Positions 1 through 63,939 of a DNA stretch of 63,939 nt are shown piece by piece (positions within the stretch are counted from its first letter, which is position 1; every line of letters starts with the position of its first letter). A program made the translations under genes and the position numbers. The DNA comes from Spirochaetia bacterium (GTDB lineage: Bacteria > Oederibacteriota > PGYV01 > Palsa-1178), in contig JAJFUW010000061.1 of NCBI GenBank assembly GCA_021372235.1, positions 1 through 63,939 of the forward strand, given 5' to 3'. Under the pieces are notes generated by a model that ran no database searches, was not told the DNA's origin, and was given only the letters and a program-made list of their open reading frames with translations.

Positions 1-151
1 CTCATTGGCTTCCGGGCTTTCATAATCCCTGTGACATAATGAATTTACAACGGCTTCGGTGATTGCCCTGACAGGCACCTCGGGTATTTCCACGCGCCTT
101 TGCCCTGTCAAATCCGCCCGCCAGTTCATGTGCTCCTTCAGGTAATCAACG
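1..151. repeat. Direct repeat copy 1 (pairs with 3127..3277, 150/151 identical)
   Basis: Base-by-base comparison by eye. The single difference is C121 versus T3247. Confidence 0.85.
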
Positions 152-846
152 CCTTTTTGAAGCAGTTCAAACAACGTGCCCTTGTACTGCCTGATATCCA
201 GGAAAGTCATCTTGTCTTTTCCCGCAAAAACAGCCGCCTTCAGTTCCCCCTGATTTTCATCACAAAAAAGAATTTCCGCGGCTTTTATCAGCCGGCCGTT
301 TTTCACAAGCCCGAGTTTTTTAAGCGCTGTCGCGGCTCCGGTGTATTTATAATCAAGCCGCCCCGCTTCTCTCGCCCTTTTTATGTATTCTTTCAGCGCC
401 GGCACACTGGCATCTTTTACTCTTTTATCCGAAAGTCCTGTTTCCCATGTCGAACCCGATCTGGCCCTCAGCATATCAGCCTGTTCATCAGGCGTTAACA
501 TTCTGCTCTCATCCGCAGTCCTTATATATGCCCTGCCATACGCGTGATACAAAGGCGCTTTGCCTGAAAAAACAACATTGATATACTTAAGCACGCCTTT
601 GCCGCAGGAATTTATTTTGGGATAAACCGCGGGTTTTATATTATCCGCTATTGCTTTTGACACGTCCCTCAAAGTGTCTGCCCCTATTGCCTGGCCGCAG
701 ATTTCGCCGTCATTTTTCACCCCAAAATATATTTCGCCTCTGCCATGCTTGTTCAGCATTGCGCACATATCTATCACGGCTTCCTTTAACTCCGACGTGC
801 TCTTTTTAAACTCAACTGTTTCGGATTCCTTTTTACCGATTTTCAT
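1..846 (-). CDS. AlbA_2/Schlafen-like putative ATP-dependent DNA-binding protein (COG2865-type), N-terminal ~282 codons; ORF runs off the left window edge
   Basis: Own minus-strand translation from ATG 846..844: MKIGKKESETVEFKKSTSELKEAVIDMCAMLNKHGRGEIYFGVKNDGEI... It stays open to position 1 and is absent from the ORF track because it has no in-window stop. The ATG overlaps the hsdM stop (TAATG). Confidence 0.7.
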   Translation of the reverse strand, partial: MKIGKKESETVEFKKSTSELKEAVIDMCAMLNKHGRGEIYFGVKNDGEICGQAIGADTLRDVSKAIADNIKPAVYPKINSCGKGVLKYINVVFSGKAPLYHAYGRAYIRTADESRMLTPDEQADMLRARSGSTWETGLSDKRVKDASVPALKEYIKRAREAGRLDYKYTGAATALKKLGLVKNGRLIKAAEILFCDENQGELKAAVFAGKDKMTFLDIRQYKGTLFELLQKGVDYLKEHMNWRADLTGQRRVEIPEVPVRAITEAVVNSLCHRDYESPEANE

Positions 847-2465
847 TATTTAAACTTCACCTTTGCCAGGTTTTCCAGTATCACCCTGTTTAGCTTTTCC
901 TCTTCCTTTATCTGCTGTTCAAACTCCGCCTTTAGCGTTGTAAACCTTTCCTTAAAATCAAAATCATCTTCCTCATCCGGCAGGCCCACATAACGGCCCG
1001 GGGTCAGGACATAATCAAGTTCCTTCACCCTGTCAATGGGAGCCGAGTTGCAAAAGCCTTTTATATCTATATAGATACCCTCACCCTGCCCTCTCCCAGA
1101 GGGAGAGGGTTCTACACCCTCACCCTTTCGTTTCCCTGCGGAAGAGGGTTTCTTTGGCTTGCGCCATGCATGATAGGTATCTGTTATTTTTTGTATGTCG
1201 TCCCGGGAAAATTCCTTTGTCCTGCGGTTTATCAGATGCCCCAGGTTCCTCGCGTCTATGAAAAGTATCTCGTCCGTCCTGTTCCGGTATCCGCCGTTTG
1301 ACTTGTTGCGGCTTAGAAACCACAGGCAGGCGGGTATCTGTGTGTTTAAAAAAAGTTTGGCGGGCAGGTTGATTATGCAATCAACAAGCCGCGCCTCAAT
1401 CAGTGATTTTCTTATATCGCCTTCGCCCGAGCTTTTGGAGGTCAGCGAGCCTTTTGCCAGGACAAACCCTGCGGTGCCGGAAGGAGTGAGGTGATAAAGG
1501 AAGTGCTGTATCCAGGCATAATTGGCATTACCCGGAGGAGGCGCGCCGTATTTCCAGCGGCCGTCGCCGCGGAGAAGTTCTCCGGACCAGTCGCTGTCAT
1601 TAAACGGCGGATTTGCTATTACAAAGTCAGCTTTCAGGTCCTTGTGTGCATCGTTCAGGAAAGACCCTTCATTGTTCCACTTTACCTGTGAGCTGTCTAT
1701 GCCGCGTATGGCAAGGTTCATTTTTGCCAGCCGCCAGGTGGTCTGGTTGCTCTCCTGCCCGTATATGGATATGTCGTTGAGTCTGCCTTTATGGTTTTGT
1801 ATGAATTTTTCCGACTGCACGAACATGCCGCCTGAGCCGCAGCACGGGTCATAAACCCTGCCTTTGTCCGGCTCCAGCATTTCAACAAGAAGTTCAACTA
1901 CACTGCGTGGTGTGTAGAACTGTCCGCCCTTTTTGCCCTCTGCAAGAGCGAATTCACCCAAAAAATACTCAAAAACATGGCCAAGCATGTCCGCACTGCG
2001 CTCTTTTGCCCTGTCTATGGCGATGTTGCTGATAAGGTCTATAAGGCCGCCAAGATTTACAGGGTCCAGATTGCCCCTGGCATATACTTTCGGCAAAACA
2101 TCTTTCAGGGAAGGGTTTTCCTTTTCGAGCGCTTCCATGGCAATATCAACATCCCTGCCTATACCCGGAAGTTTCGCGCGGCTTTTCAGATAGGCCCATC
2201 TTGCTTTTTCAGGGACAAAAAACACATTTTCGGCCTTATATTCGTCCTTGTCCTCGGGATCCGCGCCCTTGTATTCGCCTTTACCTGTCTTGAGTTTTTC
2301 ATAAAGCTCCTCAAACGCGCCGGAAATGTATTTTAAAAAAATAAGGCCGAGTACTACGTGCTTGTACTCGGCTGCATCTATGTTTTTGCGGAGCTTATCA
2401 GCGGCTTTCCAGAGCTGTTTTTCCATGGGTTCTGTTTTCTCGGGCAGTTGCTTGTCCTTTGGCAT
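846..2465 (-). CDS. hsdM: Type I restriction-modification system, DNA methyltransferase subunit M
   Basis: 539 aa. HsdM N-terminal helix (LWKAADKLRKNIDAAEYKHVVLGLIFLKYIS), SAM motif DPCCGSGGMF, catalytic NPPFN. Confidence 0.93.
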   Translation of the reverse strand: MPKDKQLPEKTEPMEKQLWKAADKLRKNIDAAEYKHVVLGLIFLKYISGAFEELYEKLKTGKGEYKGADPEDKDEYKAENVFFVPEKARWAYLKSRAKLPGIGRDVDIAMEALEKENPSLKDVLPKVYARGNLDPVNLGGLIDLISNIAIDRAKERSADMLGHVFEYFLGEFALAEGKKGGQFYTPRSVVELLVEMLEPDKGRVYDPCCGSGGMFVQSEKFIQNHKGRLNDISIYGQESNQTTWRLAKMNLAIRGIDSSQVKWNNEGSFLNDAHKDLKADFVIANPPFNDSDWSGELLRGDGRWKYGAPPPGNANYAWIQHFLYHLTPSGTAGFVLAKGSLTSKSSGEGDIRKSLIEARLVDCIINLPAKLFLNTQIPACLWFLSRNKSNGGYRNRTDEILFIDARNLGHLINRRTKEFSRDDIQKITDTYHAWRKPKKPSSAGKRKGEGVEPSPSGRGQGEGIYIDIKGFCNSAPIDRVKELDYVLTPGRYVGLPDEEDDFDFKERFTTLKAEFEQQIKEEEKLNRVILENLAKVKFK

Positions 2466-2502
2466 TTTAATCTCCGTTTACCCTGTTTATTTAATAATGT
2501 TT

Positions 2503-2531
2503 ATTATACGCCTTTCAAAAATGGCAGTCAA
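2503..2531 (-). promoter_or_regulatory. Sigma70-type promoter for hsdM (TTGACT-17 nt-TATAAT)
   Basis: On the minus strand, TTGACT (2531..2526) and TATAAT (2508..2503) are separated by exactly 17 nt, about 38 nt upstream of the hsdM ATG. Confidence 0.55.
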
Positions 2532-2658
2532 TTTTCAAATTTCCGGGAATTCAAAGCCTCAAATTGTGAGCTTGAGTTTTAAGGTCCCAAATCGAGACTT
2601 TAAAAAATTTTTGCCACATCCCCCGGTTTGCACTCACTCCACCCCTTAGGTTTGGCTG

Positions 2659-3277
2659 TCATTTCTTTATCACCTTCCAATGCCCGCCTTTTGCCCCGCC
2701 AATTCTTTTTACCAAACCTTTTACTTTTAACTTTGCCAAATTCTTTTCTATAGCCCTTGTTGTCAAACCGACACTTTTTGCCATCATTGGTATGGATATA
2801 TACTTGTTATTCTCAATTAGACGTAAAAGTCTCTGGTTTTTTTCCCCGAACTTTTCCCCGCCCACATTGTTCCTGTAAAATACAACCCTATACCCGGTTT
2901 TTGAAAAGCTGAAATCCACTTTCACTCCGTTTTCTTCACAGTCCTCCGATATCCTTTTCAACCCTGAGCCCCATTTTTCTATATCCTTGCTGTAGTACAA
3001 TATTCCCGCCATGACCATATTTCTCGGGCGGCTTGGTTCATTGCCTTTTAAGTAATCCTCCGGTTTCATATTTTCCGGGAACAGGCCCGGATTGTATATT
3101 TCTATCCTGTCCTTATAAACCGCTATCTCATTGGCTTCCGGGCTTTCATAATCCCTGTGACATAATGAATTTACAACGGCTTCGGTGATTGCCCTGACAG
3201 GCACCTCGGGTATTTCCACGCGCCTTTGCCCTGTCAAATCCGCCCGTCAGTTCATGTGCTCCTTCAGGTAATCAACG
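2659..3277 (-). pseudogene. 5'-truncated duplicate of the COG2865/AlbA_2-family gene (C-terminal HATPase_c_4 + wHTH part only)
   Basis: The track ORF 2659..3237 begins at a TTG that is an internal Leu in the intact copy. An in-frame TGA replaces TGG just upstream. Similarity to copy 1 ends abruptly at 3277. Confidence 0.75.
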
Positions 3278-3454
3278 TCTTCCAAAAATATCATTCAATT
3301 TGTTTCAATATTTAAAGGTGTTTTACTGACAGGCGAAACGAAAAGCAGCTGAAATCTGAAAGTTTCCGACCAAAAAACCGGCAAAATGTGTTTGCCATCA
3401 ACTTTACTATTTCAAATTTAGGTTTTCAATTGACATTGTTGATTCTGTTCATTA

Positions 3455-3501
3455 TGTGGATAACCTGAAATTTGCCATATTTTCCGTAGGTGTTATCCAC
3501 A
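3455..3501. promoter_or_regulatory. Two perfect consensus DnaA-box 9-mers in inverted orientation
   Basis: TGTGGATAA at 3455..3463 and TTATCCACA at 3493..3501. They are part of an 11-bp inverted repeat (ATGTGGATAAC) in an AT-rich spacer. Confidence 0.5.
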
Positions 3502-3771
3502 TAGAACCCACAGATGGCTAAAACAAAAAATGCTATATTTATATGGCGTTTTTTATTTTAGTAATTTATTTTTCACAATATTTCCTGTTTTTGTCTTATT
3601 TAATGAATATGTTACACCCAATGCGCTATGCCCGTTAACCCATAAAACACTATGCCATTTACATAGTATTGTATTATAGATGGTCAACTTGGGATTGTAG
3701 TCTTGGTTTGCTACCATACAAAAACCGTTTCAAAACGACGATGTTGTTGTGTCTCATACTCTAATCAATCG

Positions 3772-3840
3772 GTAGAGACGGGACCCGTGCCCGTCTCACT
3801 AATCAACTCGCCCATGAGCGGCAGCAAGCAGCCGCTCTAC
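3772..3840. repeat. Family G two-hairpin element, copy 1
   Basis: GTAGAG-GAGACGGG/acccgtg/CCCGTCTC-18 nt-GAGCGGC/agcaagca/GCCGCTC-TAC. It is homologous to 35473..35543 with compensatory stem changes. Confidence 0.6.
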
Positions 3841-3898
3841 GAAACCTGTTTGAACCGCTCTTGTAGGCGCGCCCCCTGCGGTCGCGATGCGGTGGGTT

Positions 3899-4816
3899 TT
3901 ATTTTCCCAGGTATAATATCCAACCCGACATCGTTACTATGGACAGCAGTGTCGTCATCATTATGATCGCCGCGGTCAGTTCCCCGTCCGATTTGTACTG
4001 CTTTACCATTATATAACTCGCCAGCGCGCTCGGGAATGCAAAACACATGACAGCCACCTTGAAATCCTGCCCTGTGAGGGGCCATATAAAGGTGAATATG
4101 AGCAGGGACAATGCCGGCTGCAGTATCAGTTTGATGAAAGTCGAGGCCGCGATGAGCAGCCTGTCGTGTTTTATCTTGGCTATTTTCAACCCGGCGCCCA
4201 CAGCGATGAGCATCAGCGGCGAACCCATGGCCGCTGTCATGTCCAGCGTATTTACCGCAAATACCGGCAGGGACAATTTCAAATATGAGAACGTTATTCC
4301 CAGCGCCGATGCTATCACCAGAGGATCGGAAACTATATAAAGCCCGATTTTCCCCATGTTTTGCCCCGTGCCCCTGTACGTCACGTTCAGGTAAAGTATG
4401 GAAAGCAAAATGTGAAGTGGCGTGATAAAAGCCGTGATTACCCCCATCTGTGCCAGGGCTGTCGCGCCGTACGCGTTCATGATGAGCGGAAAACCTATGT
4501 AGGCAATGTTAGTCCGAAAGGTCGGCAGGAGGAACCCGCCTCTTTTTTCCTGCGGGATGAACCTGGCGATGAGGCAGGCGACGCAGAACACGAGCAGAGC
4601 CGAGAGCGCCAGCCCTCCTATCATGCGCATGTCCACTATTTTTGCGAAATCCGCCCTGTAGATGGCCGTGAATATCATGACCGGCAGGACCAGATAATAG
4701 GCCAGGTTGTTTATGAACTTCTCGGCCTTTTCCTCTATCATGCCGAAACGTTTGAACCCCCACCCGAGGGCGATTAATATGAATACAGGAATGATGGAAT
4801 TTACAATGAGTTCCAT
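3899..4816 (-). CDS. AEC-family (auxin efflux carrier-like) membrane transporter
   Basis: 305 aa, about 10 hydrophobic segments, typical AEC N-terminus (IPVFILIALGW...). Confidence 0.85.
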   Translation of the reverse strand: MELIVNSIIPVFILIALGWGFKRFGMIEEKAEKFINNLAYYLVLPVMIFTAIYRADFAKIVDMRMIGGLALSALLVFCVACLIARFIPQEKRGGFLLPTFRTNIAYIGFPLIMNAYGATALAQMGVITAFITPLHILLSILYLNVTYRGTGQNMGKIGLYIVSDPLVIASALGITFSYLKLSLPVFAVNTLDMTAAMGSPLMLIAVGAGLKIAKIKHDRLLIAASTFIKLILQPALSLLIFTFIWPLTGQDFKVAVMCFAFPSALASYIMVKQYKSDGELTAAIIMMTTLLSIVTMSGWILYLGK

Positions 4817-5829
4817 CAGACGAGTTTCTTTAAATCGGAAAAATGTCCCAGGATGAATTCCGGTTTAAGTTTTTTTATCATTTTTTTATCGGCATAACCG
4901 TATGTCAGAAATGCGCAGTCAACCCGCGCGTTTTTGGCGGTTAAAACGTCATACTGTGAATCCCCGACAAAAAGCGTTTCTTGCCTTGACGCCCTGTACC
5001 TCTTCATCAGGGTATATACCACCTCGGGGTGGGGCTTGCGCCTCACAACATCCTCGCTGCCGTAGGTCGAGGAAAAATATTTTGCTATGCCTATCCTGCT
5101 GTTTATGCCGTCAACATAGCGTTTGAGTTTGTTTGAGGCGACAGCCAGCACGATGCCCCTGCCTTTGAGTTCCTTTAGAGTCTCCCGCACCCCGGGGAAC
5201 ACCCTGAGCCCGGTTTTGTACAGCCTGTCGTAATAACGCCTGTATATCCCGATGAGTTTTTTCATGCCGATTTTTTCCAGTTGACACGGGAACAGGTCCT
5301 CTATGAAATTATCGAGCCCCGTGCCCACCGTATCCACAATATCATCCTTTCTAAAAGGCTTCATCCCGAACTCGCGCGCCATGGCATTCGCTGTCGTCCA
5401 GATACCCGTGGCGGAATCCACAAGTGTCCCGTCAAAATCAAATATCACGAGCTTGTACCTGTTTTCCGTTGTTATGGTGTCCGTATGTGAATATGGCGGC
5501 GCGCACGCGCAGAGTATTTTTACGGGTATCCTGCCGGTATTGGTCATCTTGTGCTCCGTGCCCGGCTTTATCAAAACCCCGTCGCCTTTTTTTACCGGGA
5601 CCTTTTTGCCGTTGAGTTCCATGAACCCGCCGCCCTGCGTGAAATAGTATATCTCCTCTGTTTCAGGGTGTATGTGCGCTATGGTGGAACGTCCGGGCAT
5701 AACCGTCGCCTCTGCCAGGGATATGTTGCCCATTTTGGCGTTTGTGGCGTCGAGGATGGACCGGATGATGGAGGAATCCTTGGTGATAAAAGGCCTGGCT
5801 TTGTTTAAGTTGTTTTTATAAATTCTCAT
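4816..5829 (-). CDS. Fusion protein: N-terminal cupin (type II mannose-6-P isomerase-like) + C-terminal HAD phosphatase (phosphoglycolate phosphatase-like)
   Basis: Cupin motif HIHPETEEIYYF...GTEHKMTNTG; HAD motif I VIFDFDGTLVDS and motif IV FVGDSQYD. Confidence 0.75.
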   Translation of the reverse strand: MRIYKNNLNKARPFITKDSSIIRSILDATNAKMGNISLAEATVMPGRSTIAHIHPETEEIYYFTQGGGFMELNGKKVPVKKGDGVLIKPGTEHKMTNTGRIPVKILCACAPPYSHTDTITTENRYKLVIFDFDGTLVDSATGIWTTANAMAREFGMKPFRKDDIVDTVGTGLDNFIEDLFPCQLEKIGMKKLIGIYRRYYDRLYKTGLRVFPGVRETLKELKGRGIVLAVASNKLKRYVDGINSRIGIAKYFSSTYGSEDVVRRKPHPEVVYTLMKRYRASRQETLFVGDSQYDVLTAKNARVDCAFLTYGYADKKMIKKLKPEFILGHFSDLKKLV

Positions 5830-5972
5830 TTGTTTTTTTCCTTTGTTGTTTTTGAGGAATTAAGCCAAAAGCCGGAAGCCGGGGTGAAAAAAAACGAGCA
5901 TACGATGGCGCGAGGTATTGCCGGTGCCTTCCTCAAACCCTCTCCTGCTCGTTTTACCACTCGCCTCCCGGC

Positions 5973-6803
5973 TCATGGCTCCCGGCTTGTTTCATTTCTC
6001 AAGGGTATCAGTCTCTTCTTCCTGCCCTCAAACACGGTTATCTCCCTCACCCCGAGTTCGTCCAGCAGCCTGTACCCCGCCTCTATTCCGAAAAATGAAT
6101 CTCCCGCCACATGCGCATCGGAGCCCAAAAACAGGTATTTTCCGCCCAGTTCAATATAGGCCTTTATGACATCGCTGCCCGGTATGACCTCTCGCGCATT
6201 GAAACGGAGTCCCGAGCAGTTCACCTCGAGGGCTATCTCCTTTTCTATCATGAGTTCCAGTATGGGCCCCAACTGGCCCCTGAAATTCTCATATGAAAAA
6301 CCGTCAAAGAACTTTTTGCCGTTTCTGTGCACCAGCGTTATGTGCGCCGCGGCGTCAAAATTGCCGTACTGCATGAGCTTATAAAGTTCCTCAAAATACT
6401 TCTGATAGGCGTCCTCCGGATTCTTATACCTGCTGAAATATTCGTCGTACACCGGGGACAGCCCGTCTATCCAGTGGGTTGAAGCCATTATAAAATCAAA
6501 TTCTTTTCCTTCCATCCATTTTTCATAGAGGTCCCTGTGCAGGTTCGGTTCGCCGACCTCGACGCCCTTTAAAAGTCCCGGAAATCTTCCTTTCATTTTT
6601 TTCCATTTTTCCGTGTACCTGCCGTAGTCGAGGTACATGAACGAATCGTGGTGGTTTTTGTGGAAATCAAGGTGTTCGGTGGTTGCGATGTTCCTGAACC
6701 TGTTTTCTATCGCCTTATCGACCAGTTCTTCCATGGTCTGTTCCGCATCCCATGAAAAATTCGTGTGGAGGTGGAAATCTGTGAGGTTGTAGCGCGCGTT
6801 CAT
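5973..6803 (-). CDS. PHP-domain histidinol-phosphatase-family hydrolase
   Basis: Starts at internal Met (MNARYNLTDFHLHTNFSWD...), the PHP HxH motif. The track's longer N-terminal extension runs into rnpB and a repeat block and is not credible. Confidence 0.8.
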   Translation of the reverse strand: MNARYNLTDFHLHTNFSWDAEQTMEELVDKAIENRFRNIATTEHLDFHKNHHDSFMYLDYGRYTEKWKKMKGRFPGLLKGVEVGEPNLHRDLYEKWMEGKEFDFIMASTHWIDGLSPVYDEYFSRYKNPEDAYQKYFEELYKLMQYGNFDAAAHITLVHRNGKKFFDGFSYENFRGQLGPILELMIEKEIALEVNCSGLRFNAREVIPGSDVIKAYIELGGKYLFLGSDAHVAGDSFFGIEAGYRLLDELGVREITVFEGRKKRLIPLRNETSREP

Positions 6804-6844
6804 TTGTCGTTCCCGCTTGTCCTGCAGGCAGTCCGAAACTCCTC

Positions 6845-7040
6845 TGAGACAAAAGACAGGAAACAAGAGACAAAAATAGAACGAGCCTCTGCTTTTCTGT
6901 TGTAAGGTGTGCTCACTTATTTTCCTCTCTTTTTTACCGGTAAACCCGGTTCTTTGTTGAGTAAAAAACAAAAGACAAGAGACAATAAAAAACTGCTCTG
7001 TCGTACTTTTGTCTCCTGTCTCTCGATTTGCATTACTCCG
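6845..7040. repeat. Family F purine-rich repeat block (GACAGGAG / AGACAAAAATAGAAC words)
   Basis: AGACAAAAATAGAAC at 6868..6882 is identical to 53673..53687. GAGACAGGAG is shared with 56228..56288. Confidence 0.55.
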
Positions 7041-7048
7041 CTCCCGCA

Positions 7049-7502
7049 GGGAGCGCGATTGTGCCGGTGCTATAAGCCGGATTCTGTATCCGCCTTTGCG
7101 CTTGCGCACTGTTGCGGATGGCGGCAATCAATCTAAGCAGCCTACCCTGGGCTTAAGAGGTGAAGCTCCTCCGCCACAAAATGCGTTGCCGCACCCTGTG
7201 ATCTTGCCCTCTATTTGGCCTTGCTCGCAATGGGGTTTGCCTTGCCGCGCCCGTTGCCGGACGTGCGGTGGTCTCTTACACCGCCGTTTCACCCTTACCG
7301 CGTAAACCGCTTGCGCGGTCACGAGGCGGTCTTTTCTCTGCTGCACTTTCCGTGACGCGGGGATGTGGCCCCGCGCCCCCCGGCTTGCGCCGGGCATCGC
7401 GCTTCAAAGAGTCCGGACTTTCCTCCGGGGTTACTTCGTGACCAGAGACTCTGATCGCGTGTACTCCTCGGTAGCCGTCCGCACCGGCACAATCGCGCTC
7501 CC
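7049..7502 (-). ncRNA. rnpB: RNase P RNA, bacterial type A
   Basis: The minus strand carries GGAGGAAAGUCCGGAC (7426..7411), GGUAAGGGUGAAA, GCAAGGCCAAAUAG, GGGUAGGCUGCUUAG and ACAGAAUCCGGCUUAUAG. A perfect 21-22-bp terminal P1 helix forms between 7481..7502 and 7049..7070. Confidence 0.93.
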
Positions 7503-8081
7503 TCCCGCTATAGGAAGAGCTTTATATTTCTTTTTTGCCGCTATTATGTTGAACGGGAACATGGTTAGTTTTCCGTTAAAATTATCCGCCGACTCGTTGT
7601 AATCGGCTTTCCTGGCGTTATATTCGTTTATGTACTCGCCCGTAATCAGGCCCCACTCTATGTAAGAAAACCTCTTGTTGCGCAGGTCCATCCGCGAGTT
7701 GTAGAACTCCAGTATGGCGTTCATGTCAGCCTCAAACTCCGCCAGCAGAGGTGCCTTTTCAGCCGCCGTATCTCCGCCTATGATGCGCGCCCTGACATCC
7801 AGCGCGGAATTAAATATCTCTTTGTTAAACTTTATTTTGTCGTCAGTCAGCAGTTTTTCATACTTTATCACCTGGTCGGCAAGGCGGTTGCCGTAATACT
7901 CGGCTTTTGACCAGTCCTCTTCCACATTCTTTAACTGCTGCGAGAGGTACATATTGAACAGTTTGTCATAATACACGTATGAAATAGCCGCCCCGATTGC
8001 GACGCCAATGAGGACAAGCAGCCATATCTGCGCGCCCACGAGTGAAAACGGTTTCTTTTCCTTCTTCTTTTCATCAGCCAT
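7431..8081 (-). CDS. lemA: LemA family membrane protein
   Basis: N-terminal TM helix followed by LemA-like helical domain ending in ...TMFPFNIIA. Start chosen at MADEKKK (GGAGG 5 nt upstream). The last ~24 codons overlap the rnpB 5' end. Confidence 0.85.
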   Translation of the reverse strand: MADEKKKEKKPFSLVGAQIWLLVLIGVAIGAAISYVYYDKLFNMYLSQQLKNVEEDWSKAEYYGNRLADQVIKYEKLLTDDKIKFNKEIFNSALDVRARIIGGDTAAEKAPLLAEFEADMNAILEFYNSRMDLRNKRFSYIEWGLITGEYINEYNARKADYNESADNFNGKLTMFPFNIIAAKKKYKALPIAGGSAIVPVRTATEEYTRSESLVTK

Positions 8082-8225
8082 GATGCCTCCGTATAGGGAA
8101 ATCCCCATGTAATATGGGTCTAATTATATCAGCCGTGGGGGTGGATGTCAATAAGGCGCTTGATTGATGGTTGAGCTGATGAAACCCATACGGCCTGCCG
8201 GTACAAAGAGCCTGTTCCGTGGTTT

Positions 8226-8990
8226 TTACCTTTTTATTATAAGCCTTATCGGCCTGCCTTTTTTATCGCTTGTCGCTGTCTTTATGTCAACCGTGTAAAA
8301 ATAAACCCCGGGCGCGAGCCCCAGCGTTTCAAACCTGAGCCTGCCTTTGCCCCCTGCGGCAACCGGTGCAAAATCAGCGGCCTTCCTGCCGTCCGGCGTT
8401 ATTATCGTGAGTTTCAGCTCGGCGCCTGTTTCAACGTCATACAGTACATAAATGTAATCCCCGGTCCTGACAGGGTTCGGATAAACCGTGTTTTTGAAAC
8501 TGTCGTATACGGACTGCGGCGCCGTGGGCGAACAGACCGCTGTCAGTGTCTGCGTTGCAGTAGGTGTGATTGTTTGGCTCAAAAACGTGGTCGCGGTCGG
8601 CGTCGCGGTCCGGGTCGGCGTTACTGTCGCCGTATAAGCGGCTGTTGATGTGCGCGTACCGGTCTGTGTCAGGGTGTGGTCCGGTGTGGGCGTCGCCGTA
8701 TCGGTCCCTGTCGCTGTCTGCGTATGGGATCCGACAACCGAAAAAGTTCCCGTAACCGTCGCCGTACCGGTATATGTCTGCGAGGGTGTCGGTGTATATG
8801 TATCCGTTGGCGCCCGTGTAATGGTTTCGGAGGCGCTTTCTGTTGCCGTCTCAGTAATGGTTGCCGTATCCGTTGCGGTCACAGTCGGTGTAACCGTCCC
8901 TGTCACTGTCTCTGTCGCCGTATCTGTTGCGGCCGCAAAAATAACAACCGGCAAAACAGCCAGCATGGCGGCCATGACAAATCGTTTCAT
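8226..8990 (-). CDS. Secreted Thr-rich repeat protein with C-terminal beta-sandwich sorting-type domain (T9SS-CTD/FlgD-Ig-like)
   Basis: Signal peptide, about 140 aa of T-x-T repeats, and C-terminus VYPNPVRTGDYIYVLY...GVYFYTV. Confidence 0.7.
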   Translation of the reverse strand: MKRFVMAAMLAVLPVVIFAAATDTATETVTGTVTPTVTATDTATITETATESASETITRAPTDTYTPTPSQTYTGTATVTGTFSVVGSHTQTATGTDTATPTPDHTLTQTGTRTSTAAYTATVTPTRTATPTATTFLSQTITPTATQTLTAVCSPTAPQSVYDSFKNTVYPNPVRTGDYIYVLYDVETGAELKLTIITPDGRKAADFAPVAAGGKGRLRFETLGLAPGVYFYTVDIKTATSDKKGRPIRLIIKR

Positions 8991-9018
8991 GTTTTTGCTT
9001 CTCCAATATTATTATTAA

Positions 9019-10233
9019 TTATTTAAGGAGTTTTATCCAGTGTTTGAGTATCTCGTTGTCCTTTTCATAGAACATCGCCCTGTCAAAATACGAGAGCGCA
9101 CGCCTGTTGTCCCGCATATTGTAGTAGCATATCCCGAGGCGCTGATAGAAATTTGATTTTTCCCTGTCGCTTAAGTCCTCTACCTCTTTCCAGTACAGGA
9201 GGTTTATATACTCGTAGTATTTCGCCGCCTGCTTATAGGCCCGTGCTTCATAATAGTAGTCCCCTGATTTTCTATAAGTGTCGTATGACCCGCCCTTTTC
9301 CGGTTTTTCGGCCGCGGCTTCCTCTGCCGGTTTGTCGGCCCCGCCGCCTGATATGGATATCTTGTGCATTGCGCCGGATAGCGCCGCGGGCGAATACGAA
9401 TAGTTCAGGGTTATCCCCGATATCCTGACGCTCACCCCTCCGGAGAAAGCGAGTTCCCTGTTGCTGCCGCCGGAAATTCCGCCCCGCAGGGTAAGTATGT
9501 CAACAGGGGTAAAACTCACTCCAGCCTCGGCTTTAAAATCCCCCTCGCGCACGAGGCAAGCTGCACCGAGATGCAGGTTGATGTAATTATCAGCCCTGCC
9601 GTTAAGATAATAGGCGAAACCCGTATTTATGACGGCCGGCGGGGCGTAGCCGTCCTGCTCCGGTGATACATTGAGCAAAGAAGCTCCCAGCGATATCCTG
9701 TCGTTCCATATCCCGTCGACAACAAAACCCGCGTCCAGAAGCGGCACAAAAACTGTCTCCCCTGCCAGCGATTCATACATGCCCCGCAGTGTGATACCCG
9801 TGCCCAAATTCGACACCCTCTTTGCGTAGCTTATGGCTGCTGATGCGGAATACGCGTCAGCCGTGCCGGGCAGCACCGTTGGCATGAGGTTGTCGTCCGC
9901 TCCAACAGCCTGATATGAACCAAAATTGTAATACCCGGCATCGAGGCCAAAAACACCCGCCTCAAAAGCCTTTGAAAGGGTGAGTTTCTGGAGCAGCATC
10001 GACCCGGGAAGGAAAGCCTGCATGATGTCGTAATTAAAATTTTCCGCACCCGCAAGCGCGGCCGGATTCACAGCGGAGGCACTGTTACCGTACAGGGCGG
10101 AAGCGCACGACGCGCCCGCGGCCTCATGGTCGGGATAAGCTGACAGCAGCAGGTATGTGGCCGTGGATATATTGGCAGCATGGATAACAGCCGCCAGCAG
10201 AACCGGCAATAATGCCAATGCGAGCCTTTTCAT
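9019..10233 (-). CDS. PorV/PorQ-like outer-membrane beta-barrel with C-terminal TPR module
   Basis: Signal peptide MKRLALALLPVLLAAVIHA, the motif AAGASCASALYGNSASAVNPAALAG (PorV-type A.G...A...NPA.LA), alternating beta-strand pattern, and a C-terminal TPR-like YYYEARAYKQAAKYYE. Confidence 0.6.
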   Translation of the reverse strand: MKRLALALLPVLLAAVIHAANISTATYLLLSAYPDHEAAGASCASALYGNSASAVNPAALAGAENFNYDIMQAFLPGSMLLQKLTLSKAFEAGVFGLDAGYYNFGSYQAVGADDNLMPTVLPGTADAYSASAAISYAKRVSNLGTGITLRGMYESLAGETVFVPLLDAGFVVDGIWNDRISLGASLLNVSPEQDGYAPPAVINTGFAYYLNGRADNYINLHLGAACLVREGDFKAEAGVSFTPVDILTLRGGISGGSNRELAFSGGVSVRISGITLNYSYSPAALSGAMHKISISGGGADKPAEEAAAEKPEKGGSYDTYRKSGDYYYEARAYKQAAKYYEYINLLYWKEVEDLSDREKSNFYQRLGICYYNMRDNRRALSYFDRAMFYEKDNEILKHWIKLLK

Positions 10234-10323
10234 TTTTACCCCGCCTGTTTTTTTAAGACAAGAAACAAAACCGCCTCTATGCCTTTGCCTGACCATTTTA
10301 CTTGCCTGTCATACCGCTGTCAA

Positions 10324-12963
10324 TCAAAACTCGTAGAGTGGCGTGTATGCCGTCATATTCCCCGACCACCCGCCCTCTTTTGCCCATATCATCTCATACC
10401 CTATTTCGAAAGGCACGCCAAAGAGCAGGTATGTTTCCATGTGTATGCCGGCACCCGCCGATAACTGGACCCGTGGGTTCCCGAACCCCGCCTCGCAGAA
10501 AACCTCGCCTACTATGTCATGGATGAACAGGCTGGGGTTCCACAGCCCGTTTCTTACTTTCAGTACCGGTACCTGGTACGACGCCTTTACCGTCGGCGCC
10601 ATATTCCCGGGCAGGACATCATAACCCCTGATTGTCTCGTTGTCTTTCAGCGAGGAGGAAGGATCGGAAACGTATATATTCTGCAGTTCCAGGTTGAACA
10701 CCGACGAAGGCAGGTACTGCGTCAACTGCACCAGCGCCGTGCACGCGTTTGAATTGTCCAAAGAACCCGTCTGAGGCCCCGCGTAGTAGTAGGCGCCGTC
10801 CGCGTACAGTCTGCCCGTGGTCCATTTGAACGTGGCGTTCAGTTCCGCTATGGCGGTCCTGTTGGAAAATCCGTTTTCAAAGTACCATTTCAGTATCAGT
10901 TGTGAGCCGTACAGCCCGCCCAGCTGCGAATCATAAAGTGAGGTGCCCGCGATGATGTAAAAATCCCCGGGTATGGAATTGTACTGCACCCCGCCGCGCA
11001 TGAACTCGAACATCGATATCGAGGCCTGTAAGTCCGCACCGTACTTTTCCTCCACGCTGTCATATTTTAGGACGGCGGAATAGAGGATGTCCTCAAAAGC
11101 GTCCGTGCCGATGAGCTGCAGGCCGTACGCCAGTACGTTGTTGTCCCCGCTCGCGTCCAGGTATGGTATCCTTATTTTGGGATAGAGCGTCAGCAGGTTA
11201 TCCAGGTACGATCCTTTTTCAACCCTGTTCCGGTCAAAATTTTGCGCGGGTTTTACTTTTTCCGCGTAATGCCGCGCTACAAAAGTGGTGAATTCCGCCG
11301 GTTTTGCGTAGATGTCCCACCCCGAACTGTTCAGCCCCGTATAATAGAGTATGTTACCCTGCGCGTCAAACGCGGGTTCCTGCGCGTAGCCGCCCGACGT
11401 CATGGCATCCGTTTTTTTGGTCCTCATGTCATAGGCGTATACCGCATGCATCCCGTCATAGTTGGCGTGATATATGATCCTGTCCCCCGATATTATGGCC
11501 GAGGTCTCATTCCACGGGGAATCCGCCACAGGCTCAAACGTGCCGGAGGCCGTGTCCAGCATGTAAACGGAGAGGTTTGTATCGTCCTTCCTTGCGGAGA
11601 CCGCGCATTTTTTCCCGTCGTCCGAAAAGGCTATGGAAAATATCACGAACTCATTGGTGTCCAGTATCCGCTCCTGTTTGCCTGTCTTTAAGTCAAGCGC
11701 CGTCATCGTGCACCCGAACTCTTTTTGTTTGGTCGTGGCCCACACTATCCGGCCCGACGGGTCCGCGGCATAGGCGTTCATTTCACCGCGGGCTATTTCC
11801 CGCTCATAGCCGGTTTCCAGGTCATGCCTGAAAATAACGCTGACGAAACCATAACCGTCCACAAACTTGTTGGGGTATAGCGGCCCGTAATCCTGCACCG
11901 CGTAAAAAATGTCATTGCCCAAAAAGGCCGGCCTGTAGAGGATGTCAGACGTCCTGTCGGCTATGACCCGCTCCGTCCTATTTGCCGGGTCATATTCCAC
12001 TATTTGCCGCACTGCGCGCTCGTCAAATATCCCGGCCTTTTCGGAGTACTGCTTCACGTAATAGAGCCTGTTGTTGTAAAAAACCGGCTGTCTTGTATAA
12101 TAACCGCTCCGAGTCACCCGCACGCCGTCCATTTTAAATCCGCCGTGCGTCTCAGAGAGGCTCGCCACCCACTCGTTCCACAACTCCTGCGTGCTCTTCC
12201 CGTACACCTCCTCAAATGTCCCGTCAATGCCTATCAGCGGCATCACCGCGGACAGATATGAAAAAAGGGAATTGCCGTAGCTTTCAAAGAATTTTTTGAA
12301 TTTGTCAGTCCCGTATTTTTTTGCGAGGAAACCGAAAAACTCGCCTCCGTACAGGTAAGGTGCGTAGCCAAAAGGCGCCTCGGACGGCGGGTAGGTTGCC
12401 TTTGCAATATCGGGTTTTTTTCCGTCCGACAGCATGGCTCCCAGGTACGCATCAAACTCACCGTCGTTGAGCCTGCCGCCGTACGGCGACAATGTGGATT
12501 CGTTGTTCACGGTGATACCCTCCATCACCCATCCGGGCGACACCAGGTTCGGGCACGCGATCCCGCCTATCAAAAAATGAAGGAACCCGGGTATGGCGCC
12601 TGATTTTGTCATGTGGAGCATGTGCGTGTATTCGTGCATGGAAAAGTTTTTGAACATATCCTGCTCGCCGAACTCGTAATTAAAAACCGCCATCTTATAG
12701 TAAGGCGCGTTGGCGAGCGCCTGCGAGTACTGGCCCGCCGACTCGAGCACGACAGGCAGGCTTTCCAGGCTGTTGCCCATGATATCCTCGGCCGGGGCCT
12801 TTATGGATTTCAGGTTTTCAAGCAGTTTGAACGCCCTCTCCTCGTACCCGGGCGGATAAAAAACTATGAAATCCCCGTTCTTTAGACAGGGGTAACCTAT
12901 GTACGCGGATAAAAACACCGGCAGAAACAACAACGAGATGAGTATTATGGCAGTTTTTTTCAT
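10324..12963 (-). CDS. Large exported protein: HExxH metallopeptidase domain + TolB-like beta-propeller + C-terminal Omp85-like beta-barrel
   Basis: Signal peptide; HEYTH zinc motif; repeated propeller-like segments; C-terminal ~300 aa with ETIRGYD (Omp85 loop-6-like RGY) and a terminal ...PLYEF aromatic residue. Confidence 0.6.
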   Translation of the reverse strand: MKKTAIILISLLFLPVFLSAYIGYPCLKNGDFIVFYPPGYEERAFKLLENLKSIKAPAEDIMGNSLESLPVVLESAGQYSQALANAPYYKMAVFNYEFGEQDMFKNFSMHEYTHMLHMTKSGAIPGFLHFLIGGIACPNLVSPGWVMEGITVNNESTLSPYGGRLNDGEFDAYLGAMLSDGKKPDIAKATYPPSEAPFGYAPYLYGGEFFGFLAKKYGTDKFKKFFESYGNSLFSYLSAVMPLIGIDGTFEEVYGKSTQELWNEWVASLSETHGGFKMDGVRVTRSGYYTRQPVFYNNRLYYVKQYSEKAGIFDERAVRQIVEYDPANRTERVIADRTSDILYRPAFLGNDIFYAVQDYGPLYPNKFVDGYGFVSVIFRHDLETGYEREIARGEMNAYAADPSGRIVWATTKQKEFGCTMTALDLKTGKQERILDTNEFVIFSIAFSDDGKKCAVSARKDDTNLSVYMLDTASGTFEPVADSPWNETSAIISGDRIIYHANYDGMHAVYAYDMRTKKTDAMTSGGYAQEPAFDAQGNILYYTGLNSSGWDIYAKPAEFTTFVARHYAEKVKPAQNFDRNRVEKGSYLDNLLTLYPKIRIPYLDASGDNNVLAYGLQLIGTDAFEDILYSAVLKYDSVEEKYGADLQASISMFEFMRGGVQYNSIPGDFYIIAGTSLYDSQLGGLYGSQLILKWYFENGFSNRTAIAELNATFKWTTGRLYADGAYYYAGPQTGSLDNSNACTALVQLTQYLPSSVFNLELQNIYVSDPSSSLKDNETIRGYDVLPGNMAPTVKASYQVPVLKVRNGLWNPSLFIHDIVGEVFCEAGFGNPRVQLSAGAGIHMETYLLFGVPFEIGYEMIWAKEGGWSGNMTAYTPLYEF

Positions 12964-13655
12964 TTTTTCCCCTTTTCAATTATTTTGTGGAGTTGTATTG
13001 ATACTTTCCAGTCGAGCCTGTTTTTCATGACGTAACGCTTTATCCTGTCCACGCCGAACCTGCCGTAGACCGGCTGCACGATGACGGGGCATTTCACCGG
13101 ATTTTTTTTCAGGACAGCGGCCGCCCACTCCATGTCGAGCAGGGAACCCACGACCAGTTTCAACTGGTCTTTTGGCTTTAACAGGCGCAGGTTTGCCGTG
13201 ACCATGCGCTTCTGCTCCCCGGACGACGGGGGTTTTAAGTCCATGGAGATATTATCCGCGGGTACTCCCGAGACCGGGACCGAGCCGTTGGTTTCAACCG
13301 ATATTATTTTCCCCGGCGAGTTTTTCCCGCACATCTTAATGAGCGCGACAACTCCATTTTTCTGACACAGAGGTTCCCCTCCCGTTATGTTGACGTAACG
13401 GTACGGACTTTTTTTCACCATGGCCGCGAGTTTGGGAACCCCGATCAGACGCCCGCCGCCGTAGGAATATCTCGTATCGCACCAGCTGCAGCGCAGATTA
13501 CATCCGGTCAGACGGATGAAGAGCGCCGGATAACCCTGGTATTTACCCTCGCCCTCAATGTCGTAAAACGTCTCCGTAACCAGCAGGCTCTGTGTTCCCT
13601 GTTTTTTCATTTTGACCGTGTTCATCCGGCTGATTATACCATTTTTCCGCATCAA
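12960..13655 (-). CDS. queE: 7-carboxy-7-deazaguanine synthase (radical SAM)
   Basis: ETFYDIEGEGKYQGYPALFIRLTGCNLRCSWCDT. The stop overlaps the start of the next gene by 4 nt. Confidence 0.85.
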   Translation of the reverse strand: MMRKNGIISRMNTVKMKKQGTQSLLVTETFYDIEGEGKYQGYPALFIRLTGCNLRCSWCDTRYSYGGGRLIGVPKLAAMVKKSPYRYVNITGGEPLCQKNGVVALIKMCGKNSPGKIISVETNGSVPVSGVPADNISMDLKPPSSGEQKRMVTANLRLLKPKDQLKLVVGSLLDMEWAAAVLKKNPVKCPVIVQPVYGRFGVDRIKRYVMKNRLDWKVSIQLHKIIEKGKK

Positions 13656-13688
13656 ATGTCCTTTGATTCTCCCGTTCTGGCAGGCCCG

Positions 13689-16001
13689 TCAGAACCACCC
13701 GGCCGTGTCGATATATACAATGCTGCCTTTGGACCCGGCGCCATTTTCACCTGTGACCAAAAGTTTTACTTTATGTCCCGTGTTCTTTAACCCGTCCACG
13801 GCGCATAATTGCGCGCGATGTACCTTGCCGGGGTCATACGTGTCGATGGATTTCCTCTTAACGCCGTCGACGTAAACGTCAGCCTTTCCTCCGTAGTCAA
13901 AGAGCCGGCCGGTTATGAAAAACCCCGTTCCGGAAAACGCAAACTCCATTGTGTCTCCCGCATTGGCTGATTTTGACGCTCCCCGTCCCATGTCCATCCA
14001 GGTCCCCTCTTCGCGTTCCCAGGATCCGGTGAATTTCATGGTTTTACCGTCGTCATCAGCCATGGTGCATGCCCCGTTATCCGCCCCGGAGACACCGCGT
14101 ACTGTTATGTTGTCAAATATGACGCCCGTGCAGGAGCATCCGATTGCGGCCTGTCCGCAGGCAAACGTGCTGTCGTTCGCCTGAGTCAGGAGCGCTCCGT
14201 CAACATACGCGGTGATGGTTGACCCTTCCATTGAGACCATTATGTTATGCCATTTGTCCGGGTCAAACGCGTTCAGTGTGGCGGACGCAAAATCCGTTAT
14301 GGCCCCGAAATTATTTTTACGCAGCGTCCATACGCCGGATGATGTCAGTTCCAACTGGTATCCGGACGGCGGCGCCCCCGAGTCCCTGTTGTGCAGTACA
14401 CCCCTGCCTGATATCAGGGCGTAACTGTCGTCTCCTATCAGGACATCAGCCGACACGCCGCAGCCGCGCCAGCGCATGTCGCCGAACACGGTATAAGGCC
14501 CGCGTTTTATATTGTCTCCCCGCCACTCGACGGGCGGCGTGGTTATAACCTGCTTTAAGAATTTGAAATCCCCGCCCGAGGCTATTTCAAAAGCGCCGGC
14601 CTGGTCGTGGAAATATCGCGGCTGAGACCCGTCCGCGTAACCCGTAAAAGGTTCGGAGTATGGCAGCGGTAATGGCCTGTCAGCCGGTATTTTTCCCGCA
14701 ATCCCTCCCTTTTTTACGCCCGTAAGGGTTGTTATGGAGTATATGGAGCGCGGCGCGGCCATTATGCGGAACTCTCCCGCCTCCGGCTTTATGACGGCCC
14801 TTTTTACGAACTGCTCGTTCTGCCTCGTCCGGTATGCGTGTACCGGCGCCTTTGACAGCCCTTTGCCCGCCTTAAAAGCATATATCCTCGCGTTATCCGA
14901 ATTATTGACGATGACAATGCTGTAGTCTCCGGTGTCAGTGTCGCGTGCGCTCAGGTAATACTCGTCATCATCCACGCCTGCGGCGCCGCATGCGTTGTCC
15001 ATGAACACCCATCCCGGTTTTATGAAACGGGTGTAATGCGCCGTCATCCACAGGGAAGGGTGCACTTCATAATGACCGGACCACGGCGTGTTGGCGGTTA
15101 TTATACCCTTGCCGTTGTATTTTATGGAGTCGTAGACACAGTCGAGCGCCGGCTGGTAGAGCAGCCTCGTCATCCTGCCGTCTATATACTGGCGTGCGAT
15201 GTTCATGGCAGCCGACATCATCCCGGCGTACGCGCCGCGCATCGGGGTATCGGCCTCGTCGTTGTAGAGCGGCAAGCCCGACTCCAACGCCGCAGGGTCC
15301 CCGTCTGTCCTGTAATGGCAGTTCATCCCCGCAACCGCGCTTTTTAGCTCCGGGTCCTTTTCCAGTTCATACGCGATGTTCCAGTCCGGTCCGTCTTTTG
15401 CAACCAGGCTCAATCCCCTGTAACCGGCTTCGTCGAGCGCGGGCCTTAAGACGCCTGCCACCCAATCGCGGTCAAACGCCCCCTCGTTCTCATCGGGCGC
15501 CAGGAAGTCAAGCGGTGTATTGTTGTTTTTCATAGTTTCAACGTATGCGAGGTAGTATTTTTGTTTGGCTTCCATGGATGAGGCCGCCCATGCCGGCATA
15601 CCCCACCTGCCCGCGCCAAACTTCATTTTATCATTAATTTTTTTTGCCTCGCGGCACATCCAAAAATTCACACCCCTGGCCGACGGAGTTTCATCCGCGG
15701 CGCGCATGTGCGACGGTTCCGTTCCGCTTGATGTATTGGAGTCCGAACCGATCTCGTTTTTGATAATTGTCAAAGCGGCGCCGTACCCGGGTTTGAAAAG
15801 CAGGTCCAATATCTGTTCTCTTTGTTCCTGCGGATAATCCATAAGCAGTTTGGACGTTCCGCTGCTGTTGACCAGCCCTATGCCTTCAAAAACCCTGCCC
15901 GCCTGCCCCGCGTCCAGGTTTATAATTGCGGCGTTTAATATGCCGCATATTGCGGTTGCGAACATACACGTAAATAACGCGATCCTTTTTTTCATCTTCA
16001 T
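13689..16001 (-). CDS. GH59-like glycoside hydrolase (galactocerebrosidase homologue) with LamG-like and C-terminal carbohydrate-binding-like domains
   Basis: Colinear matches to GALC blocks as I recall them: FEGIGLVNSSGTSKLLMDYPQEQREQILDLLFKPGYGAALTIIKNEIGSD...GTEPSHM; TANTPWSGHYEVHPSLWMTAHYTRFIKPGW; PLPLPYSEPF. Start taken at the signal-peptide Met. Confidence 0.85.
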   Translation of the reverse strand: MKMKKRIALFTCMFATAICGILNAAIINLDAGQAGRVFEGIGLVNSSGTSKLLMDYPQEQREQILDLLFKPGYGAALTIIKNEIGSDSNTSSGTEPSHMRAADETPSARGVNFWMCREAKKINDKMKFGAGRWGMPAWAASSMEAKQKYYLAYVETMKNNNTPLDFLAPDENEGAFDRDWVAGVLRPALDEAGYRGLSLVAKDGPDWNIAYELEKDPELKSAVAGMNCHYRTDGDPAALESGLPLYNDEADTPMRGAYAGMMSAAMNIARQYIDGRMTRLLYQPALDCVYDSIKYNGKGIITANTPWSGHYEVHPSLWMTAHYTRFIKPGWVFMDNACGAAGVDDDEYYLSARDTDTGDYSIVIVNNSDNARIYAFKAGKGLSKAPVHAYRTRQNEQFVKRAVIKPEAGEFRIMAAPRSIYSITTLTGVKKGGIAGKIPADRPLPLPYSEPFTGYADGSQPRYFHDQAGAFEIASGGDFKFLKQVITTPPVEWRGDNIKRGPYTVFGDMRWRGCGVSADVLIGDDSYALISGRGVLHNRDSGAPPSGYQLELTSSGVWTLRKNNFGAITDFASATLNAFDPDKWHNIMVSMEGSTITAYVDGALLTQANDSTFACGQAAIGCSCTGVIFDNITVRGVSGADNGACTMADDDGKTMKFTGSWEREEGTWMDMGRGASKSANAGDTMEFAFSGTGFFITGRLFDYGGKADVYVDGVKRKSIDTYDPGKVHRAQLCAVDGLKNTGHKVKLLVTGENGAGSKGSIVYIDTAGWF

Positions 16002-16111
16002 CCCTATTTTCACAAATTGGTTAACAACCATATTATACAGGTAAAATCCCGGTTTGTTAACCGCCTAATAAGCAATCCTCGCAAAAATCGTTTGTTTTAT
16101 GCAAATTTTAC

Positions 16112-16139
16112 TTGTCTTTTGTTGAAAAATCCTTATAAT
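16112..16139 (+). promoter_or_regulatory. Possible sigma70 promoter (TTGTCT-16 nt-TATAAT)
   Basis: Located about 40 nt upstream of the 16181 start. Confidence 0.4.
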
Positions 16140-16180
16140 TCTATTTTATCTGTTTACATTATTATATGCGCAGGAGAGAC

Positions 16181-18073
16181 ATGAAAAGAATAACATTAAT
16201 ACTATGTGCCGTACTTATCCTGAATTTTCCCGTTCTGGCGGAAGGCATCAGGGTCAAAGCAGGAAAAACTTCATATCTGCGCTACGAACTCGTCGACCTC
16301 TATTGTAATTTTATTCCGGATGCAAAACAGTCCTTTTTTAAACTTGGCAACAAAAATGATAATGCCATGTCCGGTGCAATATCGGGTGGTGAGTGCACGG
16401 CCAGGATATTCCGCGACAACCGCCAGATCAAAACCGTCGGTTCCACCGACCAAATCAGGCTAAACTACAATTATAAAACAAAACGCTGGGAAGGCTTCTG
16501 GCCGATTCCCTGGAACCCGCGTCTGGGGAATTACAGGGCCGTAATCATCTTCAAGAACGGCTCAAAAAAATACGCCGGCAATGTGAATTTCGAGATAAAG
16601 CGGCGCATTCCGCTGAAGATGAAAAAGGGCTTCTGCGTCATGGATATAGAACCCGGTGACGCCATGATACAAAAGGTTCCCGGCGTCGGCGGAAAAAACG
16701 TGAAATTATGGGAAAACTACATCCTCTGGTCCAAATTCATGGGTGCGGACGCGCTCTGGCACTGCGTCGGGCAGTCGCAGATATGGAACCGGTTCGACGC
16801 GCGGCAGTTTCCGTGGGACCAGGTGGCCCTCTCCCAGGTGGATGCCCTGGGCAGCGAGTGCCACAAATACGACATGAAATACGGTGCGTGGATAACAAGC
16901 TACGTGGTGCTGGGCAACCGCAAGGACCTCTCACCCTATAACCAGACCATAGCCTACGACCCCACCAACAATACACTGCGCCAGCTCATATACGTATCCA
17001 TACTCGATGAAAAAAGACGCACCGACATGGTGGAGCTGCTCAAAAAAATGCAGGCCAATCCGAGCGTTGATTTCCTCGGTCTGGACTATATGAGAACGGA
17101 TTTTGGCGGTCTGGAATACGCCACCCGGTTTGTCCATGACATGCCGGTACGCGGTGTGCCCCGCGACTGGGACTCCATGACCGAGGAGGAACGCATGTTC
17201 TGGCTCGGCAGGAAAATAGAACTGGAAAAAAACGACGATTTCATGGACATGTGGAACTGGTGGCGCGCCCACAAGATGTCCGAGAACATAGCGGATATCA
17301 AGGCCCGCGCGGGCATCACAAAACCGCTGTGGGTCTTTTCCCTAACCTGGCGCCAGGGCAAGGAGCACGGTCAGGACCCGCTCATGTTCATAGACGCCGG
17401 CGTGGATTTAAACGCAGGCATGTTCTACTCCATAGACAAAAAGACCTACCCTCAACTGGTGGATTCATGGAAAGATTACCTGAAACTGGGCAATTCAAAC
17501 CTGGTCGCCGGCCAGTGCGTTGACTGGAACCTGCTGGGCCGCACCCACAGACCCTCCGGCCCCGAGGAGCATTATCTGCGCCAGGTAAAACTGGTGGATG
17601 AAATCCTGCCGGTTAACCCCAACACCGGCCTTTTCTGGCACGACTTAACGCGCGCGTTCAAGGGCTCGCGCGGGCCCTACTCATCGCTCGAGTGGGCGGT
17701 CGCCGGCGGCGCCACATTCTCGTACCTGCGCATGAAGCAGGGGCTTTTTCCATTTGATGCCAGCTGGGAACTGCCCGACAACGTGAAACGCGGCGAAATT
17801 TTCACCATAGACATCAACATCAAGAACACGGGCGAGATAACCATGGACTATTACCTGAAACTGCTAAAAGTTTCCAACCTCGAGATGTACGGCGACCTGG
17901 TGCACAAATTCTACCTGGCCCCGGGCGAGATAAAAACCCTGACATTCCAGGTCAGGGCCATGGAAAGCAACTACAAAAAGGACTTCATGCAGATGATAGC
18001 CTACATGCTCCAGTACAACGGCTTGAAAACCCAGCAGAGGTACTTTGATTTCAAATACATCGAGGTAAAGTAA
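16181..18073 (+). CDS. Secreted hypothetical protein, possibly a glycoside-hydrolase-like TIM barrel (weak)
   Basis: Start at MKRITL (AGGAG 5 nt upstream), signal peptide, long uninterrupted ORF. The functional guess rests only on a loose resemblance to GHL-type proteins. Confidence 0.6.
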   Translation: MKRITLILCAVLILNFPVLAEGIRVKAGKTSYLRYELVDLYCNFIPDAKQSFFKLGNKNDNAMSGAISGGECTARIFRDNRQIKTVGSTDQIRLNYNYKTKRWEGFWPIPWNPRLGNYRAVIIFKNGSKKYAGNVNFEIKRRIPLKMKKGFCVMDIEPGDAMIQKVPGVGGKNVKLWENYILWSKFMGADALWHCVGQSQIWNRFDARQFPWDQVALSQVDALGSECHKYDMKYGAWITSYVVLGNRKDLSPYNQTIAYDPTNNTLRQLIYVSILDEKRRTDMVELLKKMQANPSVDFLGLDYMRTDFGGLEYATRFVHDMPVRGVPRDWDSMTEEERMFWLGRKIELEKNDDFMDMWNWWRAHKMSENIADIKARAGITKPLWVFSLTWRQGKEHGQDPLMFIDAGVDLNAGMFYSIDKKTYPQLVDSWKDYLKLGNSNLVAGQCVDWNLLGRTHRPSGPEEHYLRQVKLVDEILPVNPNTGLFWHDLTRAFKGSRGPYSSLEWAVAGGATFSYLRMKQGLFPFDASWELPDNVKRGEIFTIDINIKNTGEITMDYYLKLLKVSNLEMYGDLVHKFYLAPGEIKTLTFQVRAMESNYKKDFMQMIAYMLQYNGLKTQQRYFDFKYIEVK

Positions 18074-19876
18074 GTGGATAATTCATACATGCAAAAAATC
18101 AGGAACTTTTCCATAATTGCGCACATTGACCACGGCAAATCCACGCTGGCCGACCGCCTGCTCGAGCACACCGGGACCATAGACAAACGCAAGATGAAAG
18201 AGCAGGTGCTGGACTCCATGGACCTGGAACGCGAGCGCGGGATTACCATCAAGGCAAAAGCCGTCGCCATCAAATACAAATACAACGGTGAGGAATACTC
18301 ACTCAACCTCATAGACACCCCCGGCCACGTGGACTTCACATACGAAGTCTCGCGCTCGCTCATCGCCTCTGAGGGTGCGCTTTTGGTCATCGACGCGTCG
18401 CAGGGCATAGAGGCGCAGACCATGGCCAACGCACACATAGCGATGAACAGCAACCTGCTGCTCATACCTGTTATAAACAAGATAGACCTGCCAAACGCGG
18501 ACCCCGAGAACGCCATACGCGAGATGGAGGAGCTGCTCGCCCTGCCCGGTGAGGACGCGATAAGGGCAAGTGCCAAGGAAGGCATCGGCACAGAGGAAAT
18601 CCTGCGCGCCATAGTGGAACGCATTCCGGCCCCAAATGGCGACGTCAACAAACCGTTAAAAGCCCTCGTCATGGACGCCCAGTTCGACTTTTACAAGGGC
18701 GTCATAACATTTGTCCGCATAGTGGACGGCTACATAAAACCCGGCATGAAGATACTCATGATGGCGTCCAACACTAAATGGGACGTTGATAATATCGGGA
18801 TATTCAAGCCCGGCATGGTGGAGACCGACATACTGCGCGCGGGCGAGGTCGGCTACATAGTGGCGGGCATCAAATCGCTCTCTGACATCAAGATAGGCGA
18901 TACCGTGACCGACAACACCAACCCGTGTGACCGGGCACTTCCCGGTTACAAAGAAGTGAAACCCATGGTCTTCTGCGGCCTGTTTCCCGTTGTATCGGAG
19001 CAGTATACGGAGTTAAAAGACGCGCTCATGAAACTCAAACTCAACGACTCTTCCCTGTTCTTTGAGCCCGAATCGTCAGAGGCGCTCGGGTTCGGCTACC
19101 GCTGCGGATTTCTGGGGCTGCTGCACATGGAGATCATACAGGAGAGGCTGGAACGCGAGTACAACCTGAACCTCATCGCCACCGCGCCCAACGTCGAGTA
19201 CAAAGTTGTGAGTACAAAGGGCGAAACAACGATATGTGATGCGCCCGCCTCGTTCCCTGATTTTTCATACATCGACCACATCGAGGAGCCCTACGTTAAA
19301 CTGAACCTCATCACGCCTTCGGAATTTCTGGGTGCGCTCATGCAGTTGTGCCAGTCGCGCAGGGGTGTCTACGTCACCACGGAATACATAATGGGCAACA
19401 GGGCCCTGCTGACCTATGAGATGCCGCTCGCCGAGATAATCTGGGATTTCTACGACAAACTCAAATCCATCTCTCGCGGCTACGCGTCCATGGATTACGA
19501 ACTCATGGACTACCGCACCTCCGACCTGAAAAAAGTGGACATATTGGTCAACCACGAAAAAGTTGACTCGCTATCTTTCATCACGCACGAACAGTTCGCG
19601 TACAACCGGGCCAAACTGCTCGTAGAGAAACTCAAAGAGGTCATCCCCCGCCAGATGTTTGTGGTCCCGATACAAGGTGCCATAGGCGCGTCCATCATAT
19701 CCAGGGAGACAATCCCCGCCATGAGAAAGAACGTCCTTGCGAAATGCTACGGAGGAGACATCACCCGTAAACGCAAACTGCTGGAAAAGCAGAAAGAGGG
19801 CAAAAAAAGGATGAAGGCGATAGGCTCCGTGGAAATCCCGCAGGAGGCGTTTTTGGCCATCCTGAAAGTGGACTAA
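18074..19876 (+). CDS. lepA: Elongation factor 4
   Basis: [35 protein letters not shown], and the conserved LepA C-terminal domain. Confidence 0.95.
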
Positions 19877-19900
19877 AGGCAATCACAGATTCCAAATAAA
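19877..19900. repeat. Family D word (GGCAATCACAGATTCCAAATAAAA), copy 1, directly after the lepA stop
   Basis: Matches 49665..49690 and 58968..58990. Confidence 0.6.
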
Positions 19901-19902
19901 AA

Positions 19903-19933
19903 AACCGCGGCTGTAACGGCCGCGGTTTTTTTG
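19903..19933 (+). terminator. Intrinsic terminator of lepA
   Basis: AACCGCGGC-tgtaacg-GCCGCGGTT followed by TTTTTT. Confidence 0.8.
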
Positions 19934-20042
19934 TTTTAGTTGTATTTGCATGAAACCGCCCTTGTAGCCGCAACCTTTAAGGTTGCGCGGGGTCGTGTTT
20001 CCTGCGGCTGCATAAAACAAAAACAAGTCCAAAAACCCTTTG

Positions 20043-20075
20043 AACAGCACGGGAGTGCTGTCACTGCTGTTACGG
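20043..20075 (-). repeat. Family E hairpin (CAGCAC-GGGA-GTGCTG core), copy 1
   Basis: The core is shared with 46285, 49747 and 57096. Confidence 0.6.
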
Positions 20076-20129
20076 TACTATATTTAATATTGTTCCGGTT
20101 TTATTGTTCATTGTTAATTATTGATTGCC

Positions 20130-20603
20130 TTAAAAGTTGAACTCAAACCCCCTCTCCATCGCGGTTTTCAGGAGCCAGTCCATGTCCCTGTATGCCTCTT
20201 CAACTTCACTTATATCCTCTGCCATTATGGTCGTCTGTTTTTCATAAGGGGTTATCATTTTTTTTGCCAAAAATACCCCGTGCGCCCTTGCCCAGGCCGC
20301 CTTTGCCATTGGGCCCGGCCTGAACTTTTTTTCGAAATCCCCGGCGAACCTGTTCAGTTGTGTAATCACAACCACCGCCCCCGCGCCGTCAGCATGCCCG
20401 GGACTCTCCGCAGAAAACGTCTCCAGAGCCATTACGTTCATCCTGTCCTCCGCGTAGACAGTTTTTACCTGTTCCTGTCTGTCAATCCTGTCCACAGCCC
20501 TGCGTTTGCAGTCCAAAACGAGCATCCATGTCAGCAGGACTGCGGTTATCAAAATTATCAGGCATGGTATGTTCCTGTTATCCGGTTCTTCCGGGTCGGA
20601 CAT
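20130..20603 (-). CDS. Hypothetical single-pass membrane protein
   Basis: Start at MSDPEEP, TM helix IPCLIILITAVLLTWMLVL. The ATG overlaps the stop of the upstream small ORF (TAATG). Confidence 0.5.
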   Translation of the reverse strand: MSDPEEPDNRNIPCLIILITAVLLTWMLVLDCKRRAVDRIDRQEQVKTVYAEDRMNVMALETFSAESPGHADGAGAVVVITQLNRFAGDFEKKFRPGPMAKAAWARAHGVFLAKKMITPYEKQTTIMAEDISEVEEAYRDMDWLLKTAMERGFEFNF

Positions 20604-20797
20604 TATTTTGTCCCTGTTTTTGCCGGTGCAGGAGTGATTGTGGGGGATGCTTTGGACGCGCCGGCTTTTACCATGGGTTCCGGATAGACGTAAACAGATG
20701 GTTGTGTCATCGGAATCCTTATCAGGCGTTGTGAGCATGAAGCGCATATCAAGGCTGATACAATAAGCAGTACTGCGGCAACTGTTTGTTTTTTCAA
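20603..20797 (-). CDS. Small putative lipoprotein (64 aa)
   Basis: Signal peptide with lipobox-like LICASC. Translationally coupled to the next ORF. Confidence 0.45.
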   Translation of the reverse strand: MKKQTVAAVLLIVSALICASCSQRLIRIPMTQPSVYVYPEPMVKAGASKASPTITPAPAKTGTK

Positions 20798-21030
20798 TTG
20801 AACTCCTGTCGGGTACTGCAGCCCGCGAGGCCCAAAACCGGTGCTGCCCGGTATGGAAATTCGGATTTTTACCCTTTAAAAAATAAAGTGCGCAGGGATA
20901 TAGAGGGGTTTTTACGAGCTACAAGGTAGGCTCAACCCTGCGCATTTAAAGTTATATCAAATATTAATGAATTGTCAAGCCGTTTATTTAACAAACCGGA
21001 TGACAAACGGGATGGGGGTGCCGTTCCCTT

Positions 21031-21139
21031 TTAATTTAAAAGTGAAAAGTCAAAATTAACGGCAATTGGCTGTACAGGCAGTTGCTTTTAGTTTTTAATT
21101 TTAAATTGTACTTTTTGATTTTGACTGTTAAATTTTAAC
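21031..21139. repeat. Family B ~110-bp AT-rich palindromic element, copy 1
   Basis: Arms are AAAAGTCAAAAxxAAAAAGTACAATTTAAAATT and its complement, around the core TTAACGGCAATTGGCTGTACAGGCAGTTGC. The right arm provides the last codons and stop of coaX. Confidence 0.75.
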
Positions 21140-21925
21140 TCTACCCGTTTTTGTATTGATATCGTATATGAGTTTGAACCCCTTTAACGTCAGGTCTTTA
21201 TCCACCGTGACGTCCTTTTCCTTCAGCAGTTTCACGGGTATCAGGTCCGCGTCGCCGCCCGTTAAAACCACCTTTATCTTTTTTATTCCGCGCTCTTTTT
21301 TAATGCCTTCGATCAGGTGATTTATCGAGCCTATGAGCCCGTTCAACAGGCCGCTCTGTATCGAGGTTTCCGTAGTGTCGCCTATCACGTTTTTGGGGAA
21401 CTTTAAGTCCACCTGAGGCAGTTTGGCTGTCCTGGAAAATAGGCTCTGCAGCATGAGGTTGAGCCCCGGCATTATAACCCCGCCGATATACCCGCCTGTG
21501 GAGGTGACCACGTCAAACGTGGTGCCTGTCCCGAAATCTATGACCACCAGCTCTTTTTTGCCGTACTGCGCGCGGGCCGCGGCCGCGTTTGCCAACCTGT
21601 CGTCGCCGACCTCTTTTTTGTTTTTGTACAGGTTCCTGATACCGATTTTTGATTTTCCATTTATGGTGACGGGTTCCACCCTGAAATATTTGCGTGCCAT
21701 GTGGGTGATGATTCTTGTGATGCCGGGTACCACGCTGCCGATAAAAGCCCCGTCAATATCCGCGGTATCTATGCCCTCTTTTGTCAGCAGGGCGTATAGT
21801 ACGGCAAAGTACTGGTCCTCGGTGTAATTTATGTTTGTGCGGATGCGGGCCTTGAATACCAGGGTGTTGCCCTGGAAAGTCCCGATCGAAATGTTGGTGT
21901 TGCCGATGTTAAAAACCAATACCAT
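21128..21925 (-). CDS. coaX: Type III pantothenate kinase
   Basis: MVLVFNIGNTNISIG..., DFGTGTTFD; CoaX/Bvg-accessory-factor family. Confidence 0.92.
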   Translation of the reverse strand: MVLVFNIGNTNISIGTFQGNTLVFKARIRTNINYTEDQYFAVLYALLTKEGIDTADIDGAFIGSVVPGITRIITHMARKYFRVEPVTINGKSKIGIRNLYKNKKEVGDDRLANAAAARAQYGKKELVVIDFGTGTTFDVVTSTGGYIGGVIMPGLNLMLQSLFSRTAKLPQVDLKFPKNVIGDTTETSIQSGLLNGLIGSINHLIEGIKKERGIKKIKVVLTGGDADLIPVKLLKEKDVTVDKDLTLKGFKLIYDINTKTGRVKI

Positions 21926-21936
21926 ACTTCACCCCT

Positions 21937-22014
21937 AAATTAATAATGAATAATTAATAATAGCCGCTTCGTCTTAGTTCTTTATTATTCATTATTAATT
22001 TTTAATTATTAATT
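21937..22014. repeat. Family C AT-rich palindrome (AATTAATAATGAATAAT arms), copy 1
   Basis: The inverted arms flank GCCGCTTCG. Related to 26348..26400. Confidence 0.55.
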
Positions 22015-22048
22015 GAAGTCTGACTGCGCTACCGGAGCCGCGGAAAAA

Positions 22049-22330
22049 CTATCCGTATTTAAACGTTACCCCGTACCCGCCCTGCGGATATTCCCATTCC
22101 ACTTCGTCCGGTGCCGCCACCCTGCACGTGCCGCACTCCAGACAGTTTTCGAACGATACTATCGGCTCCCCCCTGTCGTTCAGTTCATACACCCTGGCCG
22201 GGCATATAAAGAGCTTGCGTTCAACAACCTTCGGGTCCGCGCCATCTTTGATCTTCAGGTGGGTCTTTTCAAAAGCCTTGAACTTGTCCAGGCCCAGTTT
22301 GTCTTCCATGGTAGTAAAATATTTGCTCAT
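22049..22330 (-). CDS. fixX: Ferredoxin-like protein FixX
   Basis: CPARVYE...CLECGTCRV...WEYPQGGYGV. Confidence 0.85.
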   Translation of the reverse strand: MSKYFTTMEDKLGLDKFKAFEKTHLKIKDGADPKVVERKLFICPARVYELNDRGEPIVSFENCLECGTCRVAAPDEVEWEYPQGGYGVTFKYG

Positions 22331-23634
22331 ACGATCACCTTCCTCATGTCCAGCGCGGTCTTTAGCAGCGCGAACGGGTTGTCTGCCGTTAACACCTTTT
22401 TAACGAGCCTTACCTCTTTCGGCCATTTTGCCTCGCCGTCCACGGCGAAAAGCTCGGAGACCACGTCCTCCATCAGAACGGCATACTTGCCAAAAAGTTT
22501 TGAGTTATGTTCAAGTGCTTTGCCCGAGCCGCGGAACTGTTTCATGTCACGCATGGCAAACGAGTTATCGAGCCTGGTTTTGTACTGTGAGAGCGCCTCG
22601 GCCGAGTAGTTTTTGCCCTTGTTGAAAGACTCAACCACTGTCTGACCGGCCAGTTTGCCTGACTCCATGGCAAGGTTTGTGCCCTCGTGGAAAAGCGTCG
22701 CGTTCACAAACCCCGCCGCGTCACCGACAACCAGAACGTTGTCACCATAAAGTTTTGAGAGCTTGTCATACCCGCCGTCGGGTATGAGGTGTGCCGAGTA
22801 CTCTTTTTGCTCGCCGTCGCGCACGAGCGGAGCCACCACGGGGTGCGCCTTAAAAGCCTCCAGCACGTCGTTCGGGTTGAGTTTGTGTTCCAGCATGGAT
22901 TTAATGGTTGCGCCGATGCCGACCGATATGGTGTCCTTGTTGGTATATATAAAACCCGAACCTATCGCGCCTCCGGTCGCCATGCCGAAATACTCGTATG
23001 CCACACCTTCGTTCCCGGTCAGGCCGAACCTGTCGCGGATACGTTCCTCGGGCAGGGCTATTGTTTCCTTTACCCCGACTATGGTGGACTCGGCCGAAAG
23101 TTCATTGTGAAAACCCAGTTTTTTGGCTAAAAGTGAGTTCACGCCGTCCGCCAGCACTACCACGTCGCCATACAGGTCCCCGTCCTCCATGCGCGCCTTG
23201 ACGCCGCATATTTTTCCGTCTTTCAAAAGGAAATCATCTACCACGGTGCCTGTTATAATCATGGCGCCGGCTTCCTCGACCTTTTCCGAAAACCACCTGT
23301 CAAACTTCGCGCGCAGCACCGTAAAGGAATTGTTGAAAGGTTCCTTGTTGAACCTGTCGAACTTGAACCCTCCGCCGACCTCACCTGTCGGTGTCAGGAA
23401 TGAAAAACGCCTCTTTGATACGTTGCGTTCAACCGGCGCGTCTTTTAAAAAGTCAGGTATGAGTTCTTTCATGACGTTGGTGAAAAAAATACCGCCAAAA
23501 ACGTTTTTTGAGCCGCAATAATCGCCGCGCTCGACCACTATTACCTGCATTCCTGCCTTTGCCATCACATAGGCTGCGGACAATCCCGCCGGGCCGCCGC
23601 CGACCACTATGGCGTCAAATTTTTCGTCTGCCAT
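22327..23634 (-). CDS. fixC: FAD-dependent electron-transfer-flavoprotein:quinone oxidoreductase FixC
   Basis: FDAIVVGGGPAGLSAAYVMAKAG dinucleotide fold. 4-nt overlap with fixX. SD overlaps the dnaJ stop. Confidence 0.88.
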   Translation of the reverse strand: MADEKFDAIVVGGGPAGLSAAYVMAKAGMQVIVVERGDYCGSKNVFGGIFFTNVMKELIPDFLKDAPVERNVSKRRFSFLTPTGEVGGGFKFDRFNKEPFNNSFTVLRAKFDRWFSEKVEEAGAMIITGTVVDDFLLKDGKICGVKARMEDGDLYGDVVVLADGVNSLLAKKLGFHNELSAESTIVGVKETIALPEERIRDRFGLTGNEGVAYEYFGMATGGAIGSGFIYTNKDTISVGIGATIKSMLEHKLNPNDVLEAFKAHPVVAPLVRDGEQKEYSAHLIPDGGYDKLSKLYGDNVLVVGDAAGFVNATLFHEGTNLAMESGKLAGQTVVESFNKGKNYSAEALSQYKTRLDNSFAMRDMKQFRGSGKALEHNSKLFGKYAVLMEDVVSELFAVDGEAKWPKEVRLVKKVLTADNPFALLKTALDMRKVIV

Positions 23635-23642
23635 CTTTCACC

Positions 23643-24785
23643 TCATTTTTTGTATTTCTTGAAGAGTTTTTCCGCCCTTTTTACCGCCCCGTAGTTTTCG
23701 TCGGACTCCAACACTTTAACATTTTTAAAAGCCTCTTTCAACTTTGAATTCATACCCCTTGGTATCTCCACCTCGAGCGTGACCATCATGCTGCCCTTTG
23801 AATCGTGGTTCAAAACCGGGAAACCTTTGCCCCTGATTTCCAGCACGTCGCCCGACTGTGAGCCCTCCGGTATCCTCAGTTTGTGATTTCCGTACAGTGT
23901 GGGTATCTCGAGTTCGTCGCCCAGAACCGCCTGGGTGACAGTTATCGGAAGCGTCAGCAGCACATTGTCATGGTCGCGGCTGTAAATCTCATGGTCTTTT
24001 ATGTTTATAACCACGTAAAGGTCGCCGTTGTGTCCGCCGTTCTGTCCCGTGCTGCCTTCCCCGGAAAGTTTCAGGTATGAACCGGCCTCAACGCCCGCAG
24101 GTATCTTTACGTCTATCTGCCGTCTCCTGTTTTTTACGCCTGTCCCGCCGCACTCCGGGCAGTTGGCCTCTGTTATCTGGCCCGCGCCGCGGCATCTGGG
24201 GCATGTGGTGACAACTGAAAAGAAACCGCTGGACTGCCGCACCTTGCCGGTGCCGCCGCATGCCGTGCAGGTTTTCTTTGAGGTTCCGGGTTTTAAACCG
24301 TCGCCTTTGCATGTATTGCAGGTCTCCTTGCGGGTGACCTCTATCGTTTCCTTTTTGCCAAAGGTTACCTCTTCATAAGTCAATGTCGTATCATAACGTA
24401 TATCCTCGCCCGAGCGCCGTCTGCCGCCCGCGCCACCGCGCGTCCCCCTGCCGGTGTCAAACCCGAACATATCCCCGAACATTCCTCCGAACATATCCCC
24501 CAATATGTCCTCCATGTCCATCGGCCGGTACCCGGCGCCGCCGAAACCGCCCTGGCCTTTCATGCCGTCATATCCGACGCTGTCATATTTCTGCCGCTGC
24601 TCCGGGTCGCCGAGAATGCTGTATGCTTCGGCTATTTCCTTGAATTTTTCCTCAGCGCCTTTTTTATCCTCGCCCTGGTGGACATCCGGGTGGTATTTTT
24701 TTGCCATATTGCGGAAAGCTGATTTTATCTCGTCCTGTGAGGCGGTCTTTGACACGCCAAGTAAATCATACAGATCTTTGCTCAT
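23643..24785 (-). CDS. dnaJ: Chaperone DnaJ
   Basis: J domain with HPD, G/F region, four CxxCxGxG zinc motifs. Confidence 0.95.
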   Translation of the reverse strand: MSKDLYDLLGVSKTASQDEIKSAFRNMAKKYHPDVHQGEDKKGAEEKFKEIAEAYSILGDPEQRQKYDSVGYDGMKGQGGFGGAGYRPMDMEDILGDMFGGMFGDMFGFDTGRGTRGGAGGRRRSGEDIRYDTTLTYEEVTFGKKETIEVTRKETCNTCKGDGLKPGTSKKTCTACGGTGKVRQSSGFFSVVTTCPRCRGAGQITEANCPECGGTGVKNRRRQIDVKIPAGVEAGSYLKLSGEGSTGQNGGHNGDLYVVINIKDHEIYSRDHDNVLLTLPITVTQAVLGDELEIPTLYGNHKLRIPEGSQSGDVLEIRGKGFPVLNHDSKGSMMVTLEVEIPRGMNSKLKEAFKNVKVLESDENYGAVKRAEKLFKKYKK

Positions 24786-24805
24786 AATGCTCCTTAAATG
24801 CCGGG

Positions 24806-24941
24806 TTAATGTAAAATTTAAAAGTCAAAACCAAAAAATACAGGTTAAAACTTAAATTTAACGGCAATTGGATGTACAAACAACTGCCTTTAATTTTGAA
24901 TTTTAAATTGTACTTTTTGGTTTTAACTTTTAAATTTTAAC
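24806..24941. repeat. Family B AT-rich palindromic element, copy 2 (fills the grpE-dnaJ spacer)
   Basis: Starts GTTAAAATTTAA immediately after the grpE TAG. Core TTAACGGCAATTGGATGTACAAACAACTGCC. Confidence 0.75.
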
Positions 24942-25577
24942 CTATTCGCCCTGCTTTTTTTCATCCGTTTTCTTCGCCTCCGCGTCAAACACCGCCACCT
25001 TGACCATCGCCGCCCTTATCACCCTGTCGTCTATCATGTAGCCTTTCTGATAGACCTCGAGTATCTCCCCGTCTTTCTTATCCGCCCTGTGTTCCTTATG
25101 GACGGCGTGATGCATATCGGGGTCAAATTGTTTGTTCACGGGGACCTCTTTTACGTGCATCTCTTTCAGCGCGTGCTCAAACTGTTTTAATACCATGTCT
25201 ATGCCCTTTTTCAGGTCATCGTAATCCTTTGTCTTTTCCGTCGCCGTCAAGGCACGCTCAAAATTATCGACTACCGGCAGGAAAACCGACACGGTCTCAC
25301 TGCGGGCGTATTTGACGAAATCTTCCTTGTCGCGCGAGACGCGTTTGCGGAAATTATCCATCTCCGCCAGCGCGCGCAGGTATTTGTCGTTCAATTCCGC
25401 AATTTTCCGGTCCTTTTCCTTAATTATATCCTCAAGCGTCGGCGCCTTTGGTTCTTCTTTTTTGGGCTCCGTTTTGGCCGCCCGCGGCGCGGGTTGCGGT
25501 GCCGCCTGAGACTCTTTTTGCTGTGCCTCCTGTGGTTCTGTTTGTGGCGGTCCTTCCTTTTTCACTTCGTCTGCCAT
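24942..25577 (-). CDS. grpE: Nucleotide exchange factor GrpE
   Basis: KYLRALAEMDNFRKR..., VLPVVDNFERA, GYMIDDRVIRAAMVKV. Confidence 0.93.
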   Translation of the reverse strand: MADEVKKEGPPQTEPQEAQQKESQAAPQPAPRAAKTEPKKEEPKAPTLEDIIKEKDRKIAELNDKYLRALAEMDNFRKRVSRDKEDFVKYARSETVSVFLPVVDNFERALTATEKTKDYDDLKKGIDMVLKQFEHALKEMHVKEVPVNKQFDPDMHHAVHKEHRADKKDGEILEVYQKGYMIDDRVIRAAMVKVAVFDAEAKKTDEKKQGE

Positions 25578-26037
25578 ATCAATGACCTCCGTATAATGTA
25601 ATTCAACGGCAATATTATGCCAATTGTGAATTATAGGGTTTTTAAAAGGTTATGTCAATGCAAAATGGAAAATGCCCTCTTTTTCGTATTGCGGCATGCC
25701 TGCAGTCCCCGGTATGTTCATTATACGCCCGCTCTTTACCGTATCCGTAATGTTTGCCGTATATCCAGCTAACTTTTTCTTGCTTGTTTTCGCTCCGAAC
25801 CTCGCGTCCGTATAGACAGACAAAACTATCTGGTTCTTCGGCCTTTCCTTTAAGCAACCCTTGCTTTTTCATCCTCTTGTTCGACAACATTCTCTTACAA
25901 TGCATCTTTTTGCATGTCTACCGCGGGTGTGAATGTCTCTCCAAGGTCAGGACCTGAGACAATATAAAGCACTGTCTTTTCAAAACCAACCTTCTTGCCT
26001 TTATATTCAACCGGCCCGGGAACTTTAATTCAAATAC

Positions 26038-26071
26038 CCTGCTGACAGCGCAGCAGTGCCGCTGTCCCTGC
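26038..26071 (-). repeat. Family E-like hairpin (variant), downstream of the SUI1-family gene
   Basis: GACAGCG-cagcagtgc-CGCTGTC flanked by CCCTGC/GCAGGG. Confidence 0.4.
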
Positions 26072-26085
26072 AAATATTAAAACAA

Positions 26086-26109
26086 CCTGTTTTGAAACCC
26101 GGGCCTGTC
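26086..26109 (-). repeat. Family A stop-abutting GGNCC-type repeat
   Basis: Minus strand reads TAA-GACAGGCCCGGGTTTCAAAACAGG. Confidence 0.5.
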
Positions 26110-26328
26110 TTAACAACCGTCTCTAAGGAAACCCTTCGCCTTTCCCACAACATCACCTTGCAGTTCAATCCTCCCGTCCTTGACCGTCCCGCCGCATCCG
26201 AATTTGCCCTTCATTTCCTTTGCCATGGCCTCGAGCCTCGCGGTGCCGCAGGTATGCAGGCCGCTTATGACTGTGACCTGTTTTGAGGCGCGTTTTTCCA
26301 AAAATACCTTTAGTGCGGGTGGTGCCAT
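26110..26328 (-). CDS. SUI1/eIF1-family translation initiation factor-like protein (short form)
   Basis: ...VTVISGL...LAKEMKGKFGCGGTVKDGRIELQGD, the SUI1 signature. Confidence 0.8.
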   Translation of the reverse strand: MAPPALKVFLEKRASKQVTVISGLHTCGTARLEAMAKEMKGKFGCGGTVKDGRIELQGDVVGKAKGFLRDGC

Positions 26329-26347
26329 TAACTCGTTCTCCTTCTTT

Positions 26348-26400
26348 TTAATTAATAATTAATGCATACGCATTCCGCTTTTCATTATTCATTATTATTT
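26348..26400. repeat. Family C AT-rich palindrome, copy 2
   Basis: The minus strand reads TAA-TAATGAATAATGAAAAGCGG immediately after the aminotransferase stop. Confidence 0.5.
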
Positions 26401-27570
26401 TTGAAGCCTTTTGGCGGCCTTTTGATGGAGCGACGCCAGCCTGGTGAGCGCCTCGTTCAGCGTTTCTTCCTTTTTCGCGAAGTGCAGACGCACCAGGTGG
26501 TTCACCTTTTCACGGAAAAAACTCGAACCCGGAACCGCGGCTACGCCGACCTCACGGGCCATCCATTCGCAAAACTCAACGTCGTCTTTTACCCCGTATT
26601 CCGAAACGTCCATCATGACATAGTACGCGCCCTGCGGATTTGTGTGCTTTATTCCCAGGGAGTCAAGGCCATGCAGGAACAGTTCCTTTTTTTTGGTGTA
26701 AATCTCCCTCAAGCCTTCATAATAGCTGTCCGGAAAATTTAAGCCCGTGACCGCGGCTTCCTGCAGCGGGGCCGCTGCGCCCACGGTCAAAAAATCGTGC
26801 ACTTTACGGGCGTTGTCGGTTATCTCCGGCGGTGCTATGATGTATCCCAGCCTCCAGCCGGTTATGGAATAGGTCTTGGAGAGTGAACTGCACGATATGG
26901 TCCGCTGTGCCATCCCCGGCAGAGAGGCGAAATATGTATGTTCATAAGGTTTATAAACAATATGCTCGTATACCTCGTCAGTTATTACAAAAGCATCGTA
27001 TTTTTCCGCGAGCGCGGCTATTATCAGCAGTTCCTCCCGCGAAAACACCTTACCGCACGGGTTGGACGGATTGCACAGTATTATAGCCTTTGGTCTTTTC
27101 CTGAACGCCTTTTCCAGCTCTTTTTTGTCAAAATTAAACTCCGGCGGCCTCAGCGGGATGTATATGGGTTGTGCCCCCGATATCACGGCGTCAGCGGTGT
27201 AGTTTTCGTAGAACGGCGAAAATATGATGACTTTATCCCCTGGATTGCACACGGTCATCATCGCGGCCATCATGGCCTCGGTCGAGCCGCAGGTGACGAC
27301 AATGTTTTTATCCGGGTCTATTTCCATGCCCGTGAATTTTGACTGCTTTTTAGCCAGCGCCTGCCTGAAATTCGCGGCGCCCCACGTGACCGCATACTGG
27401 TGTATGTGTCCGGCCGCGGCGCGCGCCAGCGCATCTTTAAGTTCCTGCGGGGGGTCAAAATCCGGAAACCCCTGCGACAGGTTGATTGCCCCGCACCTGT
27501 TACAAATGCGGGTCATCCTGCGGATTATGGAATCTGTAAAAAAAGAGAGTTTCCTGCTCAGTTTTGGCAT
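26395..27570 (-). CDS. PLP-dependent aminotransferase, class I/II
   Basis: 391 aa; SLSKTYSITGWRLGY (PLP-lysine motif). Confidence 0.9.
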   Translation of the reverse strand: MPKLSRKLSFFTDSIIRRMTRICNRCGAINLSQGFPDFDPPQELKDALARAAAGHIHQYAVTWGAANFRQALAKKQSKFTGMEIDPDKNIVVTCGSTEAMMAAMMTVCNPGDKVIIFSPFYENYTADAVISGAQPIYIPLRPPEFNFDKKELEKAFRKRPKAIILCNPSNPCGKVFSREELLIIAALAEKYDAFVITDEVYEHIVYKPYEHTYFASLPGMAQRTISCSSLSKTYSITGWRLGYIIAPPEITDNARKVHDFLTVGAAAPLQEAAVTGLNFPDSYYEGLREIYTKKKELFLHGLDSLGIKHTNPQGAYYVMMDVSEYGVKDDVEFCEWMAREVGVAAVPGSSFFREKVNHLVRLHFAKKEETLNEALTRLASLHQKAAKRLQK

Positions 27571-27731
27571 ATTAATCTTTTCCTGTTTTTAATTGTGTGA
27601 TGAAGTATATCACCAAAATGACAGACGGTAAATAGCGCCGTTGCATTTTTCTTTTTGGGCGGTGCGGGCGCGATGTCGTCCTTTTCCCTTTGCCTCTCTC
27701 TTGGTATAAAAATAGCAGGTCCGGTGCGGGA

Positions 27732-30293
27732 CTAACCGAAATACAACTCCCCTGACTGCCCGACCGCGTCCGCGTTCAAATATATCCTGCCGCCTGCCAC
27801 ATCAGAGGCGTCTATGACCCTGACGGTCCCCTGCCACCTCTTCTCATCCGGCAGCATCACGGCCAATCTGTCCTTTTGCTCCATCAATATGTTGCCGTTC
27901 AGTATGTTCTGTTTGTTGGCGGGAAAAAATCCCATGTACAGTATGTCCATCTCGACCATGTCGTTAAAAAAGTGAGTCCCCATGGATAGGTCGGGGGTCA
28001 GTCCCTCATGCATGACGCCTATCTCGCATATCACGGAGGCCGTATTTATCTCCGAAAAATTGACCGGCACACCGAGCGAGGGCATTTTTGTGCACCACCT
28101 TCCCGGGCCTATGAGCATGAGCGTCATATCAGGGCTTCCCGAGTGCGCCAGTCTGCCTATGACCCTGGCAAGCGCGTACCTCTCCTGCTCCGGGAGTTTT
28201 CCGTAAACTTCCGGTACGACGTATATTATCCTGTCCACTTCGGTTATCCTGCTGCGTCCGACTATGCCTCCCGCGGTTTTCATGACAAGCCTGGCATCCC
28301 CGGAGAGCGGCGCCGCCGTATCCGCGGCGTTCCCGGTCTTGATTTGCTGCGGCCTGCACTGGAGCAGGTTTATCCTGTATGTCCCGTCACCGGAAAAATT
28401 CGCCGTAAACTCGACGTCAACCTGGCTGCCGTAGGCGCTGCGGAGTATCCGCAAAATTTCAGACATATCATTGATGAAAGGCGTTGACCTGATGACATTG
28501 TCAAAACTTACCACCCTGAACCGGTTTCCGTTGTGCTCAACTTCATCCGTGAACATTGACGTGTCCATATCCTGATTTTCCTTCATTATATCGGTCAGGT
28601 ACTCGGTCTCCAGCGAATTTTTACCCAGGTTCAGGACATCCACCCGTTTCTGGGTATACCTGACCACCTCGCTGCCGCTTCCTTCGGGCCTTTTATCCGG
28701 TGCGGAAAGCGAAACAATCCGCGTATAATCGTCATCATGCCTGTCAACCGCCCTGGTACCAAGCCCGTAGACCAGTCGCAGCAGGCCTGCTTCGGGGACT
28801 ATATCCCGTTCCCATGTATACGCGTTATAGGAGAATCCCACTCCCGCCAGTTGCGGCATAAAAATACTGCGGTGCCGCGAACCCGATACCCGCTGAACCA
28901 AAAGCGCCATTTGCTCGTCGTTCTCTAAAACGCCCTTTTTCGCGCGGTAAGCCAGTGCTTCGTGCGACATGGTGCTCGCGTATATGACCCTTACGGCGTC
29001 AAGAAAGTGTCTGAGCCTGAGCGCGCTGTCGCCGTTGTTCACGCAGAATATTGATTCATATTTCCCGGAAAAAGCATTCCCAAAATTATCCTCTAAAAGC
29101 GAGCTGGAGCGCACAATTATCGGTGCCTGGCCAAAATAATCCAGCATATCCGAGAACCTCTTGACCACATCCTCCGGGAATGTCCCTGTGAGCATGCGTT
29201 CCCGCGCCTCCTCGATGCCTTCAAACAGGGTCTCCTGTTTTTTCTGTTTTTGCCTGATATGCCAGCACCCGTTCCGCACGAGGAACGAGTAAAATATGTC
29301 GGACCCGATGTAAAAAGAATCGTGTTTTTCCATTATCTGCGCGTAACGCGGAAAATTCTTTTTCAATATGCTGTGGGCCAGGAGCATACCCGCTGATTTT
29401 CCGCCTATCATACCCGACCCTATCGTGCGTTTCCATATATCTATCAACCCTGACAGGTCGAGGTATTTTTTTGCCATTTCCAGCATCCGCTCATCCGTGG
29501 CTATCATCTGCCGGAGCTGCCGGTGTAAAACGTCGCGGACCGTCTCGGGCGAACACTCCCCGCGGTTGCACGACTTTGTCAGGTTCTCCGCCTCGATGAA
29601 CAGTTTGTCCCACAGTCCAACCTCCCTGTACGGGGCGGACGGCAAACCGTACCACGGCCCGGTCAGGGAAACTTCCGCGATACGCGTGGAATCCATTATA
29701 GGGGTGAATGTGTCCGCCTGCCTCTCGTGCAGCATATACATGGTTTCCGAATAGCGGCCGTCAACCTTTACGGGGTGCAGGTACTGCCTGCCATCCCTGT
29801 TGTAGATGTCCAGTATGAGCTGGGTTGTGCGCATGATGAGCCTGGTTGCATGGTAGGAGTTGTAGTTGCGCTGGACAACAAAATAGGCAATACATTCCAT
29901 TTTCAGCAGTCTGGGGCAGGTAAGGACGAAAAAGTTCTCTATCATGGCCTCGGAAAAAAAATCCACGGCCAGTTCGGAGAGCGAATCAAAAATATAATAT
30001 CCGCCGTTCCCCACCCGTGTTATCACGTCGTGCATGCCTGTTATGAACTTTTCAAAGCCTTCGTCTGCTTTTAGTTGTACGACCTCCGCTCCTGGCCCCG
30101 CCTCCATCAGGGGCCGGTGCCCTGCAAAACGAAAATAGACAAGTTTGCGGTTGTTGGCGCGCGCGTAGTCGCAGTAGGGTTTGACGTAGGACGTGAAGTC
30201 TTCGACGGAGTCCGCCTGCCAGACTATGTTATCACCCGGTAAAATACCGTGAAGTATCCTGTCAAGCCCGGGAATTCCTGTCGAGTCATTCAT
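27732..30293 (-). CDS. PEP/pyruvate-binding (PPDK N-terminal ATP-grasp-like) protein with N-terminal KaiC/RecA-like domain lacking a Walker A loop
   Basis: Start at MNDSTGIPGLDRILHG (GGAG upstream). The KaiC-type opening GIPGLD is followed by GILPGDNIVWQADS in place of a GxxGxGKT P-loop. Central GGKSAGMLLA and ATP-grasp-like blocks. Confidence 0.7.
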   Translation of the reverse strand: MNDSTGIPGLDRILHGILPGDNIVWQADSVEDFTSYVKPYCDYARANNRKLVYFRFAGHRPLMEAGPGAEVVQLKADEGFEKFITGMHDVITRVGNGGYYIFDSLSELAVDFFSEAMIENFFVLTCPRLLKMECIAYFVVQRNYNSYHATRLIMRTTQLILDIYNRDGRQYLHPVKVDGRYSETMYMLHERQADTFTPIMDSTRIAEVSLTGPWYGLPSAPYREVGLWDKLFIEAENLTKSCNRGECSPETVRDVLHRQLRQMIATDERMLEMAKKYLDLSGLIDIWKRTIGSGMIGGKSAGMLLAHSILKKNFPRYAQIMEKHDSFYIGSDIFYSFLVRNGCWHIRQKQKKQETLFEGIEEARERMLTGTFPEDVVKRFSDMLDYFGQAPIIVRSSSLLEDNFGNAFSGKYESIFCVNNGDSALRLRHFLDAVRVIYASTMSHEALAYRAKKGVLENDEQMALLVQRVSGSRHRSIFMPQLAGVGFSYNAYTWERDIVPEAGLLRLVYGLGTRAVDRHDDDYTRIVSLSAPDKRPEGSGSEVVRYTQKRVDVLNLGKNSLETEYLTDIMKENQDMDTSMFTDEVEHNGNRFRVVSFDNVIRSTPFINDMSEILRILRSAYGSQVDVEFTANFSGDGTYRINLLQCRPQQIKTGNAADTAAPLSGDARLVMKTAGGIVGRSRITEVDRIIYVVPEVYGKLPEQERYALARVIGRLAHSGSPDMTLMLIGPGRWCTKMPSLGVPVNFSEINTASVICEIGVMHEGLTPDLSMGTHFFNDMVEMDILYMGFFPANKQNILNGNILMEQKDRLAVMLPDEKRWQGTVRVIDASDVAGGRIYLNADAVGQSGELYFG

Positions 30294-30553
30294 TATAATA
30301 TTTTCTCCTTTGGCCCGGCTGACCTCATAATAATAGCGGCAACTGTCACCGTCCCGACGATTTGCGGCACTATCGGATTGCCCGTTTTTTTGCATCCTGA
30401 AATAACCGCTAATGCCGTTGACATTATGTCGGTAAAAAATTCATTTTCTCAACTCTTCGCTGCCGCGTGTTTTATGCATACATACTAACACAATACCGTG
30501 CACAGTCAATAATCCGCGCCCTTTAAAAACAACAACTGTAATCCCCCGCGCAA

Positions 30554-30582
30554 TTGTCAATTAACCCGCGGCGTAGTATAAT
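30554..30582 (+). promoter_or_regulatory. Sigma70-type promoter (TTGTCA-17 nt-TATAAT) for the M20 peptidase gene
   Basis: Exact 17-nt spacing. AAGGAG SD at 30596, ATG at 30609. Confidence 0.55.
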
Positions 30583-30608
30583 ATCCGAAAACGACAAGGA
30601 GCCTTCAT

Positions 30609-31775
30609 ATGAAAAACAACCCGTCGTCCGTCAAGGAACTGCTGCAACACCTCGTCCGCATCCCCTCCGTGAACCGGTTCATCACGGGTAAAACAGGCGC
30701 CGAGGAAGATGTGGCGGCATACCTGAAAGATTTGAGCATTTCCTGGGGTCTGAACGCACAACTGCTGGATGTCCCCGGCATCGGCCATAACCTTTTAATA
30801 ACGAAAAAATTCAAAAGCGGCGTGCCGTGGATAATGTTCGCCTCGCACATGGATACGGTCTCGGCCGAGGGCATGGCTTTTGAGCCTTTCTGCGGTGAGG
30901 AAAAAAACGGACGCATACTTGGCCGAGGTTCGTGCGATGACAAAGGCTCTATCGCGGCGTCGCTGTGGGCCTTAAAGCAGGCGGCCGCGGAAGACACCTG
31001 CGGAAATAACATTGCAATCCTGCTGACAGTCGATGAGGAGCAACAGCGCCACGGAGCCGCTGCTTTCAGCAAAATCCAACTGCCGGATATCGGCTTTAAA
31101 CCCGCGGGTGTCATAGTGGCCGAGCCGACATCTCTTAAACCCATAGTCTCCCACGCAGGCATTGCCCATTTTTCCGTTATTACCCGCGGCAAAGCCGCAC
31201 ACGCCTCCAACCCGTCAAATGGAAGGTCTGCGATACACGACATGATGAATGTCATGGAATCGCTGGAGAATGATTACATAGCAAAACTCACGGCATCCGA
31301 CCCTCTCTGCGGCAGAGCCCGGTGTTCAATAAATATGATAAATGGCGGCAGGCAGGTCAATGCCGTCCCGGATGAGTGCGTCATACAGGTTGACCGCAGG
31401 GTCATGCCGGGCGAAGATCCTGCTTCGATTTTGCCCGCGGTTGAAAATATCCTCGCCCGCCTGCGGAACGCTGACCCCTCACTGCAGGTTGAGGTACGGC
31501 CCTTATTCAGCGACAACCCTTTGTCGCAGGACTTAAATTGCCCTTTCATAAAAAACGTTCTGGACTGCCTGGAAAAATCCGGGCCGGACGCCGGGCCCAC
31601 GGGTGCGCAGTTTGCGACTGACGCTGGGGCGTTTTCGGGCGCTGGCCTGCCCTGCGTGGTATTGGGCCCGGGTGAGGACACAGAGGCACATACGGCGAAC
31701 GAATCCATCGGCATAAACGAACTGGAACATGGGGTGAAAGTTTTTGGGGCGCTTATGATGAGGAGGTATATTTAA
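30609..31775 (+). CDS. M20-family metallopeptidase (ArgE/DapE-like deacylase)
   Basis: MFASHMDTV, GRGSCDDKG, EEQQRHG; typical M20 metal-ligand blocks. Confidence 0.88.
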   Translation: MKNNPSSVKELLQHLVRIPSVNRFITGKTGAEEDVAAYLKDLSISWGLNAQLLDVPGIGHNLLITKKFKSGVPWIMFASHMDTVSAEGMAFEPFCGEEKNGRILGRGSCDDKGSIAASLWALKQAAAEDTCGNNIAILLTVDEEQQRHGAAAFSKIQLPDIGFKPAGVIVAEPTSLKPIVSHAGIAHFSVITRGKAAHASNPSNGRSAIHDMMNVMESLENDYIAKLTASDPLCGRARCSINMINGGRQVNAVPDECVIQVDRRVMPGEDPASILPAVENILARLRNADPSLQVEVRPLFSDNPLSQDLNCPFIKNVLDCLEKSGPDAGPTGAQFATDAGAFSGAGLPCVVLGPGEDTEAHTANESIGINELEHGVKVFGALMMRRYI

Positions 31776-31787
31776 TACATTTTTTAG

Positions 31788-33045
31788 TTACCTCAGGATG
31801 ACCGGTTCTTTTACCATCCTTGCCGAATCTCCGTCGGTCCCGGTGCATATCACCGTTACATGGTACAGCCCGCACGACAATCCCATGAGGTCATAAGAAA
31901 CCCCGTCGTGCCTTCCCTCGGGAACATCCGTATATGTATACTGTTTTACCGGCCTGAAACCCGACGTATAGATGTTTATTTTAACCGTGACCGCCACGCC
32001 TGTTATGTCATAGACTATCCTCGGCCTCCCGTAGGATGGGTTCAGGTATATGAATACTTCGTTTATCGTTTATCGTTTATCGTTTATCCCAACCGTCCTG
32101 TCAAAAAAACCGTTTGCGTAACGGTCTGCATGGATGTTGCGGTAAGCGTCTGTGTGACCGTCGCACTGTCTGTCGGCGTGTCAGTGGTGTTTTTTGTCAC
32201 AGTGGAGTCACTGTCGGCGAACACACCGTAGTCTCGGTCACGGTCGGAGTAAAGGTATAGGTACCGTTTGTTGTCGGCGCCCTAGTAGGGAGCGCGGTGA
32301 ATGTGGGGGTGAGCGTCGCCTGTACCGCGTCTATTTTCCTGATGCGGTTGTTCCCGGTATCAGCCACATAGAACACCTGGTTCGCTATATAGACAATTCC
32401 GCCGTAACAAGACATGCCAAAAGCGTCCGCGGAGTTGCCTTCCCTGTCGCCCTGCGCCTGCGCTCTCGCTTCTTAACGGGATACTCCCGTGGCAGTTTCA
32501 ACCGACCTTATCATATAATTTCGTAATCCGAGACATACAACCTGCCCGAGGCCTCGTACAGGCATACGCCGCGCAATCCGGAAAACCAGGCTGTATTGTA
32601 CGTTTCCTCCTGATAGGAATATTTCGTGCTGTCGTCGGCCAAAAGGGATGTGGCAAGCGTCACGAGATTGATGACCCTGATGCAGTTATTGCAGCTGTCA
32701 GCCACGTAGAGCAGGGTGCCAGCGGAGTTGATATCGAGCCCGGTTGGATGGTTGAACTGTACGGCTGTTCCCGTTCAAAATTCCTGATGTGCCTGTTCCC
32801 GCGAGCGTGGATACGGTGCATGTTGAGAGGTTGACTTTCCTGATGACATGGTTCCCGGTGTCCGCAATGCAGGCTGTTGAACCTGATACTGCCACGCCCC
32901 TGGGCGCGTTCATGGTGGCGGACGGCATAGTGTTGCCGTCGCCGTCATAAAATCCCATGCCTGCGCCCAGACAGGTCTGCCCGCGCACGGAAAAGAACTG
33001 CGCGCAGAATATGGCAAATACAACGCAAAACAATATCCTGCGCAT
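31788..33045 (-). pseudogene. Decayed NHL-repeat / Thr-rich surface protein with C-terminal sorting-type domain
   Basis: Four track ORFs in different frames (32698..33045 with signal peptide + NHL, 32511..32705, 32197..32415, 31788..31997 CTD) read colinearly as one protein. At least 4 frame disruptions. Confidence 0.75.
32061..32088. repeat. Heptanucleotide tandem repeat (GTTTATC)x4
   Basis: Read directly. On the gene strand (GATAAAC)x4 places TAA in all three frames. Confidence 0.9.
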
Positions 33046-33395
33046 TTAATACCAACGCCTTTCATTATAATATACCGGTAATTCCGGGGTTTAATACTAT
33101 TAAACGAACAGAACACCATAGCTAAAACGCTTTTTATATATGGATATTTCGGAAACTAACGGGTTTACTTTAGCTTATAATTGAATTCCTTCATATTAGA
33201 CGTCCTCGGGAGGCCTCGGGTTGCCCGCAATCAATCGTCCTGTTTTTCCGGTTTTCCATCAAATAGTTTCTGTGGGGAGCAGCCCTGTTCTCTCTGTTCA
33301 CAATGGCTGCACGCCGGATTGCCGCACATAAAACCACTGCCCATGCCGGAAAGTTCCATCAGCAAATATAAAAAAAGTTATAGGCCCTGCGCCGG

Positions 33396-35180
33396 TTAAT
33401 AGTTCGCATCAGGGTGCTCTTTCCATCTGCGCGCCGCTTCCGACATTTTCCTGTGGGTTGTCTTTGCAGCATTTTTTGCCTCCGCCTCTTTTGTCGCGTT
33501 AAATTTTACCACAACATACAGGTCGCGCGCCTCCATGCCGGTCAGGTAATACATTTTTAGCCTGTCCACCTCTATCTCTGTGCTGAACCTGCCCCGGTGT
33601 TCCCTGTAGTAGACCGAACAGGATATGCTGCGTTTCAACTCCCCTTTTAATATCTCATACAGCCTGTATAGCGCCTGCTGGCCCCTGTTCTCAAACATTT
33701 TTCCGTCCAGTACGTAGTCCGTCTCGGGGACGTCGCCGTTCAGGTAGCGTTTCAGGTCCAGCGCTTCATTATCCCTGATCGCAGCCTCCATCAGTTCTAT
33801 CCTCCGTTTTAGCGTCAGGTAATTGTAGGAGTGTTTGTCCTCTTTGCGCATCCTGTCCAGACAGGAACGCGCGGCCTCCGGGTTCATGTCATCCATTGAG
33901 CACAGAGCCATGGTGCATAGCGCGTTAAAGTTGTCCGGCTGCAGTTTCAGCGCCTCTTTCGCATACTGTCCCGCATCCGCGCACCTTCCGCATTTGTAGA
34001 GGTAAAACGCCAGTTCGGCGCGGTAACGTGCCTTTTTTGGCTTGCGTTCTATGGCACGCAGGTACATCTCGCAGCCTTCATCTGCTCTCTCCATGTTAAA
34101 ATATACCGAACCCAGAACCGACAGGGTTATGTGCCAGTCCGGCTCCAGTTCCAGCGCGCGCAACAGGTATTTTTCCGCCTCCCTGAACCTGCCCGCTCCG
34201 TAGAGCGCGAGCCCCATATTGTGCAGGGGGTTGTGGTGGGATTTGAAAATTTTCAGGGACTCCTCGAAAAATTCCATGGCACGCCTGTCGTCATTGTCCA
34301 GAAAAGCCACGCCAAGATTGTTGTACAAAAGTGAACTGCTGTAACCTCCCGGCAGGGCGTTTTCTATGGCGTAATTGAGCGTCTCTTTACCCTGCTCCAG
34401 CCTGCCCTGGCGTATCAGCATTGTCCCCATGTTGATGAGGTCCCCGGTATTTTTTTTTGCGGCCTCTATGCCCTCGACATAGACCTCTTCCTTTGAATTC
34501 ATGTCTCCCTGTGACCCGTAATACTCCGCCAAGAATTTGACTCCGTCGGGATATGACGGATGCAGTTTTACTTCGCCTACATACTGGACGTACGCTTCCT
34601 GTTTACGGCCGAGTTTTTCCAGTGTACGCCCCAGCCACGCCCTGAGGCCTTCCTGCCCACCATAATTCAACATCATCCGTTCAAAAACCCCGAGTGCCTC
34701 CTGCAGTCTGCCTGTGTGGTTGTAGCAGCACCCCAGCGCAAAAAGCACGTCCGAATCTCCGGGCCTTATCAATACGGATTTTTCCAGAGCTGCTATGGCC
34801 TCGTCGTAATCCTCCAGGTCCGTGCAGACCAGCCCGAGCGCGGCCAAAGCGTCGCAGTCATGGGGCCTGTCGTCGAGTATCTGTTTGAAAAACTTCCTGG
34901 CAGAGTTGCCTCTCTGGAGGTGTTTGTAGGTAAAAGCAAGTTTTTTTGCGTTGTCAATGGTGGGGGCTTTTGCGTAGAGGTCCTGTGCTGCCCGCAGTTC
35001 CGCGTCGGGATTTTTTGCCTTGCGGCAGGTCTTGATCAGCAGTTCGTGCGCGGGGCCGTGCGATGGGTCCATCTCGAGGAGTTTCAGCAGTGCGCCGTAG
35101 GCTTTGTTGTAATCCCCGGAGTTGTAAGCGATTTCTGCCTCTTCATAGAGCCATTTTGTATCCTCTGACATGGCGGCCAC
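33396..35180 (-). CDS. TPR-repeat protein
   Basis: 594 aa, with more than 10 TPR-like 34-aa repeats (A..Y..AL...P). Confidence 0.85.
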   Translation of the reverse strand: MAAMSEDTKWLYEEAEIAYNSGDYNKAYGALLKLLEMDPSHGPAHELLIKTCRKAKNPDAELRAAQDLYAKAPTIDNAKKLAFTYKHLQRGNSARKFFKQILDDRPHDCDALAALGLVCTDLEDYDEAIAALEKSVLIRPGDSDVLFALGCCYNHTGRLQEALGVFERMMLNYGGQEGLRAWLGRTLEKLGRKQEAYVQYVGEVKLHPSYPDGVKFLAEYYGSQGDMNSKEEVYVEGIEAAKKNTGDLINMGTMLIRQGRLEQGKETLNYAIENALPGGYSSSLLYNNLGVAFLDNDDRRAMEFFEESLKIFKSHHNPLHNMGLALYGAGRFREAEKYLLRALELEPDWHITLSVLGSVYFNMERADEGCEMYLRAIERKPKKARYRAELAFYLYKCGRCADAGQYAKEALKLQPDNFNALCTMALCSMDDMNPEAARSCLDRMRKEDKHSYNYLTLKRRIELMEAAIRDNEALDLKRYLNGDVPETDYVLDGKMFENRGQQALYRLYEILKGELKRSISCSVYYREHRGRFSTEIEVDRLKMYYLTGMEARDLYVVVKFNATKEAEAKNAAKTTHRKMSEAARRWKEHPDANY

Positions 35181-35472
35181 CTTCCTGTTTTAGCTCGTAG
35201 GGAGTCTTCCTGTTCTTAGGAACGTGGAAAAAGACCGGGCCCGACTCAAGTCATCATGATAAAGGCGCATCACCACCTTTCATCAAAAATGGAAACTTCT
35301 ATTATATCCATGACATATTATGACGGCAAAATCAATGTCAGCAGGCGGATTGGTTTTGTGCCGGGGCAGACATGGGCATAGGGTGGAACAGGAGGAAAAA
35401 CATGTTGATTTTAAAGGGTGTTTTTTAGGCGCTTTTTTTTACAAAAAAACCGCAAAACAGCAGTTAAAACAA

Positions 35473-35543
35473 TAGAGGCGGGACCGGTGCCCGCCTCCTT
35501 TGTTCAACCACACCCCTGAACCGGCTACAGGTGCCGGCTCTAC
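35473..35543. repeat. Family G two-hairpin element, copy 2
   Basis: TAGAG-GAGGCGGG/accggtg/CCCGCCTC-23 nt-CCGGC/tacaggt/GCCGG-CTCTAC. Confidence 0.6.
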
Positions 35544-36059
35544 CGGGTAATCTATATCTGCCTATTTTTCTTTGCAGACTTTGCCGCCGGCGCCGGTTCC
35601 TCAACCCTCACAGCTGCCGCAGATCTTTTTAGTTCGATTATCTTCCCCGTCAGCAGGGCCCCGACATATCCCAGCATAAACGCGAGAAGCGAGAGTGCCA
35701 CGATTAAAAATATTCTTTATATTGCTCGTATTTTGGTGTATCGAAACGCCTTCTTATAATCAAGTTTTGTATTGATACACTACTTGATAAATCCCCTATA
35801 CATATTATAAAAATGTTGGGATTTTCGGTTTCAAGCAAAATTTAGCGGATAATGACCTTTTCCTTTGCCATATATCTGTCATAAACAAAGAGCAGGATGT
35901 TCAGTAGGGCGAGCGAGATGAAACCCGCCAACCCTGTCATTCCCACGATGAGGTCGTCCCCTCCTTTTACGTACATGAGGGGTATGCCCTCCGAGGCGTT
36001 CATCACACCGTGAAAAATGGACTCATCTACCACCCTTTCAGGGTACTCACAAATTATCC

Positions 36060-36088
36060 TTGAAAAAACACAAATATTCCCCTATAAT
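36060..36088 (+). promoter_or_regulatory. Sigma70-type promoter of tRNA-Cys (TTGAAA-17 nt-TATAAT)
   Basis: Exact 17-nt spacing. The -10 element ends 25 nt before the tRNA 5' end. Confidence 0.6.
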
Positions 36089-36113
36089 TATGCCTGCTTT
36101 AATACAAAATTTT

Positions 36114-36188
36114 GGTGGCGTAGCCAAGTGGTAAGGCACGGGTCTGCAAAACCCTTATTCATCGGTTCAATTCCGATCGCCACCTCCA
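36114..36188 (+). tRNA. tRNA-Cys (anticodon GCA), CCA encoded
   Basis: Cloverleaf folded by hand: acceptor GGTGGCG/CGCCACC, A13:A22-type D stem, anticodon loop CTGCAAA, T arm ATCGG-TTCAATT-CCGAT, discriminator U73. Confidence 0.93.
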
Positions 36189-36189
36189 A

Positions 36190-36226
36190 AAAATTGCCGG
36201 ACATAAAGTCCGGCAATTTTTTTTTG
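36190..36226 (+). terminator. Intrinsic terminator after tRNA-Cys
   Basis: AAATTGCCGGAC-ataaa-GTCCGGCAATTT followed by a T-run. Confidence 0.8.
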
Positions 36227-36334
36227 AAATAGAAAATAGGCCGTCGTGCCCCTCTGCCCGGTCCTGTCACTACACCACTTTAAAACAACGCAATAATACA
36301 ACAGGGGCGGATTTCTCCGCTCCTATTGTATTTA

Positions 36335-37190
36335 TTCAAATCTATTTTTTTTCCAGTAATCTGCCATCACTTCAGCCTGTTTTAAAACCGTATCAACGGC
36401 TTTTTGCTGCCTGTCCGGCGGATAGCCTTTTTAAACCCGTCCCGGGATCTATCTTTTCTTCTTTTTCAAATACTATAAAATTCCGTATGAGGTCAGGCTG
36501 TGTTCCCGGTTTTAGTATGCCTTTTAAAAGAGTTTCCATCTCCGCAGTTATGGCGGGTGCATCATTTACGCCATCAGCACTTTTCCAAGCGAGGCACCGG
36601 GAAAAAGAAGAGGATATGGTGCCTGCCCTGGCCTCCAGCCCGTCGTATACCACGCGCAGGGCGTTATAAAAGAAAAGCGACGGGATGGTTTTTTATAAGT
36701 CTGTATCTGGTCATACGCCTTTCTGGCCGTGGCATTTTCATCGGCGGAATTTTTTAGTTCTATGACCACGAGCGGAAGACCGTTTACAAACAGTATTATA
36801 TCGGGCCTTTTGTTTTGGTTTTTTTCGATTATTGTGAATTGATTAACCGCGTAAAAGGAATTATTGGCGGGATTATGATAAACTGTTTCATCGCGTTCCT
36901 GCCCGTCAACCCGCATGTTCACGTGGATGCCCTCGGTTAGAAACCTGTGAAACTGCCCCCTTAGCCTCGATAAGCTGTGGCGAGTAAATATTTTTTACCT
37001 CTTTTATCGCCTCTTCCAGCGCCGCGAGCGGCAATGAAGGATTAAGCTTCTGAAGAGCGATTTCCAGCAGGTCATAAAGCAGGACGTCGGAGTAGTCCAG
37101 AGTGTTCGGCGAACTGGTTCTGTCGGGAGAGTATGTTTTCTGACGCAAGGACCGCTCCGGGTGCTGTAGATTGCCGAATTGGCCTTATAT
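36335..37190 (-). pseudogene. hsdR: Type I restriction enzyme R subunit, N-terminal remnant with frameshifts
   Basis: Fragments ...LQKLNPSLPLAALEEAIKEV..., RPDIILFVNGLPLVVIELKN, AYDQIQTYKK lie in three frames. The helicase domains are missing. Confidence 0.75.
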
Positions 37191-37346
37191 TTCGGATGAA
37201 TTAATGGCCGAATACAATACCACCAGAAATTAATATTTCTCTTCGGATTTTTCGTCCTGAAACATCGTTTTCTTTATATCTATCTCCCAAATTAATTTAT
37301 CCAAACCGGATTTTACCCGTGCCGCAATTTTGAAATAAAAATTGAA

Positions 37347-38339
37347 CTATTTTAAAATAGAATCTTTATCCTCACTCACTATATAAAAATCAGCATCAAT
37401 ATATATATATACGCTATCGACAAAGGTTCCGTCCGTGCAGTATGACCTGGAACCTTCCAGCTTTAAGCCCGGTGTAAAGTTATCATTTATGTCATAGCTT
37501 CCCGCGAGCGTTATTCCTGATGAGTGCCCGATGGCTGTTTCCGTTGAGGGAGTTATGTATTTCGCGTAATAAAGCGAAAATTTCAGATACAGAACGTCTA
37601 TTGTCTTGGAAATATCCGCTGATAGGCTGTAGTCGTTGAAAGTTACGGCGGATTTAAGTGCCTGCTGGTTGATTAACTGTGAATTTGTCGTTATTGTGGA
37701 AGTACCGGAGTCAAGTATCTCCCTGATATTTGCATCATAAAAATTCCATGTGCCACTCATGGATAGTACGAATTTTTCCGGCAACTTAAACGACATGCCT
37801 GTTCCAGGCGCAAATTCCGTAAAACTGTTTTCTGCTATTTTTTCGTCATAGTTTAGCTGCCCAAATACAGGTTCCTGTACGGGTTGTATCTCCAGGTATC
37901 CCCCGAAGCTGTTGAATGTTACGCCGAAAAACGGGGATATCCCGAAAAAATCAAACTGTACGTCCATGCCCGGGCTCATGGCCCAGGCTTTTAGCACGTA
38001 CTTATAAGATATTTCAAATTGTTTGGACAAGGCGTTCGTATAGATCATCTTATAGACCGGATATGATGTATTTCCAGTATAGTTTAAGTCAAAACTGAAA
38101 CTCAAATTATCATTGACAATGTAATTCCCGCCGGCGCCCGGACTTATGCTAAAGTTGTGCCCCTGGCTTCCTGACATATCCAACGTTCCGCTTATTGAGA
38201 ACGGTTCATCATTGGTTGACACTCCCAGGCTATACGCCAGGTAATCTGAAGATGCTGAAATTTCGTTTGTAATACCTACCGATGCCTGTGCGGTTGTTAT
38301 AATAAACAGAAATACTAAGATTCCGGCTGTTTTTTTCAT
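37347..38339 (-). CDS. Hypothetical exported protein, probable outer-membrane beta-barrel
   Basis: Start at MKKTAGILVFLFIITTAQA (signal peptide), alternating beta pattern. AT-rich relative to its neighbours by eye. Confidence 0.6.
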   Translation of the reverse strand: MKKTAGILVFLFIITTAQASVGITNEISASSDYLAYSLGVSTNDEPFSISGTLDMSGSQGHNFSISPGAGGNYIVNDNLSFSFDLNYTGNTSYPVYKMIYTNALSKQFEISYKYVLKAWAMSPGMDVQFDFFGISPFFGVTFNSFGGYLEIQPVQEPVFGQLNYDEKIAENSFTEFAPGTGMSFKLPEKFVLSMSGTWNFYDANIREILDSGTSTITTNSQLINQQALKSAVTFNDYSLSADISKTIDVLYLKFSLYYAKYITPSTETAIGHSSGITLAGSYDINDNFTPGLKLEGSRSYCTDGTFVDSVYIYIDADFYIVSEDKDSILK

Positions 38340-38727
38340 ATACCATCTCTTTCCTGTTTTTTTACATGGAAATATCATATCACTCCCGCTTCTGACTTTC
38401 AATTCAAGACGGCCACGGTTTATTGCATACTTTCGTGTGTAAATTCGTTACAGTATTCATCACCTCTCCACACGTGACAGTTCAAATAGAGAAGGAACCG
38501 CAGAGGTAATCCTGCTTTTTAAGAGAGATATGTATTGCCGAAACCTCATCCGACGTCACAGGCTATGACCGACGGCGTCACTCCCATCCTTTTTTCCCGC
38601 TTCAAACGCGGGCAAGGGCGTGGTATATAAATACCGATAAAAAAAGTTACATGATTTTTCGACTATTTTTAATCCACACTCAAATAAATACGGTATCCGT
38701 CATCGGGTATTTTTAATCATTCAGCGG

Positions 38728-38766
38728 CCAAAAAGGTAAAAAGGCGGACAATGTCCGCCTTTTTAC
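38728..38766 (-). terminator. Intrinsic terminator (hairpin GGCGGAC-att-GTCCGCC with flanking A/T runs)
   Basis: Lies 16 nt downstream of the 38782 stop. Confidence 0.75.
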
Positions 38767-38781
38767 CTTTTTCCGTAACTT

Positions 38782-39366
38782 TTATTTATTGTTATAATTC
38801 ATATTCTGTTTCTTTGCTTTTGCCCTTTCCTTTGCTTCCTGTTTCTGTTCTTTTGATGCGTTTTTCCATTTGTTTTTCCCGTTTTCCTTTAGTGCGGTTT
38901 TTTCTTCGGCAGAAAGGCTGTTCCAGTATTCCTTTGACTCTTCCCTTTTCTGTTTTTTCTGCTCGTCAGAGAGTGAATCCCATTTTGCCTGTACTTTTGC
39001 GTTGATTTCCGCCCTTTGCTCCGGGGTCATGGCATTTAATTGCGCCTCCGCGTTTTCCTTTACTGCCTTTTTCTGTTCCTGTGTCATGTTCTGCCATTCC
39101 GCATTGGCCTTGTCAATTGCAGCCTGTTTCTGTTCCGCCGTCATGTTCTGCCACCGGACCTTAACCGCGTCCTTTGCCGCTTGTTTTTCTTGCTCAGTCA
39201 TGCTCTGCCATTTTTCCTGTAATACCAATTTCGCCTCCGCCTGCTGTTCCGGCGTCATTGCCTCATAGGCCATCATATAATTTTTTGCCTGGCCTGTGGA
39301 ATCCTCCGCGAAAACAGGAAACGCCGTCATCATTACCAAAACCGCTGCTGCCACAAATTTTCTCAT
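38782..39366 (-). CDS. Periplasmic repeat protein with about 8 W-x-x-[ML]-[TS]-x-E-[QE]-K repeats (CpxP/Spy/ZraP-like LTxxQ flavour)
   Basis: Signal peptide; repeats WQSMTEQEK, WQNMTAEQK, WQNMTQEQK, LNAMTPEQR, WDSLSDEQK, WNSLSAEEK, WKNASKEQK. Confidence 0.65.
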   Translation of the reverse strand: MRKFVAAAVLVMMTAFPVFAEDSTGQAKNYMMAYEAMTPEQQAEAKLVLQEKWQSMTEQEKQAAKDAVKVRWQNMTAEQKQAAIDKANAEWQNMTQEQKKAVKENAEAQLNAMTPEQRAEINAKVQAKWDSLSDEQKKQKREESKEYWNSLSAEEKTALKENGKNKWKNASKEQKQEAKERAKAKKQNMNYNNK

Positions 39367-39425
39367 CTCATCCTCCTTTTTTTTTTAAGTGCGCCAGGCA
39401 ACCGGTTTGCCTTTTCGCCCTTAAT

Positions 39426-39459
39426 ATATTAGACGACAAAACGCATCGTCGGGTTACAT
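39426..39459 (-). promoter_or_regulatory. ECF-type promoter motif TGTAACCC-15 nt-CGTC-TAATAT
   Basis: Same motif and spacing as 41265..41298. Sits at the anti-sigma stop, upstream of the repeat-protein gene. Confidence 0.55.
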
Positions 39460-40079
39460 CAGACTCCGGTTTTTTCCGGAACAGCGCTGTCCGGCGCGCT
39501 ATTTGTTATGTCGGAGGTGTCCTCCCCGAGTTCCGCCAGGACCGCCGCCTCCTCTATCATAATATCTTCATATATCATAATGTCTTCATGTACAGTTTCA
39601 GTTTCTTCAACTGATGCGCTGTCAAAAGTTTCAACGGCAACGGCAGCAATGGTGATTTTTTCTTCTTCATTGTCTGTATTATATAACCGCAAGGCGGCAG
39701 GCGAAGCTGCAGGTTTTATTGCCGTCTCTACGCCTTTTCCTTTTTTTGTGTATGGTATCACAAATAAAACAGACGCCACTAAAAACACGGCTGCGGCCGC
39801 GGCAGTAATTTCAAACACATGCATATCATCATGCGGTTTCCTGTTAATCTTGCCTATTTTTTCGGAGAGTTTCACTCCGTATTTATCCCAGTATTCCTCG
39901 CTCATTTCAGGGGCCCTGTTGTCATCTGATATTTTCATAAGCATTCCGGTCTTTTTGAGTTCCGTGGCACATCTGCCACACACGGAAACATGCGAGTCAA
40001 CAAGAGAACGTTCCTGATTTGAAAGCATTCCCGTGTAATAAAGCGATATTAATTCCTCGAATTCGGCGCATTTTTTCAT
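39459..40079 (-). CDS. Anti-sigma factor (zf-HC2 type) with one TM helix
   Basis: MKKCAEFEELISLYYTG...HVSVCGRCATEL, and TM helix ITAAAAAVFLVASVLFVI. Confidence 0.75.
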   Translation of the reverse strand: MKKCAEFEELISLYYTGMLSNQERSLVDSHVSVCGRCATELKKTGMLMKISDDNRAPEMSEEYWDKYGVKLSEKIGKINRKPHDDMHVFEITAAAAAVFLVASVLFVIPYTKKGKGVETAIKPAASPAALRLYNTDNEEEKITIAAVAVETFDSASVEETETVHEDIMIYEDIMIEEAAVLAELGEDTSDITNSAPDSAVPEKTGV

Positions 40080-40083
40080 GTTT

Positions 40084-40698
40084 TTACCTCTTTGAACCGT
40101 CAAGATATACATCCATGACAGTCCTCATTTTTTTTATGGCGCGCGCCAGGTGGGATTTTACCGTGCCCTGCGCGCATTTCATCACTCCCGCAATCTCACC
40201 GACGTCCATGCCGTTATAGACATTGAGTATGAACGCTGTTTTCTGGGTATCAGGCAGCAGTTTGAGCGCGTCCCGGAGTTTTTCAACCGCCTCATTATTT
40301 TCCGCTGCATCAGACGGCTTTATTGCTCCCGTATCCTCCAACTTGCTCATGTCCTGTTGTTCATCATCCCCGGTCTGCGAAAATAGCATGAATTTTATCC
40401 CCCTTTTTTTTCTAAAATCAAGGCACAGGTTTACCGTAATTCTGTAGAACCATGTACTGAAAGATGAATCATTCCTGAAACTCTTTATGGACCCGTAAAC
40501 CCTCATGAAGGCCTGCTGCGAGATATCCTCCGCGTCCTCTTTATTATTTACATAACGGTAGGCTATGTTAAAAGCGTCTTTTTTATACTTATCAACCAGC
40601 CTGTCAAAAGCGCGGCTGTCCCCTGACTGAAACCGGCTTATAATCTCCCGATCCTCTTCCGCCCGTTGATTCACCGTTTCACCTGCTTTGCCTTTCAC
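40084..40698 (-). CDS. ECF-family RNA polymerase sigma factor
   Basis: Region 2 (DAEDISQQAFMRVY...FSTWFYRITVN) and region 4 (MDVGEIAGVMKCAQGTVKSHLARA). Confidence 0.9.
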   Translation of the reverse strand: MKGKAGETVNQRAEEDREIISRFQSGDSRAFDRLVDKYKKDAFNIAYRYVNNKEDAEDISQQAFMRVYGSIKSFRNDSSFSTWFYRITVNLCLDFRKKRGIKFMLFSQTGDDEQQDMSKLEDTGAIKPSDAAENNEAVEKLRDALKLLPDTQKTAFILNVYNGMDVGEIAGVMKCAQGTVKSHLARAIKKMRTVMDVYLDGSKR

Positions 40699-41218
40699 GT
40701 CTTTTGCCGGCGTTTCTTTCCTTTAGCCTGCTATTTATTTCTTCTTTAAGTTTAAGTTTTTCCCTGATTTTTTCCTTGTTGTCATCCGGATTTTTTTCAA
40801 TTTCATCATGCGTTTTCATTTTTTCCATGGTAACCTTTATCCTCGCATTAATGCGTTCCTGAAAATCCGCAACCCCGGCAACCGCCGCGCTTTTCCCGCC
40901 GCTTATTTTTTTGATTATGCGCTCCCTGCCTGCAGCTACAATTTTCGAGTATGCCTCCGGGTCTGTCAATTTCAGTTCATTCATCTTTTTCACGGCTTCC
41001 GCGGTTTTATTCTCTAAAAACTTCTTATAACCCGCAGGATCGCTTTTTTTTAGCTCTTTTAAGGCGGTTATCTCTTCCGCACTGAAGACCAGAACGCCGT
41101 TCCAGCCTTCGTCAGCGGCTAAAACACGTGCAGTCATAAACAGCGGCAAAATAAAGGATAATATGCCGGTCATTACGAAACTCCACTTCTTACTTTTTAA
41201 AAAGTCGCTTTTTCCCAT
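40679..41218 (-). CDS. Exported helical hypothetical protein (first gene of the ECF operon)
   Basis: Signal peptide ...LFMTARVLAADEG; Lys/Glu-rich helical sequence. Confidence 0.6.
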   Translation of the reverse strand: MGKSDFLKSKKWSFVMTGILSFILPLFMTARVLAADEGWNGVLVFSAEEITALKELKKSDPAGYKKFLENKTAEAVKKMNELKLTDPEAYSKIVAAGRERIIKKISGGKSAAVAGVADFQERINARIKVTMEKMKTHDEIEKNPDDNKEKIREKLKLKEEINSRLKERNAGKRRERQSR

Positions 41219-41264
41219 TTTTATCCTCCATTTAATAAAAATTGTGTCCGGCGTGCCTGTCTTT

Positions 41265-41298
41265 ATATTTGACGAAAAACCGGCCTCCCGGGTTACAT
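41265..41298 (-). promoter_or_regulatory. ECF-type promoter motif TGTAACCC-15 nt-CGTC-AAATAT
   Basis: About 45 nt upstream of the operon's first ATG. Matches the AAC-N17-CGT ECF pattern. Confidence 0.55.
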
Positions 41299-41436
41299 GG
41301 TAAAAAATACATAGTAACTACGGTTTACAACCGGCAATCCCGGCAATAGTTAGCCGCCCGCGTCATACCATTTTTTTACACTTGCCCATACTCCATTCGT
41401 GTTTTTTCCATATGCAACAAAATTTAATTTTTTATC

Positions 41437-41620
41437 TCCGCTTTCCCGGCTTTTCATATAGGTCTTCAAACGCGTCTGAAATATATTTTAGGAATATATG
41501 TTTGTATTCGGATGCGTCTACATTTTTACGGAATTTGTCAGCGGTTTCCGCAGTTGTTCCTTAAAATCGGTCTCCCCGTATTTTTTTTCGCTCTTTTTTA
41601 TATTTTTTATCGTCCTTCAT
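41437..41620 (-). pseudogene. hsdM: hsdM N-terminal remnant (~60 codons, frameshifted)
   Basis: Minus-strand translation gives ...[35 protein letters not shown]. Compare the intact HsdM: LWKAADKLRKNIDAAEYKH..FLKYISGAFEELYEK. Confidence 0.65.
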
Positions 41621-41708
41621 TTATCTACCCCCGATATCTCAAAAACTCTTTAACTTTTCACTGTTATAAATCCACATATTTCAAATAACAACAGATTTGA
41701 CAAATGTC

Positions 41709-41740
41709 AAAAATAAAGGCGGGCTCTCGCCCGCCTCTAT
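41709..41740 (-). terminator. Intrinsic terminator downstream of ahcY
   Basis: GAGGCGGGC-gaga-GCCCGCCTT followed by TATTTTT. Confidence 0.75.
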
Positions 41741-41780
41741 GCTAAAAACCATAAACTATGTTGTTTGAGTATCTGTCTTT

Positions 41781-41833
41781 TGGACCATGGACCCATTTTT
41801 TGGGGCCCTGGGATCTGCAACCTGGACCCGCTT
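41781..41833 (-). repeat. Family A stop-abutting GGNCC-rich repeat
   Basis: Minus strand: TAA-AAGCGGGTCCAGGTTGCAGATCCCAGGGCCCCAAAAAATGGGTCCATGGTCC. Confidence 0.7.
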
Positions 41834-43108
<1,275 letters not shown>

Positions 43109-43195
43109 TTATTTTTCCTTCTGGACCGCCATTACACGGCCTCCGGACGGTGTGGTAGCGCAAGCCCCTGCGGAGTTTTAATCTAAAACAACGTC

Positions 43196-43230
43196 CTTTG
43201 GAAACCGGGGCCTGCGGTTCGGGGCCGTAT
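43196..43230 (-). repeat. Family A-like stop-abutting repeat
   Basis: Minus strand: TAA-ATACGGCCCCGAACCGCAGGCCCCGGTTTCCAAAGG. Confidence 0.5.
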
Positions 43231-44400
43231 TTATTTTTTTAGTCCCAGCACTTTACGCAACTGCGCCGCTTTGTCAGTTTTCTCCCATGTAAAGTCAGGG
43301 TCGTTGCGGCCGAAATGGCCGTATGACGCTGTCTTCCGGTATATGGGCCTGCGGAGGTTCAGAGTCTCGATTATCCCCTTGGGTTTTAGGTTGAACACTT
43401 TCCTGACGGCCTCGGATATCTTTGCTTCCGGAACTTTTGCCGTGCCGAAAGTCTCGACCAGAACCGAGGTCGGCTCCGCCACGCCTATGGCATAGGAGAG
43501 CTGGACCTCGCATTTATCAGCGAGTTTCGCGGCCACAACATTTTTTGCCACGTAACGTGCCATGTAAGCCGCCGAGCGGTCCACTTTGCTCGGGTCCTTG
43601 CCCGAGAACGCGCCGCCGCCATGCCTGCCCATGCCGCCGTAGGTGTCCACTATTATCTTCCTGCCGGTAACCCCGGTGTCGCCCTCAGGGCCGCCGACTA
43701 CGAACTTGCCCGTGGGATTGACGAATATTTTCGTCCCTTTGTTTATGAGCTTTTTCGGTATTACCGGGAGGATGACCTTTGCTATGATATCCTTGCGTAT
43801 CTGCTCAAGCGTGACGTCCGGGTCATGCTGGGTGGAAACAACGATAGCGGTGATGGAGACCGGCTTTCCATTCTTGTAGGCCACCGATACCTGCGACTTG
43901 CCGTCCGGCCTCAAATATTTCAGGACCTTTTTCTCGCGGAGTTCCTGGAGTTTTTCAACCAGCCTGTGGGAGAGTATTATCGGAAGCGGCATCAGTTCTT
44001 TTGTCTCGTTGGTCGCGTAACCGAACATCATGCCCTGGTCTCCGGCGCCCTGCTCGTGGCCGGAATTTTCGTCGACGCCCATGGCGATATCGGGAGACTG
44101 TTTGGATATGGATATGAGCACTTTGCAGTTGTCCGCGTCTATTCCCTTTTCCGCCGATGTGTAGCCGATGTCGCGCAGCGTCTTGCGCGCGACCTTTTCA
44201 AAATCCACTTTTGCCGTTGTAGTTATCTCGCCCGCAACCACGACGAGGTTTTTTGCGAGGAGTGTTTCGCACGCCACGCGGCTCATGGGATCCTGCGCGT
44301 ATATGGCGTCAAGTACCGCGTCCGATATCTGGTCCGCGCATTTGTCCGGGTGTCCTGATGTGACTGATTCAGATGTAAAAAGACCTTCTCTAATCTCCAT
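43231..44400 (-). CDS. metK: S-adenosylmethionine synthetase
   Basis: [48 protein letters not shown]. Confidence 0.96.
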
Positions 44401-44539
44401 TTTTATCCGCCTCCTGGCTGTTGAATATATTTTTTTGTTTTAAAAAGCAAAAAAATTATATCACAGGGGGTTAGGGAATTCCATAAGTAAATATACTTAC
44501 GTTGCTTACGTTGCCAAAAATTTTAATAAACGCTCCTGC

Positions 44540-45165
44540 CTGCCGCGATATGCCGCGTATATTTCAACGCCGTTTTACCTGTCTGCTCCTGCATTATAAA
44601 CGGCGATTTGCATAAAACTACTATGGTTCGCCGCGGTTGTGAACCTCTCATCCTGTGCCTGCATGGTGTTCGGGAACGGTTATACGGCCTATGGCTGCTG
44701 CCAGAGCGGCTATTTCTGTGTGGATACATAGACGACCTGCGGTTCGTGCATCCGCCGGCTTTTACGGTCGCACCAACAGTCACTCCGACTTAACGGTAAC
44801 AGTTGGCCCCGACGACAACACCCACATGCACATCCACTTTTACCGCCACGCCGGCCTCCGCCAACACGCCTGTCCGCTTCGAGTTCGTGTTAAAGGCCAT
44901 ATTCCCCCAACCCCGGCACAATCGACACGCGCCTTGTCTGCTGGCCCGGCATAGACGCCGCGGTTGTTTTCAAACGGTTCCGGGAGAAATCGTTCGGAAT
45001 GAAACGGACCGGGGCGATGGCGCTATAACGCATGGTATCGGGACGGAAAGAACCGGGACAATAAAAAGGCGGCGAGCGGCGTATTTATAATCAGGACGTA
45101 CGCCATAGACCCTATATACGGCGGCACATCCCCGCTGTCTTTCTGCAAGACTGCGCTGGTAAAAT
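44540..45165 (+). pseudogene. Heavily frameshifted remnant of a Thr-rich surface protein with C-terminal sorting-type domain
   Basis: Pieces in three frames: ...FTVAPTVTPT, APTTTPTCTSTFTATP, (Y)SPNPGTIDTRLV, SGEIVRNETDRGDGAI, KAASGVFIIRTYAIDP... Confidence 0.55.
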
Positions 45166-45200
45166 AAAAAACCGCGGGAGAAACTCCCGCGGTTTTTTAT
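45165..45200. terminator. Bidirectional intrinsic terminator
   Basis: AAAAAA-CCGCGGGAG-aaa-CTCCCGCGG-TTTTTTATTTT, between convergent genes. Confidence 0.75.
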
Positions 45201-45219
45201 TTTACGGTGTGTCTTTGTA

Positions 45220-45927
45220 TCATACCGCCGCGAGACGGCCCGTTATCCTGACATTACCCGCATAATGCCTCATGCGTGCGGCAAAAGCCTCCACAAAACT
45301 CTCTGAAAACGGCACCGTAGAGGAGAGCGACGGGGAAAACGTTTCCGCGTTGGAGAATTGCTGGAGCGAGTACTGTTTGGCCCCGTTTATCATCGCGCCT
45401 ATCTTGTCCGCGTCCTCGGCCTGTATGAAACCCGGCACCAGGGTGGTGCGGAACTCGTAATCCACGCCGGAGTTCATTATGAGTTTTATGGACTCCCGGA
45501 CGCGTTCAACCTCAACTTTTGCCCCGCATGCTTCGCTGTAGCGTTCAGGAGATGTTTTTATGTCCATTGCCACGTAGTCCGCGACGCCTCGCTCAAATAT
45601 CTCCGCGAGAGCCTGCGGCCTGTAACCGTTGGTGTCGAGTTTTACTTTTAATCCCATTGACCTCAGTGCGGCCATGAAATCGGCCAGGTCCAGTTGCAGC
45701 GTGGGTTCGCCGCCTGTGATGACGACCCCCTCGACAAACCCGGCGCGGCCCGCGAGTTCCTCAAACACGTCGTCCTGTTCCAAAACCCTGTCATTCACCT
45801 TTATGAGACCCGGGTTATGACAGAAAGGACACGCAAAGTTGCACGGTGAAGTGTAGATGATGGATGCTATCTTTCCTGGATAATCTATGACCGATATGCC
45901 TTCGAATCCGTTGATACGCATTTCCAC
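45220..45927 (-). CDS. nrdG: Anaerobic ribonucleoside-triphosphate reductase activating protein (radical SAM)
   Basis: SVIDYPGKIASIIYTSPCNFACPFCHNP. Confidence 0.9.
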   Translation of the reverse strand: MEMRINGFEGISVIDYPGKIASIIYTSPCNFACPFCHNPGLIKVNDRVLEQDDVFEELAGRAGFVEGVVITGGEPTLQLDLADFMAALRSMGLKVKLDTNGYRPQALAEIFERGVADYVAMDIKTSPERYSEACGAKVEVERVRESIKLIMNSGVDYEFRTTLVPGFIQAEDADKIGAMINGAKQYSLQQFSNAETFSPSLSSTVPFSESFVEAFAARMRHYAGNVRITGRLAAV

Positions 45928-46018
45928 CTCTTTTTACGTTTAAATATTTTTGCAAGAAACACGCTCGCCCGGCCGCGCCTGCGTTTATGTTTATCCGCCT
46001 TTGCGGCGGGTGAGTTGT

Positions 46019-46216
46019 TTAGCCCGCTTTCCCCACGGCTGTTTCAACCGCAAATTCCACCCTGTCCTCGTACTCTTCCTGTTTGCCGTTGTTCCACTGC
46101 TTTACCGGCCTGAAATAACCGACTATCCTCGACCACACTTCACATTCCGTACCTTTCACGTTCTGCAGCTGGTTTTCGAGTTCTTCCAGTTTGGCGAGCA
46201 GTTCTGTTCTCTCCAT
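46019..46216 (-). CDS. Stand-alone glycyl-radical domain of class III ribonucleotide reductase (65 aa)
   Basis: ...GTECEVWSRIVGYFRPVKQWNNGKQEEYEDRVEF is the NrdD C-terminal R-[IV]-x-G-Y radical motif. Strong SD (AAAGGAGAAAAGC-ATG). Confidence 0.8.
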   Translation of the reverse strand: MERTELLAKLEELENQLQNVKGTECEVWSRIVGYFRPVKQWNNGKQEEYEDRVEFAVETAVGKAG

Positions 46217-46284
46217 GCTTTTCTCCTTTTAAAAATGTATTTTATAAAAACTGTTTTTGTCTCTCTGCGTCCTTTAATTCCCCA

Positions 46285-46309
46285 GGACAGCACGGGAGTG
46301 CTGCTGTCC
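46285..46309 (-). repeat. Family E hairpin, copy 2
   Basis: GGACAGCAC-GGGA-GTGCTGCTGTCC. Confidence 0.65.
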
Positions 46310-46335
46310 CTGCGAAACCAAAAATCGCAACAACC

Positions 46336-46359
46336 GCCTTTTGGAACCTGGAACCGTTT
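46336..46359 (-). repeat. Family A stop-abutting repeat
   Basis: Minus strand: TAA-AAACGGTTCCAGGTTCCAAAAGG. Confidence 0.65.
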
Positions 46360-48411
46360 TTACTCCACCCCTGCCTCCAACTTTTCCTTTATATCTTCTA
46401 TCTGCTTTAATAAATCCTGCTGAGCCTCGGCCTTGCATGTCGGGCACTCAAAGTGCTCGCCCGCTATATAGCCGTGGTTGGGACACACGGAAAACGTCGG
46501 CGTTATCGAGTAGTAAGGCAGGTGGAACCTCTCGGCTATCTTTTTTACCAGGTCCTTGGTCCCCTGTATGTTCGGCAGTTTTTCACCCAGAAATATGTGG
46601 AAAACCGTGCCGCCCGTATAGCGTGTCTGCAGCGGGTCCTGATGGGTCAACGCCTTGAATACGTCTTTTGTGTGGTAAACCGGCAGCTGCGTGGAGTTCG
46701 TATAATAAGGCTCCTTTGCGCCCATCTGCCTGATGTCGTGGTATTTTTCCTTGTCTATCTTTGCCAGCCTGTAGGAGGTGCCTTCGCCCGGCGTGGCCTC
46801 CAGGTTAAACAGGTTACCCGTCTCCTCCTGATATTTTATCATCCTCGTACGCATGTATTCCAGTACCTCGATGGCGAAAGCGTTGCCCTCCTCGGAGGTG
46901 ATGTCCTTGCCCATGAAATTGAGCAGTGCCTCGTTCATGCCTATCAGGCCTATGGTGGAGAAGTGGTTTTTCCAGTAGCAGCCCATGCGCTGTTTGACGC
47001 CCGAGAGGTAATGTTTGGAGTAAGGATACAGCCCCTGGTCTGTCAGTTTTTCGAGTATTTTCCTTTTTGTCTCGAGCGACTCTTTTGCCAAATCCATGAG
47101 GTATGAGAGTTCATTAAAAAATCCGTCCCTGTCATTTTTGTATTTGTATCCGAGTCTGGGCATGTTTATGGTGACCACGCCCACCGAACCCGTGAGCGGG
47201 TTGGACCCGAAAAGCCCGCCGCCGCGTTTGCGCAGTTCGCGGTTGTCCAGGCGGAGCCTGCAGCACATGGAGCGCGCGTCCTCTGGGCTCATATCCGAAT
47301 TTACGAAGTTCGCGAAATACGGTATGCCGTATTTCGCCGTCATCTCCCAGACCGGATCCAGTTCGGGGTTTTCCCAGTCGAAATCCTTTGATATGTTGTA
47401 CGTGGGTATGGGGAATGTGAATATCCTGCCCTTTGCGTCTCCCTCGAGCATGACCTCGGCAAATGCGCGGTTTATCATGTACATCTCCGCCTGGCAGTCG
47501 CCGTATGTCATGTCCGTTATCTCGCCGCCTATGACCACGGCCTCATCTTTCATCATGGAAGGGACCTTGATGTCCATGGTGATGTTCGTGAACGGCGTCT
47601 GGAAACCGACGCGCGTCGGTATGTTCATGTTAAAAAGGAAACGCCTCATGGCGCGTTTGACTTCCTCGTATGGGAGCTGCGTGTAACGTATGTAAGGCGC
47701 CAGCAGTGTGTCAAAGTTCGCGAAAGCCTGCGCGCCCGCGGCCTCGCCCTGAAGCGTGTAAAAGAAGTTCACTATCTGCCCGAGCGCCGATTCGAAATGG
47801 GTCGGAGGCGCGGACTCTATCTTGCCCTCGACCCCGCCGAAACCCTGCATCAGGAGGTCCTTCAGGTCCCAGCCGCAGCAGTAAACTGACAACAGCCCCA
47901 GATCGTGCAGGTGCAATGAGCCGTCCGTATGAGCTTCCTTTATCTCGGGCGAGTAAATCTTGTTGAGCCAGTATGTGGAGGTGACAATGGAAGAGACGTG
48001 GTTGTTCAAGCCCTGGAGGGAATACGACATGTTGGAATTTTCTTTTATCCTCCAGTCGAGTTTCCTTATATAATCGTCGATGAGTGTTGTCGAATCCTTG
48101 AGCAGGTTCTTGACGTCCCTCATCTTGGCGTGCTGGTCGCGGTAAAGAATGTATGATTTCGCTATGTTGGTCTGGCCGTTGTTTATGAGGGTCGTTTCCA
48201 CGAGGTCCTGGATGTTCTCAACCGTGGGTATCTTGCCGTCCTTGTAAACCACGTTCACTATGGACGCTACCTGTTCGGATATGCGCTCCGCCTTTTCGCG
48301 CTCATAGTTGTTATTTGCCTTAAATGCCTTAAATATAGCCTCGGTTATTTTAGGCTGGTCAAATGGGTCAATGCGGCCGTCGCGCTTCCTGATGTACCCG
48401 ACTTTGTTCAT
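46360..48411 (-). CDS. nrdD: Anaerobic ribonucleoside-triphosphate reductase, large chain lacking the glycyl-radical tail
   Basis: N-terminal ATP-cone, NrdD core blocks; ends ...SVCPNHGYIAGEHFECPTCKAEAQQDLLKQIEDIKEKLEAGVE with no RxxGY motif. Confidence 0.93.
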   Translation of the reverse strand: MNKVGYIRKRDGRIDPFDQPKITEAIFKAFKANNNYEREKAERISEQVASIVNVVYKDGKIPTVENIQDLVETTLINNGQTNIAKSYILYRDQHAKMRDVKNLLKDSTTLIDDYIRKLDWRIKENSNMSYSLQGLNNHVSSIVTSTYWLNKIYSPEIKEAHTDGSLHLHDLGLLSVYCCGWDLKDLLMQGFGGVEGKIESAPPTHFESALGQIVNFFYTLQGEAAGAQAFANFDTLLAPYIRYTQLPYEEVKRAMRRFLFNMNIPTRVGFQTPFTNITMDIKVPSMMKDEAVVIGGEITDMTYGDCQAEMYMINRAFAEVMLEGDAKGRIFTFPIPTYNISKDFDWENPELDPVWEMTAKYGIPYFANFVNSDMSPEDARSMCCRLRLDNRELRKRGGGLFGSNPLTGSVGVVTINMPRLGYKYKNDRDGFFNELSYLMDLAKESLETKRKILEKLTDQGLYPYSKHYLSGVKQRMGCYWKNHFSTIGLIGMNEALLNFMGKDITSEEGNAFAIEVLEYMRTRMIKYQEETGNLFNLEATPGEGTSYRLAKIDKEKYHDIRQMGAKEPYYTNSTQLPVYHTKDVFKALTHQDPLQTRYTGGTVFHIFLGEKLPNIQGTKDLVKKIAERFHLPYYSITPTFSVCPNHGYIAGEHFECPTCKAEAQQDLLKQIEDIKEKLEAGVE

Positions 48412-48515
48412 AAATCCACTCCTCTCCGGTCTTTTATTATGCGGCGCATTGTATGAAAACCCGGCAAATTAGTCAAGTCAAATGTTATATATGTTGTATT
48501 TTTTTCACCGCCGGA

Positions 48516-48617
48516 ACACAATATATGGTAGTCGGTGAAAATTGTCAATGGAAAAAAGATAGCATATATTGTGTCTGGTAGTGCTTAAAACCCCATATTT
48601 ACCCCATATATTGTGTT
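48516..48617. promoter_or_regulatory. Three NrdR-box-like palindromes overlapping the nrdD promoter
   Basis: ACACAATATATGGTAG (48516..48531), AGCATATATTGTGTCT (48561..48576), CCCCATATATTGTGTT (48602..48617). On the minus strand, TTGACA (48548..48543)-17 nt-TATATT (48525..48520); box 1 covers the -10 element and box 2 abuts the -35 element. Confidence 0.75.
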
Positions 48618-48845
48618 TTTGAGTCAAAAAACCCTTATTTTAAGCATATTTTGCATCTTTTGTGGTTTGTTAAAGTATTAGATTAACCAAACACTTTTAG
48701 TTTATCCGTTATTGGTGTGTTTTTACCTTATTTTTAAGGAGAAACGGCCACAGCTTGATATGAACAAGCCCTGACGTTGTGGTTTGTGATACAATTGTAG
48801 GTACGTTAGCGAGTATAAAAAAGTTGGGTTTTTTCCGCCCGGAAA

Positions 48846-48974
48846 GTAAAAATTTAGAAGTCAAAACCAAAAAGTACAAGGTAAAATTAAGGGCAACTGT
48901 TTGTACTGCCAATTGCCGTTAATTTCTCCTTTTTAATTGTACTTTTTGATTTTAACTTTTCACTTTTAACTTTC
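48846..48974. repeat. Family B AT-rich palindromic element, copy 3 (core inverted relative to copies 1-2)
   Basis: AAGTCAAAACCAAAAAGTACAAGG...GGGCAACTGTTTGTACTGCCAATTGCCGTTAA...AATTGTACTTTTTGATTTTAAC. Confidence 0.75.
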
Positions 48975-49032
48975 CAAACGCCTTCCCCTGCTGTATGATA
49001 ATCCCAACCACACGATATATAAGGAGGCTTAT

Positions 49033-49653
49033 ATGCCCGCATCCGACATGGAAAAGACTTTATCCGACTACCGGCAGTTGCTTGCCAAAATAGAGGGACG
49101 CAAAGGCGTTGCGAATCTCGCCGCTTACCTCGAAAAACACGGCCTGTTCAAAGCCCCGGCCTCAACCAAATATCACCTGTGCTTTGAGGGCGGGCTAATC
49201 ATCCACCAGGTGGGCGTCACAAAACTGGCCTGCAAACTGCGCGAACTGCTCCTGCCGGATACCTCCGAAGAGTCCGTCATACTCTGCGCGCTCTACCATG
49301 ACGCCCACAAGGTGACTGACGGATACGGCCACAGTACTTATGATAAGAACAACACAACCACGTCGGAGAAACAGCCCTATTTCTGGAACACGAGGCAGTT
49401 AAACTACTCCGGAGGCCACAAATCCGCGCTTTTGATATCAAAATTCGTGGACCTGACCCAGGACGAGGTCCAGGCGATCGCTTACCACGACGGCCCCTAT
49501 GTGCCCTCATGGGAGGATATCAAGGGAGACCCTTACCCGCTCACACTGCTGGTGCATTACGCGGATATGTGGTCGACATGGGTCGTGGAAAAGGGACGCA
49601 CGAAAAAATACGAGACAACTTTTCTGCAGGACCTAAAAGTCGAGTTGTTTTAA
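49033..49653 (+). CDS. HD-domain phosphohydrolase-like protein
   Basis: PASTKYHLCFEGGLIIH, LCALYHDAHK, IAYHDGPY (YhaM-type HD pattern with YH in place of HH). Confidence 0.7.
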   Translation: MPASDMEKTLSDYRQLLAKIEGRKGVANLAAYLEKHGLFKAPASTKYHLCFEGGLIIHQVGVTKLACKLRELLLPDTSEESVILCALYHDAHKVTDGYGHSTYDKNNTTTSEKQPYFWNTRQLNYSGGHKSALLISKFVDLTQDEVQAIAYHDGPYVPSWEDIKGDPYPLTLLVHYADMWSTWVVEKGRTKKYETTFLQDLKVELF

Positions 49654-49664
49654 AAAAGTACGCT

Positions 49665-49734
49665 AAGGACAATCACAAATCCCAAAGAAAACTAAAAAGG
49701 TGCCGTTATTTTGAATTTTGGATTAGAAACGTCC
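49665..49734. repeat. Family D inverted-repeat element, copy 2
   Basis: Left arm AGGACAATCACAAATCCCAAAGAAAA. The right arm is its imperfect complement (TTTTGAATTTTGGATTAGAAACGTCCT). Confidence 0.6.
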
Positions 49735-49746
49735 TGACATCCATTG

Positions 49747-49771
49747 GACGGTGCGGGAGTGCTGTTGTCCC
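49747..49771 (-). repeat. Family E hairpin, copy 3
   Basis: GGACGGTGC-GGGA-GTGCTGTTGTCC, nested inside a GGTGCCGTTATTTT / AAAATAACGGCAC outer stem (49699..49786). Confidence 0.6.
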
Positions 49772-49802
49772 TAAAAATAACGGCACACTTTGGAACATGC
49801 AG

Positions 49803-49855
49803 TCTGGAGCCGCTTTTTGGACCTTTGCCCATGGGCCCTGCAACCCGGGACCGTT
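49803..49855 (-). repeat. Family A stop-abutting GGNCC-rich repeat
   Basis: Minus strand: TAA-AACGGTCCCGGGTTGCAGGGCCCATGGGCAAAGGTCCAAAAAGCGGCTCCAG. Confidence 0.7.
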
Positions 49856-50587
49856 TTATTCATCCAATTCAAAAAATATATCGTTCCTCGTCGCCTTTAA
49901 CGCCTCTTCAAACCTCTTCATCTCTTCCTCAGGCACCCTTAATATCTCCCGGGGGTTGTCAAGCGCGCGGATGTAGAACTTTCCGTACGCCTCCTCCCAG
50001 TTGACGTCAAATTCCGTTATCGTCGGTTTTGTCCTGTCGAACTGCCATGTTATGAGTTCCCACGGCATTTTATCCGTTTCAAATACCCTGACCTCGCGGC
50101 CCCGGTCCTTTTTGTCATAACTGTTGTACATGAGCGTCAGCTTCTTGTCTTTTTTCTTTACCCCGTCGTGCACCATCAGGAATACTTTCGGCAGTTCGTT
50201 TGTAAATACGTCGCGCACCGTCATGTATACCTTTGGCGTGTGGACATAGGTCAGGCCTATTTCGAAAAACCCCCTGAACTTTTTATCCCCTTTTACCACG
50301 TCCACGGATATTGTCTGCCTGTAGATATCTGCCGTATCCTCAACCTTTTTTTCCGGTATCTTTACCCTGTATGGGATTATTATCTCCTTGCCTTCGATGC
50401 CGTCGATATCCGCAAAAAGCACATACCCCTGCGCGTCGCCCGTGCCGGGGTCAAAGAACACGACGGGTATCTCGTCCCTGTCCGCCCATTTTTTGGCGGT
50501 ATCAAACTGGTTTCCTTTTATGAAACCGGCATGAAGGAATACTGGTATTATAAGGAAGGCTAACATTACCAAAAACGTTTTTTTCAT
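49856..50587 (-). CDS. Secreted hypothetical protein (243 aa)
   Basis: Signal peptide MKKTFLVMLAFLIIPVFLHAG. No recognisable domain. Confidence 0.7.
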   Translation of the reverse strand: MKKTFLVMLAFLIIPVFLHAGFIKGNQFDTAKKWADRDEIPVVFFDPGTGDAQGYVLFADIDGIEGKEIIIPYRVKIPEKKVEDTADIYRQTISVDVVKGDKKFRGFFEIGLTYVHTPKVYMTVRDVFTNELPKVFLMVHDGVKKKDKKLTLMYNSYDKKDRGREVRVFETDKMPWELITWQFDRTKPTITEFDVNWEEAYGKFYIRALDNPREILRVPEEEMKRFEEALKATRNDIFFELDE

Positions 50588-50631
50588 CTTTTTGTCCTTT
50601 CCCTTTTTGTTTCCCCTCTCTTACCGGTACA

Positions 50632-50660
50632 ATTATATATTAAAGCGCGGGAGTGTTCAA
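50632..50660 (-). promoter_or_regulatory. Sigma70-type promoter (TTGAAC-17 nt-TATAAT)
   Basis: Exact 17-nt spacing, about 45 nt upstream of the 50587 start. Confidence 0.5.
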
Positions 50661-50724
50661 TATGGTATTTGACGGGGAATACGGGTTGAAAGTTTACGTT
50701 ATTATACACATGTGCGCATTCTGC

Positions 50725-50800
50725 AGAGGCGGGACCGGGTACAAGCGAGCCATACAAAACACCCGCAGAAACCGGTCTGCGTGCAGTTTGCTGCGGACCC
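50725..50800. repeat. Family G-related degenerate copy within a GC-rich intergenic island
   Basis: AGAGGCGGGACCGG is identical to the start of copy 2. A second block, CACCCGCAGAAACCGG, compares with CACCCCTGAACCGG. Confidence 0.4.
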
Positions 50801-50993
50801 GCGGCGTGTATGAAACAAGAGTTCCGGAGCCCGGCCACGCAGGGTCTGCCCTGAGGGTATTATAGGGGTATGTACAGGAAATGGGCTCAATTACAATTAA
50901 TAATTAAATCATAAAATCCGCCCTTAAAGAAAGGAACAGCCATTTGCCGTCAGAAAGTTCTATCGTATTACAGCGAGTCCTGCCGTTACAAAC

Positions 50994-51044
50994 GCAACCC
51001 GGGACCGCTGTTTGGGTCCCGGGCCCAGCACCCTGTGACCGTTC
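50994..51044 (-). repeat. Family A stop-abutting repeat (contains the perfect hairpin CCCGGGACC-N8-GGTCCCGGG)
   Basis: Minus strand: TAA-GAACGGTCACAGGGTGCTGGGCCCGGGACCCAAACAGCGGTCCCGGGTTGCG. Confidence 0.7.
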
Positions 51045-52097
51045 TTATGCCCTTCCTTCCCTCGCGAACGCCTCCCAGAACGGGTCTATCCTCGGGTGCA
51101 CCAGTTCCCTCTCTTTACCGCCCTCCACGACAGTTATGCCGTATTTTTTATCCAGAACGTCGCCCACAATCGAGGCGTCTATGCCCTTTGCCTTTAACAC
51201 TGCTATGACCTTTTCCGCCCTGTTAGGCCTGCAGGTTATCAAAAGCGTGCCTTCGCTGATAGAAGTGTACGGATCAATGGAAAACTTTTCGCAGATTGCC
51301 CTGACCTCGGGCAGGAGTATTATCTTTTCCTGTTCTATCCTCATACCGACCCCGGAAGCCTGTGCCACTTCAAAAAGTCCGCCGTATACGCCGCACTCGG
51401 TCGCGTCGTGCATGGAGGTCACGCCCCTGTCGCGCACTCCGACCGTCACGGCGGTCAGAGCGTCTTCCACAACTGACATCTTATAAAATATCCCGCCCGC
51501 CCTCTGTGAAAAATCCTTCCCGAATATCTGTTCTATCTTTTTTTCATAGGCGGCCGCAAAAAGCCCCGTGGCCTCTATAGCCGCGCCTTTTGTGACTATT
51601 ATCCTGTCGCCCACGCGCGCGTCCTTTGGCGTAACATACTTGTTCTTGTCCCCTATGGCCATGACAGTGGCGCCGCCCACCATGGGATAACCGCAGCCGT
51701 CATACTTTCCCGTGTGGCCGCTGGTGATGTCTATGCCGAGTTTGTTGCACTCTTTTGCCATGGTGCCCCACATCATGTCCAGTTCCTCTTTTTTCATGGA
51801 CAGCGGCAGGTTTAAGTCTATACACATATAGGTGGGTTTCAGGCCCGATGTGACCACGTCCGATACCAGTATGTGTATCGCGAACCACGCCGCCTTTTCC
51901 CAGCCGTAGGCCGGGACTATGAACACCGGGTCCGTTGTCGTGGCCATGACCTTGCCATGCCCTAAATCCACGATGCCTGTGTCAACGCCGTGCTGCGGCC
52001 CCACGAGCACTTTTTTGTTCCCTTTTTTGAGCGAAGGGTAAATCAGTTCGTCAAAAATCTCGGGTGATACCTTTCCGTTTGCCGGTAACTCAGCCAT
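51045..52097 (-). CDS. AIR-synthase-related (PurM/HypE/ThiL superfamily) protein of unknown specificity
   Basis: Start at MAELPANGK (GGGAGG 7 nt upstream). GVDTGIVDLGHGKVMATTTDPVF and ITSGHTGKYDG resemble HypE/PurM N- and C-domain blocks. Lacks the ThiL GDD/GGD signatures and the HypE C-terminal Cys. Confidence 0.8.
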   Translation of the reverse strand: MAELPANGKVSPEIFDELIYPSLKKGNKKVLVGPQHGVDTGIVDLGHGKVMATTTDPVFIVPAYGWEKAAWFAIHILVSDVVTSGLKPTYMCIDLNLPLSMKKEELDMMWGTMAKECNKLGIDITSGHTGKYDGCGYPMVGGATVMAIGDKNKYVTPKDARVGDRIIVTKGAAIEATGLFAAAYEKKIEQIFGKDFSQRAGGIFYKMSVVEDALTAVTVGVRDRGVTSMHDATECGVYGGLFEVAQASGVGMRIEQEKIILLPEVRAICEKFSIDPYTSISEGTLLITCRPNRAEKVIAVLKAKGIDASIVGDVLDKKYGITVVEGGKERELVHPRIDPFWEAFAREGRA

Positions 52098-52161
52098 ACA
52101 AAAACCTCCCAACTTGAATTTGAAATCTTAAATTTTAACCGCATTCCTGCCGGCCTTAAAA

Positions 52162-52198
52162 CAAAAAAACCTCCGGCCGGGACCCGGTCGAAGGTTTT
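52162..52198 (-). terminator. Intrinsic terminator acting as TPP-riboswitch expression platform
   Basis: AACCTTCGACCGG-gtc-CCGGCCGGAGGTT followed by TTTTTTT, between the aptamer and the start codon. Confidence 0.7.
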
Positions 52199-52237
52199 TA
52201 TCGCAACTTCCAAATTTCAGTTTTCAAATTTAAGTTG

Positions 52238-52362
52238 CCTTACTTCCCTTCGCCGGCATTATCCGTATCAGGTTCGTCGGGTATAATCTCAGGCGGCCGT
52301 TCTAAACCGATCCGAAAATTGAGAATCGGAAATAGGTTAATTGGCCTACCACCCCGTGGTTC
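52238..52362 (-). promoter_or_regulatory. TPP (THI-box) riboswitch aptamer
   Basis: Minus strand: ACGGGGUG...(long P3 insert)...CCUGAGAUUAUACCCGACGAACCUGAUACGGAUAAUGCCGGCGAAGGGAAG. All conserved THI-element blocks are present. Confidence 0.9.
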
Positions 52363-52442
52363 TAAAACGTATTACGAGAAAAATATTATCATAGAGCCGA
52401 CTTGGAGTCAACATTTGCCACTTGATAAATTTCACCAATAAC

Positions 52443-52467
52443 TGGCTCTTTGGCCCCTGGACCCGTT
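52443..52467 (-). repeat. Family A stop-abutting repeat
   Basis: Minus strand: TAA-AACGGGTCCAGGGGCCAAAGAGCC. Confidence 0.65.
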
Positions 52468-53151
52468 TTATTCCGGTATCGGGTTATTATTCGCGTCGAC
52501 GTATTTCTTTTCCGACACAACCTGCCCCTTTTTATTGTATTTTTTTATGGAGAGCAGTATCCCATTATCATATATGTGCTCTTCCTTCAACACCTTACCG
52601 ATGTAATATTTCACGACGCCCTCTATTGTCTCGCCGTATTTTTTGAGTGTTCCGTCAGGATCTATCACCCAGCGGGCTATCTCCCTGCCGTTCTTGTAAA
52701 AAACCTCGGTGGTGCCGGTCATTATGGAAACTATCTCCGCGAATATCTTGTCCGAGAGGAGTTTGCCGTTTTCCGCGTAGGTCTTTAAGCGTATCATCTG
52801 GTCGTTCCCGAACTTCCCCTCTTTCCACACCGAACCCGAGGGATAATAAAGCTTGTAGGGACCGTGTTTTAAGGAGTTGTAATATGACTTCTCTACCATT
52901 ATCTGGCCGTTCTCATAATATTCCTTAACGTCCCCGTCAGGGACCTCACCATAAAGTTCGTAACGTTTCAGCACGCCGTCCTTGTTTATGACCTCAATGG
53001 CGTAAACTTCCATGCCGGATTTTGTCTTGACGGCCTTGTCATCGATATAAAACGAGAGCTTGTAGGTGGTGTTTCCCTCTTTGTCAGTTCCGAGAATGGA
53101 TGTTTTCTGGACCATTTCAGCCTTTAACTTTTTTTCCTCTTTTTCAGCCAT
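52468..53151 (-). CDS. MORN-repeat-variant (YwqK-like) protein
   Basis: Repeated Y-x-N-G-x-x-x-x-E-x-x-Y units (YYENGQIMVEKSYY, KTYAENGKL, VFYKNGREI). Start at MAEKEEKK with GGAGG SD. Confidence 0.8.
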   Translation of the reverse strand: MAEKEEKKLKAEMVQKTSILGTDKEGNTTYKLSFYIDDKAVKTKSGMEVYAIEVINKDGVLKRYELYGEVPDGDVKEYYENGQIMVEKSYYNSLKHGPYKLYYPSGSVWKEGKFGNDQMIRLKTYAENGKLLSDKIFAEIVSIMTGTTEVFYKNGREIARWVIDPDGTLKKYGETIEGVVKYYIGKVLKEEHIYDNGILLSIKKYNKKGQVVSEKKYVDANNNPIPE

Positions 53152-53189
53152 GTGGAGCCTCCTCTGTTTTCCATTGTTAATCCACATCC

Positions 53190-53218
53190 ATTATATAGGA
53201 CATATAGGACGGTGTCAA
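53190..53218 (-). promoter_or_regulatory. Perfect consensus sigma70 promoter (TTGACA-17 nt-TATAAT)
   Basis: TTGACA at 53218..53213 and TATAAT at 53195..53190. About 40 nt upstream of the 53151 start. Confidence 0.6.
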
Positions 53219-53659
53219 ACGGGTAAATAGAACTGATAGGAATGATTTTGCCGCGTATGTCGTTTTCATATCCATGTTCTCGACGGCCTCTTTTGGCTGC
53301 GCGCCATGCTTTCATGAAGTTTTAATACAGCATTGAGTCTCCCAGTTTTTTTACGTTTGGCTTCCGCCTTTTCAACGTGACGAGACCGCTGCCTCATACG
53401 CCAATTTCGCCGGCGACTCCGTTTCATTTAGCCTCTGCACTTTTGGTCCTCGAGCTTCGCCCCTGTATTTTTTACCTGTTCGCAGTCCTTCATTACCCCG
53501 TTTATATCTTTTAGGATACCCGGATTTCGGCGTCCGGTTCCGGTCCGGTCTTGATGCGGGAAAATATCACCTTTTATCCGTAAATTATGCAATGTTGCCT
53601 CTATTAAGGCAATATGGAAAAGACCGGTTGGTTTTTTTGGTATTTGTGAGTTATATAAA

Positions 53660-53761
53660 GCAGGGATAGAACAGACAAAAATAGAACTCCGCCAAAAATC
53701 CCCACTGCAACTTTTACTCCGCCTTGTTCTATCTTTTGCCTTACTCCTGTCCCGTCCTTGC
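53660..53761. repeat. Family F purine-rich repeat block
   Basis: The minus strand after the stop reads TAA-GCAAGGACGGGACAGGAGTAAGGCAAAAG. AGACAAAAATAGAAC at 53673..53687. Confidence 0.55.
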
Positions 53762-54877
53762 TTACTCCCACCCCTGCTTTACGAGGTAGTTTGTTATCTT
53801 CTCTTTCCCGGCAAACTTAACCGCATAAGCATCGGCCTCTTCCTTTGTGGCGAACCTTCCGATGTATATTTTCAGGAATTTACCCTCATCCTTGGTAAAG
53901 ACATTATATTTGTCCTCCCTGAATTTGGCGATAAGTTTTGCCGCAAACACCTTGTTAGTGTAAGCGCCAATCTGTATCGTATAAAAAGTGCCGCCGGCTG
54001 ACGTATTTGCGGCTGCCTGCGTTGCCACAGCTGTGGCCGCCGGTTTCTGCGTCTTTGCCGGCACGGGGGTATTGGCGGCGGTTATGGCTGATTCCTGCCC
54101 CTGCGCCTCGCTGCTCTCCGGGAACTTGAACTTTAGGTCCGATTCCGCGTTTGCGGCTCCGTTTTGGTCCCCGTCCCTGCGGCACGCCTCGGCCAGCCTG
54201 AAATAGACGTGCGGCATGTATATGTTTTTGTCTCCGGCCTCGTACTTCTCAATCACTTCCCTGTACTTCACAGCCGCGTCTTTGTACCTGCCCGTGTCAA
54301 AGAGTGAATCCGCGTATGCCAGCGTCATCCTGTTTTTAAAAATAAAATATTTTTGTGCCGCCGTATAGGCATCATATACTTTTTCCGCTTCCTTATAGTT
54401 TTTTTCCTTCAGCGCGCACAGTATCATATAGTAATAGGCCTCCTCGACCCACACCATGCCGGAGTATTTCTGCATTATTATATTGAAATATTTCTTTGCC
54501 GCTGATGTATCGTCCGTGGCGTAATAGAGCCTGCCGAGTGAAAAAACGGCCTCGGCTTCGTATTCGGAGTCCGGGAAGTTTTTTTCAACCTCATTATAAT
54601 ATCTGACCGCGCTGTCCGTGTCCGGCGAGAGTTCGGCAAGCCTCAGCAGCACCGTCGGCCTGTACTTGCTCTCTTTGAATTTTTCATTGAAAGAGGAGAA
54701 AGCCTTACGGGCGCCCTCGTAATCCTTTTTTTCCATGGCTTCCACCGCGTCGATGTAGGAATCTTCCTCCACCATGTTGGCGTAAAAGGCGGCATAGGAT
54801 AATGACGCAAACATAATAAATGCCGCCGCAATAATTGTTTTTTTCAAATTTGCTCCTTTACCTGAAAATTTCTTCAT
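53762..54877 (-). CDS. TPR-repeat protein with C-terminal SPOR (peptidoglycan-binding) domain
   Basis: N-terminal anchor, TPR/YbgF-like repeats, C-terminal FYTIQIGAYTNKVFAAKLIAKF...FLKIYIGRFATKEEADAY. Confidence 0.8.
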   Translation of the reverse strand: MKKFSGKGANLKKTIIAAAFIMFASLSYAAFYANMVEEDSYIDAVEAMEKKDYEGARKAFSSFNEKFKESKYRPTVLLRLAELSPDTDSAVRYYNEVEKNFPDSEYEAEAVFSLGRLYYATDDTSAAKKYFNIIMQKYSGMVWVEEAYYYMILCALKEKNYKEAEKVYDAYTAAQKYFIFKNRMTLAYADSLFDTGRYKDAAVKYREVIEKYEAGDKNIYMPHVYFRLAEACRRDGDQNGAANAESDLKFKFPESSEAQGQESAITAANTPVPAKTQKPAATAVATQAAANTSAGGTFYTIQIGAYTNKVFAAKLIAKFREDKYNVFTKDEGKFLKIYIGRFATKEEADAYAVKFAGKEKITNYLVKQGWE

Positions 54878-54901
54878 AGCTTATAGTTTATTGCTCAATC
54901 T

Positions 54902-56227
54902 TTAAATGACTTCGCCTTCCAGCATTACCCTTCTCGCACCGGTTACCCTCACCCTGACCGTATCGCCGATTTTTCCGGAGCCCGCGGGTATCAAAACCGT
55001 CTTGTTCGTGTCAGTCACAGCCTCGAGCAGGCCTCTGTCCGCCCTGCCGGGCGCGCATATGATGGCATCCATCTCCCTGCCGATATTTGCCGATGCCATA
55101 TTTTCGCTTATTTTTTTCTGCAATTCAAGTATGTTATTTAGACGCTCCAGTTTCACCTTTTCGTTTACCGAATCCTCCATTTTTTCCCCTGCCGTACCCT
55201 TCCTGACCGAGTATTTGAATATGTAGGCCGCGTCAAACTTTATCTTTTCCGCCATCTGCACGGTCTGTAAAAAATCCGCATCCTCTTCCCCGGAGAAACC
55301 CACAAGGATATCGGTGGTAATGGAACACCCCGGTATGAGTTCCCTTATTTTTTCCACCCTGCCCATGAAATGGCCCGCCGTATATTTGCGGTTCATAAGT
55401 TTTAGCACCCTGTCCGAACCCGACTGGAGCGGCAGGTGGAAGTGCCTCGCGAGTTTGGGCTCTGCCGCGACGGTCTCTATGAGCTCATCGGAGAGGTCCT
55501 TTGGGTGGGAGGTCATGAACTTTATCCTCTTTATACCGTCCACTTTGACAGCTTCGCGTAAAAGTCCGGAAAAATTCACCGAATTTTTCCGGTCAAAATA
55601 TGAGTTCACGTTCTGGCCGAGCAGCATCACCTCTTTGTAGCCCATCTTGCCCATCTCTCCCAGCTCTTCCAGTATGGAATCTTTGTCCCTGGAGCGCTCG
55701 CGGCCCCTGACATACGGGACGATGCAGTACGAGCAAAAATTATCACACCCCTGCATGACCGTTGTAAAACCGCGAATTTCACCCTCTTTTTTCGGGCGAA
55801 TATTAAAAACGTCCGTCTGCTCCTCGCCCGCGTAGACCCTGCGTTTCTCTTCCTTTATTATTTCGGCTATCTTCGCGAAGTTAAAGGTGCCGACGACAGC
55901 CTTAACTCCGGGGAACCTTTTTATGATGTCGTCCTGCAGCCGCTGGGCCATGCAGCCCGCGACAATGACCTTGTGTTTTTTAGAAGCCGCCCCTATGAAC
56001 GATATGGCCCTCTCCTCGGCGTGCTGCCTCACCGAGCATGTATTGACGATGATATAATCAGCATCGTGTTCATCCTGCGTGATGGTATACCCGGCGCCGG
56101 AAAGTATACCGGCCATGCGTTCGGAGTCATATTCATTCATCTGGCAGCCAAAGGTTTTTATATATACTTTATGCACGGGCTCTCCTTTTCTCAAGTGCGG
56201 TACGATAATTCGTTGAGGTATCAACAA
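54902..56227 (-). CDS. miaB: tRNA-i6A37 methylthiotransferase
   Basis: VYIKTFGCQMNEYDSERMAG, radical-SAM CDNFCSYCIVP, C-terminal TRAM domain. The true start may be slightly downstream. Confidence 0.9.
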   Translation of the reverse strand: MLIPQRIIVPHLRKGEPVHKVYIKTFGCQMNEYDSERMAGILSGAGYTITQDEHDADYIIVNTCSVRQHAEERAISFIGAASKKHKVIVAGCMAQRLQDDIIKRFPGVKAVVGTFNFAKIAEIIKEEKRRVYAGEEQTDVFNIRPKKEGEIRGFTTVMQGCDNFCSYCIVPYVRGRERSRDKDSILEELGEMGKMGYKEVMLLGQNVNSYFDRKNSVNFSGLLREAVKVDGIKRIKFMTSHPKDLSDELIETVAAEPKLARHFHLPLQSGSDRVLKLMNRKYTAGHFMGRVEKIRELIPGCSITTDILVGFSGEEDADFLQTVQMAEKIKFDAAYIFKYSVRKGTAGEKMEDSVNEKVKLERLNNILELQKKISENMASANIGREMDAIICAPGRADRGLLEAVTDTNKTVLIPAGSGKIGDTVRVRVTGARRVMLEGEVI

Positions 56228-56288
56228 AAGTAGAACATAACGGCCTGTTGCCTTTGCCGTACTCCTGTCTCCTCTCTTTTGTTTCTTT
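56228..56288. repeat. Family F purine-rich repeat block
   Basis: The minus strand after the stop reads TAA-AAAGAAACAAAAGAGAGGAGACAGGAGTACGGCAAAGG. Confidence 0.55.
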
Positions 56289-57062
56289 TTACTCCACGCA
56301 AGTGTATACCCCGTTCTTTTCTATGACACTCACCTTGCATCCGAACAGTGCCGACAATTTTCTGTCTGTCAGCATCTCTTTCCTGCTTCCGGTGCCCGCT
56401 ATCCTGCCATTTTTCAAAAATACCACTTTTTTTACCTGCGGTATGATGTCCTGCAGTGTGTGGGTGGCAATCACCACTGTAACGCCGGATTTGGCTATTT
56501 TTGATATCATACCCCTGAACTTCCGCACCGCGTGGATGTCGAGCGAGTTTGTGGGCTCGTCAAGTATGATGGCCCCCGGCCTGTGTGCCAGCGCCCTGGC
56601 AATGAATACCCTGCGCGCCTCGCCTGACGATACTCCGGATATCGGCCTGCTCCTCAGGCCGGCCACCTCCATGAAATCCATAGCCTCTTCCGAGGCTTTT
56701 ATCATGTGCGGGGTTATCTCCTCGTTATATATCCCCATGGTACTGAAAAATCCGGATACCACGATGTCAAAACAGGTGTATTCCGGATGTACAAGCGATG
56801 TAATGGAATCCGAGACTATTCCGAGCCTGTCGCGCAGTTCATACAGGTTCCATGTCTCAGAGCCCCATATTTTAAATGTATGCTCCTCCGTCTGCAGCGG
56901 GTAAAACTCGCGGGTAATAAGTTTTAAAAGCGTGGATTTGCCCGCGCCGTTGGGCCCGAGCACGGCGGTTGATTCACCGGCATTTATCTGCAGGTCGAGC
57001 GAGTCAAGCAGCCGCTTACCGTCTCTGACTACTGTGATGTTCTTAAAATCAATTATCTTCAA
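56289..57062 (-). CDS. ABC transporter ATP-binding protein (ModF/YlmA-like, no adjacent permease)
   Basis: Walker A GPNGAGKST, signature SSGEARR, Walker B IILDEPT. Confidence 0.88.
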   Translation of the reverse strand: MKIIDFKNITVVRDGKRLLDSLDLQINAGESTAVLGPNGAGKSTLLKLITREFYPLQTEEHTFKIWGSETWNLYELRDRLGIVSDSITSLVHPEYTCFDIVVSGFFSTMGIYNEEITPHMIKASEEAMDFMEVAGLRSRPISGVSSGEARRVFIARALAHRPGAIILDEPTNSLDIHAVRKFRGMISKIAKSGVTVVIATHTLQDIIPQVKKVVFLKNGRIAGTGSRKEMLTDRKLSALFGCKVSVIEKNGVYTCVE

Positions 57063-57095
57063 ACCATTACCTCATCCTTTTATGTTCAACTGCCT

Positions 57096-57130
57096 CCGTG
57101 CAGCACAGGAGTGCTGTTTTCCCTGCACGG
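57096..57130 (-). repeat. Family E hairpin, copy 4
   Basis: CCGTGCAG-CAC-AGGA-GTG-CTG...CTGCACGG. Confidence 0.6.
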
Positions 57131-57152
57131 ACCTGGGACTTGGAACCTGGAA
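57128..57152 (-). repeat. Family A stop-abutting repeat
   Basis: Minus strand: TAG-TTCCAGGTTCCAAGTCCCAGGTCCGTG. Confidence 0.65.
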
Positions 57153-58796
57153 CTACTTCGCTTCCAGCCTCGCCATTACTTCCACATGGTACGTCTGCGC
57201 GAACTGGTCCAGCGGCACCACGTCCTTTAAGTAATATACTTCCTTTAGTTCCTTGATATCCCTGGCAAAGCTCGCCGGGTTGCACGATATGTAGATGATG
57301 TTCGGCACCTTCATCCGCTTTAATACCGATATCACGTGCGGATGTATGCCTTTTCGCGGCGGGTCTATGACTGCCACGTCTATATGATGCTCGTTCAACA
57401 CTCTTTCCACCGCATCCTCGGCCCTGCCGTTTATCACCGTTACGTTGTTGATATGGTTCCTCTCGGTCATAGCGTGGAGCTTTCTGGCCGCTCCCTCGTC
57501 TATCTCCACGACATATATCTCCCTGAACTTGTCCCGTGACGGCATTGTCAGCGCTCCGACCCCGCCGTACAGGTCCAGCACCGACGAACCATTTGCCGTA
57601 TATTTCCTGACAAACTCCGCCATCTTTTCCAGCATGGAGACGTTTACCTGGAAAAAAGCTCCCGAGTCGAGGTCAAAATCCATGCCCGCCGCCGTCTCGG
57701 TTATGTAACCACGGCCTGTCAGCACCTTTTCCCTCCCGCCGAAAATAGCGTTGCCATCTTCCATGTTGAAATTGACGACCACGCCCTTCAATCCCTCCAC
57801 CTTTTCCTTCAGGTATGCCGCGGCGTACTCCAAAAACGGTTTTTCCTCTTTGCCGTATACAACAAATGTTACCAGGCTCTCTTTTTTGCTGTTGACCCTG
57901 ATTGCTATGTGGCGCAGATAACCGCGCCGGCTGTCCTCGTCAAATATGGTTATCTCGGATTTTTTCTCGTTAAGGACAGTTTTTATATGCGCGGCTACCT
58001 CGTTTATTTTCGGGTCGAGGATCAGGCATTTGTCCACGGGTATGATGTCGTGGCTGCGTGCCTTGAAAAACCCCATCTCTATTTTGTCGTTTAACAGCCT
58101 TAGTTTGTACTGCGAACGGTTGCGGTACCCGTAAGGCTCCGGATATGTGACGATATCCGCCACTTTTATATTGGGCATGCCGGCTGATTTTTCCAGCATG
58201 AACTTGACTATCTTGGATTTATGCCATATCTGTGATGAATATTTCACGTTCATCCAGTCGCAGCCGCCGCACTGCCCGAAATAGGGGCACGGAGGCCTCG
58301 CGTCCATGCCCGATTCCCTGATTACCCTGACTATCCTGGCCGAGGCGAAATTCTTTTTGACATCGGTTACTTTGGCCTTTACAAAACTGCCCGGAACGCC
58401 GTATGGAATAAAAATGGTAAAATTTTTGTAGCGTGCGACCGCATCTCCGCCGTACGCCAGATCATCAATCTCCACGTCTATTTCATAGCCCACCCTGACA
58501 GGCACGCCGGGAATGCTTTTTTCGCGGCCGCCAAATTCCCTGCGTTCTCCATAGTCCCTGGAATCGCTGAATTCCCTGGCATCCATGGCCTCCTGTGATT
58601 CGGAACTCCGGGGAGCTCCAAAATTACCGGGCCTGCCGCCGCGGTATACCCTGTCGTTCCCGGGTCCGTTGAAATTCCTCGATCCGCTGTAGTTCCCGGG
58701 CCCGCCAAATTTTCCGGGGCCGCCTGAACGATTATGACCTGCGGGTTTTCCGTGTCCGTTATGTCTGCTCCCGCCTTTATTGTCTTTGTTATACAT
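57153..58796 (-). CDS. RumA/RlmD-family 23S rRNA (uracil-C5)-methyltransferase with a ~95-aa N-terminal Gly/Arg/Asn-rich extension
   Basis: TRAM domain, CPYFGQCGGCDWMN Fe-S cluster, SAM-MTase fold, catalytic ISCNP. AGGAG SD before the upstream ATG. Confidence 0.88.
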   Translation of the reverse strand: MYNKDNKGGSRHNGHGKPAGHNRSGGPGKFGGPGNYSGSRNFNGPGNDRVYRGGRPGNFGAPRSSESQEAMDAREFSDSRDYGERREFGGREKSIPGVPVRVGYEIDVEIDDLAYGGDAVARYKNFTIFIPYGVPGSFVKAKVTDVKKNFASARIVRVIRESGMDARPPCPYFGQCGGCDWMNVKYSSQIWHKSKIVKFMLEKSAGMPNIKVADIVTYPEPYGYRNRSQYKLRLLNDKIEMGFFKARSHDIIPVDKCLILDPKINEVAAHIKTVLNEKKSEITIFDEDSRRGYLRHIAIRVNSKKESLVTFVVYGKEEKPFLEYAAAYLKEKVEGLKGVVVNFNMEDGNAIFGGREKVLTGRGYITETAAGMDFDLDSGAFFQVNVSMLEKMAEFVRKYTANGSSVLDLYGGVGALTMPSRDKFREIYVVEIDEGAARKLHAMTERNHINNVTVINGRAEDAVERVLNEHHIDVAVIDPPRKGIHPHVISVLKRMKVPNIIYISCNPASFARDIKELKEVYYLKDVVPLDQFAQTYHVEVMARLEAK

Positions 58797-58825
58797 TTCT
58801 TTCTCCTTTTATATTCGTACTGTTT

Positions 58826-58862
58826 AAAAAATAAAAAAACCCGGCAAAAAGGCCCGCCGGGT
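58826..58862 (-). terminator. Putative intrinsic terminator or attenuator after gatB
   Basis: ACCCGGC-gggccttttt-GCCGGGT followed by TTTTTTTATTTTTT. Lies only ~30 nt upstream of the next start. Confidence 0.5.
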
Positions 58863-58967
58863 ATATTACTCAATTGTCAATCCTCAGAGGAACGCTTTGC
58901 GTTCCCGCAGCCCTTTGCGACAGGCAAATGTTTTAACATGAATTATTATACCATAACCCCCGGAAAA

Positions 58968-59029
58968 CAAATCACAAATCCCAAAATAAAACAGACCTCT
59001 GATACGCCTTTATTTGGGATTTGTGATTG
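58968..59029. repeat. Family D inverted-repeat element, copy 3 (~20-bp stem)
   Basis: AATCACAAATCCCAAAATAAA ...18 nt... TTTATTTGGGATTTGTGATT. Confidence 0.75.
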
Positions 59030-59030
59030 C

Positions 59031-59059
59031 CTTTTGGGCTCTGGAACATGGAACAGTTC
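59031..59059 (-). repeat. Family A stop-abutting repeat
   Basis: Minus strand: TAA-GAACTGTTCCATGTTCCAGAGCCCAAAAGG. Confidence 0.6.
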
Positions 59060-60526
59060 TTACCCCGATATTTTTTTACGCAACAGTTCGTTCACCATCT
59101 GCGGGTTTGCCTTGCCGCCCGTCTGTTTCATGACCTGGCCCACCAGGAACCCTATGCCGTTCACTTTGCCGCCTTTTATCTCATCCACGGCTTTCGCATT
59201 GGCCGCGATTACCGCCTCGACTGCTTTTTCTATGGCGCCGGCGTCCGTTATCTGCACGAGGCCTTTGTCTTTGACTATTTTTGCCGCATCGCCGCCGTTT
59301 GCAAACATTTCTTCAAATACCTGCTTGGCTATCTTGCCCGATATGGTGCCGTCCTTGATGAGCTTTATCATGCCCGATAAATTCTCGGGGGTTATTTTTG
59401 TATCTGATATTTCCTCTATGCCTGCTTCGTTCATTTTTGCCATCATGTCGCCCATTATCCAGTTAGAACACTGTTTTGGCTCGCCGGAGAGTTTCGCTGC
59501 CTTTTCATACCATCGGGCAGTGGCCAGATCCGCCGTCAAAACTCCTGCGTCATAAGCCGGTATGCCGTACTCCGCCACAAACCTCTCCGCTTTTGCCAGC
59601 GGCAGTTCCGGAAGTTCCTTTGCAATGGTTTCTATGTATGAGTTCGATATTTCCAGCGGCGGCAGGTCCGGCTCCGGGAAGTAACGGTAATCATGCGAGC
59701 CTTCCTTTGACCTCATGGAAAATGTCTTGCCTTTTGCCGTGTCCCACAGCCTGGTTTCCTGCACGATGGCCTCGCCTGATTCCGTCATCCTGGTCTGGCG
59801 GTCCACCTCGTACTCGAGCGCCTTCTGCACGTTTTTGAACGAGTTCATGTTCTTTATCTCGACCTTGGTCCCAAATTTCTCCTGCCCCCACGGCCTGATG
59901 GATACGTTTGCGTCACAGCGCAGGGACCCCTCCTCCATGTTACAGTCGGAGACGTTTATATATTTCATTATGGATTTGATGGTAGTCAGATACAGGTAAG
60001 CCTCTTCGGGCGTGCGCATGTCAGGTTCGGAGACTATCTCGGCCAGCGGCACCCCGCCCCTGTTGTAATCCACCAGCGACTGCTGCGCGTCCGCTATCTG
60101 GCCGGTCGCAGTCAGGTGTATCAGTTTGCCCGCGTCCTCTTCCATGTGCAGGCGCGTGATGCCTATCCTTTTTTTCTGCCCGTCCCTGAACACTATGTCT
60201 ATCCTGCCGTTGACCGCGATGGGCATATCAAACTGCGATATCTGGTACGCCTTTGGCAGATCCGGGTAGTAGTAATTTTTCCTGTCAAATTTTGATTTCT
60301 GCGCTATGGAACATCCCAGCGCGAGACCGGCCTTTATGGCATGGTGCAGAACCTCGCCGTTGAAAACAGGCAGGCTCCCGGGCAGGCCCAGGCAGTTCGG
60401 ACAGATATAGGTATTTGGCTCCGCCCCGAACTCATTTTTGCAGGAGCAGAATATCTTTGTCTTTGTATTGAGCTCGACATGCACCTCGAGCCCTATGACA
60501 GTTTCAAATTTAGCCCTGTTGCTCAT
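59060..60526 (-). CDS. gatB: Asp/Glu-tRNA amidotransferase subunit B
   Basis: [21 protein letters not shown]..., C-terminal YqeY-like domain. Confidence 0.96.
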
Positions 60527-60540
60527 CAGTTAGCCGCGCC

Positions 60541-60849
60541 CTATTCCTTTTTTTCTTCCTCTTCGGCGGCAGGTGCTTCTTCCTTCTTGAACTCCGCCGT
60601 CTTGCCTTCCCATTCATCTTCCGAAAGTATCACGAGCGGCTTGTCCGAAAAGTTCTCGGTATCAACGCCCTCCGTGTCGATGTTGTCGGAACCGCAGACC
60701 GCGCACTGGATTGATTTCTCCATGTCGCCGGAGTCCTTCTGGTTATATCTGGTGAATGTCCCGCCCGCAAATTCCCATAGTTCGAGCGGCTTGTAGTCCG
60801 TTACCATTATCAAAAACCCTGCCTTGTTACCGCAATCCCTGCAATTCAT
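60541..60849 (-). CDS. Small zinc-ribbon-like protein with acidic tail (102 aa), inserted between gatA and gatB
   Basis: CRDC at residues 3-6 and CAVC at about 59-62. Perfect SD AAGGAGG overlapping the gatA stop. Acidic C-terminus EEAPAAEEEEKKE. Confidence 0.65.
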   Translation of the reverse strand: MNCRDCGNKAGFLIMVTDYKPLELWEFAGGTFTRYNQKDSGDMEKSIQCAVCGSDNIDTEGVDTENFSDKPLVILSEDEWEGKTAEFKKEEAPAAEEEEKKE

Positions 60850-60859
60850 GGTTTCCTCC

Positions 60860-62320
60860 TTACAGTCTTGGCTTCTGTAGATGCCAGTTGGTTTTTTGCT
60901 GGTAGAACGCCGTTAAGTCATATATGGCCTGCTCGGCAAACGGCGCGGCCATGACCTGCATGCCTATCGGCAGGCCCTTTGAGTCAAATCCCGCGGGCAC
61001 CGATATGCCCGGCATACCCGCCATGTTCGGGGCTATCGTGAATATGTCGGATAGGTACATCGTCAGCGGGTCTGCCGCTTTTTCCCCTATTTTAAAAGCC
61101 GTCGTCGGCGAGGTCGGCGTCAGTATCACGTCCACATTCGCGAACGCCCTGTCAAAATCCTGTTTTATGAGCGTGCGGACCTTCTGTGCTTTTTTATAAT
61201 AAGCATCGTAGTATCCTGATGAGAGCACGTAAGTGCCGAGCATTATCCTGCGCTTGGTCTCTCTGCCAAACCCCTTTGCCCTGGACTTTTTATACATATC
61301 TATCATGTTGTCCGCAGTGGTATCGCGGTAACCGTACTGCACGCCGTCAAAACGGGCGAGGTTGGAAGATGCCTCGGCCGGTGCCACGACGTAGTAAACA
61401 TCCAGCGCGTATTCCGTGTGGGGCATCGAGATTTCCTCCACCCTGGCGCCTGCGTCCTGGAGAGTCCTGACCGCGTCCATGACCTTTGACTTAACCTCCG
61501 CGTCCATGCCGTCTATGAAATATTCCTTTGGCAGGCCTATCTTCATGCCCTTGATGTCGCTGCGCAGGTTCTTTAAATAATCCGGCACCGCTATCGGCGC
61601 TGAGGTGGAATCCTTTTCGTCGAGCCCTGCCAGATATTTGAGCAGTATGGCGTTGTCACGAACCGTCTTTGTCATGGGGCCTATCTGGTCCAGCGACGAG
61701 CCAAAAGCGATGAGGCCGTAACGCGAGACGCGGCCGTACGTGGGCCTGATGCCCGTGACGTTGCACAGCCCCGCGGGCTGCTTGATGGAACCGCCGGTAT
61801 CGGATCCCAGCGCGGCTATGCACATGTCCGCGGCGACCGCGGCGGCAGAACCGCCGGATGAACCGCCCGGGACGCGCGATATGTCATAAGGGTTGCATGT
61901 GGTGTGGAAAGACGAATTCTCGGTGGAGGAACCAAAAGCGAACTCGTCCATATTTAGCTTGCCGGTAAATACCGCGCCCGCCCTCTGCAGTTTTTCCAGG
62001 GCCGTGGCAGTATATGGCGGTTTATAACCTTTTAACATCTGCGCCGCGCATGTTGTCTCATAGCCGTCCAGACACATGTTGTCCTTTAGCCCTATCGGTA
62101 TGCCTGTTATTTCCGTGACATTATCGTTATTCATGATGCGTTCTTCGGCGGATTTGGCCATGGCATAGGCGAGTTCTTTGGTGAGCATCAGATATGCCTT
62201 GACCGCGGGCTCAACGGCCTCTATGCGTTTATATACGGAGTCCAGGATGTCGGAGGGCTTTATCGTCTTCTGTATCAGCTGTTCATGCAGCTGTTCTATG
62301 GTCTGTGCGTGTAGTTCCAT
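60860..62320 (-). CDS. gatA: Glu-tRNA(Gln) amidotransferase subunit A
   Basis: Amidase signature GGSSGGSAAAVAA...GSDTGGSIKQPA. Confidence 0.96.
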   Translation of the reverse strand: MELHAQTIEQLHEQLIQKTIKPSDILDSVYKRIEAVEPAVKAYLMLTKELAYAMAKSAEERIMNNDNVTEITGIPIGLKDNMCLDGYETTCAAQMLKGYKPPYTATALEKLQRAGAVFTGKLNMDEFAFGSSTENSSFHTTCNPYDISRVPGGSSGGSAAAVAADMCIAALGSDTGGSIKQPAGLCNVTGIRPTYGRVSRYGLIAFGSSLDQIGPMTKTVRDNAILLKYLAGLDEKDSTSAPIAVPDYLKNLRSDIKGMKIGLPKEYFIDGMDAEVKSKVMDAVRTLQDAGARVEEISMPHTEYALDVYYVVAPAEASSNLARFDGVQYGYRDTTADNMIDMYKKSRAKGFGRETKRRIMLGTYVLSSGYYDAYYKKAQKVRTLIKQDFDRAFANVDVILTPTSPTTAFKIGEKAADPLTMYLSDIFTIAPNMAGMPGISVPAGFDSKGLPIGMQVMAAPFAEQAIYDLTAFYQQKTNWHLQKPRL

Positions 62321-62330
62321 TTACACCTTT

Positions 62331-62395
62331 GGGACCCATGGTTCATGTTCCAAACGGCCCGTTTTTTGGACCCTGGGCCTTGAACCCTGGACCAT
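62331..62395 (-). repeat. Family A stop-abutting GGNCC-rich repeat (gatC-gatA spacer)
   Basis: Minus strand: TAG-ATGGTCCAGGGTTCAAGGCCCAGGGTCCAAAAAACGGGCCGTTTGGAACATGAACCATGGGTCCC. Confidence 0.7.
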
Positions 62396-62680
62396 CTAAA
62401 TTATTTTCGGAACCTTAAAACCATTATTCTCTATACTCGGCGCCGCGACAAAGACCTTTTGCTTGTCTATGGACGGCTTTACCACGTCGGACCGGGTCAC
62501 GTTTTTCATGTCCATGGTGAAATATGTGGGCTCGACGTTGTCCGTGTTGAGTTTTGAGAGCCTGTTTATGTGCTCTAAAATGTCTGATAGTTCCTTTGTG
62601 TACTGCTCCGCCTCCTGCTCGGTTATCTCGAGCCTGGAGAGGTGGGCGATGTACTCTACGTCTTTCCTTGTTATGACCAT
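62396..62680 (-). CDS. gatC: Asp/Glu-tRNA amidotransferase subunit C
   Basis: Start at MVITRKDVEYIAHLSRLEITEQE (AAGGAG SD). Typical GatC. Confidence 0.9.
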   Translation of the reverse strand: MVITRKDVEYIAHLSRLEITEQEAEQYTKELSDILEHINRLSKLNTDNVEPTYFTMDMKNVTRSDVVKPSIDKQKVFVAAPSIENNGFKVPKII

Positions 62681-62688
62681 ATTACTCC

Positions 62689-62746
62689 TTAAAAACGGTC
62701 CCAGGTTGCAGGGCCCTGGGCACAAAAGTCCGGTCCCATGGTCCTG
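62689..62746 (+). repeat. Family A repeat in inverted orientation, upstream of gatC
   Basis: Plus strand: TTAAAAACGGTCCCAGGTTGCAGGGCCCTGGGCACAAAAGTCCGGTCCCATGGTCC. Its terminus abuts the gatC SD. Confidence 0.7.
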
Positions 62747-62910
62747 AAATCAAATGCAATAAGCAATTTTTGTGCCAATAAAAACATAGATAAGATAACA
62801 TAATTTAAGTGGGGTTTCAAGATAAAAACTGTTACATGATAAAAACGACTAAAAAAAACGACTGGATTTTCCCCGGTTTTTCATACCTCCCGGGAAACGA
62901 TATTTAAGTG

Positions 62911-63348
62911 TCAAATTTTAGCGTCATCTGCCGGCTTCGTTTTTTGCTCTCGATGCCGCATGCCTTCCCATCCTGTTTCGAGCAGTATGCGACCAATTCC
63001 GTCGGCAAGCGCATACTGCTTGAATATTGTAACTTCAAAAAATCGTTTTGCCTTTTCCATTACCTTCTTGACCACAATGCTGTATGCCAATTTTATACCC
63101 AATTCAACGCTCAAAAAATAAAATACTGTATGTAATATCGCCGCCACATTGCGTATCGCAACGTAGCTTCTTACCCGCGCGTCTTCAAGATTATACTCGT
63201 TTTTCAAAAACCGAAAACTTTCCTCACATTTCCATCGTGTCAAATAAATTTCCAGAATTTCTTTCTCTGTCTTTTCCGTGTTTGTCGCAAGTATCATCTC
63301 GTCTTCTCCAAAACTTCTAACCGCCACTCCTCCTATGATAAAAATCAA
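62911..63348 (-). mobile_element. IS4-family DDE transposase, C-terminal fragment only (inactive remnant)
   Basis: YLTRWKCEESFRFLK is the Y-x2-R-x3-E-x6-K (YREK) signature. The N-terminal DD part is absent and no inverted repeats were recognised. Confidence 0.75.
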
Positions 63349-63362
63349 GAACGAATAAAATG

Positions 63363-63575
63363 CCCCGCGGCAAGCTGCGGGGGATTTTGATCCTATAAGA
63401 ATATTCCAGATTCTTTCTGTGATAAGTTAGCCCGCTGACGCGGGCTGTATTCAGAAAACGCCGAACCATTGGTTCAGCGTTTTCACGTAGGTTGCCATCA
63501 GACCACGCAAAATTCAATTCGCGTGTTCTGATGGCCTGTCAAGTGTACGCTTCATCCGCGTGCCAAGGCACGCGG
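63363..63575. other. Block of five consecutive, mutually unrelated GC-rich hairpins
   Basis: Stems at 63363..63382, 63429..63446, 63454..63484, 63494..63535 and 63556..63575, read directly. Confidence 0.7.
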
Positions 63576-63659
63576 AATTCGCGATACGGATTAAAGTTAA
63601 TATTAAGAATAAGGTTGATTTTCCTCATCCCAAACTTAAAACGCCTTGCTTTAGGACTA

Positions 63660-63939
63660 TTACCTGCATCCCGCCACTAAATCTTTATCCTGTAAATATA
63701 ATGAAGCGTGCGCCTTCAGTTCTTTTAATGAAGTAAAGGAATATATTTTAACGCCGGGCCTGTTGATAACCACGTCAAGGCCGATTTCCTTCCGCACTAT
63801 TTTCTCTATTTCCTTCATATCGCGGTTATCCGCGTCAAAGGATACCTTTTTCATGTCTTTTATCTCAAGACTGCCCATCCCTCTTGGCAGGTATATGGCG
63901 CCGTTGGAGAAGTCAACTATGAATGCTAAGACCCCGGGC
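63660..63939 (-). CDS. Hypothetical protein, C-terminal part (ORF enters from the right window edge)
   Basis: The frame is open from 63939: PGVLAFIVDFSNGAIYLPRGMGSLEIKD... The track lists only the part starting at the internal Met. Confidence 0.5.
   Translation of the reverse strand, partial: PGVLAFIVDFSNGAIYLPRGMGSLEIKDMKKVSFDADNRDMKEIEKIVRKEIGLDVVINRPGVKIYSFTSLKELKAHASLYLQDKDLVAGCR

Follow-up and report, generated by a model that had tools for sequence, protein, structure and literature searches.

HypE, an enzyme of hydrogenase maturation, carries out the ATP-dependent dehydration of S-carbamoyl cysteine, and the carbamoyl/cyano group is borne by the cysteine of its C-terminal PRxC motif. 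It is the best match, both by profile (E 1e-21) and by structure (TM 0.76-0.79), of a 350-aa protein encoded on the minus strand at 51045..52097 of the window, meaning here the whole 63,939-nt stretch of DNA that was analysed. The protein has the two domains of the PurM superfamily, Pfam AIRS (49.2 bits, cutoff 24) and AIRS_C (81 bits, cutoff 23.1), and is referred to below as AIRS-like. Its AF2 model has a pLDDT of 91.3, and Foldseek returned HypE, ThiL, SelD and PurM with a probability of 1.00, the first three at ~20% identity. Shared with HypE are the C-terminal domain, the Glu of the 'EG' motif, which aligns with the Glu of the HypE ANEGK motif, and, at the corresponding place, a conserved C-terminal tail. 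This tail is invariant in the AIRS-like family and aligns to the Cys-bearing tail of HypE, and Cys269 is invariant too. However, the protein ends in ...HPRIDPFWEAFAREGRA and has no C-terminal (PRxC) Cys, its identity to HypE is ~20%, it scores 100.9 bits with the HypE equivalog model (TIGR02124), which has a cutoff of 251.6, and its gene is found in thiamine and NifS contexts instead. Neither the window nor any of the more than 120 loci covered has hypCDF or hydrogenase genes.

ThiL and SelD are also among the closest described systems. ThiL has in common with the AIRS-like protein its fold (TM 0.70-0.80), its pathway and its ATP dependence, which for the AIRS-like protein is predicted, but the latter scores 76.2 bits against a cutoff of 184.15 (TIGR01379), coexists with genuine ThiL in operons and is conserved to a much greater degree than is usual for ThiL. 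The C17-G-C-K20-I-S-P segment of SelD aligns with an N-terminal G-K-I-S-P loop in the AIRS-like protein, the GHS of SelD corresponds to a GHT motif, and the pairing of the AIRS-like gene with NifS-like desulfurases recalls selenium delivery to SelD; the loop nevertheless keeps the Lys without Cys/Sec, the score is 70.3 bits against 125 (TIGR00476), and there are no selenium genes nearby. For PurM itself, the NCBIfam models gave no match at E <= 1, and PDB 2btu, the best-matching PurM structure, reached only E 3.5e-4. A first, sequence-only reading of this DNA had judged by eye that the protein lacked the ThiL signatures and the C-terminal cysteine of HypE; the failure of all three equivalog models and the absence of that residue bear this out. 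A four-Cys metal or Fe-S site was also considered and dropped, as C117, C135 and C235 are each replaced in some members, independently of one another, and for the same reason there is no firm case for a persulfide or cluster site.

Relatives of the protein are 63-76% identical across phyla, and the family counts 675 representatives at 50% identity. Its members come from Zixibacteria, Ignavibacteria, Omnitrophica, Acidobacteria, Lentisphaerae, Patescibacteria, Micrarchaeota and others. In databases the members are called 'AIR synthase', 'HypE' and even 'ThiDN'. Literature searches covering the TPP riboswitch, AIR synthase, and PurM-like or HypE-like proteins with a thiamine or isc context yielded nothing on the family, and it is not among the regulated genes in the descriptions of TPP regulons in PMC3766115 and PMC11223231. 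By profile scores and fold it is a distinct, very conserved and uncharacterised family of the PurM superfamily, and not HypE, ThiL, SelD or PurM.

The gene is preceded on the same strand by a TPP riboswitch aptamer (THI element) at 52228..52366, for which the sequence-only reading had proposed an extended P3. In a local scan the full RF00059 model matched this region with 48.7 bits (E 2.2e-08), under the Rfam gathering threshold of 54.3 bits; a whole-window Rfam scan at gathering level did not report the riboswitch, which came to light only through the local E-value scan and a custom model. The low score is due to a 42-nt insert in P3 (52299..52340, minus strand) and a poorly paired P1. The insert folds as an extended P3 hairpin, is absent from every aligned relative and is peculiar to the source genome, while the P1 pairs are marked as non-canonical in the Rfam alignment. 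The custom covariance model was built without P1, from 13 gathering-level TPP aptamers located 5' of orthologues and with the window left out, and it detects the window aptamer with 55.2 bits (E 2e-14) as its sole credible match in 64 kb. The closest relatives, L001 and L004, also fall under the Rfam threshold, yet score 66-69 bits with the clade model.

All of the conserved aptamer blocks were found (GGGGUG, CUGAGA, ACCC, GAACCUGAU, GGAUAAUGCC and GCGAAGGGA). Across 31 orthologous aptamers, 92.3% of cells pair and compensatory changes occur at 12 pairs, so that helices P2, P3, P4 and P5 are supported by covariation; none of 500 shuffles matched the observed values, and slid controls were at most 60% paired. 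The element has in common with described RF00059 riboswitches the core nucleotides, P2-P5, a terminator-type platform and a place 5' of a thiamine-linked gene, and departs from them in its sub-threshold score. Judged from this homology and covariation, the leader is a real TPP riboswitch, predicted to sense TPP and followed by an intrinsic terminator.

A putative sigma70-like promoter was found in a consensus scan directly 5' of the aptamer, at a fitting position (52383..52411, minus strand; -35 TTGACT, 17-nt spacer, extended -10 TG-n-TAATAT). On the other side, 34 nt 3' of the aptamer, sequence and MFE folding identify an intrinsic terminator (52163..52194, minus strand) consisting of a stem-loop at 52194-52170 and a U7 tract at 52169-52163. 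The stem was also detected on the opposite strand in the scan that gave the promoter. In the centroid structure the 3' segment of the aptamer, GCCGGCGAAGG (52247..52257, minus strand), has an alternative pairing with the left arm of the terminator (52194-52184) and is the proposed antiterminator strand. With TPP bound, the aptamer would keep its 3' strand at 52257-52247, the terminator at 52194-52163 would form and transcription would stop; with TPP absent, 52257-52247 would pair with the left arm and the gene would be read. Such TPP-dependent terminator formation would make the element an OFF switch. The gene follows with a Shine-Dalgarno sequence, GGGAGG (52105..52110, minus strand), 7 nt 5' of an ATG at 52097, and homologues share the MAELP... 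N-terminus and the same start as the window protein; the arrangement of hairpin, U7, Shine-Dalgarno and 350-aa gene described earlier thus stands. The suggestion that the leader had been invaded by palindromic AT-rich repeats does not, since the words have four matches in the window against about one expected and merely form a local hairpin in the MFE fold, GCAACUU...AAGUUGC, in the interval between aptamer and terminator (52203..52238, minus strand).

Orthologues of the gene also sit behind THI boxes. A TPP aptamer lies 5' of the family gene, on its strand, in 34 of 107 related loci, or in 30 of the 95 with at least 300 nt of upstream sequence. There were no TPP matches elsewhere in ~980 kb of locus DNA, and no other riboswitches were found 5' of the gene in 21 riboswitch-less loci. 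ThiE is encoded directly 3' of the AIRS-like gene in at least 11 loci, and fusions to ThiN occur in three lineages and in both domain orders (AIRS-like-ThiN in P0125/P0271/P0272 and P0186; ThiN-AIRS-like in P0142). The ThiN part of these fusions matches the ThiN half of the archaeal ThiDN model, and one bacterial fusion is also behind a TPP riboswitch. ThiC is an operon or cluster partner in L019, L072, L111 and L117. Seven loci from at least four lineages have a canonical ThiD (Phos_pyr_kin, 314 bits) in the operon of the AIRS-like gene, and three lineages (L102, L076 and L111/L113/L117) encode true ThiL in its operon or cluster, identified by TIGR01379 in L102 (276 bits) and L111/L113 (194.6 bits) and by a custom HMM in L076 and L117; one of the genomes in which ThiL coexists is a DPANN genome of 0.93 Mb. 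As it coexists with both true ThiL and true ThiD, the family is not a simple replacement for either. Further operon partners are TenA, a ThiXYZ-like ABC transporter with a ThiY/NMT1-like protein, and a PF01910 thiamine-binding protein.

In some loci TonB receptors share operons with the AIRS-like gene. The window itself has no TonB-dependent receptor, but encodes a 243-aa putative secreted protein with a signal-peptide-like N-terminus ('p247'; 49856..50587, minus strand), which has no Pfam or NCBIfam match and is 44% identical to L001 6907-7665 by tblastn (E 1e-63); its relatives follow a TonB-dependent receptor in the same riboswitch-controlled operon. Several other candidates for linkage were set aside: a P0195 'AIRS + PfkB kinase fusion' is a frameshift-like, Arg-rich sequence, the ThiE part of a P0278 'AIRS-like-ThiE fusion' has only ~80 residues and is weak evidence, and a ~435-aa ORF after ThiE is unrelated and by eye resembles a response regulator fused to LpxC. 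PDB-based annotation of the flanking ORFs of L118 and L119 was uninformative, and the Norongarragalina genome paper treats thiamine for other MAGs only.

Taken from gene arrangement, riboswitch linkage, clustering and fusion tie the AIRS-like family directly to the TPP regulon and the thiamine pathway. The family probably carries out an unrecognised step in making vitamin B1, because it is fused to or adjoins the enzyme that joins the two halves of the vitamin. The protein is likely an ATP-using enzyme of TPP synthesis that acts at the ThiE/ThiN step, where it would supply one of the two substrates.

A second set of neighbours bears on which substrate this might be. NifS/NifU/NIL genes are located directly 5' of the AIRS-like gene in 18 loci, with gaps of -34 to +28 nt, and the sulfur-cofactor neighbours include MnmA, FdhD, MOSC, ThiS-family carriers, COG1900 with NIL-ferredoxin, and LipA, in addition to BirA/BioY, BioB, NadA and CysK/CysE. 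This embedding among sulfur genes recurs in Latescibacteria-, Omnitrophica- and Patescibacteria-type loci. Coupling of this kind to cysteine desulfurase and sulfur-cofactor genes points to the thiazole half of the vitamin, which holds the sulfur, although it could be conserved housekeeping gene order and not a functional link; the ThiN fusion in L114 likewise has MnmA next in line. A MetM/MetO-like role, with the NIL neighbour as the thiocarboxylate carrier MetO, was considered and dropped, because MetO is described as a thiocarboxylated sulfur-carrier protein that MoeZ activates, and because the NIL proteins end in 'EG' and not 'GG'.

Our tentative assignment is that the enzyme works on the thiazole side, linked to NifS/IscS, with the catalysis predicted from its superfamily. 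By PurM/HypE-type chemistry, ATP would phosphorylate a carbonyl or formyl oxygen, or would serve as phosphoryl donor; a thiazole-phosphate moiety would be made or activated in a step that uses or requires sulfur released through the cysteine desulfurase NifS/IscS, and the product would pass to ThiE or ThiN. ThiM, ThiG, ThiF, ThiH and Thi4 were absent from every annotated neighbour, whereas ThiC, ThiD, ThiE/ThiN, ThiL and TenA co-occur with the gene, which leaves thiazole supply as the only complementary function. The assignment therefore rests on absence and complementarity, as no thiazole gene adjoins the AIRS-like gene except for small ThiS-family ORFs in L067 and L074. An identity of 60-75% across phyla is more typical of enzymes with complex chemistry than of simple kinases and counts for the thiazole side. 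The SelD-like N-terminal loop, the GHT motif, the Glu and C-terminal tail aligned with HypE, and Cys269 were also counted in favour of this reading. Against it, we know of no PurM-superfamily enzyme that phosphorylates an alcohol or builds a thiazole. The fuller proposal, in which the family is a new ATP-dependent and cysteine-desulfurase-coupled route to thiazole phosphate that hands its product to ThiE/ThiN, is distinctly less probable than the side of the pathway by itself and would be more unlikely than likely by a wide measure.

The thiazole side is slightly favoured over the other half of the vitamin. The protein could possibly be a non-orthologous kinase that converts HMP-P (4-amino-5-hydroxymethyl-2-methylpyrimidine phosphate) to HMP-PP, the second activity of ThiD, and passes it to ThiE/ThiN. 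ThiL, whose phosphoryl acceptor is likewise a phosphate monoester, would be a parallel, and the fold is equally near ThiL and HypE (TM ~0.8). In the ThiN fusions the AIRS-like domain stands where ThiD, the HMP/HMP-P kinase, stands in archaeal 'ThiDN', the name that NCBI gives to P0271, and like that domain it clusters with ThiC and ThiL, but the two folds are unrelated (PurM-like, not ribokinase-like) and real ThiD co-occurs in bacteria. The DPANN loci L111, L113 and L117 have ThiC and ThiL on one strand and a divergent AIRS-like-ThiN gene, without ThiD, so that the cluster holds every pyrimidine-side step from AIR to TPP but the HMP-P kinase. This cluster, and the operons in which a TPP riboswitch is followed by ThiC and then the AIRS-like gene (L019, L072), read more naturally as encoding an HMP-P kinase, and neighbouring TenA, the ThiY-like ABC transporter (pyrimidine salvage) and the PF01910 protein agree with it. 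Such a kinase would, however, be redundant in the seven loci with canonical ThiD in the operon, and it leaves unexplained the NifS/NifU and sulfur-cofactor neighbourhoods, the unusually high conservation and the non-adjacency to thiazole genes. Of the alternative kinase roles raised in the sequence-only reading, this HMP-P type is thus still live despite ThiD, whereas the ThMP type is disfavoured by the true ThiL co-clustered in three lineages.

The sulfur neighbourhoods would be accounted for if the protein were a general SelD/HypE-like enzyme of sulfur trafficking or activation, which took sulfur from NifS/IscS for several cofactors and had thiamine as one client. The NifS/NifU/NIL genes directly 5', the neighbours MnmA, FdhD, MOSC, LipA, BioB, NadA and similar, and the SelD-like N-terminal Lys loop all fit this, but we regard it as unlikely. 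The ThiN fusion and the tight module of gene and ThiE are difficult to reconcile with a general sulfur donor, a kind of partner that ThMP synthases do not use; about a third of the loci are under TPP riboswitch control; and the Cys/Sec of SelD is missing, while the conserved cysteines are not strictly invariant.

A salvage enzyme, which had also been suggested for the protein, is possible in general terms. PurM and HypE act on formamide and thiocarbamate oxygens, and the AIRS-like protein might by analogy salvage or repair damaged thiamine, by using ATP to close the opened ring of the N-formyl thiol form again (a PurM-like cyclodehydration) or by activating an oxidised (oxo/carboxyl) derivative before reduction. 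The Hanson group have argued that unknown TPP-linked genes are likely to serve salvage or detoxification and have listed orphan damage products (PMC11223231), and the operons with TenA, a ThiY-like transporter and TonB receptors, and the PF01910 neighbour, would suit such a role. The ThiN fusion and the de novo contexts with ThiC suggest a mainstream step instead, the sulfur operons are left unexplained and the damaged substrate is itself putative, which makes this specific form quite improbable. It is more improbable still that the family is an isofunctional ThMP kinase, a divergent ThiL converting ThMP to TPP right after ThiE/ThiN: it belongs to the ThiL superfamily with a similar fold, and fusion or adjacency to the ThMP synthase would join consecutive steps, but true ThiL is co-clustered in L102 and L111/L113 (by TIGR01379) and in L076 and L117 (by custom HMM), and the family scores only 76 bits against 184. 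Least of all is the protein a dedicated AIR supplier, that is, a PurM isozyme feeding ThiC, a role that had once been offered and that would suit its superfamily and the ThiC adjoining it in some loci, because it has no PurM model match at E <= 1 and a best PurM structure at E 3.5e-4, ThiC is absent from most thiamine-linked loci including the salvage operons, the fusions are to ThiN, an enzyme unconnected with AIR, and not to ThiC, and a lone last step gives no AIR when the remainder of the purine pathway is missing.

Thiamine biosynthesis is commonly regarded as a completely charted pathway. On its thiazole side, to our knowledge, the sulfur donor has yet to be settled in most bacteria, as has the step after Thi4 in archaea. 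Here a large family without an assigned function carries three independent marks of a thiamine enzyme, namely riboswitch control, operon membership and domain fusion. Its reaction would be either a non-orthologous replacement of the HMP-P kinase or a new sulfur-linked step on the thiazole side. If the thiazole-phosphate route were true, it would be a third thiazole supply besides ThiG/ThiS and Thi4, used by many anaerobic and candidate-phyla bacteria and some DPANN archaea. Because the family is named 'AIR synthase', 'HypE' or 'ThiDN', hydrogenase maturation and the capacity to make vitamin B1 are both mis-scored when the metabolism of uncultured anaerobes is reconstructed.

The Rfam TPP model aligned end to end with 52366-52228 on the minus strand in a local search (48.7 bits, E 2.2e-08). 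This falls short of the curated gathering score (54.3 bits), and the element was therefore not reported by a default whole-window Rfam scan. The sequence-only reading, which had placed a minus-strand TPP riboswitch ahead of the 350-aa AIRS-like gene (51045-52097, minus strand), had named a sub-threshold score as a possible refutation, so an independent test was made with a covariance model built only from 13 orthologous aptamers of other genomes, each above the gathering score and directly 5' of the same gene. On the 64-kb window the 52366-52228 element was the sole credible match of this model (55.2 bits, E 2e-14). Across 31 aligned orthologous aptamers, canonical pairing was 92.3% with compensatory changes at 12 pairs; none of 500 shuffles equalled these pairing and covariation values, and pairing collapsed when the partners were slid. 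The low Rfam score is due to a 42-nt insert in P3 (52340-52299), found in no relative, and to a poorly paired P1. Within the known TPP class the element is a new member that departs slightly from the norm.

A sigma70-like promoter was located at 52411-52383, and a GC-rich terminator stem (52194-52170) is followed by U7, then by GGGAGG and the ATG at 52097, all on the minus strand. The aptamer 3' strand (52257-52247, minus strand) pairs alternatively with the left arm of the terminator in the centroid fold, and this predicted structure would provide a terminator/antiterminator OFF switch, the standard mechanism for TPP riboswitches. AT-rich repeat words, earlier thought to have invaded the leader, instead fold as a local hairpin (52238-52203) and no dispersed repeat is involved. 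This perfect hairpin (52203-52238, minus strand) lies between aptamer and terminator, and could modulate the folding kinetics of the expression platform.

The product carries both Pfam AIRS domains, and as predicted it is no bona fide ThiL or HypE, since it falls well short of all the curated equivalog cutoffs, among them those for hypE (100.9 against 251.6), thiL (76.2 against 184.15) and selD (70.3 against 125); PurM models gave no match in the curated equivalog profile search. The AF2 model is of high confidence (pLDDT 91.3) and superposes about equally on HypE (TM 0.76-0.79), ThiL (TM 0.70-0.80) and SelD (TM ~0.65), each at ~20% identity, with HypE the nearest relative by profile. At the residue level the protein is a mosaic. 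Its invariant N-terminal G-K-I-S-P aligns with C17-G-C-K20-I-S-P of E. coli SelD, keeping the lysine but lacking the loop Cys/Sec, and its GHT resembles the SelD GHS motif; the Glu of 'SISEGT' aligns with that of HypE ANEGK, and the invariant C-terminal 'HPRxDPFWxAF' lines up with the tail of HypE without containing a cysteine. C269, H128, H230 and H334 are invariant in the family, and C117, C135 and C235 nearly so, each being substituted in some members. With 675 representatives at 50% identity (E <= 1e-30) and relatives that share 63-76% identity across phyla, the family is large and unusually conserved. Database labels are only 'AIR synthase family protein' or, wrongly, HypE, and no mention of the family was found in the TPP-regulon and thiamine-salvage literature searched. 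The riboswitch therefore regulates an uncharacterised PurM-superfamily branch.

The gene is linked to thiamine beyond the window by three independent kinds of evidence: riboswitch, operon and fusion. A scan of 107 related loci, about 980 kb in total, gave 34 TPP matches, every one on the strand of the gene and 5' of it. The proposed check, whether orthologues in other genomes also sit behind THI boxes, was positive in 30 of the 95 loci that have 300 nt or more of sequence 5' of the gene. Behind the riboswitch the gene follows ThiC (L019, L072), precedes ThiE and ThiD (L066, L093), lies between an ABC ATPase-permease-ThiY/NMT1-like set and ThiE-ThiD (L052, with L063 alike), or occurs as TenA-gene-TenA-ThiE-ThiL-ThiD (L102, with L076 alike); six more loci have a bare gene-ThiE pair. 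In a sub-clade without riboswitches, the divergent neighbour is a PF01910 thiamine-binding-protein gene. This YkoF/MTH1187-family protein is 97 aa long (L037 7484-7777, minus strand; also L041, L043, L056 and L061), and a class II-like ribonucleotide reductase and ArsR/LMWPc/permease genes lie alongside.

Length outliers in a family-wide search were fusions with ThiN, the alternative thiamine-phosphate synthase. Both domain orders occur: AIRS-like-ThiN (P0125/P0271/P0272 and P0186) and ThiN-AIRS-like (P0142). The archaeal ThiD-ThiN model matches their ThiN part with its ThiN half, and one bacterial fusion (L115) is also behind a TPP riboswitch. The fusion of the DPANN archaeon Ca. Norongarragalina (L117) and of the related contigs L111 and L113 is transcribed divergently from ThiC and a true ThiL, which scores 194.6 bits against a cutoff of 184.15 in L111/L113 and was recognised in L117 with a custom ThiL HMM. 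NCBI names P0271 'ThiDN', and the protein at L117 10001-11572 (GCA_902384935.1, Ca. Norongarragalina meridionalis) 'Bifunctional thiamine biosynthesis protein ThiDN'; the N-terminal two-thirds of the latter is the AIRS-like domain, not ThiD, and with this misannotation a pathway reconstruction could overlook that ThiD is missing.

A further association, not foreseen, is with sulfur genes. About 40% of the loci group in a riboswitch-less clade, where translational coupling joins the gene to NifS/NifU or to a NIL protein (gaps of -34 to +28 nt), and no other known riboswitch was found ahead of the gene in 21 riboswitch-less loci. Their surroundings include CysK/CysE, a threonine-synthase-like PLP enzyme with a NIL protein, MnmA, FdhD, MOSC proteins, ThiS-family carriers, CoA-binding proteins, a BcrAD-type activase and NadA; in two loci the gene comes right after PdxS-PdxT. 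The pattern recurs in other phyla, as NifS-NifU-MnmA-CsoR-gene in Patescibacteria, IscR-CysK-Nfu-COG1900-NIL/ferredoxin-PP-loop ATPase-NifS-gene-BirA-TonB receptor-BioY in Omnitrophica, and with the gene two genes downstream of lipoyl synthase in another lineage. The Omnitrophica operon (L121 1764-8991, GCA_026387355.1; also L127) is under an Rrf2/IscR-type regulator and combines CysK, Nfu, a COG1900 (HcyBio) and NIL-ferredoxin homocysteine system, a 268-aa PP-loop ATPase, NifS, the AIRS-like gene and BirA, after which come the TonB receptor and BioY. NifS-NifU-gene clusters also contain small sulfur-carrier ORFs of the ThiS/MoaD family that end in GG (L067 6241-6447, L074 12148-12450); others elsewhere would have escaped the 80-aa ORF cutoff. 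In one lineage a PdxR/MocR-like regulator with PdxS and PdxT (PLP synthase) immediately precedes the gene (L110 3536-5058, L091 916-2472, L064 4614-6215).

In the clade of the window the operon runs from the gene to a ~585-aa TonB-dependent receptor and a secreted protein, p247. The window keeps p247 (49856-50587, minus strand) and the flanking synteny and has no receptor; this was either cleanly lost or never inserted, because the 458-nt gap (50588-51044), which contains a hairpin, gave no receptor remnant by tblastn. Members of the p247 family (~245 aa; L001 6907-7665, L003, L004, L005) otherwise always lie 3' of the receptor in the riboswitch-controlled operon, had no Pfam or NCBIfam match, and may be outer-membrane or periplasmic partners in taking up thiamine or a precursor. 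At L021 5192-6205, the AIRS-like gene is separated from two downstream ORFs (607 and 246 aa), similar to receptor and p247 in size only, by a BanI-type restriction endonuclease gene that has the look of a mobile insertion into the operon. The MORN-repeat gene immediately upstream of the riboswitch (52468-53187, minus strand) is syntenic in L001, L004, L031 and L029 and is thus useful as a lineage marker (Goldiibacteriota/FCPU426-like). The window also encodes a bacterial class A RNase P RNA (7057-7490, minus strand; 181.5 bits) that differs from the consensus by several sizeable insertions, and a tRNA (36114-36185, plus strand; 66.5 bits) whose anticodon loop, CUGCAAA, suggests tRNA-Cys(GCA).

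The ThiN fusions and the gene-ThiE module make it highly probable that the enzyme acts at the thiamine-phosphate-synthase node, supplying one substrate. A role on the thiazole side, in which it would supply the thiazole substrate, is narrowly preferred as a tentative assignment, and to our knowledge has no enzymological precedent. Thiazole supply is the only function never found among the annotated neighbours of the gene, every other step being represented there; the role also accounts for the sulfur-gene link and for the extreme conservation, which is typical of complex-chemistry enzymes. It explains more of the total evidence than an HMP-P kinase; the assignment rests partly on absence of evidence. 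Such a kinase, converting HMP-P to HMP-PP on the pyrimidine side, is only slightly less likely: it has the better chemical precedent, via ThiL, and is consistent with the 'ThiDN-like' architecture and the ThiC adjacency, but would be redundant with co-encoded ThiD and accounts neither for the sulfur neighbourhoods nor for the extreme conservation. A general sulfur enzyme is unlikely, and an enzyme of salvage or repair more so. The enzyme is not a plain replacement of ThiL or ThiD, because genuine ThiL coexists with the gene in three lineages and genuine ThiD in seven loci, and a ThiL isozyme is very improbable. The proposed AIR supplier for ThiC is scarcely credible, as nothing supported an AIR-supplying PurM isozyme.

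With the thiazole-side role as the narrowly preferred reading, there is good support for the AIRS-like family as a candidate enzyme of a thiamine step so far unrecognised, one that many uncultured anaerobes, CPR bacteria and DPANN archaea would use.
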